Assembly (NCBI GenBank): GCA_965218975.1
Contig: OZ244717.1
Span: forward strand, 1,440,001-1,504,000
Length of the DNA stretch: 64,000 bases
Origin: Candidatus Oxydemutatoraceae bacterium
GTDB taxonomy: Bacteria; Pseudomonadota; Gammaproteobacteria; Poriferisulfidales; Oxydemutatoraceae
Direction: 5' to 3'
The notes under the pieces were generated by a model. The model made no database searches and was not told where the DNA came from. It was given only the letters and a program-made list of their open reading frames with translations. Shown in pieces: positions 1 through 64,000 of this stretch; position 1 is the first letter of the stretch, and every line of letters starts with the position of its first letter. The position numbers were made by a program, and so were the translations under genes.

Positions 1-1
1 T

Positions 2-268
2 CGACGTGAAAGGATGATTGAGACGATCACTCGTAAACAACGCGAGTGCAGTGAAATTCAAAATGATTTGCAAAGTAAGTTTAACAAGCGCCGCAGTGAG
101 GAATTGAATCAGCTTCAAAAACTGATTTCTCAAGTAATTCGACAGATTGCGGAAAGTAAGGCAATTGATTTAATTGTCGGGCCTCCGGCGGTTTTATATA
201 AAAGTGAGCAGATCGATTTAACCGAGGCGGTATTAAAAGCACTGGAACCGGATCAAAAATTGCAATAA
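2..268 (+). CDS. skp: OmpH/Skp periplasmic chaperone, C-terminal part (runs off window start)
   Basis: Frame open from position 2. Helical C-terminus ending IDLIV..VLY...IDLTEAVLKAL is typical of OmpH. Lies directly upstream of lpxD. Confidence 0.85.
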   Translation, partial: RRERMIETITRKQRECSEIQNDLQSKFNKRRSEELNQLQKLISQVIRQIAESKAIDLIVGPPAVLYKSEQIDLTEAVLKALEPDQKLQ

Positions 269-1305
269 TGCCTGAGTATCCGTTATCAAAGTTAGCTGAG
301 TTCGCGCAAACAAAGCTGCGAGGCAACCCGGATATAAAAATCAATAATGTGGGTAGTTTGCCGACAGCAAAATCCGGACAAATAACATTCTTTTCCGATC
401 TGCGCTATTCAAAATGGTTAAAGAATACTCCCGCATCGGCAGTCATTTTGAAAGCCGAAGATCATCACCAAGTGATGAAAAAGCCGGTATTGATTACTGC
501 TGATCCGTATCTGGCATTTGCTCGTGTTGCCACACTGTTTTCCATTGAACCACAAGCTGCTGTCGGTATTGATCCGAGTGCAACAATTGCGGCGAACTGC
601 AAGATTGGCGAACAAGTTGCGATTGCTGCGGGTGTGCATCTCGGTGAGAACGTTACGATAGGCGAACGTACCGCGGTAGGAGCGAATTGTACAATCGGTG
701 CAAATTCGGTTATCGGTGCCGATTGCAAGCTGCATGCGAACGTATCCGTCGCACATCATGTACGGTTGGGTAACCGAGTGGTAGTTCATTCAGGCGCGGT
801 TATCGGCGCCGACGGTTTTGGGATCACACAAGATGAAAATCAACGATGGATTAAAATGCCTCAATGCGGCAGCGTTGTTTTACATGACGACGTTGAAGTT
901 GGGGCAAATACGACGATTGATCGTGGTACAGTGGAAGATACCGTGCTCGAACAGGATGTTCAAATCGATAACCTCGTACAAATTGCTCATAATGTGAGGA
1001 TCGGACGGCATACTGCCATTGCCGGATGCAGCGGGATTGCCGGTAGCGCTAAAATTGGAAAAAATTGTTTAATTGGCGGCGGTTCCAAAATTAACGGACA
1101 CATTGAAATTTGTGATCGGGCGATCATTGCCGGCGGATCAATCGTCTTACAATCTGTCATAACTCCCGGCAAGCACACTGAATGGAATCTTCATTTAATG
1201 GTCAATCAAAAACTGAGGAAGCAGCAGCACCAATTAATTAAGCTGAAGAAGCATTTGCAATATTTGGAAGAGATTGTCAAGCATCAGGATAAAAGACAAT
1301 CATGA
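268..1305 (+). CDS. lpxD: UDP-3-O-acyl-glucosamine N-acyltransferase
   Basis: Hexapeptide repeats; motifs IGADGFG, GANTTIDRG, IDNLVQIAHNV. Confidence 0.97.
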   Translation: MPEYPLSKLAEFAQTKLRGNPDIKINNVGSLPTAKSGQITFFSDLRYSKWLKNTPASAVILKAEDHHQVMKKPVLITADPYLAFARVATLFSIEPQAAVGIDPSATIAANCKIGEQVAIAAGVHLGENVTIGERTAVGANCTIGANSVIGADCKLHANVSVAHHVRLGNRVVVHSGAVIGADGFGITQDENQRWIKMPQCGSVVLHDDVEVGANTTIDRGTVEDTVLEQDVQIDNLVQIAHNVRIGRHTAIAGCSGIAGSAKIGKNCLIGGGSKINGHIEICDRAIIAGGSIVLQSVITPGKHTEWNLHLMVNQKLRKQQHQLIKLKKHLQYLEEIVKHQDKRQS

Positions 1306-1775
1306 TGGATATCAATGAAATTTTACGTGTGATGCCACATCATTATCCGATTTTACTAGTGGACCGGGTACTTGAAATCAATCCGGGGCGTTCAATTAAA
1401 GCGCTAAAAAATGTTACGTATAACGAATACTTTTTCCCCGGTCACTTTCCCGAGAAGCCGATTATGCCCGGAGTTTTAGTGCTGGAAGCATTAGCGCAGT
1501 CATGTTGTTTGCTGGTCGCGCAATATCCGCAATATCGCACGATAATGGAACGGGGCGGGTTGTTATTGTTTACTCGCATCAATAATGCGCGGTTCAAACA
1601 CCCGGTGGTGCCTGGCGATACTTTATTGCTAAATGGAGAAATTTTAAGATCAAGACTATCCGGTAGTAAGTCGTACGCAAAATTTCAAACGCAGGCTTTT
1701 GTCGGCGATAAGTTGAATACTTCAGCTGAGTTACATTTGATGATTCGTTCCACTTCCGATGGCGCAGACACATAA
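1302..1775 (+). CDS. fabZ: 3-hydroxyacyl-ACP dehydratase
   Basis: PHHYPILLVDRV, KNVTYNE..F.GHFP..PIMPGVL.LEALAQ; synteny. Confidence 0.97.
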   Translation: MMDINEILRVMPHHYPILLVDRVLEINPGRSIKALKNVTYNEYFFPGHFPEKPIMPGVLVLEALAQSCCLLVAQYPQYRTIMERGGLLLFTRINNARFKHPVVPGDTLLLNGEILRSRLSGSKSYAKFQTQAFVGDKLNTSAELHLMIRSTSDGADT

Positions 1776-2544
1776 AACTGCCCAAATCTCCTCGCAAGCG
1801 GAAATTGCCGAAGATGTGACGATAGGCGCATATAGCATTATCGGAGCGGATGCTGTTATTGGCGCAAGGAGTCGCATTGCTCCTCATGTTGTCATTCATG
1901 GAAACACCCATATCGGACAGAACAACCAAATCTTTCAGTTTGCCTCGGTAGGCGATATTCCCCAAGACAAAAAGTATCGCGAAGGTGAGAAAACCTTTTT
2001 GAAAATCGGCGACAACAACAGCATTCGCGAATTTTGCTCAATTAATGCCGGCACTACCCCCGGTACTTCCATAGGTGACAGCAATTTACTGATGGCGTAT
2101 GTTCACATTGCGCATGATTGTGTGATCGGTAACGGAACTATATTTGTAAATAATGCGACGCTTGGCGGACATGTGCAAGTTGATGACTATGCGGTTGTCG
2201 GTGCTGCGGTGAAGGTCCATCAGTTCTGCCGGATTGGGGAGTATGCTTTCAGCCGGGATACGACATTGACATTGGATGTGCCTCCGTATCTCATGGCTGC
2301 CAGCCATCCAGCTAGAATTTACGGGGTAAATATTATCGGTCTAAAACGTGCGGAGTTTTCTCACGAGTTGATTTCCGTATTGAAAAAATGTCACAAAAAA
2401 CTAGTCCGTAGAGAAGGGTGGAAAGAAAATGCCGTCAAAGAACTTGCCGGATATGCGGAACAGTATTCTGAAGTTCGAAAATTTATCCGGTTTATAGAAG
2501 ACAGTAAGAGAGGTATTTTACGTTCTGGCAAATCTCCTAAATAG
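1759..2544 (+). CDS. lpxA: acyl-ACP--UDP-N-acetylglucosamine acyltransferase
   Basis: PQDKKY, HIAHDC (catalytic His), HQFCRIG, DVPPY. Confidence 0.96.
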   Translation: MAQTHKTAQISSQAEIAEDVTIGAYSIIGADAVIGARSRIAPHVVIHGNTHIGQNNQIFQFASVGDIPQDKKYREGEKTFLKIGDNNSIREFCSINAGTTPGTSIGDSNLLMAYVHIAHDCVIGNGTIFVNNATLGGHVQVDDYAVVGAAVKVHQFCRIGEYAFSRDTTLTLDVPPYLMAASHPARIYGVNIIGLKRAEFSHELISVLKKCHKKLVRREGWKENAVKELAGYAEQYSEVRKFIRFIEDSKRGILRSGKSPK

Positions 2545-2548
2545 ACGA

Positions 2549-2565
2549 CGAATCCGGCGGATTCG
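2549..2565 (+). terminator. Small hairpin just after the lpxA stop (possible terminator)
   Basis: CGAATCC-GGC-GGATTCG perfect 7-bp stem followed by T-rich sequence; lies between convergent lpxA and lpxB. Confidence 0.35.
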
Positions 2566-2706
2566 GATTGTTTGATTGTGTTCTAATATATAGCAGCTAC
2601 AAATTCGGCAGGTACGCGGCAGAAAGCCATCAAATAAAGCCCGGCGGCTACATAACGATTATCGTGTATGCCTGCGATGATAGAATTAATATGCTAGGCA
2701 GCGCAT

Positions 2707-3864
2707 CTAGCTAATGCTCATCATTCGATGAACTGATGCGGCAATTCGCTTGGAAACACCATTTCCACCTAATTGTTTTTCTATGTCTGCAAAGCGATTA
2801 CGCATGGCATTCCACTGTTTGGGGTGTTCCAGTAGTGCATAGGTTTCGCGGCTGATTGATTCCGGTGTCAAGTTCCATTGGATGAGCTCGGGAACAAGCG
2901 GCTGGTTCAAAATAATATTCGGCAAGCTGATAAAGTTAGTTTTAACAAGCATTTTCAGCAAAAAATAAGTGAAAATTCCGAGCTTATAAACGGTAACCAT
3001 CGGGACTCGGCATAATGCAAGTTGCAAAGTACTTGTGCCGGAACAAGTAATAGCTAAATCTGCGCGAGCGATTGCCGGATAAATATCGCGTATGATTTTA
3101 CAAGTAAAATCTTTTTGCGCCAGATGCTTCTTGATGTCGGTAATTTCAAGCCCGTTTGCCATCAATAAGGAAAAATGCCAATCCGGATATTTTTGACTCA
3201 TTTGTGCGGCAGCAGCGGCAATAATAGGTAAATGACGCCGTATTTCGTTTTTACGGCTACCCGGTAAAAGCAAAATATGGCGTATTTGATCCGGTTTAAG
3301 CTGCTTTTTTTGTCGATAAGGCAATAAGCCCACTTGCGTTATTTCATCAATCAACGGATGGCCATAGTAATGAGTCGGCAAACCGGTGTTTTGATAGAGC
3401 TGCTTTTCAAATGGAAGAATGACAATCATCTCGTTAACAATCCGGGCAATTTTTTTAACACGTTTACGTCGCCAAGCCCATACTTGCGGACTGATATAAA
3501 ACAATATTTTTATCCCAAGCTTACGTGCCGTTTTTGCCAAAGCTAGATTGAAATCCGGGTAATCGACTAAAATCAGTAAATTCGGTCGATTGGTTTCCAA
3601 TGCTGTTCGAAGCAGCGCAAAACTCTTACGTATACGAGGATAATGGCGGATAACCTCGAACAATCCTGTTACTGCAGTTTCTCCGGCATCCACCAACAGC
3701 TGAATATCAGCAGCTTGCATTGCCGACATTCCCATTCCGATGTAACAATCATTTGGACGCTTTTTCTTTAGTTCGGTAACTAGTTGAGCGGCGTATTGAT
3801 CGCCGGATGCTTCGCCGGCGACCAGCATTACCGTGCGGATAGGCTTATTGTTTACAGGCATCAA
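2707..3864 (-). CDS. lpxB: lipid-A-disaccharide synthase
   Basis: VAGEASGD, VDYPDFN, YISPQVWAWR, LLPGSR, LPNII motifs. Confidence 0.97.
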   Translation of the reverse strand: MMPVNNKPIRTVMLVAGEASGDQYAAQLVTELKKKRPNDCYIGMGMSAMQAADIQLLVDAGETAVTGLFEVIRHYPRIRKSFALLRTALETNRPNLLILVDYPDFNLALAKTARKLGIKILFYISPQVWAWRRKRVKKIARIVNEMIVILPFEKQLYQNTGLPTHYYGHPLIDEITQVGLLPYRQKKQLKPDQIRHILLLPGSRKNEIRRHLPIIAAAAAQMSQKYPDWHFSLLMANGLEITDIKKHLAQKDFTCKIIRDIYPAIARADLAITCSGTSTLQLALCRVPMVTVYKLGIFTYFLLKMLVKTNFISLPNIILNQPLVPELIQWNLTPESISRETYALLEHPKQWNAMRNRFADIEKQLGGNGVSKRIAASVHRMMSIS

Positions 3865-4966
3865 TTAAAATTTGTGCGACATCGTCAACGTCGCGCTCAG
3901 GCATCTCTGGGAATAGAGGCAAAGATAAGCATACTTTTGCGGCGGACAGTGCATGCGGATAAGACCGCTTGATATTTTGACACCAACCGGAAAATGCCAT
4001 CTGATCGGGGAGTATGCGCGGGTAATAAATGCAGCTTTCAATGCCATGATTGAAAAGATAAGCCCGAATTTTTTCGCGTTGCGGTACGCGTATAGTATAT
4101 TGGTTATAAACATGCTCACATTCCGGCATGGTTTTAGGTACTGTGATAGTTGTCAGTGGCGACAAAAGCTGGTGGTAGCGACGTGCCAGACGTTGTCGTC
4201 GGGCATTTAGTTCGTCGAGATATTTAAGTTTGACACGCAAGATTGCTGCTTGCAGTTCATCAAGACGACTGTTATAGCCAATAACGCGATGATCATATTT
4301 GCCGGCGTCGCCATGATTGCGCAGTAGGCATAGATTCTCTGCCCATTGCGAATCATTTAAAGTGATCATACCGCCGTCGCCGTAAGCAGAGAGATTTTTG
4401 GTCGGATAAAAGCTATGGCATCCTACATCCGCAATACTGCCAACAGTCTTATCTTGATAACGTGCGCCGAAAGCTTGAGCGCAATCTTCAATCAAAAACA
4501 AATGATTGTCTCGGCATAATTCTTGCAGTTCATCCATTGCGGCGGGATGACCAAATAAATGTACCGCAATGACTGCTTTGGTCTTGGCAGATATTCTTTC
4601 GGCAACGGAAGCGGGGGATAGGTTAAAACTTATCGAGTCAATATCGGCAAATATTGGAACGGCGCCGGTATATGCAATCGCTTCGGCAGTCGCGGCAAAA
4701 GTAAAAGCGCTGGTAATAACTTCATCTTCTGACTGAATGCCGAGTGCTCTCAAGGTCAAATGCAGAGCGTCGGTACCGGATGCGCAAGCAACCGCATATT
4801 TGGTGCCGACATATCCGGCAATGTTTTTTTCACAGGCCGCAACTTGCGTACTCAGAATAAAATGTCCGCTGTCTAATACATGATCAATCGCAGTGAGAGT
4901 CTCTTCACGCAACTGTTGAATTTGCCGGCTGAGGCTAAAGGCAGAAATTTTACGGCGGCTGTTCAT
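3845..4966 (-). CDS. gnnB: DegT/DnrJ/EryC1/StrS aminotransferase, likely UDP-3-keto-GlcNAc transaminase GnnB
   Basis: SGTDAL, EDCAQA, SFYPTKNL (PLP Lys), NSRLDELQAA. Overlaps lpxB and is coupled to the upstream Gfo/Idh/MocA gene. The GnnB assignment rests on context. Confidence 0.8.
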   Translation of the reverse strand: MNSRRKISAFSLSRQIQQLREETLTAIDHVLDSGHFILSTQVAACEKNIAGYVGTKYAVACASGTDALHLTLRALGIQSEDEVITSAFTFAATAEAIAYTGAVPIFADIDSISFNLSPASVAERISAKTKAVIAVHLFGHPAAMDELQELCRDNHLFLIEDCAQAFGARYQDKTVGSIADVGCHSFYPTKNLSAYGDGGMITLNDSQWAENLCLLRNHGDAGKYDHRVIGYNSRLDELQAAILRVKLKYLDELNARRQRLARRYHQLLSPLTTITVPKTMPECEHVYNQYTIRVPQREKIRAYLFNHGIESCIYYPRILPDQMAFSGWCQNIKRSYPHALSAAKVCLSLPLFPEMPERDVDDVAQILIDACKQ

Positions 4967-5910
4967 GATGTTTGCTTAGGCCCGATGCGGTTGATTGCGG
5001 TAGTGACCTGTATTGCCGCCGCTAATGCTTCCCGGCCTTTATTTCCGTCTACTTTTGGGGTAGCGCCGGTTTTCACGCAATGAACGAAGTGGCAGATTTC
5101 ATCTAGTAGAGCATCCGTTTGACGAAAATTGTGTTGCTCTTGGAGGATTTCCAGCGGTTTTCTGCCTTTCTTGAAGTGTTTGTAGTGCTGATTTATTAGA
5201 TCAATTGAAATATAGCTATCATTTGTAAACACTTGAAATTTCATTTCTTTTTTTAAACTTATGCGACTTACCGAAAGGTCGGCGACGTTACCGTCTTTAA
5301 ATTCCAAACGAGCGTTTGCAATGTCAGTTTCCGGAGTAAAAATCGCAATACCTTTTGCGCTGATATTACTTATCATTGATGGCACAATACTCAATACTAA
5401 ATCTAAGTCATGAATCATCAGGTCCAGAATGACGGAAGTCGTGTTGGATGATTTATGGTTGAAAGGAATCAGCCGTGAAGAACGAAGAAAACTGTGACTG
5501 ATTTCTATATCGTGTAATATCCGAACTGCCGGATTAAACTGCTCAATATGTCCGACTTGGAGTATCTTGTCATGTTGTTTAGCGATATCAATGAGCTCTT
5601 TTGCTTCTTGTAAATTTGCGGTGACCGGTTTTTCAACTAACACATTCGTGCCTTGCTGTAAGAAATCACTGGCGATAGCAAAGTGCGTATCGGTTGGTGT
5701 TACGACACTGACTAAGTCGACTTGACCAAATAATTTTCGATAATTGTCTATTGGAGCGCAAGAATATTGATCGGCGAGCTGCCGTGTGGCAGAAGCGTCT
5801 ATATCAGCGACCGCAACCAATGTACAATCTTCCAATAAGGCGTATTTTTGCGCGTGTAATTTGCCAAAATGCCCCGCACCGATCACTGCGCAGCGAAGAG
5901 GTTGTTTCAT
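4963..5910 (-). CDS. gnnA: Gfo/Idh/MocA oxidoreductase, likely UDP-GlcNAc 3-dehydrogenase GnnA
   Basis: GAGHFG Rossmann motif, VLVEKP, QVGHIEQFNPA, VILDLMIHDLD; sits in a cluster with the aminotransferase and lpxB. Confidence 0.8.
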   Translation of the reverse strand: MKQPLRCAVIGAGHFGKLHAQKYALLEDCTLVAVADIDASATRQLADQYSCAPIDNYRKLFGQVDLVSVVTPTDTHFAIASDFLQQGTNVLVEKPVTANLQEAKELIDIAKQHDKILQVGHIEQFNPAVRILHDIEISHSFLRSSRLIPFNHKSSNTTSVILDLMIHDLDLVLSIVPSMISNISAKGIAIFTPETDIANARLEFKDGNVADLSVSRISLKKEMKFQVFTNDSYISIDLINQHYKHFKKGRKPLEILQEQHNFRQTDALLDEICHFVHCVKTGATPKVDGNKGREALAAAIQVTTAINRIGPKQTS

Positions 5911-5978
5911 TATGCTTGCATTATCACGATGTTTATTTAAGGCTTGGTCTTTGTATCAAGAAATTCTGGGATAATTAT

Positions 5979-6599
5979 ATGATAATAGAAAAATCATTTT
6001 CAGATGAGTTTCCTATGCGCAACTTTGACGGGAAATTAATTGCCGGAGTGGATGAAGCTGGGCGCGGTGCATTGGCAGGTCCGGTGATTGCCAGTGCGGT
6101 AGTTTCGTCGGCGAATTCTTCTTTGGAAGAATGCGATGATTCTAAACAGCTCAGTCATATACGACGTTTGGAACTAGTAGGTATAATTAAAGCTAAGGTG
6201 CGGGAGTGGGCGATCGGGCAAGCATCCGCTGAGGAAATTGATCGCTTAAATATTTTACGTGCGAGTTTGTTAGCAATGCGCCGCGCACTGGAACAGCTCG
6301 CGACTGTTCCCGATGTGGTGCTAGTTGACGGCAATCATGCACCTAATGTGTCCTTGCAAACGATTACGGTTATTGCCGGTGATGCACGCGTCAAAGTAAT
6401 TAGCGCAGCGTCAATTTTGGCAAAAGTCACTCGCGATCAAATTATGATGAATTTACACAAAAGATATCCGCTGTACCGATTTGATAAACACAAAGGTTAT
6501 CCGACTAAACAACATTTGCAGATTCTATGCGACCATGGCATTTGTGCAGCGCATCGGAAATCGTACCGTCCGGTTCGACGGAGGCAGTTATTCGGCTAA
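5979..6599 (+). CDS. rnhB: ribonuclease HII
   Basis: GVDEAGRGALAGPV, DSK, DGN, ISAASILAKVTRD, HKGYPT. Start moved to ATG 5979 (6015 is an alternative). Confidence 0.96.
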   Translation: MIIEKSFSDEFPMRNFDGKLIAGVDEAGRGALAGPVIASAVVSSANSSLEECDDSKQLSHIRRLELVGIIKAKVREWAIGQASAEEIDRLNILRASLLAMRRALEQLATVPDVVLVDGNHAPNVSLQTITVIAGDARVKVISAASILAKVTRDQIMMNLHKRYPLYRFDKHKGYPTKQHLQILCDHGICAAHRKSYRPVRRRQLFG

Positions 6600-6604
6600 A
6601 CGCT

Positions 6605-9600
6605 GTGTCATTTACTCATTTACATGTCCATTCGGAATATTCTCTGGTTGACGGGCTTGCGCGAATTCCGGATTTAATTGATGACGCCGTTGAAAAAGGG
6701 TTTGAGTCGATTGCGCTGACCGACCTACACAATATTTTTGCAACCGTGAAATTTTACGACTATGCAGTGCAAAAGGGTATTAAGCCAATTATCGGTTGCG
6801 AGTTGAATCTTGAGATTTCAGGACAGAATAAGCGTGACTGCAGAATAGTTTTGCTATGTATGAATCAAACCGGCTATCGTAATTTACTGGATTTGTTAAC
6901 GCGTAGCTACCAAAAAATGGAAAGCCGTAAAGCAAAGATTTGCTACGAATGGTTGACGGAATATAACGAAGGTTTAATTGCTTTATCCGGTGGAAGTCAT
7001 GGCGATATCGGACAGGCATTACTGATGAATCGCCTTTCACAAGTACGTCAGTTGGCGCAATTTTGGCGTGAGCATTTTCCTGATCGTTATTATATCGAAA
7101 TTTTTCGCACAAATCGTGAAACGGATGATGCCTATGTGGAGCGGGCAATTGATTTTGCCGCGCGTGAAAAGCTTCCGCTAGTTGCGACCAATGACGTATG
7201 TTTTTTGAATGAAGCGCAATTTCATCCGCACGAAGTTAGAGTCTGTATTTCCGCAGGAAGTATTTTGAACGATGCCTCACGCGAGGCGCGTTATAGTGCC
7301 GTGCAGTACTTAAAAAGAGAAGAAGAAATGCGAGCATTGTTCCACGATGCGTTACCGGCGTTAGAAAATGCCGCCGAAATTGCCAAACGATGTACGGTTT
7401 TTATAAAAACCGGAAAAATATTTTTCCCTAAATTTCTGTTGACGCAAGGCCGAACTTCGGATGCCGAATTGAATCAGAAAGCGACTCTCGGACTAGAGAA
7501 AATTTTGGTGCAAATGCCGCCCAATATTGATCGGCAAACCTACCATAGCCGACTGAATATGGAACTGAAGGTTATTCATCAGGTTGGTTATGCCGATTAT
7601 TTTTTAATAGTCGCTGACATTGTTGCTTGGGCAAAACAAAATGGTATTGCAGTCGGGCCGGGGCGAGGGTCGGGTGCCGGTTCTTTAGTTGCTTATGCGC
7701 TCGGGATTACCGCGATTGATCCTTTGCGTTATGATTTATTGTTTGAAAGATTCCTAAACCCTGAGCGGGTCACTATGCCGGATTTTGATATTGACCTGTG
7801 TGTTGAAGGCCGTGACCGAGTCATTGAGTATGTGGCGGACCGCTATGGACGCGATAAAGTCAGTCAAATTATCACATTTGGCAGCATGACTGCCAAAGCA
7901 GTCATTCGCGATGTCGGGCGAGTTATGGGCAAACCGTATGGCTATGTCGATGAGTTAGCGAAGCTTATTCCTAACGACTTGAATATCACATTGGACGACG
8001 CATTAAAAAAGTCTCCGGACTTAAAAGAGCGATATGAAAATGATCCCGATGTTACGCAGATTATTGATACTTGTGAAGAATTGGAAGGTTTATCGCGCAA
8101 TCCCGGCACTCACGCAGGCGGAGTAGTGATCGCCCCGAAAGCATTAACCGAATATACCGCGCTTTATTGCGATACTGCAGCAACAAATGTCGTGACCCAT
8201 TTCGATATGCAGGATTTGGAAAAAATAGGATTAGTGAAATTTGATTTTTTGGGATTGAAAACATTGACGATTATCGACAAAACAATGCGCAGAATCAATC
8301 AACAAAACGCTATAAAAGGCACCGCCAAACTTACTTTACAAGATATTCCGCTTGATGATCCTTTGCCTTTTCAATTGCTATGCAACGCAAATACAACGGC
8401 TGTTTTTCAACTAGAGTCTGAGGGTATCCGCCAATTAATGAGCAGATTGCGCCCCGACAAATTTGAAGATATCGTCGCGTTGATTGCTCTCTACCGTCCC
8501 GGTCCTTTGCAATCTGGCATGGTGGATGACTACATCAAGCGCAAACACGGAGCGGTCGTGGAACATTTGCATCCTCAAGTGGTGTCGATTCTAAAACCAA
8601 CCTACGGTGTCATTGTGTACCAGGAGCAAGTGATGCAAATTGCTCGAGAGCTTGCCGGATACACGCTTGGTAGCGCTGATTTATTGCGGCGCGCGATGGG
8701 TAAAAAACTCCAAGTAGAGATGGCGAAACAACGGCAAGTTTTTGTTACCAATGCGTGCGACCGCGGCACCAAGCGCGATGTTGCCATCTATATTTTTGAT
8801 TTGATTGAAAAGTTTGCAGGCTATGGTTTTAATCGCTCGCATTCGGTTGCCTACGCTTTGTTAGCTTATCAGACGGCTTGGCTAAAGTCGCATTATCCGA
8901 CTGCTTTTATGAGTGCGGTATTGTCAAGCGAGATGAGCAATACCGATAAAATTGTTGATCTTATTTATGAAAGCCGTGCAATGGGTTTGAAAGTCTTACC
9001 TCCGGATGTCAATCAATCTGTTTGGGAGTTTCAGACGGAGAATACCGACAAGATTCGTTACGGGTTGGGTGCAGTGCGCAATTTGGGCGAGAAAATGATG
9101 CGTTTACTTGAGCAAGAACGTAAGATAGGCGAATTTACTTCGGCAAACGATTTTTGCAGACGCATGGTTCCTCACCAAATGAAGCAAAATGTGTTGGAAA
9201 TTTTAATAGGAGTGGGTGCATTAGATTGCTTTGGGAAACGAAACGAACTGCTGGAAAATGCCGCCCGGACTTATTCCATGGCAGAAAATTATTTTAAAGA
9301 TCAGCAAGTCGGACAAGGAAATTTATTTGAAATAGAGTCTAACGGTATAGCGAAATCTACGACGGTAACCATTACGCAAAGTAATTGTCGTCGCTATGAT
9401 GATCAGAAACTTCTTACACTTGAGTTTGAAAATCTTGGGACATATTTTTCCGAACATCCGTTGAATCGTCACCGTGATGAAATTGATCAAATTTTAAAGC
9501 TAAGTGATGTTGCAAATGATACCGAAGTGACGAATAGCTATCATGGCGGCCGTCGAAAGTCGGCTTATTTTACCGGAGTAATTGCTAAAATGGCGCAGCA

Positions 9601-10063
9601 AAGAAGCCGTCGCGGCAGAGGTTTGAGATTTCTGCTGGATGATAGTAAAAGCCGGCAAGAATTTCTATTGTATGATGAAAGTTATAAAAAATACAGTGAT
9701 AAACTTCAGAAAGGCCGAATTGTGGTGGTCAAAGCTAAAAGTTTTTATGATGCTGTTCGGGAAGTACAGCGTTGGAAGGTGCAGGTAGTTTATTCACTGG
9801 ATGAGTTGCGTGCGGTGTCGGCGCGTGTCGTTGTGTTAGATATGGATTTAGATTTGACACGGAAAGATTTTGTGAATCGGATGCGCGAGAAATTGGAACC
9901 TTTTGTGTCCGATCAAGGCTGCGTCGTTAAACTTTCCATTTGGAACATAGAAGCGAGTGCCATTTTAGTTCTTGACCAAACATGGAAAGTAAAGCCTTGT
10001 GAAAACCTGTTGAATGCCTTGCGTATGATTGAAGGTGTACGCAAAGTTCAGATTTTCTATTAA
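6605..10063 (+). CDS. dnaE: DNA polymerase III alpha subunit
   Basis: HLHVHSEYSLVDG PHP start, GPGRGSGAGS, PDFDID, KFDFLGL. Likely GTG start at 6605. Confidence 0.98.
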   Translation: MSFTHLHVHSEYSLVDGLARIPDLIDDAVEKGFESIALTDLHNIFATVKFYDYAVQKGIKPIIGCELNLEISGQNKRDCRIVLLCMNQTGYRNLLDLLTRSYQKMESRKAKICYEWLTEYNEGLIALSGGSHGDIGQALLMNRLSQVRQLAQFWREHFPDRYYIEIFRTNRETDDAYVERAIDFAAREKLPLVATNDVCFLNEAQFHPHEVRVCISAGSILNDASREARYSAVQYLKREEEMRALFHDALPALENAAEIAKRCTVFIKTGKIFFPKFLLTQGRTSDAELNQKATLGLEKILVQMPPNIDRQTYHSRLNMELKVIHQVGYADYFLIVADIVAWAKQNGIAVGPGRGSGAGSLVAYALGITAIDPLRYDLLFERFLNPERVTMPDFDIDLCVEGRDRVIEYVADRYGRDKVSQIITFGSMTAKAVIRDVGRVMGKPYGYVDELAKLIPNDLNITLDDALKKSPDLKERYENDPDVTQIIDTCEELEGLSRNPGTHAGGVVIAPKALTEYTALYCDTAATNVVTHFDMQDLEKIGLVKFDFLGLKTLTIIDKTMRRINQQNAIKGTAKLTLQDIPLDDPLPFQLLCNANTTAVFQLESEGIRQLMSRLRPDKFEDIVALIALYRPGPLQSGMVDDYIKRKHGAVVEHLHPQVVSILKPTYGVIVYQEQVMQIARELAGYTLGSADLLRRAMGKKLQVEMAKQRQVFVTNACDRGTKRDVAIYIFDLIEKFAGYGFNRSHSVAYALLAYQTAWLKSHYPTAFMSAVLSSEMSNTDKIVDLIYESRAMGLKVLPPDVNQSVWEFQTENTDKIRYGLGAVRNLGEKMMRLLEQERKIGEFTSANDFCRRMVPHQMKQNVLEILIGVGALDCFGKRNELLENAARTYSMAENYFKDQQVGQGNLFEIESNGIAKSTTVTITQSNCRRYDDQKLLTLEFENLGTYFSEHPLNRHRDEIDQILKLSDVANDTEVTNSYHGGRRKSAYFTGVIAKMAQQRSRRGRGLRFLLDDSKSRQEFLLYDESYKKYSDKLQKGRIVVVKAKSFYDAVREVQRWKVQVVYSLDELRAVSARVVVLDMDLDLTRKDFVNRMREKLEPFVSDQGCVVKLSIWNIEASAILVLDQTWKVKPCENLLNALRMIEGVRKVQIFY

Positions 10064-10131
10064 ACTTGTGCTTTATTAATGCATTGAGTAATACATATCT
10101 TTGCAACTTTACCGGATAAGAATATTTATAT

Positions 10132-11121
10132 ATGCCAGATATTACGAATTCTCTAGATTATCTTAGTTTTGAACAGCCGATATTCGAGCTTGAATCTAAG
10201 ATCAGAGAGTTGAAACGCTTGTCGCAAGAAGGACCGGAATATACTGCCTTGTCCGATGAAATTGAACGATTAAGCAGCAAGCGTGAAAAACTAAAAAAAT
10301 CAATCTATTCGTCATTGACCTCCTGGCAGATTTCACAGATGTCTCGTCATCCTCAACGCCCTTATATGCTGGATTACGTTCAACAATTGTTTGACGGTTT
10401 TGAAGAATTGCATGGCGATCGCGGCTATGCCGATGATCGCGCTATTATTGCCGGTATCGCAAAATTCAACCACTATCGAGTGGCATTGGTTGGGCATCAA
10501 AAAGGACGTAGCACCGCAGAGAAAGTGGAGCATAATTTCGGCATGGCGCGACCGGAAGGTTATCGCAAAGCAAAGCGCTTGTTTAAATTAGCAGAGAAAT
10601 TTCAATTGCCGGTATTGACTTTTATTGATACCCCCGGCGCTTATCCCGGGGTGGATGCCGAGGAACGCAATCAAAGCAATGCTATTGCAGAGAATTTGCG
10701 GACGTTGGCGGGGTTGAAAACGCCGATTATCAGCACTGTAACTGGCGAAGGCGGTTCCGGCGGCGCGTTGGCGATTGCCGTTTGTGATCGTTTGCTGATG
10801 CTACAGTACAGTACTTATTCTGTGATTTCTCCCGAAGGCTGCGCCTCGATTTTGTGGAAAGATGCAACAAAGATGTCTACGGCGGCAGAAGCGATGTGCA
10901 CCACTTCCGAACAATTGTCAAAACTAGGCCTGATTGATCGTGTGATTGAAGAACCGCTTGGTGGCGCGCATAATGATTTTCCCGCATTATGTGAGGCATT
11001 AAAGCGAATCATTGGTGATGAATTGCAGGTGTTATCACAATTAAAACCGGAAGAATTGCTGCAACAAAGGCACGACAGACTAGTCAACTTTGGCGCGACT
11101 GATTTTTGGAGTGACGGTTGA
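10132..11121 (+). CDS. accA: acetyl-CoA carboxylase carboxyltransferase alpha
   Basis: [39 protein letters not shown]. Confidence 0.98.
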
Positions 11122-11156
11122 TTGTACGAATGCATAAATTTTGGACGGCTGGTTAA

Positions 11157-12458
11157 ATGAATGATTGTGCTCGAGAGATTAGCGCTGTATTACGCCATTT
11201 ACTTGACAAACTGGCCGACTCAAACAAGCCCCTGCGTATAATGATTGCATATAGCGGCGGATTGGATTCAACTGTGCTATTGCATACAGTTGTCCGAATA
11301 TTTCGTGAATCGGCAAGCTATTCGGAGATTCGTTCCATCGCAGCGCATATTAACCATGGTTTGCATGCTGCATCCGACCGGTGGGAACAGCATTGCCGCC
11401 GGGAGTGTCATTCACTTGATATTCAATTTTTAAGTGCGCGTATTCGGTCGGTTCGGCAACCCGGTCAAAGTTTGGAGGAGAGTGCGCGCATTTTTCGCTA
11501 CCGTACGCTACGGCAATGGCTTAAAGTAGGCGATGTAATGTTAACTGCACACCATCAGAATGATCAAGCAGAAACAGTATTGTTGCAAATGTTACGTGGC
11601 GCAGGCGTACAAGGTTTAGCGGCAATGCCGCAAGCAAAGTGCGACGAGGGTATTTATTTATTGCGTCCGATGCTAAGTTTGACCCGAGCGGAAATTTTGC
11701 ATTATGCGAATGCTCATCAACTGGCGTGGGTTGAAGACGTGACTAATAACGACCTTCGCTACGATCGCAATTACGTACGACACCGTGTCGTACCGGTGCT
11801 GAACGACCGCTGGCAAGGATGGTGTCGAACATTAAGCCGTACTGCCCGGCATCAAAGCGAAACAATTGGTTTATTAGATCGATACGCAAATCAATTAGCA
11901 GACCGATGTATCAATCGCGCGAATGTAATGAGCATTCAAGCAGCGCTACCGCTCACATTTACTGAGAAGAAATTGCTATTGCGATATTGGTTAAAACGGC
12001 AGAACTTGCCCTTACCAAGTGAAAAGCAGTTGCGCCACCTGTTAGAAATGTTTCTGACGCGATTATCTCAAGCAGGCGGTATAGTCAGTTGGAACGGGGT
12101 AGAAGTACGGCGTTATCGCGGCCACTTATTCGCGATGGCGCCATTACAGACAGTTTGCGGTATGCGATATAATACTTCGGAGTGGATTTGGTGGGCAAAT
12201 ACCGACTTGAGTTTGGCGGAAATTGATCTTCAATTATGTTGGCAAGTATTAGCAAAGCGTGCACCGGAGCTTGCCGATCAAAATTGCCTAACAGTGCGTT
12301 TTCGTCGCGGTGGCGAAAAATTTCGAAGGCAAAGTCGACGAGGTGTATATCATCAATCTCTGAAAAAATGGTTTCAGTCTGCCGGGATTCCGCCATGGAA
12401 GCGTGACTGTGCGCCGTTAATATATAGCGACGGCGAACTACGCTTGGTGTGGGTCTAA
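11157..12458 (+). CDS. tilS: tRNA(Ile)-lysidine synthetase
   Basis: AYSGGLDS PP-loop, HINHGL, TAHHQNDQAET, RNYVRH. Confidence 0.96.
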   Translation: MNDCAREISAVLRHLLDKLADSNKPLRIMIAYSGGLDSTVLLHTVVRIFRESASYSEIRSIAAHINHGLHAASDRWEQHCRRECHSLDIQFLSARIRSVRQPGQSLEESARIFRYRTLRQWLKVGDVMLTAHHQNDQAETVLLQMLRGAGVQGLAAMPQAKCDEGIYLLRPMLSLTRAEILHYANAHQLAWVEDVTNNDLRYDRNYVRHRVVPVLNDRWQGWCRTLSRTARHQSETIGLLDRYANQLADRCINRANVMSIQAALPLTFTEKKLLLRYWLKRQNLPLPSEKQLRHLLEMFLTRLSQAGGIVSWNGVEVRRYRGHLFAMAPLQTVCGMRYNTSEWIWWANTDLSLAEIDLQLCWQVLAKRAPELADQNCLTVRFRRGGEKFRRQSRRGVYHQSLKKWFQSAGIPPWKRDCAPLIYSDGELRLVWV

Positions 12459-12523
12459 AGCAAAATAATTTTATACACTAGGCAGTTGTACATTTATTTG
12501 CAGGTCTGGTCTTTTTTTGATAA

Positions 12524-14218
<1,695 letters not shown>

Positions 14219-14228
14219 TGGGAGCAAA

Positions 14229-15065
14229 GTGATCACGGTTCGCAATATTCCGGTGGGTTTTGAGCATCCGTTTGTATTGATTGCCGGGCCTTGTGTAATC
14301 GAAAATGAAACGCTTGCTTTGCGCAGTGCCGAAACTCTGAAAAAAATCACTGAAACGTTGCGGATACCTTTGATCTATAAATCATCTTTTGACAAAGCGA
14401 ATCGTTCATCGCATCAGAGCTTTCGCGGTGTTGGGATTACTAAAGGATTGGAGATTCTCGTTAAAGTGCGGAAAGAATTTGACTTAGCAGTTCTGACTGA
14501 CGTGCATGAAGATACTCCCTTGGATGAAGTTTCCGAAGTGGTTGATGTGATGCAAACTCCTGCATTTTTATGTCGGCAAACGAATTTTATCCAAAACGTT
14601 GCACGCTATAAGAAGCCGATTAACGTTAAAAAAGGCCAATTTCTTTCACCTATGGAAATGAATAATGTCGTGGAAAAGGCACGTGCAGTCGGCAATCAAA
14701 CTATTATGGTTTGTGAGAGAGGTTTTGTTTTCGGATACAATAATTTGGTCTCGGATATGCGATCGCTGGTCGTGATGCGTAATACCCAATGTCCGGTGGT
14801 GTTTGACGCAACTCATTCGGTACAGCTGCCGGGTAGCGGAGGGATGGTCTCTGCCGGGCAACGTGAGTTTGTACCGGTATTGGCGCGCGCTGCGATCGCA
14901 TCAGGTATCGCTGGTTTATTCGCAGAAATGCATCCCGACCCCGATCACGCACTAAGTGACGGGGCTAATGCCTGGCCATTAGATCAGGCGGAATTTTTAC
15001 TCGCCGGTTTGAAACAAATTGATCAGGTTGTGAAAGCGGGAATGCTTCGTGTGGACCCTGATTGA
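14229..15065 (+). CDS. kdsA: KDO8P synthase
   Basis: [29 protein letters not shown]. Confidence 0.98.
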
Positions 15066-15086
15066 ACCTAAGGATAATGACATTAA

Positions 15087-16382
15087 ATGGGCAAAATTAC
15101 CCAAGTCAAAGGACGTGAAATTATTGATTCGCGCGGCAATCCGACTGTCGAAGCCGATGTTTATGTGGAAAGAAATTATTTCGGACGTGCGGCGGTTCCT
15201 TCAGGTGCGTCAACAGGTTCACTCGAGGCGGTTGAATTGCGTGATGGTGATGCGACACGATTTGATCGAAAAGGTGTGCGGCAGGCGGTGGAAGGAATCA
15301 ACACTGAGATTTGTAACCGGCTCGTTGGCTGTGAAGCGATTGAGCAAAGTGTAATTGATGGATATTTGATTGAGTTAGATGGTACTCCGAATAAAGCGCG
15401 TCTAGGTGCGAATGCGTTACTTGCCGTTTCATTAGCAACGGCAAAAGCGGCAGCGCATTCACGGAATCAGCCCTTATATGATTATCTGAATCAAGGTATG
15501 AGTATGGGTAGTATGTGTTTGCCGACGCCGATGATTAACGTATTAAATGGCGGCGCACATGCGAGCAATAGCACTGATTTCCAAGAGTTTATGGTAGTGC
15601 CGCTTGGCATGTCTGATATTTGTGAAGCGATTCGTGCCGGTTCTGAAATTTTTCAGTCCTTAAAAGTGGTTCTCAAAAAAAGCGGGTACGTTACAACTGT
15701 CGGAGACGAAGGCGGGTTCGCTCCGAACTTGAAATCGAACGAAGCGGCAGTCGAACTACTATTAGAAGCAATTAACCACACAGACTATGTAGTGGGGAAA
15801 GATGTTTATTTAGCGTTGGATATTGCGGCTACTGAACTGTACCATAAACGATACTATTATTTGAAATCTGAAAAACGCAAGTTAGAAATGGTTGAGCTAA
15901 TTGAGTTGTATCAAAAATGGATTGACCGATATCCGATCATCTCGATTGAAGACGGACTTGCAGAAGACGATTGGGATGGGTGGCAAGAAATGACTCGGCG
16001 GATTGGCGATCAAGTACAACTAGTCGGTGATGATTTATTTGTAACAAACGTCGTGCAAGTTGAAAAAGGCATTCGGTTGGGTGTGGCAAACTCCGTGTTG
16101 ATAAAAGTAAATCAAATTGGAACATTGACCGAAACTTTGAATGCGATTCGCAAAGCGCAATCTGCCGGTTACTCATGTATTATTTCGCACCGGTCGGGAG
16201 AAACCGAAGATACCACTATTGCCGATCTTGCTGTCGCTACCGGCGTCGGACAGATTAAGACCGGCTCTTTATCACGTAGCGATCGCGTGGCTAAGTATAA
16301 TCAACTGATTCGTATACATGAAGAATTGGGCATAGAAAGCCGCTATGCAGGTAGCAGCATGTTCAAATCTTTAGCGTTTTAA
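15087..16382 (+). CDS. eno: enolase
   Basis: [28 protein letters not shown]. Confidence 0.99.
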
Positions 16383-16386
16383 TTCG

Positions 16387-16677
16387 ATGCGTTATCGTCT
16401 TGCTATTTTCTTATTGATTGCTTTATTAATTCCATTGCAATTTTCTTTATGGGGCAAAGATGGATGGTTTCGTCTGAAAAATTTAACGCAATTCATTGCT
16501 GAACAGCGTAGAGAAAACGAACAAATGAAACAGCGTAATAGGCTATTGATGAACGAGGCTGACGATTTGAAATCCGGTAGCGCAGCGATGGAAGAGTTGG
16601 CGCGTGAAAAGTTGGAAATGATTAAGCGTGATGAAGTTTTATTCCGTCTTATTCGTCATTCGCGGGATAGTGAATAA
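16387..16677 (+). CDS. ftsB: cell division protein FtsB
   Basis: N-terminal TM, LWG..G, coiled coil, EELARE.LEMIK; lies between eno and ispD. Confidence 0.92.
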   Translation: MRYRLAIFLLIALLIPLQFSLWGKDGWFRLKNLTQFIAEQRRENEQMKQRNRLLMNEADDLKSGSAAMEELAREKLEMIKRDEVLFRLIRHSRDSE

Positions 16678-16682
16678 ACATA

Positions 16683-17408
16683 TTGGCCGAAGCAATGAAA
16701 TATTGGGGAATTTTACCGGCAGCAGGCAGCGGTAGTCGGTTGACAAAAAATTGGCCGAAACAATATTGCAAAATTAACGGGCGATATATAATTGATTATA
16801 GTTTGACCGCATTACTTTCACATCCGCTGATAAAAACTATTGTTGTTAGTCTGAAAAAAAATGATCCGTACTGGCATCAGTCCGAATACGCACAAGACTC
16901 GCGGATATGGGTTTGTCAAGGTGGAGTGCGTCGTGAACATTCGGTTTGGTCTGCAATGCGGTTCTTGCAAGCGCACTGTGGCTCGGATGATTGGGTGTTG
17001 ATACACGATGCGGCGCGCCCTTGCTTGAGTGCAGAAGACTTAACTTTGTTGATTATATCGTTGCAGGACGATTCGGTCGGCGGAATTCTAGCACAGACTA
17101 ACACTGATGCAATTAAACGAGCGGCGACGGATGGTACTATCGAACAGTCTTTAAACCGTTGCGTACTTTATCAAGCCCAGACTCCGCAGATGTTTCGCTA
17201 CCAATTACTTTTCAGCGCGTTAGAAAATATTATAAAAAAAGATATTTCGATTGATGATGAGGCGGTGGCAATGGAGTTGGTACAACATCGTGTGCATTTG
17301 GTCAAAGGAAGAGGATTTAATGTTAAGGTAACCTACCCATCGGATCTTATCTCTGCTAAAGCGTGGCTTGACCATGCTGCACGACTTGCTACAAAGGTAG
17401 GATCATGA
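16683..17408 (+). CDS. ispD: 2-C-methyl-D-erythritol 4-phosphate cytidylyltransferase
   Basis: PAAGSGSR, PKQY, IHDAARP, QTPQ, NVKVTYPSDL. Confidence 0.96.
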   Translation: MAEAMKYWGILPAAGSGSRLTKNWPKQYCKINGRYIIDYSLTALLSHPLIKTIVVSLKKNDPYWHQSEYAQDSRIWVCQGGVRREHSVWSAMRFLQAHCGSDDWVLIHDAARPCLSAEDLTLLIISLQDDSVGGILAQTNTDAIKRAATDGTIEQSLNRCVLYQAQTPQMFRYQLLFSALENIIKKDISIDDEAVAMELVQHRVHLVKGRGFNVKVTYPSDLISAKAWLDHAARLATKVGS

Positions 17409-17896
17409 TGCGAGTGGGCACCGGATTTGATGCTCATGCGTTTATTAAAGGCGGTAAGAACATTATTCTCGGCGGAGCTGCAATCCCGCATACGGCGGCA
17501 ATTGATGCACATTCTGACGGCGATGTTTTGTTGCATGCGTTATGCGATGCTCTGCTAGGCGCCGCCGCTTGTGGTGATATTGGGCAATGGTTTCCGGAGA
17601 CGGTGGAATATCAAGATATTGATAGCTCCGTTTTTGTACAAAAGACCATGCAAATTATTACGGGGAAGTTTTGGGTGCCGATCAATGTTGATTCGGTGAT
17701 TATCGCCCAGGCACCTAAATTGCAACCGTTTATCGGCAAAATGCGCAAACAAGTCGGAATGCTGCTCAATCTTGATTTGAATTGCGTTAGTATCAAGGCG
17801 AGCACTACGGATCATTTAGGGTTCATCGGACGCAATGAAGGAATCGCAGCCATTGCATCTGTTTTATTGCAACAAAAAAATAACCATACTTACTGA
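17405..17896 (+). CDS. ispF: 2-C-methyl-D-erythritol 2,4-cyclodiphosphate synthase
   Basis: GFDAH, HSDGDVLLHA, GDIG.WFP. Confidence 0.96.
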   Translation: MMRVGTGFDAHAFIKGGKNIILGGAAIPHTAAIDAHSDGDVLLHALCDALLGAAACGDIGQWFPETVEYQDIDSSVFVQKTMQIITGKFWVPINVDSVIIAQAPKLQPFIGKMRKQVGMLLNLDLNCVSIKASTTDHLGFIGRNEGIAAIASVLLQQKNNHTY

Positions 17897-17899
17897 CGA

Positions 17900-19822
17900 A
17901 TGGAGACATGTAACGCGGAAACTTTTGTCGAACATTGTGAGGCTGTCTTATCAGCCGGCGGTCCTGTGGCGAAATGTATTGATAATTTTCGCAGCCGTAA
18001 ACAACAGATCAAAATGACCCGATACGTTTCGGAGTCTATTGCACATAAAAAAACATTAGTAGTTGAAGCCGGAACAGGAGTCGGTAAAACATTTGCTTAC
18101 TTGGTGCCGGCGCTGTTATCGGGTAAGAAGATTGTTATTTCGACCGGCACACGCTATTTACAGGATCAGATTTATCACAAAGATTTGCCAGCGGTGCTGC
18201 AAGCTTTGCAATTACATCATACTGCCGCATTATTAAAAGGTAGGGCAAACTATCTTTGCCTTGAAAGGCTGGATTGGCAATGGCGCAACCCCGATCTTGA
18301 AAAAAAATATCGCGATCAAGTTACCCGCATATATGATTGGTCACAAGTAACAAAAGACGGTGATATTAACGGGTTTCAATCGCTTGCTGAAAGTGACCCG
18401 ATCTGGCAGTCGTTTACTTCAACTGTAGAAAACTGTCTTGGCAGTAAATGCCCACATTACGATGGCTGTTTTGTTGCAAAAGCGCGTAAACGAGCGCTCA
18501 AAGCAGACATTGTGATTGTGAATCATTATTTGCTGCTTGCCGATATGACACTGAAAGACACTGGATTCGGTCAGTTGCTTCCGTCAATTGACACAGTGAT
18601 TGTCGATGAAGCGCATCAATTGGATGAGGTTGCCGATTATTTTTTCTGCGAGAGTATCGGCAGCCGGCAGATTGAAAGTTTGCTGATCGATCTTGAACAC
18701 ATCAAAGAATATCGTCAAGCACCGGCGCTGAAACGATCTACTGAAACACTGCGTATGACGGCGCAAAAATTATTGTCGGCGATGGCGGACTCCCCGTCAC
18801 GTGCAAATGTTCAAACATTAGAGGCTTCCAATGCAATTACAAGTACAAAAAATGCGCTTTATGATGCATTAAAAGAACTAGTCGAACAACTGAAAGTACA
18901 CAACGAGAGGAGTGAGGTTTTAAATAATTGCGATATGCGAGCGCTCAAACTGATGGATAATTTAAAAGAAGTTTTTACTAACAATAATGACACGATTAGT
19001 TGGTATCAGCGTGAGAAACAATCATTTCGCTTCTATATCAGTCGAGTGGATATTTCACCGCTGCTGAAAGAAAAATATGCGCTCTATGATGCAAACTGGA
19101 TCTATACGTCGGCAACTTTAGCTGTGAACGGCAGTTTTAATTGTATCTGTAGAAAACTCGGTGTAAGTGAGAATGAAGATTGCATACAGTTGGATAACCC
19201 GTTTGATTTTTCCAAGCAAGCTGCGCTTTATTTGCCGCAAGATTTACCGGACCCGAATGATCCTGATCATACTGAACGTTTTATCGAAGCAAGTTATGAT
19301 TTGTTGGATATGGCAAACGGGCACGCTTTGTACTTGTTTACTAGCCATCGCGCTTTGCGCAGCGCCGCAAAAAAGTTACGAGCAGAGAAGGATTTTATAT
19401 TGTTTATTCAAGGAGATATGCCGAAATTAAAGTTAGTTGAATCCTTTTGCACACAGCCAGGAAGTTTATTGCTCGGTACTGCAAGTTTCTGGGAAGGAAT
19501 GGATGTGCGTGGCGCCGGATTGCATTGTGTAATGATTGATCGCTTGCCATTCGGGAAGCCTGATGACCCTTTGATGCAAGGGCGTCACCGGGTTGTACAA
19601 GAACGAGGCGGTAATTTTTTTACCGAGACAATACTACCGACAGCAGTGGTTTCTTTACGCCAAGGGGTCGGTAGGTTGATTCGAGATGAATCCGATAAAG
19701 GAGTCGTCATGCTTGGCGATATTCGGCTACGAACAAAAAGTTACGGCAAAGTATTTTTACGCAGCTTACCGCCGATGAAGTGTTACACCGATATTGTCTC
19801 ATTACGGCCTTATTTGCAATGA
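17900..19822 (+). CDS. yoaA: DinG/YoaA-family Fe-S DNA helicase
   Basis: EAGTGVGKT, KGRANYLC, Cys cluster, VDEAH, FWEG.D, RQGVGRLIR; yoaA-tsaB synteny. Confidence 0.9.
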   Translation: METCNAETFVEHCEAVLSAGGPVAKCIDNFRSRKQQIKMTRYVSESIAHKKTLVVEAGTGVGKTFAYLVPALLSGKKIVISTGTRYLQDQIYHKDLPAVLQALQLHHTAALLKGRANYLCLERLDWQWRNPDLEKKYRDQVTRIYDWSQVTKDGDINGFQSLAESDPIWQSFTSTVENCLGSKCPHYDGCFVAKARKRALKADIVIVNHYLLLADMTLKDTGFGQLLPSIDTVIVDEAHQLDEVADYFFCESIGSRQIESLLIDLEHIKEYRQAPALKRSTETLRMTAQKLLSAMADSPSRANVQTLEASNAITSTKNALYDALKELVEQLKVHNERSEVLNNCDMRALKLMDNLKEVFTNNNDTISWYQREKQSFRFYISRVDISPLLKEKYALYDANWIYTSATLAVNGSFNCICRKLGVSENEDCIQLDNPFDFSKQAALYLPQDLPDPNDPDHTERFIEASYDLLDMANGHALYLFTSHRALRSAAKKLRAEKDFILFIQGDMPKLKLVESFCTQPGSLLLGTASFWEGMDVRGAGLHCVMIDRLPFGKPDDPLMQGRHRVVQERGGNFFTETILPTAVVSLRQGVGRLIRDESDKGVVMLGDIRLRTKSYGKVFLRSLPPMKCYTDIVSLRPYLQ

Positions 19823-20478
19823 ATATATTGGCGACAGATACTGCGACCGAAGCGTGTTCTGCCGCTTTACTGTGCGGTGAGGAAGTTTTGAGTAAATTTG
19901 AAATCGCACCGCGGCAGCACAATCGTTTATTGTTTGAAATGTGTAAAGAATTGTTTGCTTCTGCCGGAATTACCGCCAGTCAGCTTGATGCGATAGCTTT
20001 TGGGCGAGGTCCCGGAACCTTTGTCGGAGTCCGTGTTGCAGCACTGTTCACTCAAGGCATCGCTTTTATCCATGATTTACCAGTAGTGACCGTCTCTGAC
20101 TTGCATGTTTTAGCACAGATGGCATTGAATCAATCTGACGCGGACCGAGTTTTAGTAACATTGGATGCAAGAATGGGGGAAATTTATTATGGCTATTTCC
20201 ATCGCCAAAATAGGTCGCAAGTTTGTTTGGAAGGAGAAGAAGCAGTGATCGCATCAAACGCATTGACATTGGCCGAGTTTGACGGAGCAATTTGCGGCGA
20301 TGGCATATCGGCTTGTCTGAAAGATCAGAAACATAATATTACATTATTAGAGAATATCGTATTCCCGGATGCGAAAACAATACTAACAATTGCTCAAGAG
20401 GCGATTGCTGCGGGGCGTACACTTTCCGCTGAACAAGCCTTACCGGTTTATTTACGTCATCCGGTGATGCGCAAATGA
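19819..20478 (+). CDS. tsaB: t6A biosynthesis protein TsaB
   Basis: MNILATDTATEACS, GPGTFVGVR, DARMGE, PVYLR; ATGA overlap with the helicase. Confidence 0.95.
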   Translation: MNILATDTATEACSAALLCGEEVLSKFEIAPRQHNRLLFEMCKELFASAGITASQLDAIAFGRGPGTFVGVRVAALFTQGIAFIHDLPVVTVSDLHVLAQMALNQSDADRVLVTLDARMGEIYYGYFHRQNRSQVCLEGEEAVIASNALTLAEFDGAICGDGISACLKDQKHNITLLENIVFPDAKTILTIAQEAIAAGRTLSAEQALPVYLRHPVMRK

Positions 20479-20491
20479 TCTTTATAAATTT

Positions 20492-23320
20492 TCATTGTTT
20501 CATTCCGATAAGCTGCTTTTTCAAAGCAACATGTTGCGTCGCAAGTGTATCTGCTTGTTGTCTCGTTCGCTCAATAACTTCAATAGCAGCATGGTCGATA
20601 AAATTTTGACTTGCCAAGCGCTTACGGGTGCTATTTAGATTTTTTCGAATTTTTGTGATCTCTTTTTCAAGACGTTTAATTTCCGCATCGATATCGATCA
20701 GATTTTTAGCTGGAACCAGTATGTGAAGTTTGTGATGTACGGCAATTGCTGCAGTAGGGGGGGGGGCTCGTTCATCTAGCCACCGGATGCGGTCGAAATC
20801 CAGTTTGGCAAGTTGAACGATAAATTCTTGGTATTGATTGAAGTATGATTGGTCTTTTTGGGTATGGAATTGAAGTTTTAATGGAATCTTTGCGGCCGGT
20901 GAGATGTTCATCGTAGAGCGAATCCGACGAATATGTCCGATAAATTCCTTAAGCCAAATCACTTCTTCGGTTAAGCGATGCGGTTGAGAGTGATTTGTCT
21001 TTTCTGTGCCGAGTTTGGGTTCTATCTCGCCAATATTGTTTCGCAAACTGCGAAATTCTTTTTCGGTCGGGTAAGGACGTTGCTGTAAAAATTCTTCTCC
21101 GATATTTCCGATCGGTCCTTCTCGTTTTAGTTCTTGCCACAACTCTTCGGTTAAGAAAGGAATGAACGGATGGAGAAATCGCAGTATGGCTTCCAGCGTT
21201 TGCACCTGGCAGTGTTGGTTAACTTTTTTTGCTCGGGCATTATCAGAGCTTTGAATAACCTTGCAGAATTCCAAATACCAATCGCAGTAATCATGCCAAA
21301 CAAATTCGTACAGGGCATGAGTCGCCAAATCGAAGCGATAGTCGGAAAAGCACTTCGTCAAATCTTGTGTCAATTTTTCCATTTGGTAGCGTATCCATAA
21401 ATCAACCGGTTCATTTGACGAACTTGAAGCTTGTTGCGTCTCCACACAATTTGTCACTACGTAGCGTGCAGCGTTCCAAAGTTTGTTGCAAAAGTTTCGG
21501 TAGCCTTCAATGCGTTTGAATTCAAAGCGGATATCACGGTTATTGTTTGCCATAGCCATAAAGCTAAGGCGCAATGCGTCGGTACCATAGGCGGGAATTC
21601 CATTGGGAAACTGTTGACGTGTTTTCTTTTCGGCATGCTCGCGCATATGGGGTTGCATTAAAGCGCTGAGTCGCTTCCTAAGCAAATCGTCGAGTGAAAT
21701 ACCATCAATCAAGTCAATCGGGTCCAAAGTATTGCCTTTGGATTTAGACATCTTTTTGCCTTCACTGTCAAGAATTAAACCGTGTACGTAAACCTGTTTA
21801 AACGGCGCTTTCCCGGTGCATTCCAATCCCAACATAATCATTCGTGCAACCCAAAAGAAAATAATGTCGAACCCGGTAACTAACACACTAGTCGGATAAA
21901 AGCGTTTCATTTCATCGGTTTCTTCCGGCCAGCCTAAGGTAGAAAACGGCCAAAGCGCAGAAGAAAACCAAGTATCCAACACATCTTCATCTTGGCGTAA
22001 TGACATATTCGAGTGCAGGTGATTATTTGCCCGGACCTGTTCTTCGGATTCGCCGACATAACAATTACCTTGATCATCGTACCATGCCGGAATACGATGT
22101 CCCCACCATAATTGACGACTGATACACCAATCTTGAATTCGGTTCATCCATTCAAAGTATGTTTTTTCCCAATGTTTAGGCACAAATCGGATCGCTCCGT
22201 TTTTTACCGCGTCGCACGCTTTTTCTGCTAACGGTTCAACTTTGACAAACCACTGGTCGGTGAGCAAAGGTTCAATAATTTCTCCCGATCGGTCGCCGCG
22301 TGGGATCATGATTCTGCGTTGCTCGGTTTTAACTAATAGATTTTGTTCAGCCAAATCTTTTAGCACTTTTTTTCGCGCGGCAATGCGATTTAATCCACGA
22401 TAAGCTACGGGAACCGCGCCGTTTAATGAAGCGTCAGGATTCATAATATTGATCAATGGGAGCTCGTGTCGTTGTCCGATAATGTAGTCGTTAAAATCAT
22501 GTGCCGGGGTGATTTTGACGCATCCGGAACCAAACTCAGGGTCAACATACGAATCGCCGATGACTGGAATTTCGCGTTCGGTTAGCGGCAATGCAATCGT
22601 TTTGCCGATGAACTTCTGATAGCGAATATCATCAGGATGTGCCATGACGGCAGTATCACCGAACATGGTTTCGGGACGAGTGGTGGCAACGACGACGCTA
22701 TCGTTGCTATTCTTGGCAGGATAGCGTATATACCAGAGGTGCCCGTTTTCTTCTTGTGATAGTACCTCTAAGTCGGAAACTGCCGTTTGCAATACCGGGT
22801 CCCAGTTGACTAGCTTCTTGCCACGATAAATTAATGACTTTTCATATAAATCTATAAATACTTTTGTTACAACGCGGGACATGTCGGGATCTAAGGTAAA
22901 GCGTTCCCGCGACCAATCGAAAGATGCCCCTAGGCGGCATAGCTGCTTTTGAATCATCCCCCCGGATTGTTCTTTCCATTCCCATACTTTATCGATAAAT
23001 TTTCTCCTGCCAAGCGATTGACGAGTTTGATTCTGTGCTTCGAGCTGGCGCTCGACAACCATTTGTGTCGCAATGCCGGCATGATCAATACCTAGTTGCC
23101 ACAGCGCGTCAAAACCTAGCATTCTGTGATAACGAATCAAACAGTCCATAACCGTGCTCTGAAAAGCGTGTCCCATGTGCAAAGTCCCGGTAACGTTTGG
23201 AGGGGGAAGGATGATACAGTAGCCATCTTTATCGTTATTTTTTAGCCTAAAAAGACCTTTATCTAAAGCTTTTTGATAATTCCTGCGCTCGATTTTTTCA
23301 GGCACATAAATTTTTTCCAT
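20492..23320 (-). CDS. valS: valine--tRNA ligase
   Basis: PPPNVTGTLHMGH, KMSKS, DWCISRQLWWGH, C-terminal coiled coil. Confidence 0.99.
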   Translation of the reverse strand: MEKIYVPEKIERRNYQKALDKGLFRLKNNDKDGYCIILPPPNVTGTLHMGHAFQSTVMDCLIRYHRMLGFDALWQLGIDHAGIATQMVVERQLEAQNQTRQSLGRRKFIDKVWEWKEQSGGMIQKQLCRLGASFDWSRERFTLDPDMSRVVTKVFIDLYEKSLIYRGKKLVNWDPVLQTAVSDLEVLSQEENGHLWYIRYPAKNSNDSVVVATTRPETMFGDTAVMAHPDDIRYQKFIGKTIALPLTEREIPVIGDSYVDPEFGSGCVKITPAHDFNDYIIGQRHELPLINIMNPDASLNGAVPVAYRGLNRIAARKKVLKDLAEQNLLVKTEQRRIMIPRGDRSGEIIEPLLTDQWFVKVEPLAEKACDAVKNGAIRFVPKHWEKTYFEWMNRIQDWCISRQLWWGHRIPAWYDDQGNCYVGESEEQVRANNHLHSNMSLRQDEDVLDTWFSSALWPFSTLGWPEETDEMKRFYPTSVLVTGFDIIFFWVARMIMLGLECTGKAPFKQVYVHGLILDSEGKKMSKSKGNTLDPIDLIDGISLDDLLRKRLSALMQPHMREHAEKKTRQQFPNGIPAYGTDALRLSFMAMANNNRDIRFEFKRIEGYRNFCNKLWNAARYVVTNCVETQQASSSSNEPVDLWIRYQMEKLTQDLTKCFSDYRFDLATHALYEFVWHDYCDWYLEFCKVIQSSDNARAKKVNQHCQVQTLEAILRFLHPFIPFLTEELWQELKREGPIGNIGEEFLQQRPYPTEKEFRSLRNNIGEIEPKLGTEKTNHSQPHRLTEEVIWLKEFIGHIRRIRSTMNISPAAKIPLKLQFHTQKDQSYFNQYQEFIVQLAKLDFDRIRWLDERAPPPTAAIAVHHKLHILVPAKNLIDIDAEIKRLEKEITKIRKNLNSTRKRLASQNFIDHAAIEVIERTRQQADTLATQHVALKKQLIGMKQ

Positions 23321-23340
23321 TGGACTAGAAAATTGAAAAG

Positions 23341-24819
23341 TTAATGGTTTACGTTGTGTAATAAAAACTCAACCAATAAAGGTACCGGGCGACCGGTTGC
23401 CCCTTTCATTTTACCGGTACGCCAAGCAACTCCGGCAATATCCAAATGTGCCCACGGATAGTCTTCAGTGAATCGTGATAGGAAACATGCTGCGGTAACA
23501 GCGCCACCCCAACGACCGCCGATGTTTGCCATGTCGGCAAAATTACTGTCGAGTTGCGATTGATAGTCATCCCATAGGGGTAATTGCCACGCGCGGTCGC
23601 CAGATCGCTCTCCGGCATGTAACAATTGTTTAATCAGCGTTTGGTCGTTCCCCATCAAGCCTGCGGGAATCCGGCCCAGCGCAACTACGCAAGCACCGGT
23701 CAATGTTGCGATGTCGATTATATATTTAGGCTTATAACGCTGCGCATAAGTGAGGGCATCGCATAACACTAAACGTCCTTCGGCATCGGTATTAAGGATT
23801 TCAACAGTTTGTCCGGACATAGTAGTAACGATATCACCAGGCTTGCTGGCATTGCCCCCAGGCATATTTTCGGCACAAGCAAGTATGCCAACGACATTCA
23901 ACGGCAGTCTCATCCGAACGCAAGCAGCGATAGTCCCAATGACGCTGGCCGCTCCGGACATATCAAATTTCATTTCATCCATCGTTGCACTGGGTTTGAT
24001 CGAAATGCCACCGGTATCAAAAGTGATACCTTTGCCCACTAATACAATGGATGCTTGCCGAACAGGAGTATTTTTGTATTCAATGCAAACGAGTTTGCCG
24101 GGATGGTGGCTGCCGCGACTAACAGATAAAAATGCGCCCATACCCAACCGCTTCAGTGTACTTTCTTCCAAAACTTTTATATTGATTTTAGTGGAATTGT
24201 GTGCCAGTTTGTAAGCTTGTTGAGCAAGATAAGCGGGAGTGCAAATATTCCCCGGCAAATTGCTCAGATCGCGTGCGATACTCATGCCGTGGTGGATTGC
24301 ATTTGCCTGATGCAATGCATCTTGCAAGGCACGACTATGGTTGGCGGTATGAAATTGCAACGTCTGTAAGGATTTCGGTTCGGGTTTTTTGCTGATTGTC
24401 GTAGTGTATTGATAACTCGCATTTTGAAGCGCTAATGCAACGCAGCGAAAAATCCACGTTTTATCAACGCCTTTGACAGCTATTTCATCCAGACAAACCA
24501 AGGCAGTTTTTGAGCGGGTATGCAGCATTTTTTCGGCGCAAGTTTGAGCAAAGCGCATAAACCGGACCATATTCATTTCTGACGTTCTACCCATCCCGGC
24601 TAGGATAATTCGCCGATAGTGAGAGCCGGTCGTATATATAGTTAAACTTTTGTTATATTTGCTGGAATACTTTTCTTGTCGTACAATTCTTTCAAGCAAG
24701 CCTTGGGTGTGTTCATTGATCGCTTTGTACGCTTTTAACCGTCGACCTTGAACCATCGGCAGCAATAAAGTTTCCGCTCGGATACGCGTTAGATTTTTTG
24801 TGGTGATTTCAATTTTCAT
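23341..24819 (-). CDS. pepA: leucyl aminopeptidase
   Basis: GKGITFDTGG, MKFDMSG, NTDAEGRL; start moved to ATG 24819. Confidence 0.97.
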   Translation of the reverse strand: MKIEITTKNLTRIRAETLLLPMVQGRRLKAYKAINEHTQGLLERIVRQEKYSSKYNKSLTIYTTGSHYRRIILAGMGRTSEMNMVRFMRFAQTCAEKMLHTRSKTALVCLDEIAVKGVDKTWIFRCVALALQNASYQYTTTISKKPEPKSLQTLQFHTANHSRALQDALHQANAIHHGMSIARDLSNLPGNICTPAYLAQQAYKLAHNSTKINIKVLEESTLKRLGMGAFLSVSRGSHHPGKLVCIEYKNTPVRQASIVLVGKGITFDTGGISIKPSATMDEMKFDMSGAASVIGTIAACVRMRLPLNVVGILACAENMPGGNASKPGDIVTTMSGQTVEILNTDAEGRLVLCDALTYAQRYKPKYIIDIATLTGACVVALGRIPAGLMGNDQTLIKQLLHAGERSGDRAWQLPLWDDYQSQLDSNFADMANIGGRWGGAVTAACFLSRFTEDYPWAHLDIAGVAWRTGKMKGATGRPVPLLVEFLLHNVNH

Positions 24820-25070
24820 TGCTAGCCTGCCATTAAATTTAAGAAGTTTAAAAAAATGAAAGCATAACATAGTGTTATAGTAAATTTCCGGTTTTCTTGG
24901 TGCGCTATTGCAAGTTGATGCGAAGGATGGATTGGGAATTTAGTGATGATATTATTGTGGCGAATTATGCCGAGTTTAAATTCCGCTCATCCGCTGTTTT
25001 ACGTAATATGAATACCAAAGTTTTTCAAAATAAGAGAGCGCTCCGAGATGAGTAAAGGTATCAGAGGTTA

Positions 25071-26180
25071 TTGTTGAATATGCAAACATTTAGCCGTTAT
25101 TTGTTTAAGGAGCTATTGAAAAACTTCTCGGCAGTTTTTTTTATCCTACAGGCTATTATTACGAGTCATGTCTTGACCCAACTGTTTGAAGACTCGATTC
25201 AAGGCAAGTATTCGTACAATGCCGTATTTTGGATATTTATCTATATTAGTTTGGATACCGTAATTGTAACATTGCCATTTTCCGTGATGCTTGCTGTATT
25301 ACTGACATTCGGACGTTACCATCGCGATAACGAATTATGTGCCGCTTTTTCGGTCGGAGTGGGATATTGCGAAATTGTTAAAGTTATGGCAGTTTTTACA
25401 TTACCGCTGGCAGCTTTGCTTTTTATGTTTATGATGGAAGTATCGCCCGCGCTCAAAGTCAGACATGAACAAATTAAAATATCGTTGCAGGAAGGAATGG
25501 ATATCGGCGCTGTTACCGCTGGAAAATTCATTAGCGCCGGTGAAGGCTTTGTTATATTTGTCGAAGATTATGATCGCAGAGAAAGTGAGTTAAAAAATAT
25601 TTTCATCGCTAAACAAGACAAGTCTATTGTGGAAATCGCAAAATCCGGTAGACAAATAATTCATGAGGATGGCAACAAACGGTTTCATTTATATCAAGGG
25701 CATCGCTATCAGGGAATTCCGGGTAAAACTTCGTTTCACTTTACGGAGTTTGACGAACATTGGATTGAGCTTCCCCAAGTAAATTTACCTTTTAAATATA
25801 AAGATGTAAAAGCTTATTCGTTGAAGGATTTGGATATGGCGCAATTGTCCGCCAGAGCTGAACTGCACAGACGCTTATCGATACCGGCTATTTTAATATT
25901 ATTGTCATTTTTTGCTTTTGCTATCAGTAAACCTTCGCGGCAAAGAAATATGCGTAATGACCGGTATACCCGCCTGGCCATTGGAATTTTGTTTTTTCTA
26001 ATTTATACCAACGGTAGCATTTTGCTCGTCAATTTAGGATCGAATCACGCAGGATTCTTATATTTAATGTGGGCAGCCCACGGCATGTTAGCCGTGTACG
26101 TATTCCTGGCATTATCCGGTTGGTCGAGGCAAAAAGTTCTAAGATTTATTTTAACGAAACAGGCCGATGCGTACTCTTGA
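25071..26180 (+). CDS. lptF: LPS export permease LptF
   Basis: RYLFKE, FGRYHRDNEL, AELHRRLS; divergent from pepA and paired with lptG. Confidence 0.9.
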   Translation: MLNMQTFSRYLFKELLKNFSAVFFILQAIITSHVLTQLFEDSIQGKYSYNAVFWIFIYISLDTVIVTLPFSVMLAVLLTFGRYHRDNELCAAFSVGVGYCEIVKVMAVFTLPLAALLFMFMMEVSPALKVRHEQIKISLQEGMDIGAVTAGKFISAGEGFVIFVEDYDRRESELKNIFIAKQDKSIVEIAKSGRQIIHEDGNKRFHLYQGHRYQGIPGKTSFHFTEFDEHWIELPQVNLPFKYKDVKAYSLKDLDMAQLSARAELHRRLSIPAILILLSFFAFAISKPSRQRNMRNDRYTRLAIGILFFLIYTNGSILLVNLGSNHAGFLYLMWAAHGMLAVYVFLALSGWSRQKVLRFILTKQADAYS

Positions 26181-27240
26181 CCGTTATCTATCGATTCAAG
26201 TTATTAAAGCTTGTCTTCTAGTATTGGTTGCTTTAGTAGGAATTTCAGCGCTGTTGGATTTCATTCACCAGCTAAGTAAAATCGATAATGTTTCGGGATT
26301 AAGCACTGCAATTTATTTCACCCTGTTGGAATTGCCGGGAAACGTTTACGAATTAATGCCGATTTCGGTGCTGGCAGGTAGTTTGATGAGCTTTAGTACA
26401 TTGATTACGCAGGCTGAGTTGGTTGCCGCCGGAGCACTGGGTTACTCACGCAAAGGCACCATATTATTGACACTTAAAGTCGCCGGCATTTTTATTGTGG
26501 CTATGGTCATTTGCGGAAATTTCTTAATCCCAATAGCGGAAAAAAGCATTCGGCATCTGAAAGAAGGTGAAGGTTTCGATTTTCAACCGGTTAATTCAAA
26601 TTTGTGGATACGCGACGGACGCAATTTTATTCATGTGGAATATGCGCTAGGGGAACGTTATTACAACGTATCCTTATTTGAGTATGACACAAAGCATGAA
26701 AGATTATCGGCAATAACGCAGGCCAATTCGATGATGGTAGATGAAACCCAGTTTGTTTTGTCAAATCCTGAAGTTGCACAAATCAATAGTAAGCAAATAA
26801 ATCTATTGCCATTAGAGTCTAAAATCATTCAACGTAAAGTCAAAACCGAAGGTGTGGTTCTTCAAGTGATTACCCCGGAGATATTAAATGCGTGGGATTT
26901 ATATCGCCATACCGCCTTTTTAAAAGAGAATCAGCTTTATTCGGACTTTCACGAATTGGAGCTATGGAAACGTTTTAGCGACCCGCTTTCTATTCTTGTC
27001 ATGTTACTGCTTGCACTACCGCTTATTTTTACTGAAAAACGTGATGCTAGCGTCGGGTTAAATCTATTGCTTGGTTTGGTCATCGGATTATCTTATGTAA
27101 TCTTGGACCGTTTGATTAATGGGATGTTACTCTTTTTTGAAGTGAACGCTTTTTGGGGAGCTTTCACACTGTTATTTTTATCCGCGCTTATCGGTAGTAT
27201 TCGCCTGCGCGAACATTCGGCACTCAATCTTTTTCGTTAA
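26167..27240 (+). CDS. lptG: LPS export permease LptG
   Basis: MRTLDRYL, LWIRDG, six-TM layout. Confidence 0.9.
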   Translation: MRTLDRYLSIQVIKACLLVLVALVGISALLDFIHQLSKIDNVSGLSTAIYFTLLELPGNVYELMPISVLAGSLMSFSTLITQAELVAAGALGYSRKGTILLTLKVAGIFIVAMVICGNFLIPIAEKSIRHLKEGEGFDFQPVNSNLWIRDGRNFIHVEYALGERYYNVSLFEYDTKHERLSAITQANSMMVDETQFVLSNPEVAQINSKQINLLPLESKIIQRKVKTEGVVLQVITPEILNAWDLYRHTAFLKENQLYSDFHELELWKRFSDPLSILVMLLLALPLIFTEKRDASVGLNLLLGLVIGLSYVILDRLINGMLLFFEVNAFWGAFTLLFLSALIGSIRLREHSALNLFR

Positions 27241-27664
27241 GAACCAACCGTGTGTCGGATAGCCGGTCGTGCCAAGCTAGTTTTTCCGGATCTATTAAAA
27301 CCCAGAGAAATCCAAGCCCGGCAAATAACCACGATAATATTGCACTGCCACTACGGCTGATTGACGTTAACCATGATATGTTCGTCTGCCGAATGCTAAT
27401 CAAACGGAATTTCCAGGCTTTCATCCCGACGGTTTGTCCGCCGTGCATCCAGCACCATGCGAAATACAGAAAAATTGCAAGAAACATAAAGGCGACATAA
27501 TATGGGTAACTACGACTCCCAAAGTTAATGCCGATAGCGGTGGAGAAAGCGGTAACAATCATTAAGCAAGCAAAAATAATCAAGCTGTCATAAAAGATTG
27601 CGGCGAGCCTTTGACCTAAGCCGACGGTCGTTCCCATTTCGACGGAATGATGCATTTGTGTCAT
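27224..27664 (-). CDS. RDD family membrane protein
   Basis: RLAAIFYD, GQTVGMKAW, WHDRLSDT. Confidence 0.9.
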   Translation of the reverse strand: MTQMHHSVEMGTTVGLGQRLAAIFYDSLIIFACLMIVTAFSTAIGINFGSRSYPYYVAFMFLAIFLYFAWCWMHGGQTVGMKAWKFRLISIRQTNISWLTSISRSGSAILSWLFAGLGFLWVLIDPEKLAWHDRLSDTRLVLNEKD

Positions 27665-27703
27665 AATTGGGCTTTGATAGCATGTACCGGATAGTGTAGC
27701 ACA

Positions 27704-28594
27704 GTGAATTTATCAACCGATATTAAATTGTTCATCAATGCCTTGCTCTCGCAAGATGGGCTAAGTCGCAACACTGTGGCAGCGTATCGTCGAGACGTAC
27801 AAGAATTCTCGAAATATTTGCCAAAACATCTTACCTTAAAAGATGCGGACAAATCAGATATTCAGGCTTATCTTAAACACCGGCTTAAACGAGGGTATAG
27901 CATGCGATCCAACAGTCGGTTATTATCTTCTCTGAAACGATATTATCTTTTTTTGATCATGCAAAAGCGTTGCAGCGAAAATCCATGCAGCAACCTTTCT
28001 TTCCCTAAGCTAGGCAAACACTTACCTACGATATTAACTGAGAGGGAGATTAAGAATTTGCTTGTTGCACCGGAGCAAGACAAGCCAACGGGCCTACGTG
28101 ATAAAGCAATCCTCGAACTACTATACGCGTGTGGTTTACGCATATCGGAGTTAACGTCACTAGAATCGTCGCAAGTATTTCTAAATGACGGCTATGTACG
28201 GGTACGCGGTAAGGGTGGTAAGGAACGATTGGTACCGATCGGAGAGGAAGCGACAGGGTGTTTGTTACGTTATCTAAAGGAAAGCAGACCGATCTTGCTA
28301 GGTAACAGAAACAACAGCAAAGCGTTGTTTTTAAGCAATCGCGGCAACCCCGTTAGCCGACAAAGCTGTTGGTATATGATTCAAAACCTTGCTCGTAAAG
28401 CAGGAATCGTGAAGCATTTGACTCCTCACACCCTGCGTCACGCTTTTGCGACACATCTATTAGACCATGGCGCCGATTTGCGAGTCGTACAACTGTTATT
28501 AGGGCATAATAGTCTTTCGACAACGCAGATCTATACTCATATTGCGCGGCATCGTTTGCAGAATCTGCATCAGACACACCACCCGCGAGGGTAG
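27704..28594 (+). CDS. xerD: tyrosine recombinase XerD
   Basis: LSRNTVAAYRRD, GLRISEL, HTLRHAFATHLL, GADLRVVQLLLGH..LSTTQIYTH, HHPRG; xerD-dsbC order. Confidence 0.96.
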   Translation: MNLSTDIKLFINALLSQDGLSRNTVAAYRRDVQEFSKYLPKHLTLKDADKSDIQAYLKHRLKRGYSMRSNSRLLSSLKRYYLFLIMQKRCSENPCSNLSFPKLGKHLPTILTEREIKNLLVAPEQDKPTGLRDKAILELLYACGLRISELTSLESSQVFLNDGYVRVRGKGGKERLVPIGEEATGCLLRYLKESRPILLGNRNNSKALFLSNRGNPVSRQSCWYMIQNLARKAGIVKHLTPHTLRHAFATHLLDHGADLRVVQLLLGHNSLSTTQIYTHIARHRLQNLHQTHHPRG

Positions 28595-28605
28595 AGAATG
28601 CAATA

Positions 28606-29361
28606 ATGTTAAAAGCACTTAGAATATTTTCTCAGTTTTTTGTGTTTATTTTGCTGATTATTTTTGTTACGGCGGGCTTGTGCTATGCTCAAACCGCTCC
28701 GCCAAAAATTCAGGCGTTGGTTGACCGGCTATTTCCGAAAAATACTCCCAACGAAGCGGATGAAATTCGTGAAAGCTCCATCCCAGGAATTTATGAAATT
28801 AGATTAAGGAACCAAGTTTTTTTTATTGATAAAAAAGGGGAATTTCTACTCAATGGTGAATTGATTGATTTGCAAACAATGCAAAACCTGACTCAAGCCA
28901 GTTTGATGCGGTTTCATAAGGAGATGCTTGAAAAAGTTGCGCCGAATAGCTGGGTTCAATTTGAGCCGAAAAACGTAAAGTATGTTTTGTATGTTTTTAC
29001 TGACGTCGATTGTCATTTTTGTCGTAAATTTCATGGGCATATCGACGAACTATTGGACTTAGGGGTTGAAGTACGTTACTTATTTGCTCCGTTTCGCGGT
29101 CCGGATGCTTATGCGCGCGCAGTCGGAGTTTGGTGTTCCGCAAACCCTCAGGCGGCGATGACCATCGCTAAAAAAGGCAAAGACATTCCATTACGCCAAT
29201 GTGACAATCCGATTGAAAAACATTTGGAAATTGTTCGCGAGATGGGTATTCGCGGCACACCTCATATCATTTTGACTAACGGGCAAGTAATCAAAGGTTA
29301 TGTTGAACCTGAAAAATTGCTTAAGCGTATTGAAATTGCCGGCGTCAAACCACGTAGTTAA
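28606..29361 (+). CDS. dsbC: thiol:disulfide isomerase DsbC
   Basis: Signal peptide, FTDVDCHFC (CxxC), GTP cis-Pro loop. Confidence 0.92.
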   Translation: MLKALRIFSQFFVFILLIIFVTAGLCYAQTAPPKIQALVDRLFPKNTPNEADEIRESSIPGIYEIRLRNQVFFIDKKGEFLLNGELIDLQTMQNLTQASLMRFHKEMLEKVAPNSWVQFEPKNVKYVLYVFTDVDCHFCRKFHGHIDELLDLGVEVRYLFAPFRGPDAYARAVGVWCSANPQAAMTIAKKGKDIPLRQCDNPIEKHLEIVREMGIRGTPHIILTNGQVIKGYVEPEKLLKRIEIAGVKPRS

Positions 29362-32300
29362 CTGTCCGCTCTACAGTTAAAATCATAGTCAAGCAAAGTG
29401 CCGCAGCTTACAAATAGTAATGAGGCTCGTATTCGGCGTTGCGGATAAAGATTTGCGACGCCGTGGGCGTAAGCAGACATTTGACGGTGGTATTGCTTAC
29501 GGAGCATATTCAAACGCTTGCGGGCATTGACTTGTGTCTTATAATCCACGACCCATGCCGCGTCTCGTCCTATACACAGACGATCAATGATTCCGTAATA
29601 CTGATCACCATCTTGCATAAAGCTGATACGTATTTCATTGAAAGCGTGTTGATATATTGTGTCATCAAATAAGCTACGCAAGGATTCCCGCTTCAGTAAG
29701 GCATTCGCTTGTTCTAGCCATTCATCAATCGACCGAATTTCAACATGGCTGAATTCCCGACGAAGGTAGCGGCAGACTTCTTCCTTGGAAATCTTGTTAT
29801 TAAGTAAATGTAAAGCGCGATGAATTATGTTTCCGCGCACTTGCGTATGCAAAAGTTTGCTAACAACCGGCGCCGGCAATTTCTGATGAAGACGACTTGG
29901 CGATACCTCCACCGTTAATTTCGGTATTTGTGATTTTTGCCCATCAACAATATACGTTTTTTTTATGCAAGTATCATCACTTGCTTTGATATTTGCTGTA
30001 ATAAGGGGCAATTTATCGGTGGAGCTTGCGGGCGGTATTGAGGTTAAAGTTTCTACTTGGCCAACGGATTTCAAGCGTTGGTACCAGCTATCTCGGCCTA
30101 TTTTTCCATGCCCTGAAATGTACAAATACTGTCGCGCGCGTGTCAAAGCTACATAGATAATATTGGTTTCTTCTTTATCTTCACGTGCTTTTAATTTTTT
30201 ATAGTGTCCGGAAGTGGATGAGTCAATTTCTTTGACCGGCGGCAATAATAAAAAAGCGGATGGTTTGGCCTGATCAGCATCCCAAATAACTATATTTTTG
30301 TATGTTTTCCCTCTTGATTTTCCTACCGCAGCGGTATCTACCAAAAATACGGCAGCGGCTTCTAATCCTTTCGCTTGATGGATTGTCATCAGGCGAACGC
30401 CGTCGGTTTGGCCGGCCGATAAGTTAATTAAAGAATTGTTATTAACCGCATGTTGATATTTCATATAGCGGTTGAGATATTCTAATAACTGATCGACAGC
30501 GGGATAACGTCCGCCTTCAAAATTTAATGAATAGTTTAAAAAACTCAGTAACCTTTGAGTGCTTAAATCACGTTCGTTTTCGGAAACGGAAAGGCGGTAA
30601 CGGTAAATTAAATCACTTTGCACGTAAATACGGTCCAATAAATCATGTAGCGGTAACTTATCAGTGAGATTAAGCCATTCGTTGAGTTGCGCAATGATAG
30701 GCTCCCAACCGGGGGCATTTTCCGCTGCAATTTTCAGTCGCAGAAACCATGAATCGGCTTGGTCAATGTTTGCTAAAAAAATCAGCTGTTCATCGCTAAT
30801 TGAAAACATAGGCGAACGTAATATTTGGACTAAAGCAACGTCTTCATAAGGGTTTCGTAAGAAACGTAATAATGCAATCAAATCTTGAATTTCGGATTCA
30901 TATAAATCATTCGAGTTGTTACTGACATGAGGGATTTTCAGTTGTGCCAAAGCGGCTTCAAAGCGACATAAATTTTTTCGTCGGCGCGCGAGAATAAGGA
31001 TATCACTGTAGGTCAGAAGCCGACTGTTTTCCGCTGTATGTATTTCAGTGCGTTGTTCGAGCAAATACCGGATTTGATAGGCAACGGCATTTGCTTCGTC
31101 AATGACAGGTTCGTCAATAGATATGGCGGGCGGGTCACGCAATACGTCGCGCCATTGCATCGTTTGTTTTTTAGCGTCTTTATTGAAAAAAGGAAAAATG
31201 GCAACTCTCCCGGCAGCTTGAACAATTGTTTGATGGTTTTTAAAGTCAGGTAATAATTTTTGCGATTTTTCATCTTGAGTAAATACAGCATTGATATAAT
31301 GAGTAATCTCCGGTGATGAACGACGCGACAGGTCCAGACGATATTCTTTACCCGCAAGGTGCTGTTTAAACCAACGAGTGACTTCTTTTTGCAGTTCCGG
31401 ATTAGCGCGGCGAAAACCATAGATTGATTGTTTGGCATCGCCGACAATAAACGCACTACCATAACGCTCTTGCGCTACTATTTCTTTTAACAACGGTTCG
31501 ACCAACAACCATTGATTCGGATTGGTATCTTGAAATTCATCAATCAAGATATGACGAATTTTGCGATTCAGTCTATAACTCATCCATTCCGTTTCAGGAG
31601 TATTAAGTAATTTACTTGCATAATGTTCCAGATCTGAGAAATCAAGCATTTGTCTGCTATCTTTTAGATTTTGGTAGATAGTAATTAACTTCTGGCCCAA
31701 CAGATACCACAATTGATTGCGTTTCCAATTTTTCCGTTTAAGTAATGTATCATGTAATCGTTCCATTTCTTCTATGATGACGGTGCGGTTGTAATAAAAT
31801 TTATCCACGGTTATTTTTAATTTTTGCAATGTTTGTTGTAGGCGATCGTTTGGATCGGAATCGCGCTGTGTCTCATCTGTACGATAAAAAACTGTTTGAA
31901 GCTTTTCTAAAATTTGATTATCAAGTGCCTTCTGAGGAACCCTAATGATTGCTTGAATAGTTTCTGCATGTTTTAAGTCGGATATATTTCCTCGAGCTTG
32001 CAATACTTCGCGATGCTCGGCAAGTGCGGCGATTGACTTTGGAGTGAAAATTAATGCATGATCGCTTACCTTCATTTCTTCGCGTAACTGCTTGGCAATT
32101 TGCATAGGAGAAATAGTATTTTCTTCCGTTAGTGCAAGCCAATCATTGCGGTGATCTAAAAAATCAAGTAATGCTCCTTTCGCATTGACAAATTTACCAC
32201 CGCATAATTCGGTGAATTCATTCATCATCCGGAGTTGTTTGCGATCTTTAACAATTTCACGACATAGCGTGTCGTATGCGATATGCTTCAATTCCCAATC

Positions 32301-32741
32301 ATCTTCAAGGATGGTAAAGTCCGGTGAAATATTTGCTTCAAAGGGGAATTGTCTTAGTAAATCGGCGCAAAAAGCGTGAAATGTCATCAGTTGGATATTG
32401 TCAGCCGCATTTAAGAGTTTTTTGTATAAACTGCGTGCGACCGATAGATTTTCCCAAGGATTTGAAACGTTAATTTCAGTCAATTGTGCAATCAATTCAT
32501 CGTCGCCAAGCTGCGCCCACAAACATGTTTTGGCATATAATCTTTGATACATTTCAGCTGCAGCCTTTTCAGTAAATGTCACCGCTAAAATCGTTTCGGG
32601 TCCAATTTTATGCAAAAGCAAACGAAGAATACGCGCAATTAATAGCCAAGTTTTACCCGTTCCCGCCGATGCGGAAACAACTGCATTATTGTCTGGAGAA
32701 ATGGCCTCAAGATATTGATTTTTTCCGCTCATACTCTCCAT
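29358..32741 (-). CDS. addA: UvrD-helicase plus PD-(D/E)xK nuclease, AddA-like
   Basis: ASAGTGKT, DEFQD, GDAKQSIY.FRRA, TIHQAKGLE, YVALTRA, C-terminal GIIDRL..VVDYKT. Confidence 0.8.
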   Translation of the reverse strand: MESMSGKNQYLEAISPDNNAVVSASAGTGKTWLLIARILRLLLHKIGPETILAVTFTEKAAAEMYQRLYAKTCLWAQLGDDELIAQLTEINVSNPWENLSVARSLYKKLLNAADNIQLMTFHAFCADLLRQFPFEANISPDFTILEDDWELKHIAYDTLCREIVKDRKQLRMMNEFTELCGGKFVNAKGALLDFLDHRNDWLALTEENTISPMQIAKQLREEMKVSDHALIFTPKSIAALAEHREVLQARGNISDLKHAETIQAIIRVPQKALDNQILEKLQTVFYRTDETQRDSDPNDRLQQTLQKLKITVDKFYYNRTVIIEEMERLHDTLLKRKNWKRNQLWYLLGQKLITIYQNLKDSRQMLDFSDLEHYASKLLNTPETEWMSYRLNRKIRHILIDEFQDTNPNQWLLVEPLLKEIVAQERYGSAFIVGDAKQSIYGFRRANPELQKEVTRWFKQHLAGKEYRLDLSRRSSPEITHYINAVFTQDEKSQKLLPDFKNHQTIVQAAGRVAIFPFFNKDAKKQTMQWRDVLRDPPAISIDEPVIDEANAVAYQIRYLLEQRTEIHTAENSRLLTYSDILILARRRKNLCRFEAALAQLKIPHVSNNSNDLYESEIQDLIALLRFLRNPYEDVALVQILRSPMFSISDEQLIFLANIDQADSWFLRLKIAAENAPGWEPIIAQLNEWLNLTDKLPLHDLLDRIYVQSDLIYRYRLSVSENERDLSTQRLLSFLNYSLNFEGGRYPAVDQLLEYLNRYMKYQHAVNNNSLINLSAGQTDGVRLMTIHQAKGLEAAAVFLVDTAAVGKSRGKTYKNIVIWDADQAKPSAFLLLPPVKEIDSSTSGHYKKLKAREDKEETNIIYVALTRARQYLYISGHGKIGRDSWYQRLKSVGQVETLTSIPPASSTDKLPLITANIKASDDTCIKKTYIVDGQKSQIPKLTVEVSPSRLHQKLPAPVVSKLLHTQVRGNIIHRALHLLNNKISKEEVCRYLRREFSHVEIRSIDEWLEQANALLKRESLRSLFDDTIYQHAFNEIRISFMQDGDQYYGIIDRLCIGRDAAWVVDYKTQVNARKRLNMLRKQYHRQMSAYAHGVANLYPQRRIRASLLFVSCGTLLDYDFNCRADS

Positions 32742-32806
32742 TTTGTTTCAGTTTGTGAGATAATGTAGTTTATTTTATTCCATAGTAGCAGCTAAGCTTA
32801 GATCAG

Positions 32807-34702
32807 ATGAGCGGCAAATATGACGCAGCTTCAATTGAAGTATTAAGCGGCTTGGAACCGGTGAGGAAAAATCCGTGCATGTTCACCGATACTGCTAATC
32901 CCAATCATTTGGTTCAAGAGGTGATTGATAACAGTGTTGATGAAGCATTAGCCGGTTATGCGCAAAAAATTCATGTGCAGTTAAAATGCGACGGTTCGAT
33001 TGTTATCAGTGATGATGGTCGAGGAATGCCGGTAGATTTACACCCTAAGCTAAAGAAGCCGGGAGTGGAAGTTATCCTAACGACTTTACATGCCGGCGGA
33101 AAATTTTCGCAAAGAAATTATCGCTACTCAGGGGGGCTGCATGGCGTCGGCGTATCGGTTGTTAACGCCTTGTCTAATCAGCTGGAGGCACGTGTACGAC
33201 GAGCCGGTAAAGAATATGCAATGCTTTTTAAGCAAGGTGCGCCGGTCAGTAAAATGAAAATAGTTGGGAAAGTCAGACGTAACGACACTGGCACGACGAT
33301 TCATTTTTCACCTAACAAACAATTTTTCACCGATGCAAATTTCCATCGGGTTCAATTAAAACATATCCTTCAGGCAAAAGCGGTGCTATGCCCTAAATTA
33401 AAAATTAGTTATCACGATGAAATGAACGATGAAAAGCGGGAGTGGATGTATCACAACGGTTTGGACGAATACTTTAACGAGATGGTTGATGATAAACAGC
33501 CGATGCTTCTAGTCGAACATTTCAGCGGCAACAAGCAGACAAGAAATAATGAAGTGACGTGGTGTGTAAATTGGGTTGAGGATTTTGTTGATTCACCATT
33601 TACCGCGAGTTACGCTAATTTGGTGCCGACTCCTCAAGGCGGAACGCATGTCAATGGTTTGCGTGCCGGATTAACCGCTGCGGTTCGTGAATTCATTCGA
33701 TTTCATAAATCAACGCCCAAGAACGTACGTATTAGCACCGAAGATATTATGGCAAACTTATGTTATCTGCTTTCAATCAAAATTGATAATCCCGCATTCT
33801 CCGGTCAGACTAAAGAGCGTCTAAATTCACCGGTAATTACCGCTGCGGTGCAAAACGCTGTGTATGACGCATTCAGCTTATGGCTGAATCGACATCCGAA
33901 GCAAGGAACAGTGTTGGCGGAGTCAGTGCTTGCCCATGCACAGAAACGTCAGCGGAAAACTAAAAATGTCGCTCGAAAAAGCAGCTTCTCCGGTTTAAAC
34001 CTTCCGCCGAAACTATCCGACTGTACTTCAGATGATTACAGTCAAACTGAATTATTTCTTGTGGAGGGCGATTCCGCCGGAGGATCGGCAAAGCAAGCAC
34101 GTGACCGACGGTTTCAGGCAATTATGCCATTGCGCGGCAAAATTATGAACACTTGGGAAGCTACCGTAGAGACGTTATTAAATTCAGAAGAAATTTGTAA
34201 TATCGCGATTGCGTTAGGCATTAAAATAGGGCAGGACAACCTCAATGGTTTACGCTATGCTAAAGTTTGTATTCTTGCCGACGCTGACCCTGACGGCTTG
34301 CATATTGCAACTTTACTTATAACCTTATTTAAGAAACATTTTGCCGCAATGGTTTCAGCCGGACATTTATATGTTGCGCTGCCGCCGTTATTTCGCATCG
34401 ATATCGGAAAAACTATTTACTATGCTGTCAACGCTGCCGACCGCGACGACTATTTGAATAAATTGTCTGAAAACCAAGCAAAAAGCGCCAAAATTACTCG
34501 TTTCAAAGGACTCGGCGAGATGAATCCGCAACAATTAAGAGAGTCGGTGATGGAAGTCAAAACACGGCGCTTATTCCAGCTCACTTGCAACGACCGCGAT
34601 AGCAGCGAAACAATCATGGATATGCTGTTGGCAAGAAAGCGTGCTGATGAGAGACGCAGCTGGTTGGAAAATAAAGGTAACCTTGCAAGCGATCTGCGGT
34701 GA
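32807..34702 (+). CDS. parE: DNA topoisomerase IV subunit B
   Basis: EVIDNSVDEA, EGDSAGGSAKQARD, DADPDG, RFKGLGEM; about 630 aa with no GyrB insert. Confidence 0.96.
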   Translation: MSGKYDAASIEVLSGLEPVRKNPCMFTDTANPNHLVQEVIDNSVDEALAGYAQKIHVQLKCDGSIVISDDGRGMPVDLHPKLKKPGVEVILTTLHAGGKFSQRNYRYSGGLHGVGVSVVNALSNQLEARVRRAGKEYAMLFKQGAPVSKMKIVGKVRRNDTGTTIHFSPNKQFFTDANFHRVQLKHILQAKAVLCPKLKISYHDEMNDEKREWMYHNGLDEYFNEMVDDKQPMLLVEHFSGNKQTRNNEVTWCVNWVEDFVDSPFTASYANLVPTPQGGTHVNGLRAGLTAAVREFIRFHKSTPKNVRISTEDIMANLCYLLSIKIDNPAFSGQTKERLNSPVITAAVQNAVYDAFSLWLNRHPKQGTVLAESVLAHAQKRQRKTKNVARKSSFSGLNLPPKLSDCTSDDYSQTELFLVEGDSAGGSAKQARDRRFQAIMPLRGKIMNTWEATVETLLNSEEICNIAIALGIKIGQDNLNGLRYAKVCILADADPDGLHIATLLITLFKKHFAAMVSAGHLYVALPPLFRIDIGKTIYYAVNAADRDDYLNKLSENQAKSAKITRFKGLGEMNPQQLRESVMEVKTRRLFQLTCNDRDSSETIMDMLLARKRADERRSWLENKGNLASDLR

Positions 34703-35616
34703 GCGCATTATTCTCACATAACATTATCGCACTGATCTGGGATTTTGATAAAACTCTAATTCCCGGTTATATGCAAGAACCTTTGTTTGAAGAATATGGG
34801 ATTGACGCTAATGTTTTTTGGAAGGAAGTGAATGCCTTGCCGGAAAAATATCGAGCGCAAGGCTGTAATATGACTTCAAACGAGGCACTTTATCTTAATC
34901 ATATTTTGGATTATGTCCGTATTGGAAAGTTTCAAGGTTTGACCAACAAAAAACTTCGATTTTTAGGTAAAAAACTTAAATTATTTAATGGATTACCCAT
35001 TTTTTTTCAACAACTTCAAAGTGTGATAGAACAAGAATATAAAGCACATAACATTCGAGTTGAGCACTATGTAGTTAGTACCGGGTTGCGCCAAGTGATT
35101 CTTGGAAGCACGCTTGCACCTTGTTTAACCGGCGTTTGGGGATGTGAGTTACTTGAAGAAGAAACCGATACGGGTAAGCAGCTATCTCGTATCGGTTATT
35201 TATTGGATCACACGACAAAAACTCGGGCGATATTTGAAATTAACAAAGGTGTCAATGTTGAATCTTTAATTGATGTCAATGCGCGACTGCCCGAAGACCA
35301 ACGTCGTGTGCCAATTTCGCAGATGATTTATATCGGTGACGGACCGAGCGATGTGCCGGTTTTTTCAGTAATCAACCGCTATGAAGGAAAAAGTTACGCT
35401 GTTTATGCACCGGGGTCAAATAAGGCATACGCACAAGCGTACGCTTTACAAATCGACGAGAAACGTGTGCACGGTATCGGGCCTGCGGACTTTTCCGAAA
35501 GTAGCCAAACTAGTCTTTGGTTAAAGCAAACAGTTAAAGGTATTGCCAACCAAATTGTAGAGAAGCACCGTCGCGTCATTAAAGATAATGTCGGCATTGC
35601 GCCAAAGCATTTTTAG
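34699..35616 (+). CDS. HAD-superfamily hydrolase
   Basis: Motif I WDFDKT, motif II VVSTG, Lys in TTKT, motif [10 protein letters not shown]; GTGA overlap with the parE stop. Confidence 0.85.
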
Positions 35617-35642
35617 AGAATCTGATAGCTCGATTGCGCTTT

Positions 35643-37901
35643 ATGGCAAATACAGAAACTCAAAAGAAATCGAATTTAACTCCCCAAATCGCACTGACAG
35701 ATTTCGTTGAGCGAGCATATCTTGATTATTCAATGTATGTCGTGCTTGATCGAGCTTTGCCTTCCATTTGTGACGGTCTAAAACCGGTGCAGCGGAGAAT
35801 TGCTTATGCAATGCTAGAACTTGGTTTGAATGCGAATGCGAAACCCAAGAAATCAGCAAGGACGATCGGCGATGTCATTGGTAAATACCATCCGCACGGA
35901 GATATGGCATGCTACGAAGCAATGGTTCTAATGGGACAACCGTTTACTTATCGTTATCCTCTGATTGAAGGGCAGGGAAATTGGGGTTCAATTGACGACC
36001 CCAAGTCATTCGCCGCAATGCGTTATACCGAAGCGCGACTAACTCCTTATGCAGACACTCTACTTGCGGAATTGGGACAAGGCACTGTCGGTTGGCGACG
36101 CAACTTTGATGGCAGCTTGGACGAACCTGAAGTACTGCCGGCACGATTGCCCAATTTATTGCTGAATGGCGCATCGGGGATAGCGGTTGGAATGTCAACC
36201 GATATTCCGCCGCATAATTTAATTGAGGTTTATAAAGCATGTATTTGTTTACTAGATAAAACTCGCACACCAGTTGAAAAATTATTAGGACTAGTGCAAG
36301 GGCCGGATTTTCCTAGCGGTGGTGAAATTATAGATGGCCTTGAAAGAATTGCTGAAATATATAAAACCGGGAATGGTGTACTACGTGTGCGGGCGACTTA
36401 CACAATGGAGAAAAATGATATTGTGATTACTTCTTTGCCGTATCAAGTTTCGATAACACGTATCATGCGACAAATCGGTTCATTGGTACGAAAAAAGAAG
36501 TTCACTTTAATCAAAGATTTGCGCGATGAATCGGATCAAGACCATTGCGTGCGTTTGGTTATTGGCTTAAAAAGAAAAGAATCCAAGCATAAACAAATCA
36601 TGTCGCATTTATTTGCTCATACCGACCTCGAGCGTACATATCATGTGAATATGAATGTGATTGGAATGGACGGCAAGCCTCAGGTGAAGCCTCTGCGACA
36701 GTTGTTGCTTGAATGGCTTGATTTTCGTAAACGAACAGTGCGTTGTAGACTGCAATGGCGACTCAATCAAATTAACCGTCGCCTTGAAGAATTAGAAGGG
36801 TTAAGAATCGCTTATGCGAATCTTGACACAGTTATCCGTATCATTCGTGAAAGTGACAAACCTAAAGCAAATTTAATCAAGCATTTCCGATTCAGTGAAT
36901 CGCAGGCGGAAGTCATCCTTGAATTGCGCTTACGCCGCTTAGCAAAACTGGAACAAATTAAAATTGATCACGAGCGACAGACATTAAACGCTGAGAAAGA
37001 TGGGATTGAACGCTGCTTGGGCTCGACACGACGATTAAAGACCTTGATTAAGCGTGAACTGACAAATGATATGCAAGCATACGGTGATTCGCGTAAAACT
37101 CGAATCATCGCAAGACCGCAAGCCCAAGCTATGGATATTGCCGAATTAATCCCGGTCGAGAAAGTGACTATTGTCTTATCAAAAATGGGATGGATCCGTG
37201 TAATAAAAGGGCATGAAGTTGAACCGACGACACTTGATTATCGCGACGGTGACGAATTTCTTGCTGTCGCTTATATCAACAATAATCAATCGGTTGTGTT
37301 CTTGGATACTGTCGGACGTTGCTATACATTATCCTTGCATCAGTTGCCGTCATCACGTGGATATGGCGAACCGTTAAGTCGCTATTTAAGTCTTGCAGAA
37401 AACTCTGCTATGGTCGGCGTTGTCGTCGGTAATCTGTCACATTCGGTTATGCTAGCTAACAATGCAGGCTACGCATTTTATGCTCCAATCAAAAGTTTGA
37501 TGAGCCGCGGTCGCGCCGGAAAGCAAATATTAAATTTAGGCGATCATCTGCAGGCAACCGCTCTGTCGCCTGTGCCTAAAAGTTTGAATTGGTGGGCTGT
37601 TGCCATCAATCGCAGTGGCCACATGTTAGTTGTCTCAATGAAGGAAATTCCTTTTTTATCAAAAGGAAAAGGAAATAAACTAATTAGTATTAGTAATAAA
37701 GAATTCATTGCAGGCAACGAACAATTGATCGCTGTAGCTTGTGTCTCCAACAAAGATACGTTACGGATCCATGCGGGAAGACGTATTAAATTGATGGCAT
37801 TCGAGCAGTTGTCGGAATTTATTGGCAAGCGCGGTCAACGTGGCTTAAAATTGCCTAAACTATTTCGTAACGTCAATCGCATTGAAGTATTAAAGTCGTA
37901 A
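35643..37901 (+). CDS. parC: DNA topoisomerase IV subunit A
   Basis: [39 protein letters not shown] (catalytic Tyr). Confidence 0.97.
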
Positions 37902-37905
37902 TAAC

Positions 37906-38796
37906 ATGTTTCGTATAGGTCTTTTTCTTTTAGTCAATTTTGCCATTTTACTGATTTTGAATGTCGTTCTGAGTGTATTCGGCTTGGAGCATTGGCTTGT
38001 ACAAAATGGCGTTGATTTTAATGCACGTGCGGTGTTGCTGATCGCGTTGGCTTTTGGCATGGGGGGTGCGTTTATTTCACTAGCGCTTTCAAAATCAATG
38101 GCCAAGCGCAGTATGCGTGTAAGGACGATTGAGAAACCGAGAGATCGGACAGAACAGTGGTTGATCAACATAGTAAAACGACAAGCTCAACAGGCGGGCA
38201 TTGATATGCCGGAGGTGGGCATTTTTCCAACACCTCAGCCTAACGCATTCGCAACCGGCATGTTGCGCAATAAAGCGTTGGTGGCAGTCAGCGAAGGTTT
38301 GTTGCGGCAAATGGATAAGGATGCGATTGAAGCAGTATTGGGGCATGAAATCAGCCATGTTGCTAATGGCGATATGATTACTTTGACTTTAGTCCAAGGT
38401 GTGGTGAATACATTTGTGATTTTTTTGGCACGCGCCGTCGGACATATTGTAGATCGAGCGGTATTTAAAAGCCGCGGCTACGGTCCGGGTTATTACATTA
38501 CAGTTATTGTAATGCAGATTATTTTCTCTATTCTAGCTAGCATCATTGTGATGTGGTTTTCACGCTACCGTGAATTTCGCGCTGATTACGGCGGGATGCG
38601 TCTTGCCGGGCGCGATAAAATGATTCATGCATTGAAGCGTTTGCGAGCAATTGGCCGCCAAGCGCAAGGTTTGCCGACAGAATGGCAGCAGTTTGGAATT
38701 GACGGGCAAACAAAAAGAGGGATTCGACAATTATTCGCAAGCCATCCGCCGTTGATTGAGCGGATACGAGCATTGGAGCAAGCTGATCTGAAATAG
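37906..38796 (+). CDS. htpX: membrane zinc protease HtpX
   Basis: PNAFATG, HEISH, FSRYREFRAD, SHPPL.ERI. Confidence 0.96.
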   Translation: MFRIGLFLLVNFAILLILNVVLSVFGLEHWLVQNGVDFNARAVLLIALAFGMGGAFISLALSKSMAKRSMRVRTIEKPRDRTEQWLINIVKRQAQQAGIDMPEVGIFPTPQPNAFATGMLRNKALVAVSEGLLRQMDKDAIEAVLGHEISHVANGDMITLTLVQGVVNTFVIFLARAVGHIVDRAVFKSRGYGPGYYITVIVMQIIFSILASIIVMWFSRYREFRADYGGMRLAGRDKMIHALKRLRAIGRQAQGLPTEWQQFGIDGQTKRGIRQLFASHPPLIERIRALEQADLK

Positions 38797-39055
38797 TCGT
38801 TTATGTTTAATCGCTACTTGCTTCCGGTTGCCGGTTCTTGCCGACTGCTCAGTTTGACATAGCCCTTTTGCGGGAAAAAACCGTTGGCCTCCTTCTGCCC
38901 GCATGTAGATTATATGTTTGTTCAGACTAATATATCCGGCATATCGGAGGCTCATTCTGTTTGCTATGCAGACATATGAAATGGTTGTTTGTAATGGATA
39001 ATCGGTCGGTGTACGATGCACCGTTTCCACAAAAAATTTACTTAGGTTTGAATTA

Positions 39056-39622
39056 ATGTCGCATTATACAACTAATCAATTTCGTAATGGCTTGAAAATT
39101 TTAGTGGATAATGATCCGCATATTATTCTTGAAAATGAATTTGTAAAGCCTGGCAAAGGACAAGCATTTAATCGGATTAAGTTACGAAACTTAATAACCG
39201 GGCGTGTACTCGACCGCACTTATAAATCCGGTGAAAGTGTAATAGCTGCGGATGTGATAGAAATTGAAGTACAGTATCTTTATAACGACGGAAAAGAATG
39301 GCATTTTATGAACAAAGATACTTTTGAACAGTATGTCGTTTCCGCAGATATGATGAAGGATGCCAAAAATTGGATTAAACCTGAAAATATTTGCACTGCA
39401 ACGCTACATAACGACATACCTATCGTCATTGATTCGCCAAATTTTGTTGAACTGAAAGTCGGTAAGACCGATCCCGGAGTGCGTGGCGACACTGCGACCG
39501 GAGGTACAAAACTTGCTACATTAGAAACCGGAGTTGTTGTCAAAGTTCCATTATTTGTTGAACCTGGCGAAATTCTACGTATAGATACTCGTAGCGGAGA
39601 ATATGTCTCACGTGTCAAATAG
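39056..39622 (+). CDS. efp: elongation factor P
   Basis: [34 protein letters not shown]. Confidence 0.98.
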
Positions 39623-39786
39623 CAAGTATTATTTTCTGATTATTGCGTACGCAATTGGCGTTCTATGTTAAATGCCATAACGTCTTTGAAAAGTACCTTA
39701 GAGTCCGTAATTTATGGAAAAGCTACTAGAAAAAATTGTTGAAGGATTTAACTTTCAATTTAAAATGCAGCAAAAGCAAAAAAGGA

Positions 39787-40689
39787 TCAGTCTTCCGATT
39801 TTTTGATGTGGCAAGCAAGCTCTTCACCCATACGCACAATATTTCCAGCAGCATAAGCCGGATTCCATTGTATATGTGGGTTTTTAGTCAATAAAATTAC
39901 TGTTGACCCAAGATTGAATCGCCCTATTTCTTCACCGCGCTTAAAATAGATTTGCTGCGCGTTGATGGACGGTATCGGTAAATAGTGCGTATGTTCAATT
40001 GCTTGGCTGCGAGGAGTGACGGTGCCGCGGTGACGGATACTGATTGAACCGACATTGAGAGCGCCGACCATTACGATTGCAATTTTTCCTAGCTTAGTTT
40101 CAAAAATCGTAATGACGCGTTCATTGCGAGTGTATAAACGCGAGATAAGCTTTAATGCATACGGCGCGACGCTGAACAGTTTTCCAGGAATATGAATTAA
40201 GTTTGTCAACCGGCCGTCTACCGGCATATGTACACGATGATAGTCGCAAGGGGACAAATAAATCGTTATGAACTTGCCGTTAACAAAGTTATCGGCACAA
40301 TCGTCAGTGTCCCCGAACAAATCATGCAGTGTATAGCGTTGTCCTTTGGCCTGCAGTAATGTGTCGTCTTGTACATCCCCCGACTCTAAAATCATGCCGT
40401 CGCAGGGGCAGGCAAAAGTACGCGGGTCGTTGCACACGATACGTGCTTCGGCTTTCAGTCGCCGGGTAAAGAAATCATTAAACGTCGCGTAGTTTTCCGG
40501 CTGAGTATATTCGGCCTCCGACATATTGACACCGAAAAAATTGATGTAACGTTTAATCAATATGTTTTTCCGGTGCGTCTTAACCCGCGCCATGAAGAAA
40601 ACGAACCGGGATAACCATTGGTGAGGGAAACAAAAGAAAGCCAATATCTTAAATTTTTCCCATAAGTTTGGTGCTCGATCTGAATTCAT
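39787..40689 (-). CDS. psd: phosphatidylserine decarboxylase
   Basis: FNDFFTR, YLSPCDYHRVH, RNER, FNLGST cleavage motif; start ATG 40689 has an AAGGA RBS. Confidence 0.96.
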   Translation of the reverse strand: MNSDRAPNLWEKFKILAFFCFPHQWLSRFVFFMARVKTHRKNILIKRYINFFGVNMSEAEYTQPENYATFNDFFTRRLKAEARIVCNDPRTFACPCDGMILESGDVQDDTLLQAKGQRYTLHDLFGDTDDCADNFVNGKFITIYLSPCDYHRVHMPVDGRLTNLIHIPGKLFSVAPYALKLISRLYTRNERVITIFETKLGKIAIVMVGALNVGSISIRHRGTVTPRSQAIEHTHYLPIPSINAQQIYFKRGEEIGRFNLGSTVILLTKNPHIQWNPAYAAGNIVRMGEELACHIKKSED

Positions 40690-40880
40690 TTTGATTTTCC
40701 TTTCATCGTTTAAGATTTTGAAATTAGTTTGTATTCGATACCATTTGCCCATGTTGCAATACAATTGCGACGTTATTATTATAGAATATGTAGTGTTCGC
40801 TTTCGGACCGGCGGCTTTAGCTTATCTGTTGACTATTACCCATGGGGCTTTACCTTGCATATTGAAAGAGGATAATTTTA

Positions 40881-41966
40881 ATGTCGGGAAACACATTCGG
40901 TAAGCTGTTTACTGTCACATCCTATGGCGAAAGCCACGGCAGCGCAATCGGTTGCATAGTGGATGGCTGCCCGCCCGGGATGACGTTAAGCGAATCCGAC
41001 ATTCAGCCCGAATTGGATCGTCGCCGCCCGGGTAAGACACGTCACACGAGCCAGCGCCGTGAAACCGACATCTTGAAGATTTTATCAGGGGTTTTTAACA
41101 AGAAGACAACCGGCGCTCCAATCGGATTGCTTATTCATAATGTTAATCAACGTTCCAAGGATTATTTTCCTATTAAGGATAAATTTCGTCCCGGTCATGC
41201 GGACTATACGTATCAAAAAAAGTACGGGATTCGTGATTACCGTGGCGGCGGACGTTCATCGGCACGTGAAACAGCGATGCGTGTCGCTGCAGGCGCAATT
41301 GCTAAAAAATACTTAAACGAACGTTATCATATTGTCATACAGGCTTATCTTGCGCAGCTGGGCAAGATCCGTTGCGCAGAAAACATCAAATGGAGAATAA
41401 TTAACGATAATCCTTTTTTCTGCCCCGATCCTGATCAAATCCTATCTCTTGAACAATATATGGATGAGCTGCGTAAATCAGGTGATTCTGCCGGGGCTTT
41501 GATCCGAGTCCACGCCAAAAATATGCCGGCAGGGTTGGGGGAGCCGGTTTTTGATCGGCTTGATGCCGATATTGCTTATGCGATGATGAGTATCAATGCG
41601 GTGAAAGCTGTCGGAATTGGCGCCGGATTCGCTTGTGTCGAACAAAAGGGAAGCGAACATCGCGATGAAATTCAAGATGGTCAATTTTGCAGTAATCATG
41701 CAGGCGGTGTTCTCGGCGGTATTTCAAGCGGGCAAGATATTATTGCCGATGTTGCCTTCAAACCGACTTCGAGCATTCGTTTGCCAGGGAAAACGATAGA
41801 TATTGCCGGCAAAAATACCGATATTGTGATAAAAGGAAGACATGATCCTTGTGTCGGTTTACGTGCAGTTCCGATTGTCGAGGCGATGCTTGCTTTAGTA
41901 TTGATGGATCATGTGTTGCGTCATCGAGCTCAAAATGCCGATCATATCACTACAAATAGTAAATAA
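40881..41966 (+). CDS. aroC: chorismate synthase
   Basis: [27 protein letters not shown]. Confidence 0.99.
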
Positions 41967-41977
41967 AGTGGCGCACT

Positions 41978-43138
41978 GTGCCGCACCGCTACGTTAAACT
42001 CTCTGTTTTTTATTTTTTATACTTTTCCAGTTTGGGTATTTATATCCCGTATTGGGGGCCTTATTTACGTGATTTAGGTTTTGATTCGGCAGCGATCGGT
42101 ACGTTGTTTGCAGCCACATTAATTAATCATATATTCGCACCATACTTGTGGGGATGGATTGCGGACCGCACCCATGCTCGTCTGCGCATTATCCGTCTTG
42201 CCGCAACGCTCGCATTGTCATGTTTTGTTCTGGTATTGCTAAACCACACGTTTTATTGGCTTGCATTCGTGCTATTTGGCTTCGGCTTCTTTTGGTATGC
42301 CTTATTACCACAAGTTGAAGTGCTAACAATGCGTAGTTTGAAACACGAGTCTCGCCACTATAGCTCCATTCGCCTATGGGGTTCGGTTGGTTTTATTACT
42401 TGCGTAGCGGGACTTGCGCCGATAATCAATGATTATGGGACATTAATAATTCCCTGGTTGATTATCGGAGTGTTGGCAATGTTGTGGATAGTCACTTTCA
42501 GCATAGATTCCTATCGTTACCACGCGACTTCGGTAGTAAGCATCATGACTTATCTGCGCCGTCCGGAAATATTATCATTGTTCGTGCTGTGCTTTTTAAT
42601 CAAACTGTCGCATGGTCCTTACTACACTTTTTTTAGCATATATCTTCGCGAACATAGCTATAGCAATACTATGATCGGGCAAATTTGGGCATGCGGCGTG
42701 ATTGCCGAAGTCGGGATTTTTCTGTTGATGTATAAAATATTGCCAAAAGTCGGTGCGCCGCTACTATTATTGATTAGTCTGATCGGAGCGACGATTCGTT
42801 GGCTTTTAACTGCTTATTTTGTCGATTCTTTAGGAATATTGCTGCTGGCACAATCATTGCACGCAGTTAGTTTTGGCGTCTATCACGCTGCAGCGATTCA
42901 CTTGATTAATTTTTGGTTTCGTGGAGGCGCTCAAGGAAGAGGGCAAGCACTTTATTCAGCAGTTAGTTTTGGTGCCGGTGGTGCTTTGGGGAGTTATCTG
43001 TCAGGACAATTGTGGGATTCTATAGGTAGTACCTACGTATTTTCTCTTGGGGCGATGGCCGCTTTGATTGCCGTACCGCTGGTGATTCCGATTTATCGGA
43101 ATATTTGTCGTAGCAAGAGAATTCTTGTTGAAGCTTGA
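41978..43138 (+). CDS. MFS transporter
   Basis: About 12 hydrophobic segments, WGWIADR, YSSIRLWGSVGF; follows aroC. Confidence 0.88.
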   Translation: MPHRYVKLSVFYFLYFSSLGIYIPYWGPYLRDLGFDSAAIGTLFAATLINHIFAPYLWGWIADRTHARLRIIRLAATLALSCFVLVLLNHTFYWLAFVLFGFGFFWYALLPQVEVLTMRSLKHESRHYSSIRLWGSVGFITCVAGLAPIINDYGTLIIPWLIIGVLAMLWIVTFSIDSYRYHATSVVSIMTYLRRPEILSLFVLCFLIKLSHGPYYTFFSIYLREHSYSNTMIGQIWACGVIAEVGIFLLMYKILPKVGAPLLLLISLIGATIRWLLTAYFVDSLGILLLAQSLHAVSFGVYHAAAIHLINFWFRGGAQGRGQALYSAVSFGAGGALGSYLSGQLWDSIGSTYVFSLGAMAALIAVPLVIPIYRNICRSKRILVEA

Positions 43139-43145
43139 TATCCGG

Positions 43146-44868
<1,723 letters not shown>

Positions 44869-44966
44869 TTAAAGCTTATTTTATACGAATCCGCTAAAAT
44901 CTGACGGTGAAAATAGATTAACTTCAATCCGATCAAATGAAACAAACTTAGCGGAGAAAGTATTCA

Positions 44967-47261
44967 GTGCCCAGAATTAAGCCTAAGATATCAAGTTCAA
45001 GCAATGAAATCAGCGGCTTGAGAAAAAAACTCATTAGCCGAATTCACCGGGCGACTGCCACCTTCTTAATTGCAATTGGCGCATATTTTCTAATCGCATT
45101 ATTGAGTTTTCATCCACATGATCCTTCTTGGGCAAACAACTACAATTTTGGCGCTATTCGCAACTTAGGGGGGCATGCCGGGGCATGGTTCGCTTACACA
45201 TTAAATTTTATCTTTGGCTATGCATCATTTTGGCTTGCAATCATGGTATTTTTTGGCGCTTATTTATTTTTCCGACCGAATGAGAAATCTGCTTTGGCCA
45301 CGCATTTGACACGTTGGCTCGGTCATGGATTGATGTTAATAGCTTTATGCGGTCTGTTAACGATTCACTTCAGCGGCACTGGGATGCCAGCTTCTGCTGG
45401 CGGCTGGCTTGGTGAAATGAGTACGCGCGGATTTGTAAATGTATTTGGTCTACTCGGTGCCAGCTTATTATTAATTGCTTTATTTTTTAGTAGCATCCAA
45501 TTATTAACTAATGTTTCGTGGCTGCGAATTATGGATATTGTCGGAGGAGCTGTGTTATGGACCGGGTACCGGATGAGAGGAACAGTCTCGCAGTGGCGTG
45601 AATCAAGGATGGGTAAGAAAAAGCTGACTCAACGGCGTAATTCAATCAATAAAGAGAAAGGGCGATTTCGTGTCGGTAAAAAACCATCTCCACGAATTGA
45701 ACCTTCGGTTGCCCAACCAAAACCGAGCCAACGTGCGACGAAAGAAAAACAAATAGCATTATTCGATGATAATTGCCAGGTACCGCCGCTTAATATCTTG
45801 GATCAACCGACCGCCGGAGAAGAGCAACGTTTTTCAAACCAGAGTTTCGATAACATGGCAAAACAGCTTGAAATCAAGCTGGCAGACTTTGGAATTGAAG
45901 CAGAAGTGGTTAAAGTCCAGACTGGTCCGATTATAACCTTATTTGAACTATCCCCGGCGCCCGGCACCAAAGCAAGCCGTATTACCAGCCTTGAAAAAGA
46001 TTTAGCCCGCGCCCTATCGGTTCCGGCAGTACGAGTGATTGAAGTGATCCCAGGTAAATCGGTAATCGGTTTAGAAATTCCAAACGAAATCAGACAGACC
46101 GTTTTTTTGAGCGAAATACTTAATTCGGAAGCTTATGATAAAGCGCGGTCCCCTTTGACGCTTGCATTAGGTAAAGACACAACAGGCAAAACTGTCTTAG
46201 TCAGCCTTCAGAAGTTGCCGCATTTGCTTGTTGCAGGAACGACCGGCGCCGGGAAATCAGTTGCGATTCATGCGATGTTAATGAGCTTATTATTCAAATC
46301 GCCGCCAGAGCAAGTTCGATTGATTTTAATAGATCCTAAAATGCTTGAGTTAAGTGTGTACGATAACATTCCTCATCTGCTGACACCAGTCATCACTGAC
46401 GTCAAGCTTGCCACCTATGCCTTACGTTGGGTAGTTGCCGAAATGGAACGACGCTATAAATTAATGTCGCGCTTAAGTGTGCGTAATTTAGAAACTTATA
46501 ATCGCATGATTCTTGAGGCAAAAAAATTGAAAGATCCGATCCGTGACCCGCTTGCTGAAACTGATGAAGGCGAAGAAGCGCCGGTTTTGGACATCTTGCC
46601 GTATTTGGTCGTTGTGGTGGATGAGTTTGCCGACATGATTATAGTCATCGGCAAAAAGATTGAAGAGCTCATTGCGCGACTTGCACAAAAAGCCCGCGCT
46701 GCGGGGATTCATCTGCTTATCGCGACACAACGTCCGTCGGTAGATGTAATCACCGGATTAATTAAAGCAAATATTCCGTCGCGAATCGCATTCCAAGTTT
46801 CATCTATGGTTGATTCGCGAACGATTTTGGATCAAAAAGGTGCAGAGCAACTATTAGGGCAAGGAGATATGCTATACCTTGCACCGGGGGCGGCAACGCC
46901 TGATCGGATTCACGGTGCATTCGTTTCGGATCATGAAGTGAAAAGAGTTGTTCAATTTTTGAAGCGGCAAGGGGAAACACACTACCTTAACGAATTAAAG
47001 CAGGTGGAGGGAAACGATGCAACTTGGGGAAGAGATGCAATTTCGCCGTTTGACGATGATGATTCCGATGAACTTTATATGCAAGCGGTTACGATTGTGC
47101 GTGACTCCGGGAAAGTTTCCATTTCCTTTTTACAACGCCGTTTACGAGTCGGTTATAATCGAGCGGCACGTATTGTTGAGCAAATGGAGAAGGCAGGAAT
47201 TGTCAGTGCGGTACAACCGAACGGTAGCCGTGAAGTGATTGTCGGATCAAAGCCTCAATAA
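44967..47261 (+). CDS. ftsK: DNA translocase FtsK
   Basis: N-terminal TMs, AGTTGAGKS, DEFAD, ATQRPSVD, gamma domain LQRRLRVGYNRAAR. Confidence 0.98.
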   Translation: MPRIKPKISSSSNEISGLRKKLISRIHRATATFLIAIGAYFLIALLSFHPHDPSWANNYNFGAIRNLGGHAGAWFAYTLNFIFGYASFWLAIMVFFGAYLFFRPNEKSALATHLTRWLGHGLMLIALCGLLTIHFSGTGMPASAGGWLGEMSTRGFVNVFGLLGASLLLIALFFSSIQLLTNVSWLRIMDIVGGAVLWTGYRMRGTVSQWRESRMGKKKLTQRRNSINKEKGRFRVGKKPSPRIEPSVAQPKPSQRATKEKQIALFDDNCQVPPLNILDQPTAGEEQRFSNQSFDNMAKQLEIKLADFGIEAEVVKVQTGPIITLFELSPAPGTKASRITSLEKDLARALSVPAVRVIEVIPGKSVIGLEIPNEIRQTVFLSEILNSEAYDKARSPLTLALGKDTTGKTVLVSLQKLPHLLVAGTTGAGKSVAIHAMLMSLLFKSPPEQVRLILIDPKMLELSVYDNIPHLLTPVITDVKLATYALRWVVAEMERRYKLMSRLSVRNLETYNRMILEAKKLKDPIRDPLAETDEGEEAPVLDILPYLVVVVDEFADMIIVIGKKIEELIARLAQKARAAGIHLLIATQRPSVDVITGLIKANIPSRIAFQVSSMVDSRTILDQKGAEQLLGQGDMLYLAPGAATPDRIHGAFVSDHEVKRVVQFLKRQGETHYLNELKQVEGNDATWGRDAISPFDDDDSDELYMQAVTIVRDSGKVSISFLQRRLRVGYNRAARIVEQMEKAGIVSAVQPNGSREVIVGSKPQ

Positions 47262-47303
47262 AAATATTTTTAATCTAATATATTAGACTGTCCAGGTTTT
47301 ATA

Positions 47304-47948
47304 TTGAAATATAAAGTTTATTTTTATATATACTTGTTTGGCGCTATGCTGGTTGCCTCAAGTGCAGAGGTTTTAGCTGCAGAAAATATCCTGACGCGGT
47401 TAAATGGATTTTTGCAGACTGAAACTTTTAAGGCAACGTTCACTCAGCAAGTTTATGATGAGAGAAAAAGCTTGATTGGCGACTCAATCGGTACAGTTAT
47501 CATACAACGACCAAGGAAATTTCGATGGGAGTACTTACAACCCAGCCGTCAATTAATTATTTCGGACGGCACCAATCTAATTAATTATGATCCTGAATTA
47601 GAACAAGCAGTTATTCAGCCGTTAATAGTCAGCCTGGGGTATACGCCGATCATGCTTCTTTCAGGCGAAGCCTTGTCTCAAGACAATTTTGAAATCAATA
47701 TGGAAGGACATCATGATGGATTGGATTGGATTAGCTTGGTTCCGAAAGTAAAGGATACGGAATTCACTCGAATTGAGTTGGGCTTGGACCAAACGACATT
47801 GATGAGAATGCGAATGTACGATCATTTTCAGCAACTAACACTGATCCGTTTTTTACGCTCACAGTTTGACGTTGACATCGAAACCGGCGCTTTTAGAGTT
47901 TATTTGCCACCCGGTACTGATATGATAGGTGAGTATACGATACCTTGA
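47304..47948 (+). CDS. lolA: outer membrane lipoprotein chaperone LolA
   Basis: Signal peptide, FTQQV, RP.KFRWEY, YDPELEQ; follows ftsK. Confidence 0.93.
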   Translation: MKYKVYFYIYLFGAMLVASSAEVLAAENILTRLNGFLQTETFKATFTQQVYDERKSLIGDSIGTVIIQRPRKFRWEYLQPSRQLIISDGTNLINYDPELEQAVIQPLIVSLGYTPIMLLSGEALSQDNFEINMEGHHDGLDWISLVPKVKDTEFTRIELGLDQTTLMRMRMYDHFQQLTLIRFLRSQFDVDIETGAFRVYLPPGTDMIGEYTIP

Positions 47949-47990
47949 ATAACGGATTTAGATACAAACATAATAAGATGAGCCATATTA

Positions 47991-48287
47991 ATGTCAGACG
48001 AGCTTAAACTTTCTCAACGGCTGATTTCGGACATTTTCCAATGCCTAAATCAGCACGATTCACGCTGCCAAAATGAGTTAATCGCTTGCCAATACTTAGC
48101 GGCAATGGTCGGTCATCTTGTTGCACGACAGCGTATGGCCGACAGGCAGAAGGAAGAAATTATTGAAGAGTTATTGGCATTTATTAGACATGTCGTGCGC
48201 GAGAGCATTGTACAACCGCAACCGACACAAGTACCAGCCGCGGACCCGGAGCAGGCATTCGGTATTTGGAAACCAAACGATAATTAG
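47991..48287 (+). CDS. hypothetical protein (98 aa)
   Basis: Clean ATG ORF filling the gap; helical composition, ends AFGIWKPNDN; no family recognised. Confidence 0.7.
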   Translation: MSDELKLSQRLISDIFQCLNQHDSRCQNELIACQYLAAMVGHLVARQRMADRQKEEIIEELLAFIRHVVRESIVQPQPTQVPAADPEQAFGIWKPNDN

Positions 48288-48312
48288 ATTGTAACTTTGT
48301 AGCTTGGGCTGA

Positions 48313-48483
48313 TCAGATTGTCGGCATGATTCCGCTCATTGCCGCGATGAGCAGGCCTGTAAGTAGAAGCGCTAGCGCGATTAAGAAAACTGAGAATCCC
48401 GGTGCGTGAGCGCGCATCACGTAACCTGCAAGCACAAGCAATAAAATAGCAGCAAGTAAAATAGTAAGTCCCCGTCCTATCAT
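48313..48483 (-). CDS. small 56-aa two-helix membrane protein (absent from the ORF track)
   Basis: Translates as MIGRGLTILLAAILLLVLAGYVMRAHAPGFSVFLIALALLLTGLLIAAMSGIMPTI*; ATGA overlap with the ygfZ stop at 48480-48483. Confidence 0.7.
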   Translation of the reverse strand: MIGRGLTILLAAILLLVLAGYVMRAHAPGFSVFLIALALLLTGLLIAAMSGIMPTI

Positions 48484-49517
48484 GATGAATCAGAGCCATT
48501 TTTTTGCGCATCATAACTATGTGCCGGTACTGAATAGGGCAAAGGAAGTAAGTGCATTTCAGTGCCACTACTATGGTGCAAATAAACCCCTGATTCGCTT
48601 CCTTGAGTGCGCAATACTGCTAGTCCGAGTAAAGATCCTTTCAGCAAACAAAAATCTAATACGCTACCGCTGGGTTGATCGATACTGTATGCCGGTGCAA
48701 AAATCGGTGCGCCTATTTTTATAGGCTTATCAAGTGGCTGATTTATTTTAAAAGCAAACATGCGACGCTTTAGTTTCCCTAAGTAATGCGTTCGTGCAAT
48801 AATCTCTTGCCCCGGATAGCATCCTTTTGAAAAACTGATGCCGTTGAGCACATCTAAATTTAGCATCTGCGGAACAAATTGCTCAATTGTTTCCGGGTAA
48901 AGAATCGGTAGCCCGGCGAGAATATTAAGTAGCTTCCAGCCATCAGCTGCGACCGAAGCAACTTGCGGTTCCAAAACGTTTCCGATGGCCGCAAGCTGTT
49001 CCCCCGGTCCATAAATTTCATAGCACTCGGTGGCGCCGGGTAACCGAATGATGCTGCATTGCCGACATGAATCATTTTGAGATGATAATAAGCCAAACGA
49101 TTCCAACAAACGCTTGGCGTGCTTTCCGGCAATGCCGATACCTTTATAATCTGACACAGTAATTGTAACTTTTGCGCGTAAAACAAACATCCGCAAACGC
49201 CGGACCTGATCTTCTCGTAAAGAAGCGGTCGTACGTAAAAAATAGGTTTCGTTTTGCTTAAAAATAAGAAAACAACCATCGGCACGGCCTCGTGCATTAC
49301 AATGAGCGCTGAAATGCGCATTTCCCTCAGATATTCCTCGAATATCGCTGCTTAAGTTATTGTTAAGAAAATCAAAGGCATCTTTACCTTCCAGCGATAT
49401 TAGAGAAAAGTGCGTCATGGGACAAAACCAAGTCGCCGCTGGGGGTATAGTGTGCCCAACGACCGCATCTTCGATTTTTAATAACGGGTATTTATCAAAA
49501 AGTGTGGGCGAAGCCAT
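48480..49517 (-). CDS. ygfZ: folate-binding Fe-S assembly/repair protein YgfZ
   Basis: Signature FSKGCYPGQEIIARTHYLG; FVPQMLNL. Confidence 0.95.
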   Translation of the reverse strand: MASPTLFDKYPLLKIEDAVVGHTIPPAATWFCPMTHFSLISLEGKDAFDFLNNNLSSDIRGISEGNAHFSAHCNARGRADGCFLIFKQNETYFLRTTASLREDQVRRLRMFVLRAKVTITVSDYKGIGIAGKHAKRLLESFGLLSSQNDSCRQCSIIRLPGATECYEIYGPGEQLAAIGNVLEPQVASVAADGWKLLNILAGLPILYPETIEQFVPQMLNLDVLNGISFSKGCYPGQEIIARTHYLGKLKRRMFAFKINQPLDKPIKIGAPIFAPAYSIDQPSGSVLDFCLLKGSLLGLAVLRTQGSESGVYLHHSSGTEMHLLPLPYSVPAHSYDAQKNGSDSS

Positions 49518-49737
49518 TATATTTCTCTTCTAACTGCCGATTTATTTATTATAGAATAAACAGATTTCCTAACGGGTTTTATTAATGGGTAGCGGTCCAT
49601 AAAAAGTTTTATAGTCCGTTTCTGTTTGGACTTCGGATATATTATTTAGGTTTCCTATGAAGGATTCTGTGCTATGCTTGCATCCATATAAAATTCCAGA
49701 GCCGAGTTTTAATGTTTGAAACTTAAATTAATAATTA

Positions 49738-50148
49738 ATGACGTTTGAATCTCGTATGCAACCGCCGAAGCCTTTGTCGCCCCATTTGCAAATTTACCGA
49801 CTGCCGTTGACTGCTGTTTTGTCGATTTTACATCGTATTACCGGGGTATTCCTTGCTTGGGGTCTGGTGGTTTTAACCATTTGGTTAGTGAGCGCGGCGG
49901 TAGACCGTGATTTTTATGAGCGAATAACAGTTATTTTTAGCGGCTGGGCCGGGCAAGTTCTTTTGCTTTGTAGTATCAGCGCTCTGTATCTTCATTTGGC
50001 TAACGGAATTCGTCATTTATTTTGGGATGCAGGTTATGGATTCGAACTTAAGACGGTGGATTGGTCGGCGGTATTGGCGATTGTATTCACATTGCTTGCG
50101 ACGATAGCAAGCTGGTTATTAATTTTGCAGACGCGGGGCTTACTTTGA
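49738..50148 (+). CDS. sdhC: succinate dehydrogenase cytochrome b556 subunit
   Basis: PLSPHLQIYR, SILHRITG, HLANGIRHL.WD. Confidence 0.96.
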   Translation: MTFESRMQPPKPLSPHLQIYRLPLTAVLSILHRITGVFLAWGLVVLTIWLVSAAVDRDFYERITVIFSGWAGQVLLLCSISALYLHLANGIRHLFWDAGYGFELKTVDWSAVLAIVFTLLATIASWLLILQTRGLL

Positions 50149-50519
50149 ACTTGTCAACCTCGACCATGCGTACCCGTGACCTCGGTTCGGCAAAAGAGGG
50201 TGTTAAGCGCTGGTGGAAACAACGCATCAGTTCGGTTGCGGTGGCGCCGTTGGCTTTGTGGTTAGTCTTTTCTTTGGCGCAATTACCGGATTTTTCTTAT
50301 TTTATGGTGCAAAAATGGTTTGCTATACCCCTCAATACCTTTCTAATGCTTGCTTTTATCATCATAGCGTACTATCACATGGCTTTGGGTTTACGTGTAA
50401 TTATGGAAGACTATATTCATTTATTATGGCTGAAAGTTGTCAGCATTGTAGCGATGGAGCTTATTACTTTTATCTTGGTTTTAATTAGCGCTGTGGCAGT
50501 TATGAAATTGTTTTTTTAA
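50145..50519 (+). CDS. sdhD: succinate dehydrogenase membrane anchor
   Basis: [26 protein letters not shown]; likely TTG start overlapping the sdhC stop (ATG 50166 is an alternative). Confidence 0.93.
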
Positions 50520-50533
50520 CAAAGCGGGTCCGG

Positions 50534-52324
50534 ATGAATACTGCTTACAAAATAATTGAACATCATTATGACGTCGTAGTCATCGGTGCTGGTGGTTCGG
50601 GTCTGCGTGCTACTTTAGGAATCGCTGAAAGCGGATTATCCACAGCTTGTATTACAAAAGTATTTCCGACGCGTAGTCACACTGTAGCAGCACAGGGAGG
50701 GATTAGTGCTGCACTCGGAAATATGAGCGAAGACGATTGGCGATGGCATATGTACGATACAGTCAAAGGTTCCGACTGGCTTGGCGATCAAGATGCAATT
50801 GAATACATGTGTAAAGAAGCACCCAAGTCGGTGATTGAGTTGGAGCATTACGGCGTTCCTTTTTCGCGCACTAAAGACGGACGTATTTATCAACGCCCCT
50901 TCGGCGGTATGACGACGCATAACGGGAAAGGAATTGCACAACGAACTTGTGCAGCGGCAGACCGTACCGGACACGCAATCTTACATGCGTTGTATCAACA
51001 GTCATTGAAGCATCATGCCGAATTTTATATCGAATATTTCGCTATTGATCTAATTATGAGCGACGATGGACGATGCTTAGGAGCATTGGCATGGGAACTT
51101 GCAACCGGTGACCTTCATCTATTCCATGCTCATATTACGTTGCTTGCGACTGGCGGTTATGGAAGAGTATATTTTTCTTGCACCTCAGCGCATACTTGTA
51201 CTGGCGATGGTAATGCGATGGCAGCGCGTGCTGGGCTCCCACTACAAGATATGGAGTTTGTTCAATTTCACCCGACCGGCATTTATGGTGTCGGTTGTTT
51301 AATCACCGAAGGAGCACGCGGTGAAGGTGGTTATCTGACAAATAGTATAGGTGAACGATTTATGGGACGTTACGCACCGAATGCGAAAGACCTTGCATCA
51401 CGCGATATTGTTAGCCGATCTATGACAATAGAAATTAATGAAGGACGCGGCTTAGGGGAAGAAAAAGATCACATTCATCTACACCTTGAACATTTAAAAA
51501 AAGACGTGATTCAAGAACGTTTGCCGGGAATTGCCGAATCAGCACGTATTTTTGCCGGCATTGATATCACTCGCGAACCCATTCCGGTACTACCGACAGT
51601 GCACTACAATATGGGTGGCATGCCAACCAATTTCTACGGGGAAGTGGTAGACATACGCGACGAAGAGCCGGACACAGTCGTTCCGGGATTGATGGCAATT
51701 GGTGAAGCAGCGTGTGTTTCCGTGCACGGTGCGAATCGGCTGGGATCAAATTCACTGCTGGATTTAATCGTGTTCGGTCGTGCTGCAACAAAACGAGCGG
51801 TTGAAATTATTTGCCCGAAGCAACTACATCCACCGATTGAGCGAGAAAAAGCTGATCGGGTCCTGGCTCGCCTGAACACGCTGCGATATGCCAAAGGTGG
51901 ACTGAGTGTTGCCGCTCTTCGCTTAGAAATGCAAAAAATTATGCAGAAACACGCTGCAGTATTTCGTACCGGCGAAAGCTTGAGAGAAGGACGGAAAAAA
52001 ATTATCGAAGCATGGAAAAAATTTCCCGATATTCTGATTAACGATCGTTCAATGATATGGAATAGTGATCTTGCAGAGGCGCTGGAACTTTCAAATTTAA
52101 TTCCGCAAGCAATTGCCACAATTACAACAGCGATCAATCGCCAAGAGAGCCGTGGCGCACATGCGCGCGATGATTATCCTAACCGTGACGATGTAAATTG
52201 GATGCGGCATTCGTTGGTCTATGTCGACGACCACGGTGCTACCAGAACTAGCTATCGCCCGGTGCATATGAACACGTTGACATCAGAGGTTGCAACTATT
52301 CCTCCTCAAACGAGAGTTTATTAA
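50534..52324 (+). CDS. sdhA: succinate dehydrogenase flavoprotein
   Basis: [16 protein letters not shown] (FAD-His), [22 protein letters not shown]. Confidence 0.99.
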
Positions 52325-52356
52325 TTCTATAATTATACTCCGCATAGGTGCATTTA

Positions 52357-53136
52357 ATGGCTGAATTTAGATTACCGGCAAACTCGATTGTTAAAACCGG
52401 CAAGACTTACAAGACAAATGGCGCGAAAAATGTGCGCCGGTTTATCGTATATCGTTATGACCCCGATTTAAATGAAAATCCGCGAACTGACACTTATGAA
52501 ATTGATTCGGATGAATGCGGGGCGATGGTATTAGATGGTTTAATTAAAATAAAAAATGAAATTGATTCGACATTAACCTTTCGTCGTTCCTGCCGAGAAG
52601 GAATTTGTGGTTCATGTTCAATGAATATTAACGGAACGAATACACTTGCTTGTGTTCGTCCGATAGTGGAATACAAAGGAGATATCAAAGTCTATCCGTT
52701 GCCACATATGCCTGTCATTAAAGATTTGGTTCCGGATTTAAGTCATTTCTACAAGCAATATGCGTCGATTAAGCCGTGGATACAAGTATCGACGACAACC
52801 TCTCCTAATAGCGAACGTTTACAATCAAAAGAAGACCGCGCCCAACTGGAAGGGTTGGAGGAATGCATACTATGCGCTTGCTGCTCAACGAGTTGCCCTA
52901 GTTATTGGTGGAACGGTAATCGTTATCTGGGGCCTGCGGTACTGTTACAAGCATACCGTTGGATTGTTGACAGCCGCGATGAAGCAACCGGCGAACGGCT
53001 GGATAATCTGGAAGATCCGTTTAAGCTATTTCGTTGTCATACCATTATGAATTGCACTAAAACTTGCCCAAAAGGTTTAAATCCGGCAAAAGCCATCGCG
53101 CAAATCAAAAAATTGTTGGTTGCTAGGCAGATGTAA
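52357..53136 (+). CDS. sdhB: succinate dehydrogenase iron-sulfur subunit
   Basis: [33 protein letters not shown]...CP. Confidence 0.99.
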
Positions 53137-53177
53137 ATTTGTGAAGAATATATCCTGTAAGATGTTAGACTATCTGC

Positions 53178-53441
53178 ATGAATGAGTATGCAACAAGAAA
53201 GAGGTTAGCTTGGCAATGTCGCCGGGGCACACGCGAACTTGATCGAATGATGTTGTGCTTTTTAGAAAACCATTACTGCCAAGCAAGTACCGAGTGTCAA
53301 ACCGCATTTGTCAATCTGCTTGCGTTACCTGACCCTGACTTACACGATATTTTGACTGGTATTCAAATCGTTGACAATCCTGAGATTACGCAAATCAGGC
53401 AGGCTATTTGCAAGAATGTTTCGGTAACTTGTAAAGACTGA
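53178..53441 (+). CDS. sdhE: SDH flavinylation factor SdhE
   Basis: WQCRRGTRELD motif, LL...DPDL. Confidence 0.92.
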   Translation: MNEYATRKRLAWQCRRGTRELDRMMLCFLENHYCQASTECQTAFVNLLALPDPDLHDILTGIQIVDNPEITQIRQAICKNVSVTCKD

Positions 53442-53448
53442 GGTTTTT

Positions 53449-53994
53449 ATGACAATTCTATTGTATCCTTCAAATGATTTAAGCATTATGACCCGGCTAA
53501 TAACATTGGTGACTTGCTTGATTCTGATCGCATTCGGATGCATATTTGCTTCGACAGCATTTTCTGCCGCGCATTTCCTACCAAAATCGTACATTTTCTT
53601 ATCGGGCTTAATTGCAATTTTTGTATTTTGTGCCATTGCTAGCCGAAGGAGCCGGGCAATCACCCGTCATTCAGCAGATGAAAATTTATCGGATAATATT
53701 AGCCGTTTGATTTTTAGCCGTGACAACCGCTTAAAAAGTGTTTGGATTGGAAACAAAGTGTGCTCGGTTGCTGCTTATACCTGCTACAAACTGTTTCGCA
53801 ACTATCTGGAATTGCATTTAATTATCCATGTTCCGGACACGAATAATGTCCCAGCTCACTGCTCACACCAGAAAAACTGCGTAGTTAATTTATATATTGA
53901 CGAAAGCAGAATTACAAGCGATGATTTATGCCGTCTACGGCGCGCTTTTTTGCTAGTGCCTAAGCTTGAGAATACATTAAGCATAAGAAAATAA
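53449..53994 (+). CDS. hypothetical membrane protein (YgfX-like position)
   Basis: Two N-terminal TM segments and C-terminal D..CRLRR; directly after sdhE, where ygfX often lies. Confidence 0.55.
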   Translation: MTILLYPSNDLSIMTRLITLVTCLILIAFGCIFASTAFSAAHFLPKSYIFLSGLIAIFVFCAIASRRSRAITRHSADENLSDNISRLIFSRDNRLKSVWIGNKVCSVAAYTCYKLFRNYLELHLIIHVPDTNNVPAHCSHQKNCVVNLYIDESRITSDDLCRLRRAFLLVPKLENTLSIRK

Positions 53995-54007
53995 TAATAA
54001 CAACAAT

Positions 54008-54529
54008 ATGGGAACAATATATTTTCAACAAAGAAGCATCACTCCAATTTACGATCCGATATCGTTTGCCGAACTGATGCAGTTATATGCAAAAAATTAT
54101 CGCTTAATGCGGCAATTGTCGGATGAATTGATTGCCAAAAAATCTAAAAATAGCCAAGTGTTTACATGGCTATCCGAGCGGTATGGTTACCGCCTGAAAA
54201 TCTGCAGATCGGGTGCTGATAGGTGGACGAGCACTTGGGTAATTTCGTACTATCTGGTGGAACAGCAAAATCTGCAGCCTGTCGCCACGTTGATTGACGT
54301 TTGTGTACTAATTTACCATGATTCTAAACAAGCGGCAATTGCTCATCCCGCTTTAGTAATTTCAAACTATCTTGAGGGAGAAAATATACTCAACGATTTG
54401 GTAATAAAGTGGCATGCAAACTATTTTTTATTCAATGTTTTATTGTTGTTTTGCCGTTATAAAGACCAGCAGAGGAAACGGTCGTTATATAATAGGCGCT
54501 TAACCGCTAAAAAATGGAGGTCGGTATGA
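54008..54529 (+). CDS. DUF1249-like protein
   Basis: LMQLYAKNY.LM..L, IYHDSKQA and KW..NYFL resemble DUF1249/YqiB conserved blocks. Confidence 0.65.
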   Translation: MGTIYFQQRSITPIYDPISFAELMQLYAKNYRLMRQLSDELIAKKSKNSQVFTWLSERYGYRLKICRSGADRWTSTWVISYYLVEQQNLQPVATLIDVCVLIYHDSKQAAIAHPALVISNYLEGENILNDLVIKWHANYFLFNVLLLFCRYKDQQRKRSLYNRRLTAKKWRSV

Positions 54530-55389
54530 AAGTTACTGTCAACGTCAACAATCTTGATATCAATATTAATATTGAGCAAATTGGAGAAGGAAATACATCT
54601 TTACTGATGGTGCATGGAATACCTACAAATGCAAGATTATGGCGCCATATACAAAATTTACTTCAAGACCGCTACACAACTTATGCGATGGATATGGTTG
54701 GGTATGGCCAATCAGATATGCCATTGGATGCTTTTGAGCATACATTGACCAACCAAGCCGAAGTAATACGTGCAGTTATTGAGCAACTGGGATTAAAAGG
54801 CGAAGTAGTCTTGGTTGGGCATGATCATGGTGGCGGCGCAGCGCAAATTATGGCATCAAAATATTGTTCCGATATCAGCCGCTTAGTTTTAATCAATCCG
54901 GTCAGTTTCGATTATTGGCCAGTATTGGAAGTTGAAGCATTTCACCCCTTGGTAGGCGCCTCAGATGAGGTGCTTGCAAGTGCGATGCAACAGGCGGCCG
55001 CGGGATTCGCTGGTCTGATGCGTACCGGTAGTTACGATAAAATTGCTTTTACTGACAAAAACGTTAAGGAAAATTATCTTCGATTCTGGGCGCGTGGCGG
55101 TGAAGAATTAATAGGATTTAAATCCTTAGTTAAAGTTTGTTCGCAACCTAGCAATACGGAAACGTTGGCAATCAACTACTCAGGAATTACTTGTCCGACT
55201 CTGATTTGTTGGGCATTACACGACGCTTGGATGCCAAAAGAAGCAGCATCGCAAATCAAGGAGAAAATAACAGGACCGGTAAGGCTTCAACATATTGAGC
55301 GTGCGGGCCATTACGTGCCGGAAGACCGTCCCGATCAAATTGCTTGGTATCTGGATGATTTTATCACTGAGTGGTCAGGCGTTAAATAA
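54526..55389 (+). CDS. alpha/beta hydrolase (epoxide hydrolase/dehalogenase-like, Asp nucleophile)
   Basis: HGIPT, DMVGYGQSD, GHDHGG, AGHYVPEDRP; GGAGG RBS and ATGA overlap. Confidence 0.9.
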   Translation: MKVTVNVNNLDININIEQIGEGNTSLLMVHGIPTNARLWRHIQNLLQDRYTTYAMDMVGYGQSDMPLDAFEHTLTNQAEVIRAVIEQLGLKGEVVLVGHDHGGGAAQIMASKYCSDISRLVLINPVSFDYWPVLEVEAFHPLVGASDEVLASAMQQAAAGFAGLMRTGSYDKIAFTDKNVKENYLRFWARGGEELIGFKSLVKVCSQPSNTETLAINYSGITCPTLICWALHDAWMPKEAASQIKEKITGPVRLQHIERAGHYVPEDRPDQIAWYLDDFITEWSGVK

Positions 55390-55452
55390 ATTAACTACTT
55401 GTTGTATTCAAAGTGAGACATTCGTCCATAGAAATTATGGATGATTAAGTTT

Positions 55453-56433
55453 TTATTTCAACAAATTGATTATTGCAGCACGTTCTTCTTGTAGTTCTTT
55501 TTCACTAATTTTTAGCATTTCCTGAGAATAAGTATCTAGTGTTAAGTTAGAGACAGTTTGATAGGCGTTTCGTAACGTTGTGACCGGGTATGAAAAAACA
55601 ATATCGGAATCGATACCATAACTGCCGTCGGACAGGATACCCATACTAGTCCAATCATTTGCACGGGTGCCGTTACGCAAGAGCTTCACATGGTCAATAA
55701 TCGCATTGGCAGCAGATGCTGCCGATGATTTTCCGCGTGCTTCGATTACTTGCACTCCACGTTGTTGAACATGTGGAACGAATATCTCGCTTCGCCAATT
55801 ATCCTCAAGCAATTCAATTACCGGACGGTCGTTAACTCTGCAATGTTGTATGTCAGGAAATTGAGTTGCCGAGTGATTGCCCCAAACGGTAAGCTGACGT
55901 ACTGCATTAGTACTACACTTTAAATGCTTTGCCAGTATCGATATTGCGCGATTATGATCAAGGCGCAGTAAGCAAGAAAATGATGTTGGCGGCAAATCTT
56001 TTGCCGCTTTGATTGCAACTAAAGTATTGGTATTGGCTGGGTTTCCAACAATAACGACACGCACATCGCGCGAAGCGCTTTCATTTAAAGCACACCCTTG
56101 ATATTGGAATATTTTGCTATTGATACGTAACAAATCTTTGCGTTCCATTCCTTGGCTACGTGGTTTTGCTCCAATCAGAAGTGCGTAATCAACATCTTGG
56201 AATCCTCGTGCCGGATCTAGGGTATAGCTCATCTTATGCAGATTTTGAAACGCACAGTCTTCCAGCTCCATCATTACTCCTGCAATAGCTTTCTCGGAGC
56301 TTTTTACTTCTACGAAACGAAGTTCAACAGATTGGTTGGGACCAAACATATCCCCCGCGGCAATACGAAATGCCAGAGCATAACCTACATTACCGGCCGA
56401 ACCGGTAATCGCAACTTTAACGGGGTTTTTCAT
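55453..56433 (-). CDS. mdh: malate dehydrogenase (type 2)
   Basis: VAITGSAGNVGY, MELEDCAF, VGNPANTN, RLDHNRA, WGNHS. Confidence 0.97.
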   Translation of the reverse strand: MKNPVKVAITGSAGNVGYALAFRIAAGDMFGPNQSVELRFVEVKSSEKAIAGVMMELEDCAFQNLHKMSYTLDPARGFQDVDYALLIGAKPRSQGMERKDLLRINSKIFQYQGCALNESASRDVRVVIVGNPANTNTLVAIKAAKDLPPTSFSCLLRLDHNRAISILAKHLKCSTNAVRQLTVWGNHSATQFPDIQHCRVNDRPVIELLEDNWRSEIFVPHVQQRGVQVIEARGKSSAASAANAIIDHVKLLRNGTRANDWTSMGILSDGSYGIDSDIVFSYPVTTLRNAYQTVSNLTLDTYSQEMLKISEKELQEERAAIINLLK

Positions 56434-56459
56434 TATGAGCTTCCTATTATGAGCTTCCT
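56432..56459. repeat. 14-bp perfect tandem duplication over the mdh ribosome-binding site
   Basis: ATTATGAGCTTCCT twice (56432-56445 and 56446-56459); the minus strand reads AGGAAGCTCATAAT twice, running into the ATG. Confidence 0.9.
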
Positions 56460-56758
56460 GTTGAAACCGAACTATATAACTTTTGTTACATTAAGTGCCT
56501 TATTGTACTTCCATCAACTGACTTTTAGCATGTCGGAATTTACGGTTTGGATATTACCTTGCCAGTGCAATTGATTAAGTTTGTGCTAGTGGAGTAAATC
56601 AGCGTGACTTGGCTAATACAAAATTAGTTTATCATATTGATAAAACGATTGTACGATGCCACTCTAAATGGGATTTTTGAAGGGCTTCGGAGGAAGCGTT
56701 CGGCAGTAACATTCGGGTCGATGCTTTCTGTCCGTTGCCGGCATGAGGACGGTGCAGG

Positions 56759-56808
56759 GTGAGACGCGCCCGGAAAGCTGAGCATTCGCCAACAAACACA
56801 AAACGGTT
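56759..56808 (+). mobile_element. short, internally deleted copy A of a CAGG-targeting miniature element
   Basis: Begins GTGAGACGCGCCCGGAAA after CAGG and ends AACAAACACAAAACGGTT; absent from IS copy 2, which has TTATATCAGGTTAAATACTC here. Confidence 0.8.
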
Positions 56809-57016
56809 CCATAACCGATCATTGAATGCTTCCATATCGGTAAATAGCAGGTTTTCCGCATGATCGATACAATCCTCCTGGACGGTACGGTTGAAGCGCT
56901 TGATGTGCGCATTCATTTTTGGACACTTGGGATAGGTCAGCCACTGCTCAATCACAGGTGATTCCCGGATGAGCCGGGCAAACTGTCCTTGAAACTCACT
57001 ACCGCCGTCCGTCAGG

Positions 57017-57162
57017 GTGAGACGCGCCCGGAAAACCGACTGGTTTTCAGCGGCGAACGACCCGACAAGGATGTCGGGGCTGGCGCTCATTGACAAAACC
57101 AAGTCTCGTCATGGACGACAGGCACTTTGCCGACAATCCGGCAGCAAACACAAAATGGTTTC
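57017..57162 (+). mobile_element. copy B of the CAGG-targeting miniature element (146 bp)
   Basis: Begins GTGAGACGCGCCCGGAAAACC after CAGG, where IS copy 2 reads CAGG-ATATAT; chain of hairpins; about 30 unassigned bases follow. Confidence 0.85.
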
Positions 57163-57506
57163 ATCAGCTCAAAGACTTTACTGCTGCCGAAATTCTGCTA
57201 GGCGCAGGAATGCGGCTGCGTTGCGGCTGTTACAGCGGTTGGTTGCCACTGCTATTGCCATTCGGGTATAGACATCAATGGCCGTTAAGACGTAGCGGCG
57301 CACTCTGTGCTGATCACGCACAATCGTATCCAGGGCGATGCAATGCCCCGGGTACTGTGCTTTGAAGTGTTTCGGCTTGCGTGCCTTGCAACGGCGCTTA
57401 AACGGTCGTTTTGTTTGTCCTTTGGCATTCAGCCGCTGCGGAATACAGCGCATTTTATCCGGTGCATCCGCGATCAGGCGCGCAATCGTGCGGACGCTCG
57501 GGCAGG

Positions 57507-57648
57507 GTGAGACGCGCCCGGAAAACCGATTTTCAGCGGCGAACGACCCGACAAGGACGTCAAGGCTGGGGTTCATTCGCAGAACCAAGTTTCGTCACGG
57601 ACGGCAGGCACTTTGCCGACAATCTGGCAACAAGCGCAAAACGGTTTC
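57507..57648 (+). mobile_element. copy C of the CAGG-targeting miniature element (142 bp)
   Basis: Colinear with copy B (about 16 substitutions and one 4-bp indel by eye); again directly after CAGG. Confidence 0.85.
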
Positions 57649-58222
57649 GTGCTGAATCGGTTGCGGCCAGATCCGCTGGCGCCTCTTACGCGGCGCTTTG
57701 CTGCGATCATGTAAGGCGCTGAGGCCAGTGCAGCGATAACGCCGGCGCCAGCGGTACAAAGTACTGCGACCGATCTTGAATGCGTTCGGGAGTTACAACC
57801 CTCCCAAAATGAGGGCATCATATTTCTGTTGAGCCGTTGTGTTCATAATAGTCTTTATTTTTGAAGCAAAATTGGCTATTTTATAGAAACCTTTGATGCG
57901 GTGGCCGATGTGCTGATATTGCATATCGGTCACTTTTTTGAGTCGTGCCGTGAATCCCACATGTATCTGGCACTGTACACATTGTGTACGTGTCCAATAC
58001 ATTTGATGGTTAAACTCACCGATATCTTCAAGCGATGCTTTTTTCCAAGAAGAGGAGATAAATTCTTCCATAAAAAATTCAGAACGTATTGACATCGCGC
58101 ATGGCATCTTAATCTCTTGAATATGGTATATTATTAGCATTTTAAAAATTGAAGTCGGGAAGTTTAGCTAGTTAATATACAAATAGTTTATTCCCGCATT
58201 TTAATACGGTTATTCAAAAGCA

Positions 58223-59266
58223 ATGTCTGATTTTGGACATTTAATGGTTTCAATCGCGTCACTGAGTCTCAGCCAGAGCGAGAAAAAGCGGCTACGCAAT
58301 CCCGCAGTCGGCGGTGTCATATTGTTTGTACGTAATTACAAAGATAAGATGCAGCTAGCTCAATTAATTTCTGAGATAAAAAGTATTAATGAGACATTGA
58401 TTATTGCAGTTGATCATGAAGGAGGAATAGTTCAGCGCTTAAAAAATTGGGAATTTACATATATACCCGCAGCTGAAAAATATGGCCTTTACTACGATGA
58501 TGCTTCCAATGAAGCTTGCCAGCTCGCCGAAGCAACGGGTGTGCTGGCAGGTAGTGAATTAAAATCGGTTGGTATCGATTGCGGGTTTACTCCGGTTCTT
58601 GATTTAAGTAACTCTAAAAGCAAAGTGATTGGAAGCCGCGCATATCATTCCAATACGGAAGCGGTGGCAATGATCGCCGGTTCTTTTATACGCGGTCTGC
58701 GCCGTAGCGGAATTATAAGTGTCGGTAAACATTATCCCGGGCATGGTTCGGTAGAGGGTGATACACATACTGATTGTGTTATTGACCCGCGGCCTATTTC
58801 AGAAATTTATGCTTCGGATATCTTACCGTATCGCCGATTGATTCAGCAGGATTTGCTCGATGCGATAATGATGGCTCATGTAATTTATCCGGCATTTGAT
58901 TCTGTTCCGGCAAGTCTTTCAGCAAAATGGATGAAGCAAAGTTTGCGCGAAGATTTAAAATTTAACGGTACTATATTTAGCGATGATGTGAGTATGGCCG
59001 GTATTGGCGAATCATCATTGTCAGCATGTAAGATGCTTGAGGCAGGTTGCGATATGATTATTGTTTGCCATAATGAATCACTAATTGAAAAACTAATTCA
59101 AGAGATGGCTAACTATCCACTCAAACAACACCGTAGAAAATTTCAAGAACGTTGGTTAACAAGGCAGAGCAACATAGCGCAAATTAAAACCGGTCAAAGC
59201 GAGAGTCCTGATAAGCTTATTCAAACGAAAAGGAAATTATCTCAATTAGATCAAAGGTATAGCTAG
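58223..59266 (+). CDS. nagZ: beta-N-acetylhexosaminidase
   Basis: GGVILFVRN, AVDHEGG.VQR, KHYPGHG...DTH, MMAHV, FSDD.SM. Confidence 0.96.
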   Translation: MSDFGHLMVSIASLSLSQSEKKRLRNPAVGGVILFVRNYKDKMQLAQLISEIKSINETLIIAVDHEGGIVQRLKNWEFTYIPAAEKYGLYYDDASNEACQLAEATGVLAGSELKSVGIDCGFTPVLDLSNSKSKVIGSRAYHSNTEAVAMIAGSFIRGLRRSGIISVGKHYPGHGSVEGDTHTDCVIDPRPISEIYASDILPYRRLIQQDLLDAIMMAHVIYPAFDSVPASLSAKWMKQSLREDLKFNGTIFSDDVSMAGIGESSLSACKMLEAGCDMIIVCHNESLIEKLIQEMANYPLKQHRRKFQERWLTRQSNIAQIKTGQSESPDKLIQTKRKLSQLDQRYS

Positions 59267-59275
59267 ATTCGTTAA

Positions 59276-60379
59276 ATGTTTCAATCAATACTTAACTTTT
59301 TCACCGCACCGCTATCCGATTCTGCTTGGTGGTTATGGCTCAAGCTCTTTGCCCTGGTTTTAACTATCATTATTGCTGGCGTTATCGTTAAATTTCTTGT
59401 AACAAAGCTTGTTAAACTTAGTGAACGTAGCGATACGCGCTGGGATAATACCTTTTTAATCAGCATTTACCAACCGTTGACCGTACTTATTTGGGTAGTT
59501 GGCATCACTTATGCGGCGGAATTCACTTGGCAAGATTTAACTGCCACTGTTGAGAATGTAATTCCGATTATTCGTAAGCTTGGATTTATTTTCTGTATAG
59601 CATGGTTTGCATTGCGCTTTTTGCGTAACAGCGAAGCGGTAATCATAGAAAAGTACGCAAACAAACCTGACAAAGCGGGGCTAGATGAATTTGGAATTCG
59701 TGCCGTTAATAAAATTTTCCGTATCTCCATAGTTATTACAACTATATTGATTGCATTTAGTACAATGGGGTATAGCATTTCCGGGATTCTTGCATTTGGC
59801 GGAATCGGAGGTATTGCAATCGGTTTTGCCGCTAAGGACTTGTTATCTAATTTTTTTGGCGGCCTGATGATTTACCTTGATCGTCCATTTATGGAAGGTG
59901 ACTGGATTCGGTCACCCGACCGAGAAATTGAAGGCATTGTTGAATATATCGGTTGGCGACAAACGCGGATTCGTACATTTGAACGTAGACCGATTTACGT
60001 TCCCAATTCAATTTTTGCCCAGATCACCGTAGAGAATCCTTCGCGCATGGAAAACCGAAGGTTTCGTGAGACGATAGGCGTACGCTATGATGATCTTACA
60101 AAGGTCAAGCTTATCGTTGAAGAAATCAAACAAATGTTGATCGATCATCACCGGATTGACGATGAAAAATTGCTAATCGTCAGTCTTGATAAGTTTGATG
60201 CTTCTAGTGTCAATATTTTGGTATATACGTACACTAAAGAAACCCAGGGCACTCACTTTTATAACCTAAAGCAGGGAATCCTATTAAATATTGCAGAAAT
60301 TATCGAGCGCCATGGAGCTGAAATTGCTTTTCCGACAACAACTTTACACATTGCATCACAAGTTACAGATCAGCAATAG
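59276..60379 (+). CDS. MscS-family mechanosensitive channel (YnaI-like)
   Basis: GGIGGIAIGFAAKDLLSNFFGG, DRPF..GDWI, YVPNS, EIAFPT. Confidence 0.95.
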   Translation: MFQSILNFFTAPLSDSAWWLWLKLFALVLTIIIAGVIVKFLVTKLVKLSERSDTRWDNTFLISIYQPLTVLIWVVGITYAAEFTWQDLTATVENVIPIIRKLGFIFCIAWFALRFLRNSEAVIIEKYANKPDKAGLDEFGIRAVNKIFRISIVITTILIAFSTMGYSISGILAFGGIGGIAIGFAAKDLLSNFFGGLMIYLDRPFMEGDWIRSPDREIEGIVEYIGWRQTRIRTFERRPIYVPNSIFAQITVENPSRMENRRFRETIGVRYDDLTKVKLIVEEIKQMLIDHHRIDDEKLLIVSLDKFDASSVNILVYTYTKETQGTHFYNLKQGILLNIAEIIERHGAEIAFPTTTLHIASQVTDQQ

Positions 60380-60673
60380 CGTTTATTTGCCAAGAGGGTA
60401 TTGTCTTAGAAAGAATGCGCTGACCTCCTGTTTCTGTGATGTGGGAATTGCCGACGCGGGTTATATTGCAGTATCCGTCAATTGATTATTAGTCACATCT
60501 GCGAATAACCAATATTCATAAAAAAGCCTTGATCATTATTGATAAAAGTTACTTTTAATCTCTTCCATCCCTCTGCCGGAACAGGAAAAAAAACTGCAAT
60601 TTTCTCGCCAAACATCCATACAGAAATATTGAAAATTAAACGATATAATGAAGTGTATCCATAATGGATATAT

Positions 60674-60749
<76 letters not shown>

Positions 60750-60777
60750 ACATAACTTCCTAGGCCATCTAAGGACT

Positions 60778-61395
60778 TGTACGATGCCACCCTAAATGGG
60801 ATTCTTAAAGGGCTTCGGGGGAAGCGTTCGGCAAGCAACATTCGGATCGGTGCTTTCTGTCCATTGCCGGCATGAGGGCGGTGCAGGTTATATCAGGTTA
60901 AATACTCCCATAACCGGTCATTGAATGCTTCCGTATCGGCGAATAGCAGGTCTTCTGTATGATCGATACAATCTTCTTGGTGCGCGTTCATTTTCGGACA
61001 CTTGGGATAGGCCAGCCACTGCTCAATCGCGGGTGATTCCCGGATGAGCCGGGCAAACTGTCCTTGAAACTCACTACCGCCGTCCGTCAGGATATATTTT
61101 ACCGGTTGCGGCCAGATCCGCTGGCGCCTCTTACGCGGCGCTTTGCTGCGATCATGCAAGGCGCTGAGGCCAGTGTACTGCGACCGACCTTGAATGCGTT
61201 CGGGAGTTACAACCCTCCCAAAATAATAGGGCATCATATTTCTGTTGAGCCATTGTGTTCATAATAGCCTCTATTTTTGAAGCAAAATTGGCTATTTTAT
61301 AGAAACCTTTGATGCGGTGGCCGATGTGCTGATATTGCATATCGGTTACCTTTTTGAGTCGTGCCGTGAATCCCACATGTATCTGGCGCTGTAGC
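60778..61395 (-). mobile_element. IS481-family insertion sequence, internally deleted copy 2
   Basis: Homologous to 56650-57979 from TGTACGATGCCAC to ATCTGGCGCTGTA; several internal deletions; starts 28 bp after tRNA-Ala. Confidence 0.9.
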
Positions 61396-61763
61396 TTTGG
61401 GAGTAAAGAACAGCTTAAAACCTGAATCTCTACCAGAGAATGCTGATAGTTCGTTTCGCATGTCTGAGTTGGATCCAGATAAGGCAGCAAATTTACAGGT
61501 GCCAGGTGAATCCATACCAGAGGTTGATGACTTGGATGTTGAGTCAGAGGTTAATGAGGGTCGGCGATAGAATTGAAACGACTGATTCTTTTATTCAAAT
61601 TTTGGAGGAAGAGGGTAAGCCTATGAGTGCCCAAGAATTAAAACACCGCTTATCTGAAATCAAGGGAGTTTCAGAAAACATGCAGATACACGGAAATGAA
61701 CGTTTGATCGCAGTTGGCCCAAACTTATGGGGGCTAAGTGATTGGGGGCTATTCCTAGAATGA
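61396..61763 (+). pseudogene. gene remnant: acidic linker plus C-terminal winged-helix-like segment
   Basis: One frame gives ..PESLPENADSSFRMSELDPD..EVDDLDVESEVNEGRR*, another gives DSFIQILEEEGKPMSAQELKHRL...VGPNLWGLSDWG. The 5' end abuts the IS. Confidence 0.5.
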
Positions 61764-62000
61764 TTGTTTTATTGCATCAATACCTAAGCTTGTTCTGAAT
61801 CGGTTAGAGGAGGTTTAGCTGGGAACACAGTAAAATGATGAATCAAAGCTAGTTGTCAAAAGCTGGTTGACATGCAATGTACGGAGCAACTCAACTGATA
61901 TAGTTATGAATAGTTTTCGGTAGTGCCTAGCTCCCCCAATCCTTAAATTATGATTAATGATTGTGAGAGGGCAGAAGCGATCGGTTTTAGAAAAGAAGAC

Positions 62001-62777
62001 TTATAAAGTCTGCGATGGTTCTTTCATGGGAGTCATTGAACGGGTATCGTCGTTACGCACGATCGGAAAAAATAGTCCGGAATCTTCATCAAATAAATGC
62101 AGGTTCAACGTATCATTTTCCTCAACACTGCTTGTTAGATAGGCCAATCCGTACATTTCTCCATTTAAATAGTTACAAGACGACAAAAATAAATGAATCC
62201 GATAGGCATTCACTTTAGAGTTAACCGGTTGAATGCGACCCTCATAGGCACAACCGGTCGTATCTGCGCCCTGTACCGTACCGGAGCGATCAATGTCAAA
62301 TTTTATGATAGTGAAACCATGGTATAGAATCCAACTACCTCTCACCAAATCAAACGTTGCCGGCTTTTCATAGATTTCTTTCTGATAACTTAATTTAAGA
62401 TTACCCTCATCACTGGCTTCCAATGTTTCAAACCGTGCCTCTATCTCGGAATGGCTTTTGAATATTCCGCTTAGATCAACCTCGTCAAACTTGCTTTTGT
62501 TTTTTATATACATTACTAAGTTTGACTGATAAACTTCTTGCTTATTTGAAACGCTTCCATGGTACACTACGTTAGCATCTTGACTGATAGCTACCGCTTT
62601 GCCGTCTATGTATAAGGCAGTAAAGTCAAAATTTCCACGACCGTTGATGTCAAAACTTCCCGACCAAATACCATTCACTGTATAAGAGGGAGGAGTTTTA
62701 ACGGCAAATACTATAGCGGTAACTATCACCACCAATATCAGCGAGATAAGAATACCGACTAGAATTTTTTTGTTCAA
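62001..62777 (-). CDS. hypothetical exported or membrane-anchored beta-rich protein
   Basis: 258-aa ORF with N-terminal signal/TM anchor, G.W motifs (NGIWSG, RGSW) and GC.YEG..SC Cys pair; no family recognised. Confidence 0.75.
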   Translation of the reverse strand: MNKKILVGILISLILVVIVTAIVFAVKTPPSYTVNGIWSGSFDINGRGNFDFTALYIDGKAVAISQDANVVYHGSVSNKQEVYQSNLVMYIKNKSKFDEVDLSGIFKSHSEIEARFETLEASDEGNLKLSYQKEIYEKPATFDLVRGSWILYHGFTIIKFDIDRSGTVQGADTTGCAYEGRIQPVNSKVNAYRIHLFLSSCNYLNGEMYGLAYLTSSVEENDTLNLHLFDEDSGLFFPIVRNDDTRSMTPMKEPSQTL

Positions 62778-62883
62778 TTTTTTTAAGTTTGCTTTAAGGT
62801 GTTTAATTATAAAGGAGAATATTATAATGAGGTCAGTGTTATAAATTCAAAGAAATATAATTTAAAATACACCACTAAACTAA

Positions 62884-64000
62884 ATGCTTGATCACATAAA
62901 TCGCAAGTTTGAATTTTACCAGCTGTTATTACAAGTACTGTTTGTGGGCATGACAGTAGGATTATTCCGGACAGTCATTCCTGCACTTGCTGAAAGCGAG
63001 TTTAACGTTCCTGCCGATTCATTTCTACTGCTTGGAACATTTGTGATTGTATTCGGCATCATAAAAGCCGCCTTAAATTTCGTTGCCGGAAGATTATCGG
63101 ATACATTGGGACGACGAAAGATTCTGCTAAGTGGCTGGATCATCGCTCTCCCGATTCCATATTTGTTGGCGTATGCTTCCAATTGGTCTTGGGTCCTCGT
63201 GGCAACAGTCCTGTTGGGAGTCAATCAGGGGTTATGCTGGTCAATGTCGCAAACAATGAAACTTGATTTATCGGTACCAGGGCGCTATGGCATTGCGGTT
63301 GGACTCAATGAAACTTTCGGTTATTGCGGCGTGGCTTTGACCGGATATCTCAGTACCGTCTTAACCAGCGAGTTTGGCCTACGCACAACGATGCTGTCGC
63401 TTGGTTTCGGAACGATTGGTTTGGCGCTATTGCTTAGCGCACTATTTTGCAATGAGACTCGACCGCTTAACACCTTAAATAGAAAAAAACCTAAGCTTGG
63501 TTTGCGGCTTTTTTGTGAAATTAGTTGGAATAACCGTGCGACAATGGCATTATGCCTTGCCGGTTTGGTTGAGAAATTCGTCGATACTTTGATTTGGCTC
63601 ATATATCCGGTATTCCTTTACCAAAACAATATTTCCTTACCTATGATTGGCGTTATTACAGGCGTCTATGGTTTAGTTTGGGGAGTGATGCAGTTGTTGA
63701 CCGGGACTTATTCGGACCGCATTGGTCGCAAGCGATTAATTATTGGTGGAATGCTGCTATGCGCCGTGGGATGTATGGTTACGTTATGGAATTCAAACAC
63801 TATTTGGTGGATTGCCAATGCAGCATTGATAGGTTTGGGTATGGCAATGCTATACCCAACTTTGAGTGCGGCAATCAATGACCAAGTTTCGGAAATGCAA
63901 CGAGGCACAGTGATGGGAATTTATCGATTCTGGCGTGATTTCGGATATTTTATCGGCGCAATTGCTTTGAGTGGGATCAGCGTACTTGCGCAAGCGCAGG
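62884..64000 (+). CDS. MFS transporter, partial (runs off window end; absent from the ORF track)
   Basis: Open frame from ATG 62884: QVLFVGMTVGLFRTVIPALAESEF, GRLSDTLGRRK (motif A), GVNQGLCWSM, GTYSDRIGRK, GIYRFWRDFGY. Confidence 0.92.
   Translation, partial: MLDHINRKFEFYQLLLQVLFVGMTVGLFRTVIPALAESEFNVPADSFLLLGTFVIVFGIIKAALNFVAGRLSDTLGRRKILLSGWIIALPIPYLLAYASNWSWVLVATVLLGVNQGLCWSMSQTMKLDLSVPGRYGIAVGLNETFGYCGVALTGYLSTVLTSEFGLRTTMLSLGFGTIGLALLLSALFCNETRPLNTLNRKKPKLGLRLFCEISWNNRATMALCLAGLVEKFVDTLIWLIYPVFLYQNNISLPMIGVITGVYGLVWGVMQLLTGTYSDRIGRKRLIIGGMLLCAVGCMVTLWNSNTIWWIANAALIGLGMAMLYPTLSAAINDQVSEMQRGTVMGIYRFWRDFGYFIGAIALSGISVLAQAQ

Follow-up and report, generated by a model that had tools for sequence, protein, structure and literature searches.

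A hairpin-rich repeat with one sharp end, joined to GG-ending targets, in the IS481 copies of an Oxydemutatoraceae genome

Within the window, the whole stretch of 64,000 nucleotides that was analysed, a decayed IS481 copy is interrupted three times by a non-autonomous, structured and hairpin-rich repeat unit of about 135 nt. BLAST with the insert sequence against the whole genome detected about 300 copies of this hairpin repeat, and 297 of the 324 matches start at base 1 of the element; position -2 is occupied by G in 291 of these 297 copies, and position -1 in 289. Inheritance and unequal crossing-over inflate many of the counts, and the independent insertion events may number only some 20 to 30. 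After collapsing, 31 distinct upstream contexts remain, with G at -2 in 28 and at -1 in 29, against a GG background frequency of 5.2%, and 19 of them carry the word CAGG. The 5' flanks tabulated from the genome are thus not random, and the start at base 1 together with the GG context is far beyond chance. The junctions show that each new copy has its first base (GTGAG...) joined to a target ending in GG, (G)CAGG being preferred. This supports the core of the original prediction, a non-autonomous, hairpin-rich repeat whose one sharp end abuts NNGG (mostly CAGG).

The host of the three inserts, IS481 copy 1 (56650..57981, transposase reading on the minus strand), was located by tblastn with two intact homologues, P0002 and P0004. 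It opens with TGTACGATGCC from 56650, and a similar sequence is found in reverse complement up to 57981. Its matches to NF033577 (57187-57783 and 56809-57024) are all under the cut-off; genome-wide, the DDE transposase profiles that define the IS481 family (NF033577/rve) gave 118 fragment matches, none of them over the cut-off. The interrupted copy is 36 to 37% identical to the intact homologues, and an uninterrupted segment of 107 amino acids reaches 58%. A second copy, internally deleted (IS481 copy 2, 60777..61397, minus strand), retains two of the insertion sites in the empty state.

Direct reading of copy 1 confirmed that three inserts in the same orientation, hereafter A, B and C, open with GTGAGACGCG immediately 3' of CAGG: GTGAGACGCGCCCGGAAA stands at 56759, 57017 and 57507, always on the plus strand, and is preceded by CAGG at 56755..56758, 57013..57016 and 57503..57506. 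The 3' ends read AAAACGGTT for A and C and AAAATGGTT for B. In a repeat search of the window, the junctions formed one repeat family, B and C being 85% identical over 124 nt. Copy 2 was found, as claimed, to hold the corresponding empty sites with CAGG in the target, GGTGCAGG-TTATAT for A (60880-60893, CAGG at 60884-60887) and CGTCAGG-ATATAT for B (61085-61097, CAGG at 61088-61091). Comparison with the empty sites also bore out that A, B and C have neither a target duplication nor terminal inverted repeats. The motif AAAAYGGTT, proposed as the 3' end of the element, is indeed seen at the inserts; it is partly native IS481, since what directly follows ...AAAAYGG is coding DNA of IS481 that flanks site C, and the real right boundaries lie elsewhere.

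At site A, the upstream context is common to 55 genomic copies. Insert A (56759..56808, plus strand) replaces 20 nt of IS481 that are kept in copy 2 (60888-60907) and that belong to a conserved C-terminal transposase motif. The replacement of 20 nt by 50 was thus correctly seen, and the 50-nt insert itself proved to be an internally deleted copy, in which bases 1 to 18 are joined to the last 32 (the BLAST match is split into 1-23 and 19-50); full-length copies occupy site A in other IS copies.

Insert B is longer. The element proper (57017..57159, plus strand) consists of a 5' core of about 70 nt, with the invariant GTGAGACGCGCCCGG, hairpin P1, CAGCGGCGAACG and hairpin P2 in this order, followed by a 3' half. 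It continues into native IS481 DNA of the site-C flank (57160..57208, plus strand), a 3' transduction whose sequence is identical to that found 3' of an empty site C at C1:211211, and which encodes NLGSSK.FELMKP, matching ..NLGKEKLHPLLEPFC of the intact homologues. The last 8 to 9 nt of the transduced flank (AGGCGCAGG) are common to the local IS and constitute the right junction. In all, about 45 nt of site-C flank were carried along and 36 to 45 nt of target were replaced: the five empty B sites of the genome read CAGG, CAAG or CAGA, then ATATATTTTACC, and hold a different 36 to 45 nt that code for normal IS481 residues. Because B carries flank DNA of site C, the donor of inserts B and A was a copy of the site-C type rather than an unrelated family member. 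The original prediction had taken B and C for independent arrivals from a diverged genome-wide family; this flank, and the location of almost the whole family in IS481 remnants, contradict it.

The sole empty site C of the genome (C1:211211) reads CAGA in place of CAGG, and comparison with it shows that the foreign part of insert C (57507..57636, plus strand) replaces 17 nt of native sequence. The right junction (57637..57648, plus strand) contains 10 nt (CAAAACGGTT) common to the element end and native IS481. It is followed by a secondary deletion of about 87 nt between short TTTCAT-like repeats, and about 29 transposase residues are absent from copy 1 at this site. Loss of target at the far junction, suspected from the start, is therefore supported at all three sites (20 nt at A, 36 to 45 nt at B, 17 nt at C).

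Elsewhere in the genome the element forms arrays, which read [1-98]n[full], [1-106][full] and [1-67][full] and show short units, stopped at an internal NNGG, stacked head-to-tail ahead of a full unit. The units end in ATGG (98 nt), CAGG (106), CTGG (67), ACGG (143) or, for units of 197 and 303 nt, at the first CAGG encountered in the flank. Every array unit is thus terminated by NNGG, whereas the right junctions of sites A and C are microhomology joins. Nested self-insertion was rejected as the origin of the arrays because repeated tails are almost absent, just 4 of the 324 matches beginning at position 95 or later. The 303-nt unit, made of element bases 1 to 77 and 226 nt of host DNA ending in CGCGCAGG, forms a triplication where a Fic gene begins, at C1:1,034.7-1,035.6 kb. 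A further copy was found in AT-rich unique DNA at C1:393397, where it follows ...GTAAGG; it begins exactly at an element start and was copied from the [1-67][full] array situated 2.4 kb away. Between two inverted arrays at 149-154 kb, no transposase was seen in the cargo, which, judging by eye, we take to be a nucleotidyltransferase/HEPN-type pair.

The original prediction supposed that the element was visible only in dispensable DNA. It is instead tied to IS481 genome-wide, with nearly all of its copies in some 100 dead IS481 copies rather than in dispensable DNA generally: for 88 of the 98 element clusters, a further IS481 segment lies no more than 600 nt away, and the two 'non-IS' clusters (153 kb and 699 kb) finish with a tail derived from IS481. 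Of the 267 matches whose orientation to the IS could be scored, 263 point the same way as those in the window; the strand chosen within the IS is uninformative, as one strand has eight CAGG words and the other has one. The top strand is on the lagging side in 61 of 97 clusters, a mild bias that is confounded by IS orientation. The diversity of element bases 1 to 67 (0.065) is close to that of IS segments (0.058 to 0.108), which makes the copies no younger than the backbone of the IS, and comparisons of diversity and clustering gave no sign of present-day activity. Nor are the copies grouped by site (0.071 to 0.085 within the A, B and C classes, 0.065 to 0.113 between classes overall). The element was absent from all 40 relatives searched. 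Contigs from four sequencing runs break at IS ends, which is uninformative on mechanism.

Could the element be a mere passenger of IS481? A few entries into a master IS481 would then have been multiplied by IS481 transposition, and the arrays and odd junctions would result from later tandem expansion and deletion, as in a minisatellite. The proximity to IS481 segments, the shared orientation, a diversity equal to that of the backbone and the existence of near-identical tandem units all agree with this scenario, which we nevertheless consider improbable. It would have to accommodate about 25 distinct junction contexts that all end in GG, a copy in unique DNA that starts exactly at the element start, and the site-C flank carried by insert B, which implies a secondary copy event inside the IS. 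Moreover, all four combinations of filled and empty A and B sites are present among 32 IS copies, and in the tree of IS copies, which is mostly star-like, B-empty and B-filled copies share one supported clade. Judged from these occupancy combinations and from the mixed clade, the element was probably gained after the IS copies had diversified. Finally, a mutated GG is seen in 6 of 11 empty sites and in 6 of the filled A and B sites, which number about 90 (Fisher p = 2.5e-4), and this excess at empty sites argues for a sequence-dependent insertion step.

The first 50 nt or so of the element recur in intergenic repeats of Rhodobacterales, which are composed of the exact 20-mer, the covarying hairpin, GTTTTCAGCGNCGAACG and then a second GC-rich hairpin. 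The 5' 20 nt are identical across the two bacterial classes (Alpha- and Gammaproteobacteria), and they are also the least variable part of the element in the genome studied here (pi 0.043). Hairpin P1 is 97.4% paired, with five pairs changed on both sides, values that none of 500 shuffles reached. The GTGAG boundary is the same in Rhodobacterales, and GG precedes 14 of 17 core copies there, in unrelated contexts. Rhodobacter sp. SW2 has 13 core copies, against 0 to 4 in each of 200 further genomes of its order, as counted with a fixed pattern that under-detects copies with a changed stem. A link of the alphaproteobacterial copies to IS481 was rejected, as no IS481 match coincides with a copy of the motif.

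Such conservation could mean that the core works as an RNA or as a regulatory DNA motif bound by a protein, its abundance being a side effect of riding the IS. The covarying hairpin, the single-stranded blocks that are invariant across classes and the intergenic position of the alphaproteobacterial copies point that way, as does a weak resemblance of a Rhodobacter copy to Rfam RF02604, a Brucella sRNA; the latter match, however, is far under threshold (27 bits versus a gathering score of 137). Folds with RNA parameters (z = -2.7 for the plus strand, -2.5 for the minus strand) do not tell the strands apart, and an analysis of wobble pairs in the closing stem, based on one or two subfamily events, favours the plus strand. 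An Rfam search of 56400-58000 with E up to 10 returned nothing relevant, its four weak eukaryotic-type matches lying outside the inserts or being unrelated to them. Copies in the genome studied here are embedded in dead transposase genes, arrayed and truncated, and have no consistent gene neighbour, and we therefore hold a functional role of this kind to be very unlikely.

Our tentative preference, short of an even chance, goes to a non-autonomous repeat that spreads by one-ended, GG-primed copying, with a geometry like that of IS91 and IS801. A single-strand break would leave a 3'-OH after NNGG, which would prime one-ended copying of the donor. The nicking enzyme would recognise the conserved 5' core, and would be one that the genome no longer encodes, or does not encode recognisably. 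IS481 transposition may have aided the spread across the 100 or so IS481 copies, as may gene conversion and unequal crossing-over. The inserts show copying that proceeds rightwards through the element and may run on into the donor flank, with a far junction where incoming DNA and target share 3 to 10 nt and with the intervening target overwritten. A clean rolling-circle insertion should spare the target, and the deletions at A, B and C alike count against our preferred reading.

Left junctions share 2 to 6 nt with the donor flank, and most target sites have 4 to 6 nt in common with the left flank of the donor (GGGCAGG), so that plain microhomology priming explains the 'target preference' equally well. 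A serious rival is a process without a dedicated enzyme, to which we attribute a real if lesser chance: the stable hairpins would stall replication and templates would be switched, by microhomology-mediated fork-stalling or break-induced replication. In this model, a nascent strand with ...CAGG at its 3' end would re-anneal at the CAGG in front of an element elsewhere, copy the element and part of the flank, and go back where microhomology is next met; the remainder would be done by unequal crossing-over and gene conversion between the IS copies. Besides the shared nucleotides at left and right junctions, such a templated patch predicts the loss of target between them, as is observed. Microhomology deletions are abundant in the IS copies, examples being a CGGTTGC junction of 7 nt in copy 2 and, in copy 1, the deletion between TTTCAT repeats. 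The insertion in unique DNA is just 2.4 kb from its donor, and no gene for an enzyme was found in the genome. However, any microhomology should serve in template switching, and yet copies start almost always exactly at base 1; the GTGAG boundary and the preceding GG also recur in distant Rhodobacterales, in unrelated contexts; and the identity and low variability of the 5' 20 nt point to recognition by a protein.

Enzymes were searched for in the genome, a single contig of 99.4% completeness. It has no match to Y1_Tnp (PF01797), to Y2_Tnp (PF04986; its control gave no match anywhere either), to the IS91 transposase (NF033538, a search validated by three matches in MAG G044) or to reverse transcriptase (RVT_1), and profile searches of it for IS110, TnpB (PF07282) and MobA-type and TrwC-type relaxases yielded none. 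A Y1/Y2 HUH, RAYT, IS110 or reverse transcriptase gene bounded by the same ends, as the original prediction envisaged, was thus not found in the genome. As no HUH enzyme is encoded among the families searched (Y1_Tnp, Y2_Tnp/IS91 and two relaxase families), the HUH mechanism, to which the original prediction had likened the insertion, stays an analogy. A link to RAYTs was rejected, Y1_Tnp being present in none of four alphaproteobacterial genomes carrying the motif; Rhodobacter sp. SW2, for its part, has neither Y1 nor IS91 transposases. One core copy in Frigidibacter (n = 1) adjoins the C-terminal remnant of a gene that we take, from its motif, to be RAYT-like. A link to IS91 gained no support from the two IS91-family copies of MAG G044 to which the element was compared, as its ends do not match their flanks.

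The same searches bear on an RNA-mediated scenario, target-primed reverse transcription. A transcript in the transposase sense would end at the reverse complement of the element start, the 3'-OH of CAGG would prime the cDNA, and the variable far end would reflect incomplete reverse transcription or template jumping. The geometry fits (a fixed priming end, a ragged far end, flank carriage, target deletions, partial units head-to-tail), and the element is antisense within a transcribed gene. Against it, the genome has no RVT_1 match, no self-cleaving or other RNA family was matched, and the sole ARAGORN call is a tRNA-Ala at 60674-60749, with no tRNA-like call in the inserts. We tend to dismiss this scenario.

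If an enzyme is responsible, the element would be a bacterial non-autonomous element with rolling-circle-like geometry and no recognisable HUH gene, and overwrite-type insertion is, to our knowledge, outside the textbook repertoire. The invariant 20-nt core and the covarying hairpin, present in two classes, would then be a sequence handle for finding that enzyme. A bolder proposal, which we advance as speculation with small odds, is a selfish class of 'patch-copiers' whose core, common to Alpha- and Gammaproteobacteria, is read by a nickase or a hijacked host enzyme; breakage at (G)CAGG would be followed by one-ended overwriting, and the element would be a hyperparasite that homes to IS481 and inactivates it. 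If no enzyme is involved, the genome offers a clear natural case of structured repeats spreading by templated patches, with a bearing on the rearrangement of repeat-rich symbiont genomes. In both cases, a smaller parasite has riddled some 100 copies of a single insertion sequence, and a plain 'minisatellite' annotation of such arrays can mask insertion events. Our literature searches retrieved no description of the element, which does not amount to its absence from the literature.

Among known systems, MITEs of DDE transposons have terminal inverted repeats and target-site duplications, both of which are absent at A, B and C. IS200/IS605-derived elements have subterminal hairpins at both ends and insert cleanly 3' of a tetranucleotide; the element shares hairpins with them, and differs in overwriting its target and in the lack of a Y1 TnpA or TnpB. 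Group II introns and other retroelements are not indicated, there being no RVT_1 and no relevant Rfam match. The palindromic mosaic repeats of Alphaproteobacteria, among which we would place the Bru-RS-type repeats of Brucella, share the first 50 nt or so; they are low-copy, lie between genes and show no link to IS481. The tandem arrays in dead IS copies, with a hairpin unit of 98 nt, recall the hairpin minisatellites or VNTRs of symbionts; that model fails on the roughly 25 GG-bounded junction types, flank transduction, target replacement and conservation of the core across classes.

REP/BIME sequences and REPINs, which are mobilised by RAYT, a Y1 HUH enzyme (PMC3333891), resemble the element in their short GC-rich hairpins and conserved single-stranded 5' word, and its alphaproteobacterial relatives in their mosaic intergenic arrangement. 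They are short extragenic palindromes, often in inverted pairs, whereas the element is longer, at about 135 nt, and lies inside IS481 coding sequence in polar direct arrays, in a genome without Y1_Tnp. Helitrons (PMC4778049) likewise make no duplication, have a defined 5' end, capture 3' flanks by read-through and bear a hairpin near one end; they are eukaryotic, need a Rep/helicase and have other termini and another target. As for IS91, IS801 and ISCR, the target words of IS91/IS801 listed in PMC3189936 are GAAC, GGAC, CAAG and CGAC. The element differs from them in its NNGG/CAGG word, in overwriting 17 to 45 nt and in residing in a genome without a Y2 HUH transposase. Like this group, it has a fixed end at a conserved target word, lacks terminal inverted repeats and makes no target duplication, and has, like IS91/IS801, a variable other end at a target-like word and carriage of donor flank. 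According to PMC3189936, IS801 can carry flank DNA along, and its miniature derivatives have one fixed end in common and stop at a target-like tetranucleotide; like these derivatives, the element measures a few hundred nucleotides or less and moves without a gene of its own.

The decayed IS481-family insertion sequence at 56650-57981 (copy 1), with its transposase reading on the minus strand, was identified by sequence reading, profile search and homologue comparison. It contains three inserts on the plus strand, A, B and C, starting at 56759, 57017 and 57507; each begins GTGAGACGCGCCCGGAAA directly after CAGG and ends in AAAAYGGTT. The original prediction had placed all three immediately after CAGG, and this proved true: in the internally deleted copy 2 (60777-61397), native sequence comes right after the CAGG of sites A and B. 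Copy 2 lacks its whole middle, with a 7-nt repeat, CGGTTGC, at the deletion junction (61092-61110), one example of the many microhomology deletions among the IS copies. It lies directly downstream of a tRNA-Ala (GGC) gene (60674-60749), which is 28 nt upstream of its end. The window adjoins the maximum of the cumulative GC skew of the whole contig (near 1,500 kb; minimum near 270 kb), from which the replichores appear unequal, at about 1.23 and 0.85 Mb.

The genome, a single 2.081-Mb contig of 47.7% GC, holds about 111 IS481-derived clusters. The IS481 model matches 118 fragments, none at the curated cut-off, so that an intact transposase is no longer present. Of the element's 98 clusters, 88 have a further IS481 segment no more than 600 nt away; among the remaining ten, the clusters at 153 kb and 699 kb finish in a tail that looks, by eye, like the 5' region of IS481 but for a small deletion. 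Relative to the IS, 263 of 267 scorable hits are oriented as in the window, which is uninformative on strand choice, since CAGG occurs eight times on that IS strand and once on the other.

Insert boundaries were set by means of intact homologues (P0002, P0004 and others, with 58% identity to an uninterrupted 107-aa transposase segment) and of insert-free IS copies in the genome. In five copies with an empty site B, CGTCAGG (or CAAG, CAGA) is followed by ATATATTTTACCGG... (36 nt in all), then by AGGCGCAGG joined to AATGCGG; its translation, FLRLTLAVLLQPVKYILTDGGSEF, is colinear with FLDIVQTLFPFPIEHVLTDNGSEF of P0004. In filled sites the native 36 nt are absent, replaced by the element and TTTCATCAGCTCAAAGACTTTACTGCTGCCGAAATTC...AGGCGCAGG. 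The single empty site C, at contig position 211211, identifies TTTCATCAGCTCAAAGACTTTACTGCTGCCGAAATTC...AGGCGCAGG as native IS481 DNA from just past site C, encoding NLGSSK.FELMKPFC, which matches NLGKEKLHPLLEPFC of the homologues. By comparison with empty sites, the foreign element is about 130-135 nt long. The shared ending AAAAYGGTT was indeed seen in all three inserts, but the last 10 nt of the element (CAAAACGGTT) are also native sequence, 17 nt past site C.

Alignment as proposed, here to intact homologues and insert-free IS copies, allowed the losses to be sized. At A, 20 nt coding for part of a conserved C-terminal transposase motif are overwritten, the right junction having a (T/C)CAT microhomology, and the window's insert A is an internal-deletion derivative besides. 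At C, 17 nt are replaced, and the window's copy has lost a further ~87 nt between TTTCAT-like repeats. At B, 36-45 nt are overwritten and the right junction shares 8-9 nt; judged by its sequence, insert B is a copy of a C-type donor and brought along about 45 nt of the donor's flank, ending with the CAGG that comes first downstream. Compared with the empty sites, no duplication was found at any of the three.

With insert B (146 nt) as a BLAST query, the genome gives 324 hits at E <= 1e-5, 162 per strand, and 297 of them start at query base 1. The 3' ends of these 297 cluster at 98 (87 hits), 106 (32), 127 (57) and 146 (78), and they are preceded by G at -2 in 291 cases and at -1 in 289, the preceding word being CAGG in 160 and ATGG in 88. 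Most of the upstream 8-mers are of few kinds, namely the element's own positions 91-98 and 99-106 and a handful of IS481 sites. Searching separately for the first 21 nt, with up to 3 mismatches allowed, gave 304 starts and 31 different upstream contexts; since a few of these are indel variants of one site, about 25 truly differ. G stands at -2 in 28 of the 31 and at -1 in 29, and CAGG in 19, while the genome-wide frequency of GG is 5.2%. The element was found in none of 40 relatives of the same family and order. In many copies (for example, contig 153034-153846) the 3' half, positions ~107-135, contains a variable number of ~10-nt CAATCCGGCA-like repeats, so that copy length varies in the manner of a microsatellite. 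A degenerate copy at contig 405200-405700 (minus strand) has a 24-nt perfect-looking palindrome in the loop of each hairpin (CCTGTCTG...CAGACAGG-like); both palindromes terminate in CAGG and may be a second, still smaller inserted repeat.

The GG is mutated in 6 of 11 empty sites (A 3/5, B 2/5, C 1/1), versus 6 of about 90 filled A and B sites (Fisher p = 2.5e-4), and at a further site, 'U', two of seven empty copies read CAGA. The S2 segment is complete in 32 IS copies, whose A/B states are filled/filled in 23, filled/other in 4, filled/empty in 2, empty/filled in 2 and empty/empty in 1. A clade of 98/97 support holds both B-filled and B-empty copies; as no deletion can bring the native 36 nt back, either insertion or gene conversion continued after the IS copies diverged. 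Three observations count against recent activity: element copies do not group by site, identical 98-nt stretches across loci occur at about chance frequency, and the diversity of bases 1-67 (0.065) is level with the IS backbone's (0.058-0.108). Variation is somewhat lower in the first 20 nt alone (0.043).

Arrays take the forms [1-98]n[full], [1-106][full] and [1-67][full], partial units invariably coming first. Nested insertion at position 98 would leave repeated tails, and these are nearly missing (a start at or beyond position 95 is seen in 4 of 324 hits), which indicates that the partial units themselves were what was added. All units terminate in NNGG: CTGG at 67, ATGG at 98, CAGG at 106 and ACGG at 143; a 197-nt unit terminates where CAGG first occurs in the C flank. 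At 1,034.7-1,035.6 kb of the contig (minus strand), three tandem copies of a 303-nt unit precede the start of a gene that by eye is of the Fic family. This unit joins element bases 1-77 to 226 nt of host DNA including the gene's first 38 nt, and ends CGCGCAGG; promoter region and start codon are thereby triplicated. At 393,397 a [1-67][full] block, its left edge exactly an element start, stands in unique AT-rich DNA after ...GTAAGG and duplicates the block opening an array 2.4 kb off. That the element is a minisatellite and nothing more is improbable, being contradicted by the diverse GG-bounded junctions, the mixed site occupancy and flank transduction. At contig 149100-153900, two inverted arrays, each behind a common ~60-nt non-IS481 'head', surround about 3.3 kb with what looks by eye like a nucleotidyltransferase/HEPN-type gene pair.

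The exact first 20 nt of the element occur at eight genome loci and two metagenome loci elsewhere. At five of the ten (a Rhodobacterales MAG, Frigidibacter, Rhodobacter sp. SW2, Paracoccus and one metagenome contig), what comes next is a hairpin whose sequence differs, then GTTTTCAGCGNCGAACG, then a second GC-rich hairpin. The other five (two Rhizobium, a Proteobacteria MAG, a second locus of the Rhodobacterales MAG and one metagenome contig) resemble chance or terminator matches. With up to 3 mismatches allowed, SW2 gives 13 matches and a reversed control one. Across 22 aligned copies, taken from Alpha- and Gammaproteobacteria, the first hairpin of the core, P1, is 97.4% paired, with 5 of 11 pairs changing on both sides and invariant flanking blocks; none of 500 shuffles reached the observed values. 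Among 201 genomes of the order of SW2, scanned with a fixed pattern to which copies with an altered stem are lost, 29 contain the motif with no more than 2 mismatches; almost every one of these matches is single, and the reversed control likewise gives scattered single matches, so that the motif is sporadic there.

The alphaproteobacterial copies are intergenic mosaics outside IS481, with GG ahead in 14 of 17. Frigidibacter sp. RF13 has the core at L013:2080-2230 and, 1.5 kb from it, another copy in inverted orientation. In the Paracoccus MAG (L025:1350-1520) and a metagenome contig (L020:1900-2170), two tandem copies of a 20-codon ORF (M.EKYKET.LGGLAVNVPNC) flank the core, whose first base touches the start codon of one of them on the opposite strand. 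Rfam RF02604, a Brucella sRNA, is a weak antisense match to one SW2 copy (27 bits, gathering score 137), which may therefore resemble the Bru-RS palindromic repeats. That the element serves purely in regulation or as an RNA is at odds with the contexts of the element in the present genome, and we consider it very unlikely.

How could such junctions be generated? As the sequence shows, copying starts with the element's first base on a 3' end finishing in GG, proceeds 5' to 3' along the element and at times into the donor flank, and closes at NNGG or at a short target homology, the DNA between being overwritten. We tentatively favour a nick-primed, rolling-circle-like process, in which a putative nickase, unrecognised or lost, would recognise the conserved core, because the nearest documented geometry is the one-ended transposition of IS91/IS801. 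The main rival, enzyme-free template switching at a hairpin-rich repeat, is somewhat less likely: it accounts no less well for the microhomologies and for the lost target DNA, but not easily for the invariant start or the conservation of the core across classes.

The original prediction likened the insertions to those of HUH transposases, and suggested looking for a Y1/Y2 HUH, RAYT, IS110 or reverse transcriptase gene; for the families that might account for a fixed tetranucleotide and the lack of duplication, no match was obtained. In this genome, 99.4% complete, Y1_Tnp, RVT_1, IS110, TnpB and MobA-type and TrwC-type relaxases were not found, nor was IS91 (NF033538), in a search validated by matches in another MAG, G044; Y2_Tnp had no match, and the control for that search likewise matched nowhere. 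An RNA-mediated route, having no reverse transcriptase, thus deserves hardly any credence. Y1_Tnp is also absent from four alphaproteobacterial carriers of the core, and the element shares no end similarity with the IS91 copies of G044. In a single case, the Frigidibacter RF13 copy, the core abuts the frameshifted C-terminal third of a gene that we take to be RAYT-like (IS200-like transposase). The first reading therefore holds as an observation, with several details corrected, and HUH transposition serves as an analogy only.

The repeats are real and more structured than 'junk arrays'. Two features of the element are unusual: its insertion overwrites target DNA, and its habitat is the inside of IS481 transposase genes. 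One-ended derivatives of IS91/IS801 have the origin end in common, stop at a target-like tetranucleotide and can mobilise adjacent DNA (PMC3189936). The fixed start, the NNGG-type stops and the carriage of donor flank are alike, whereas the element has no enzyme match in its genome. With its rolling-circle-like geometry and REP-like core, it is best filed among the known non-autonomous repeat elements.
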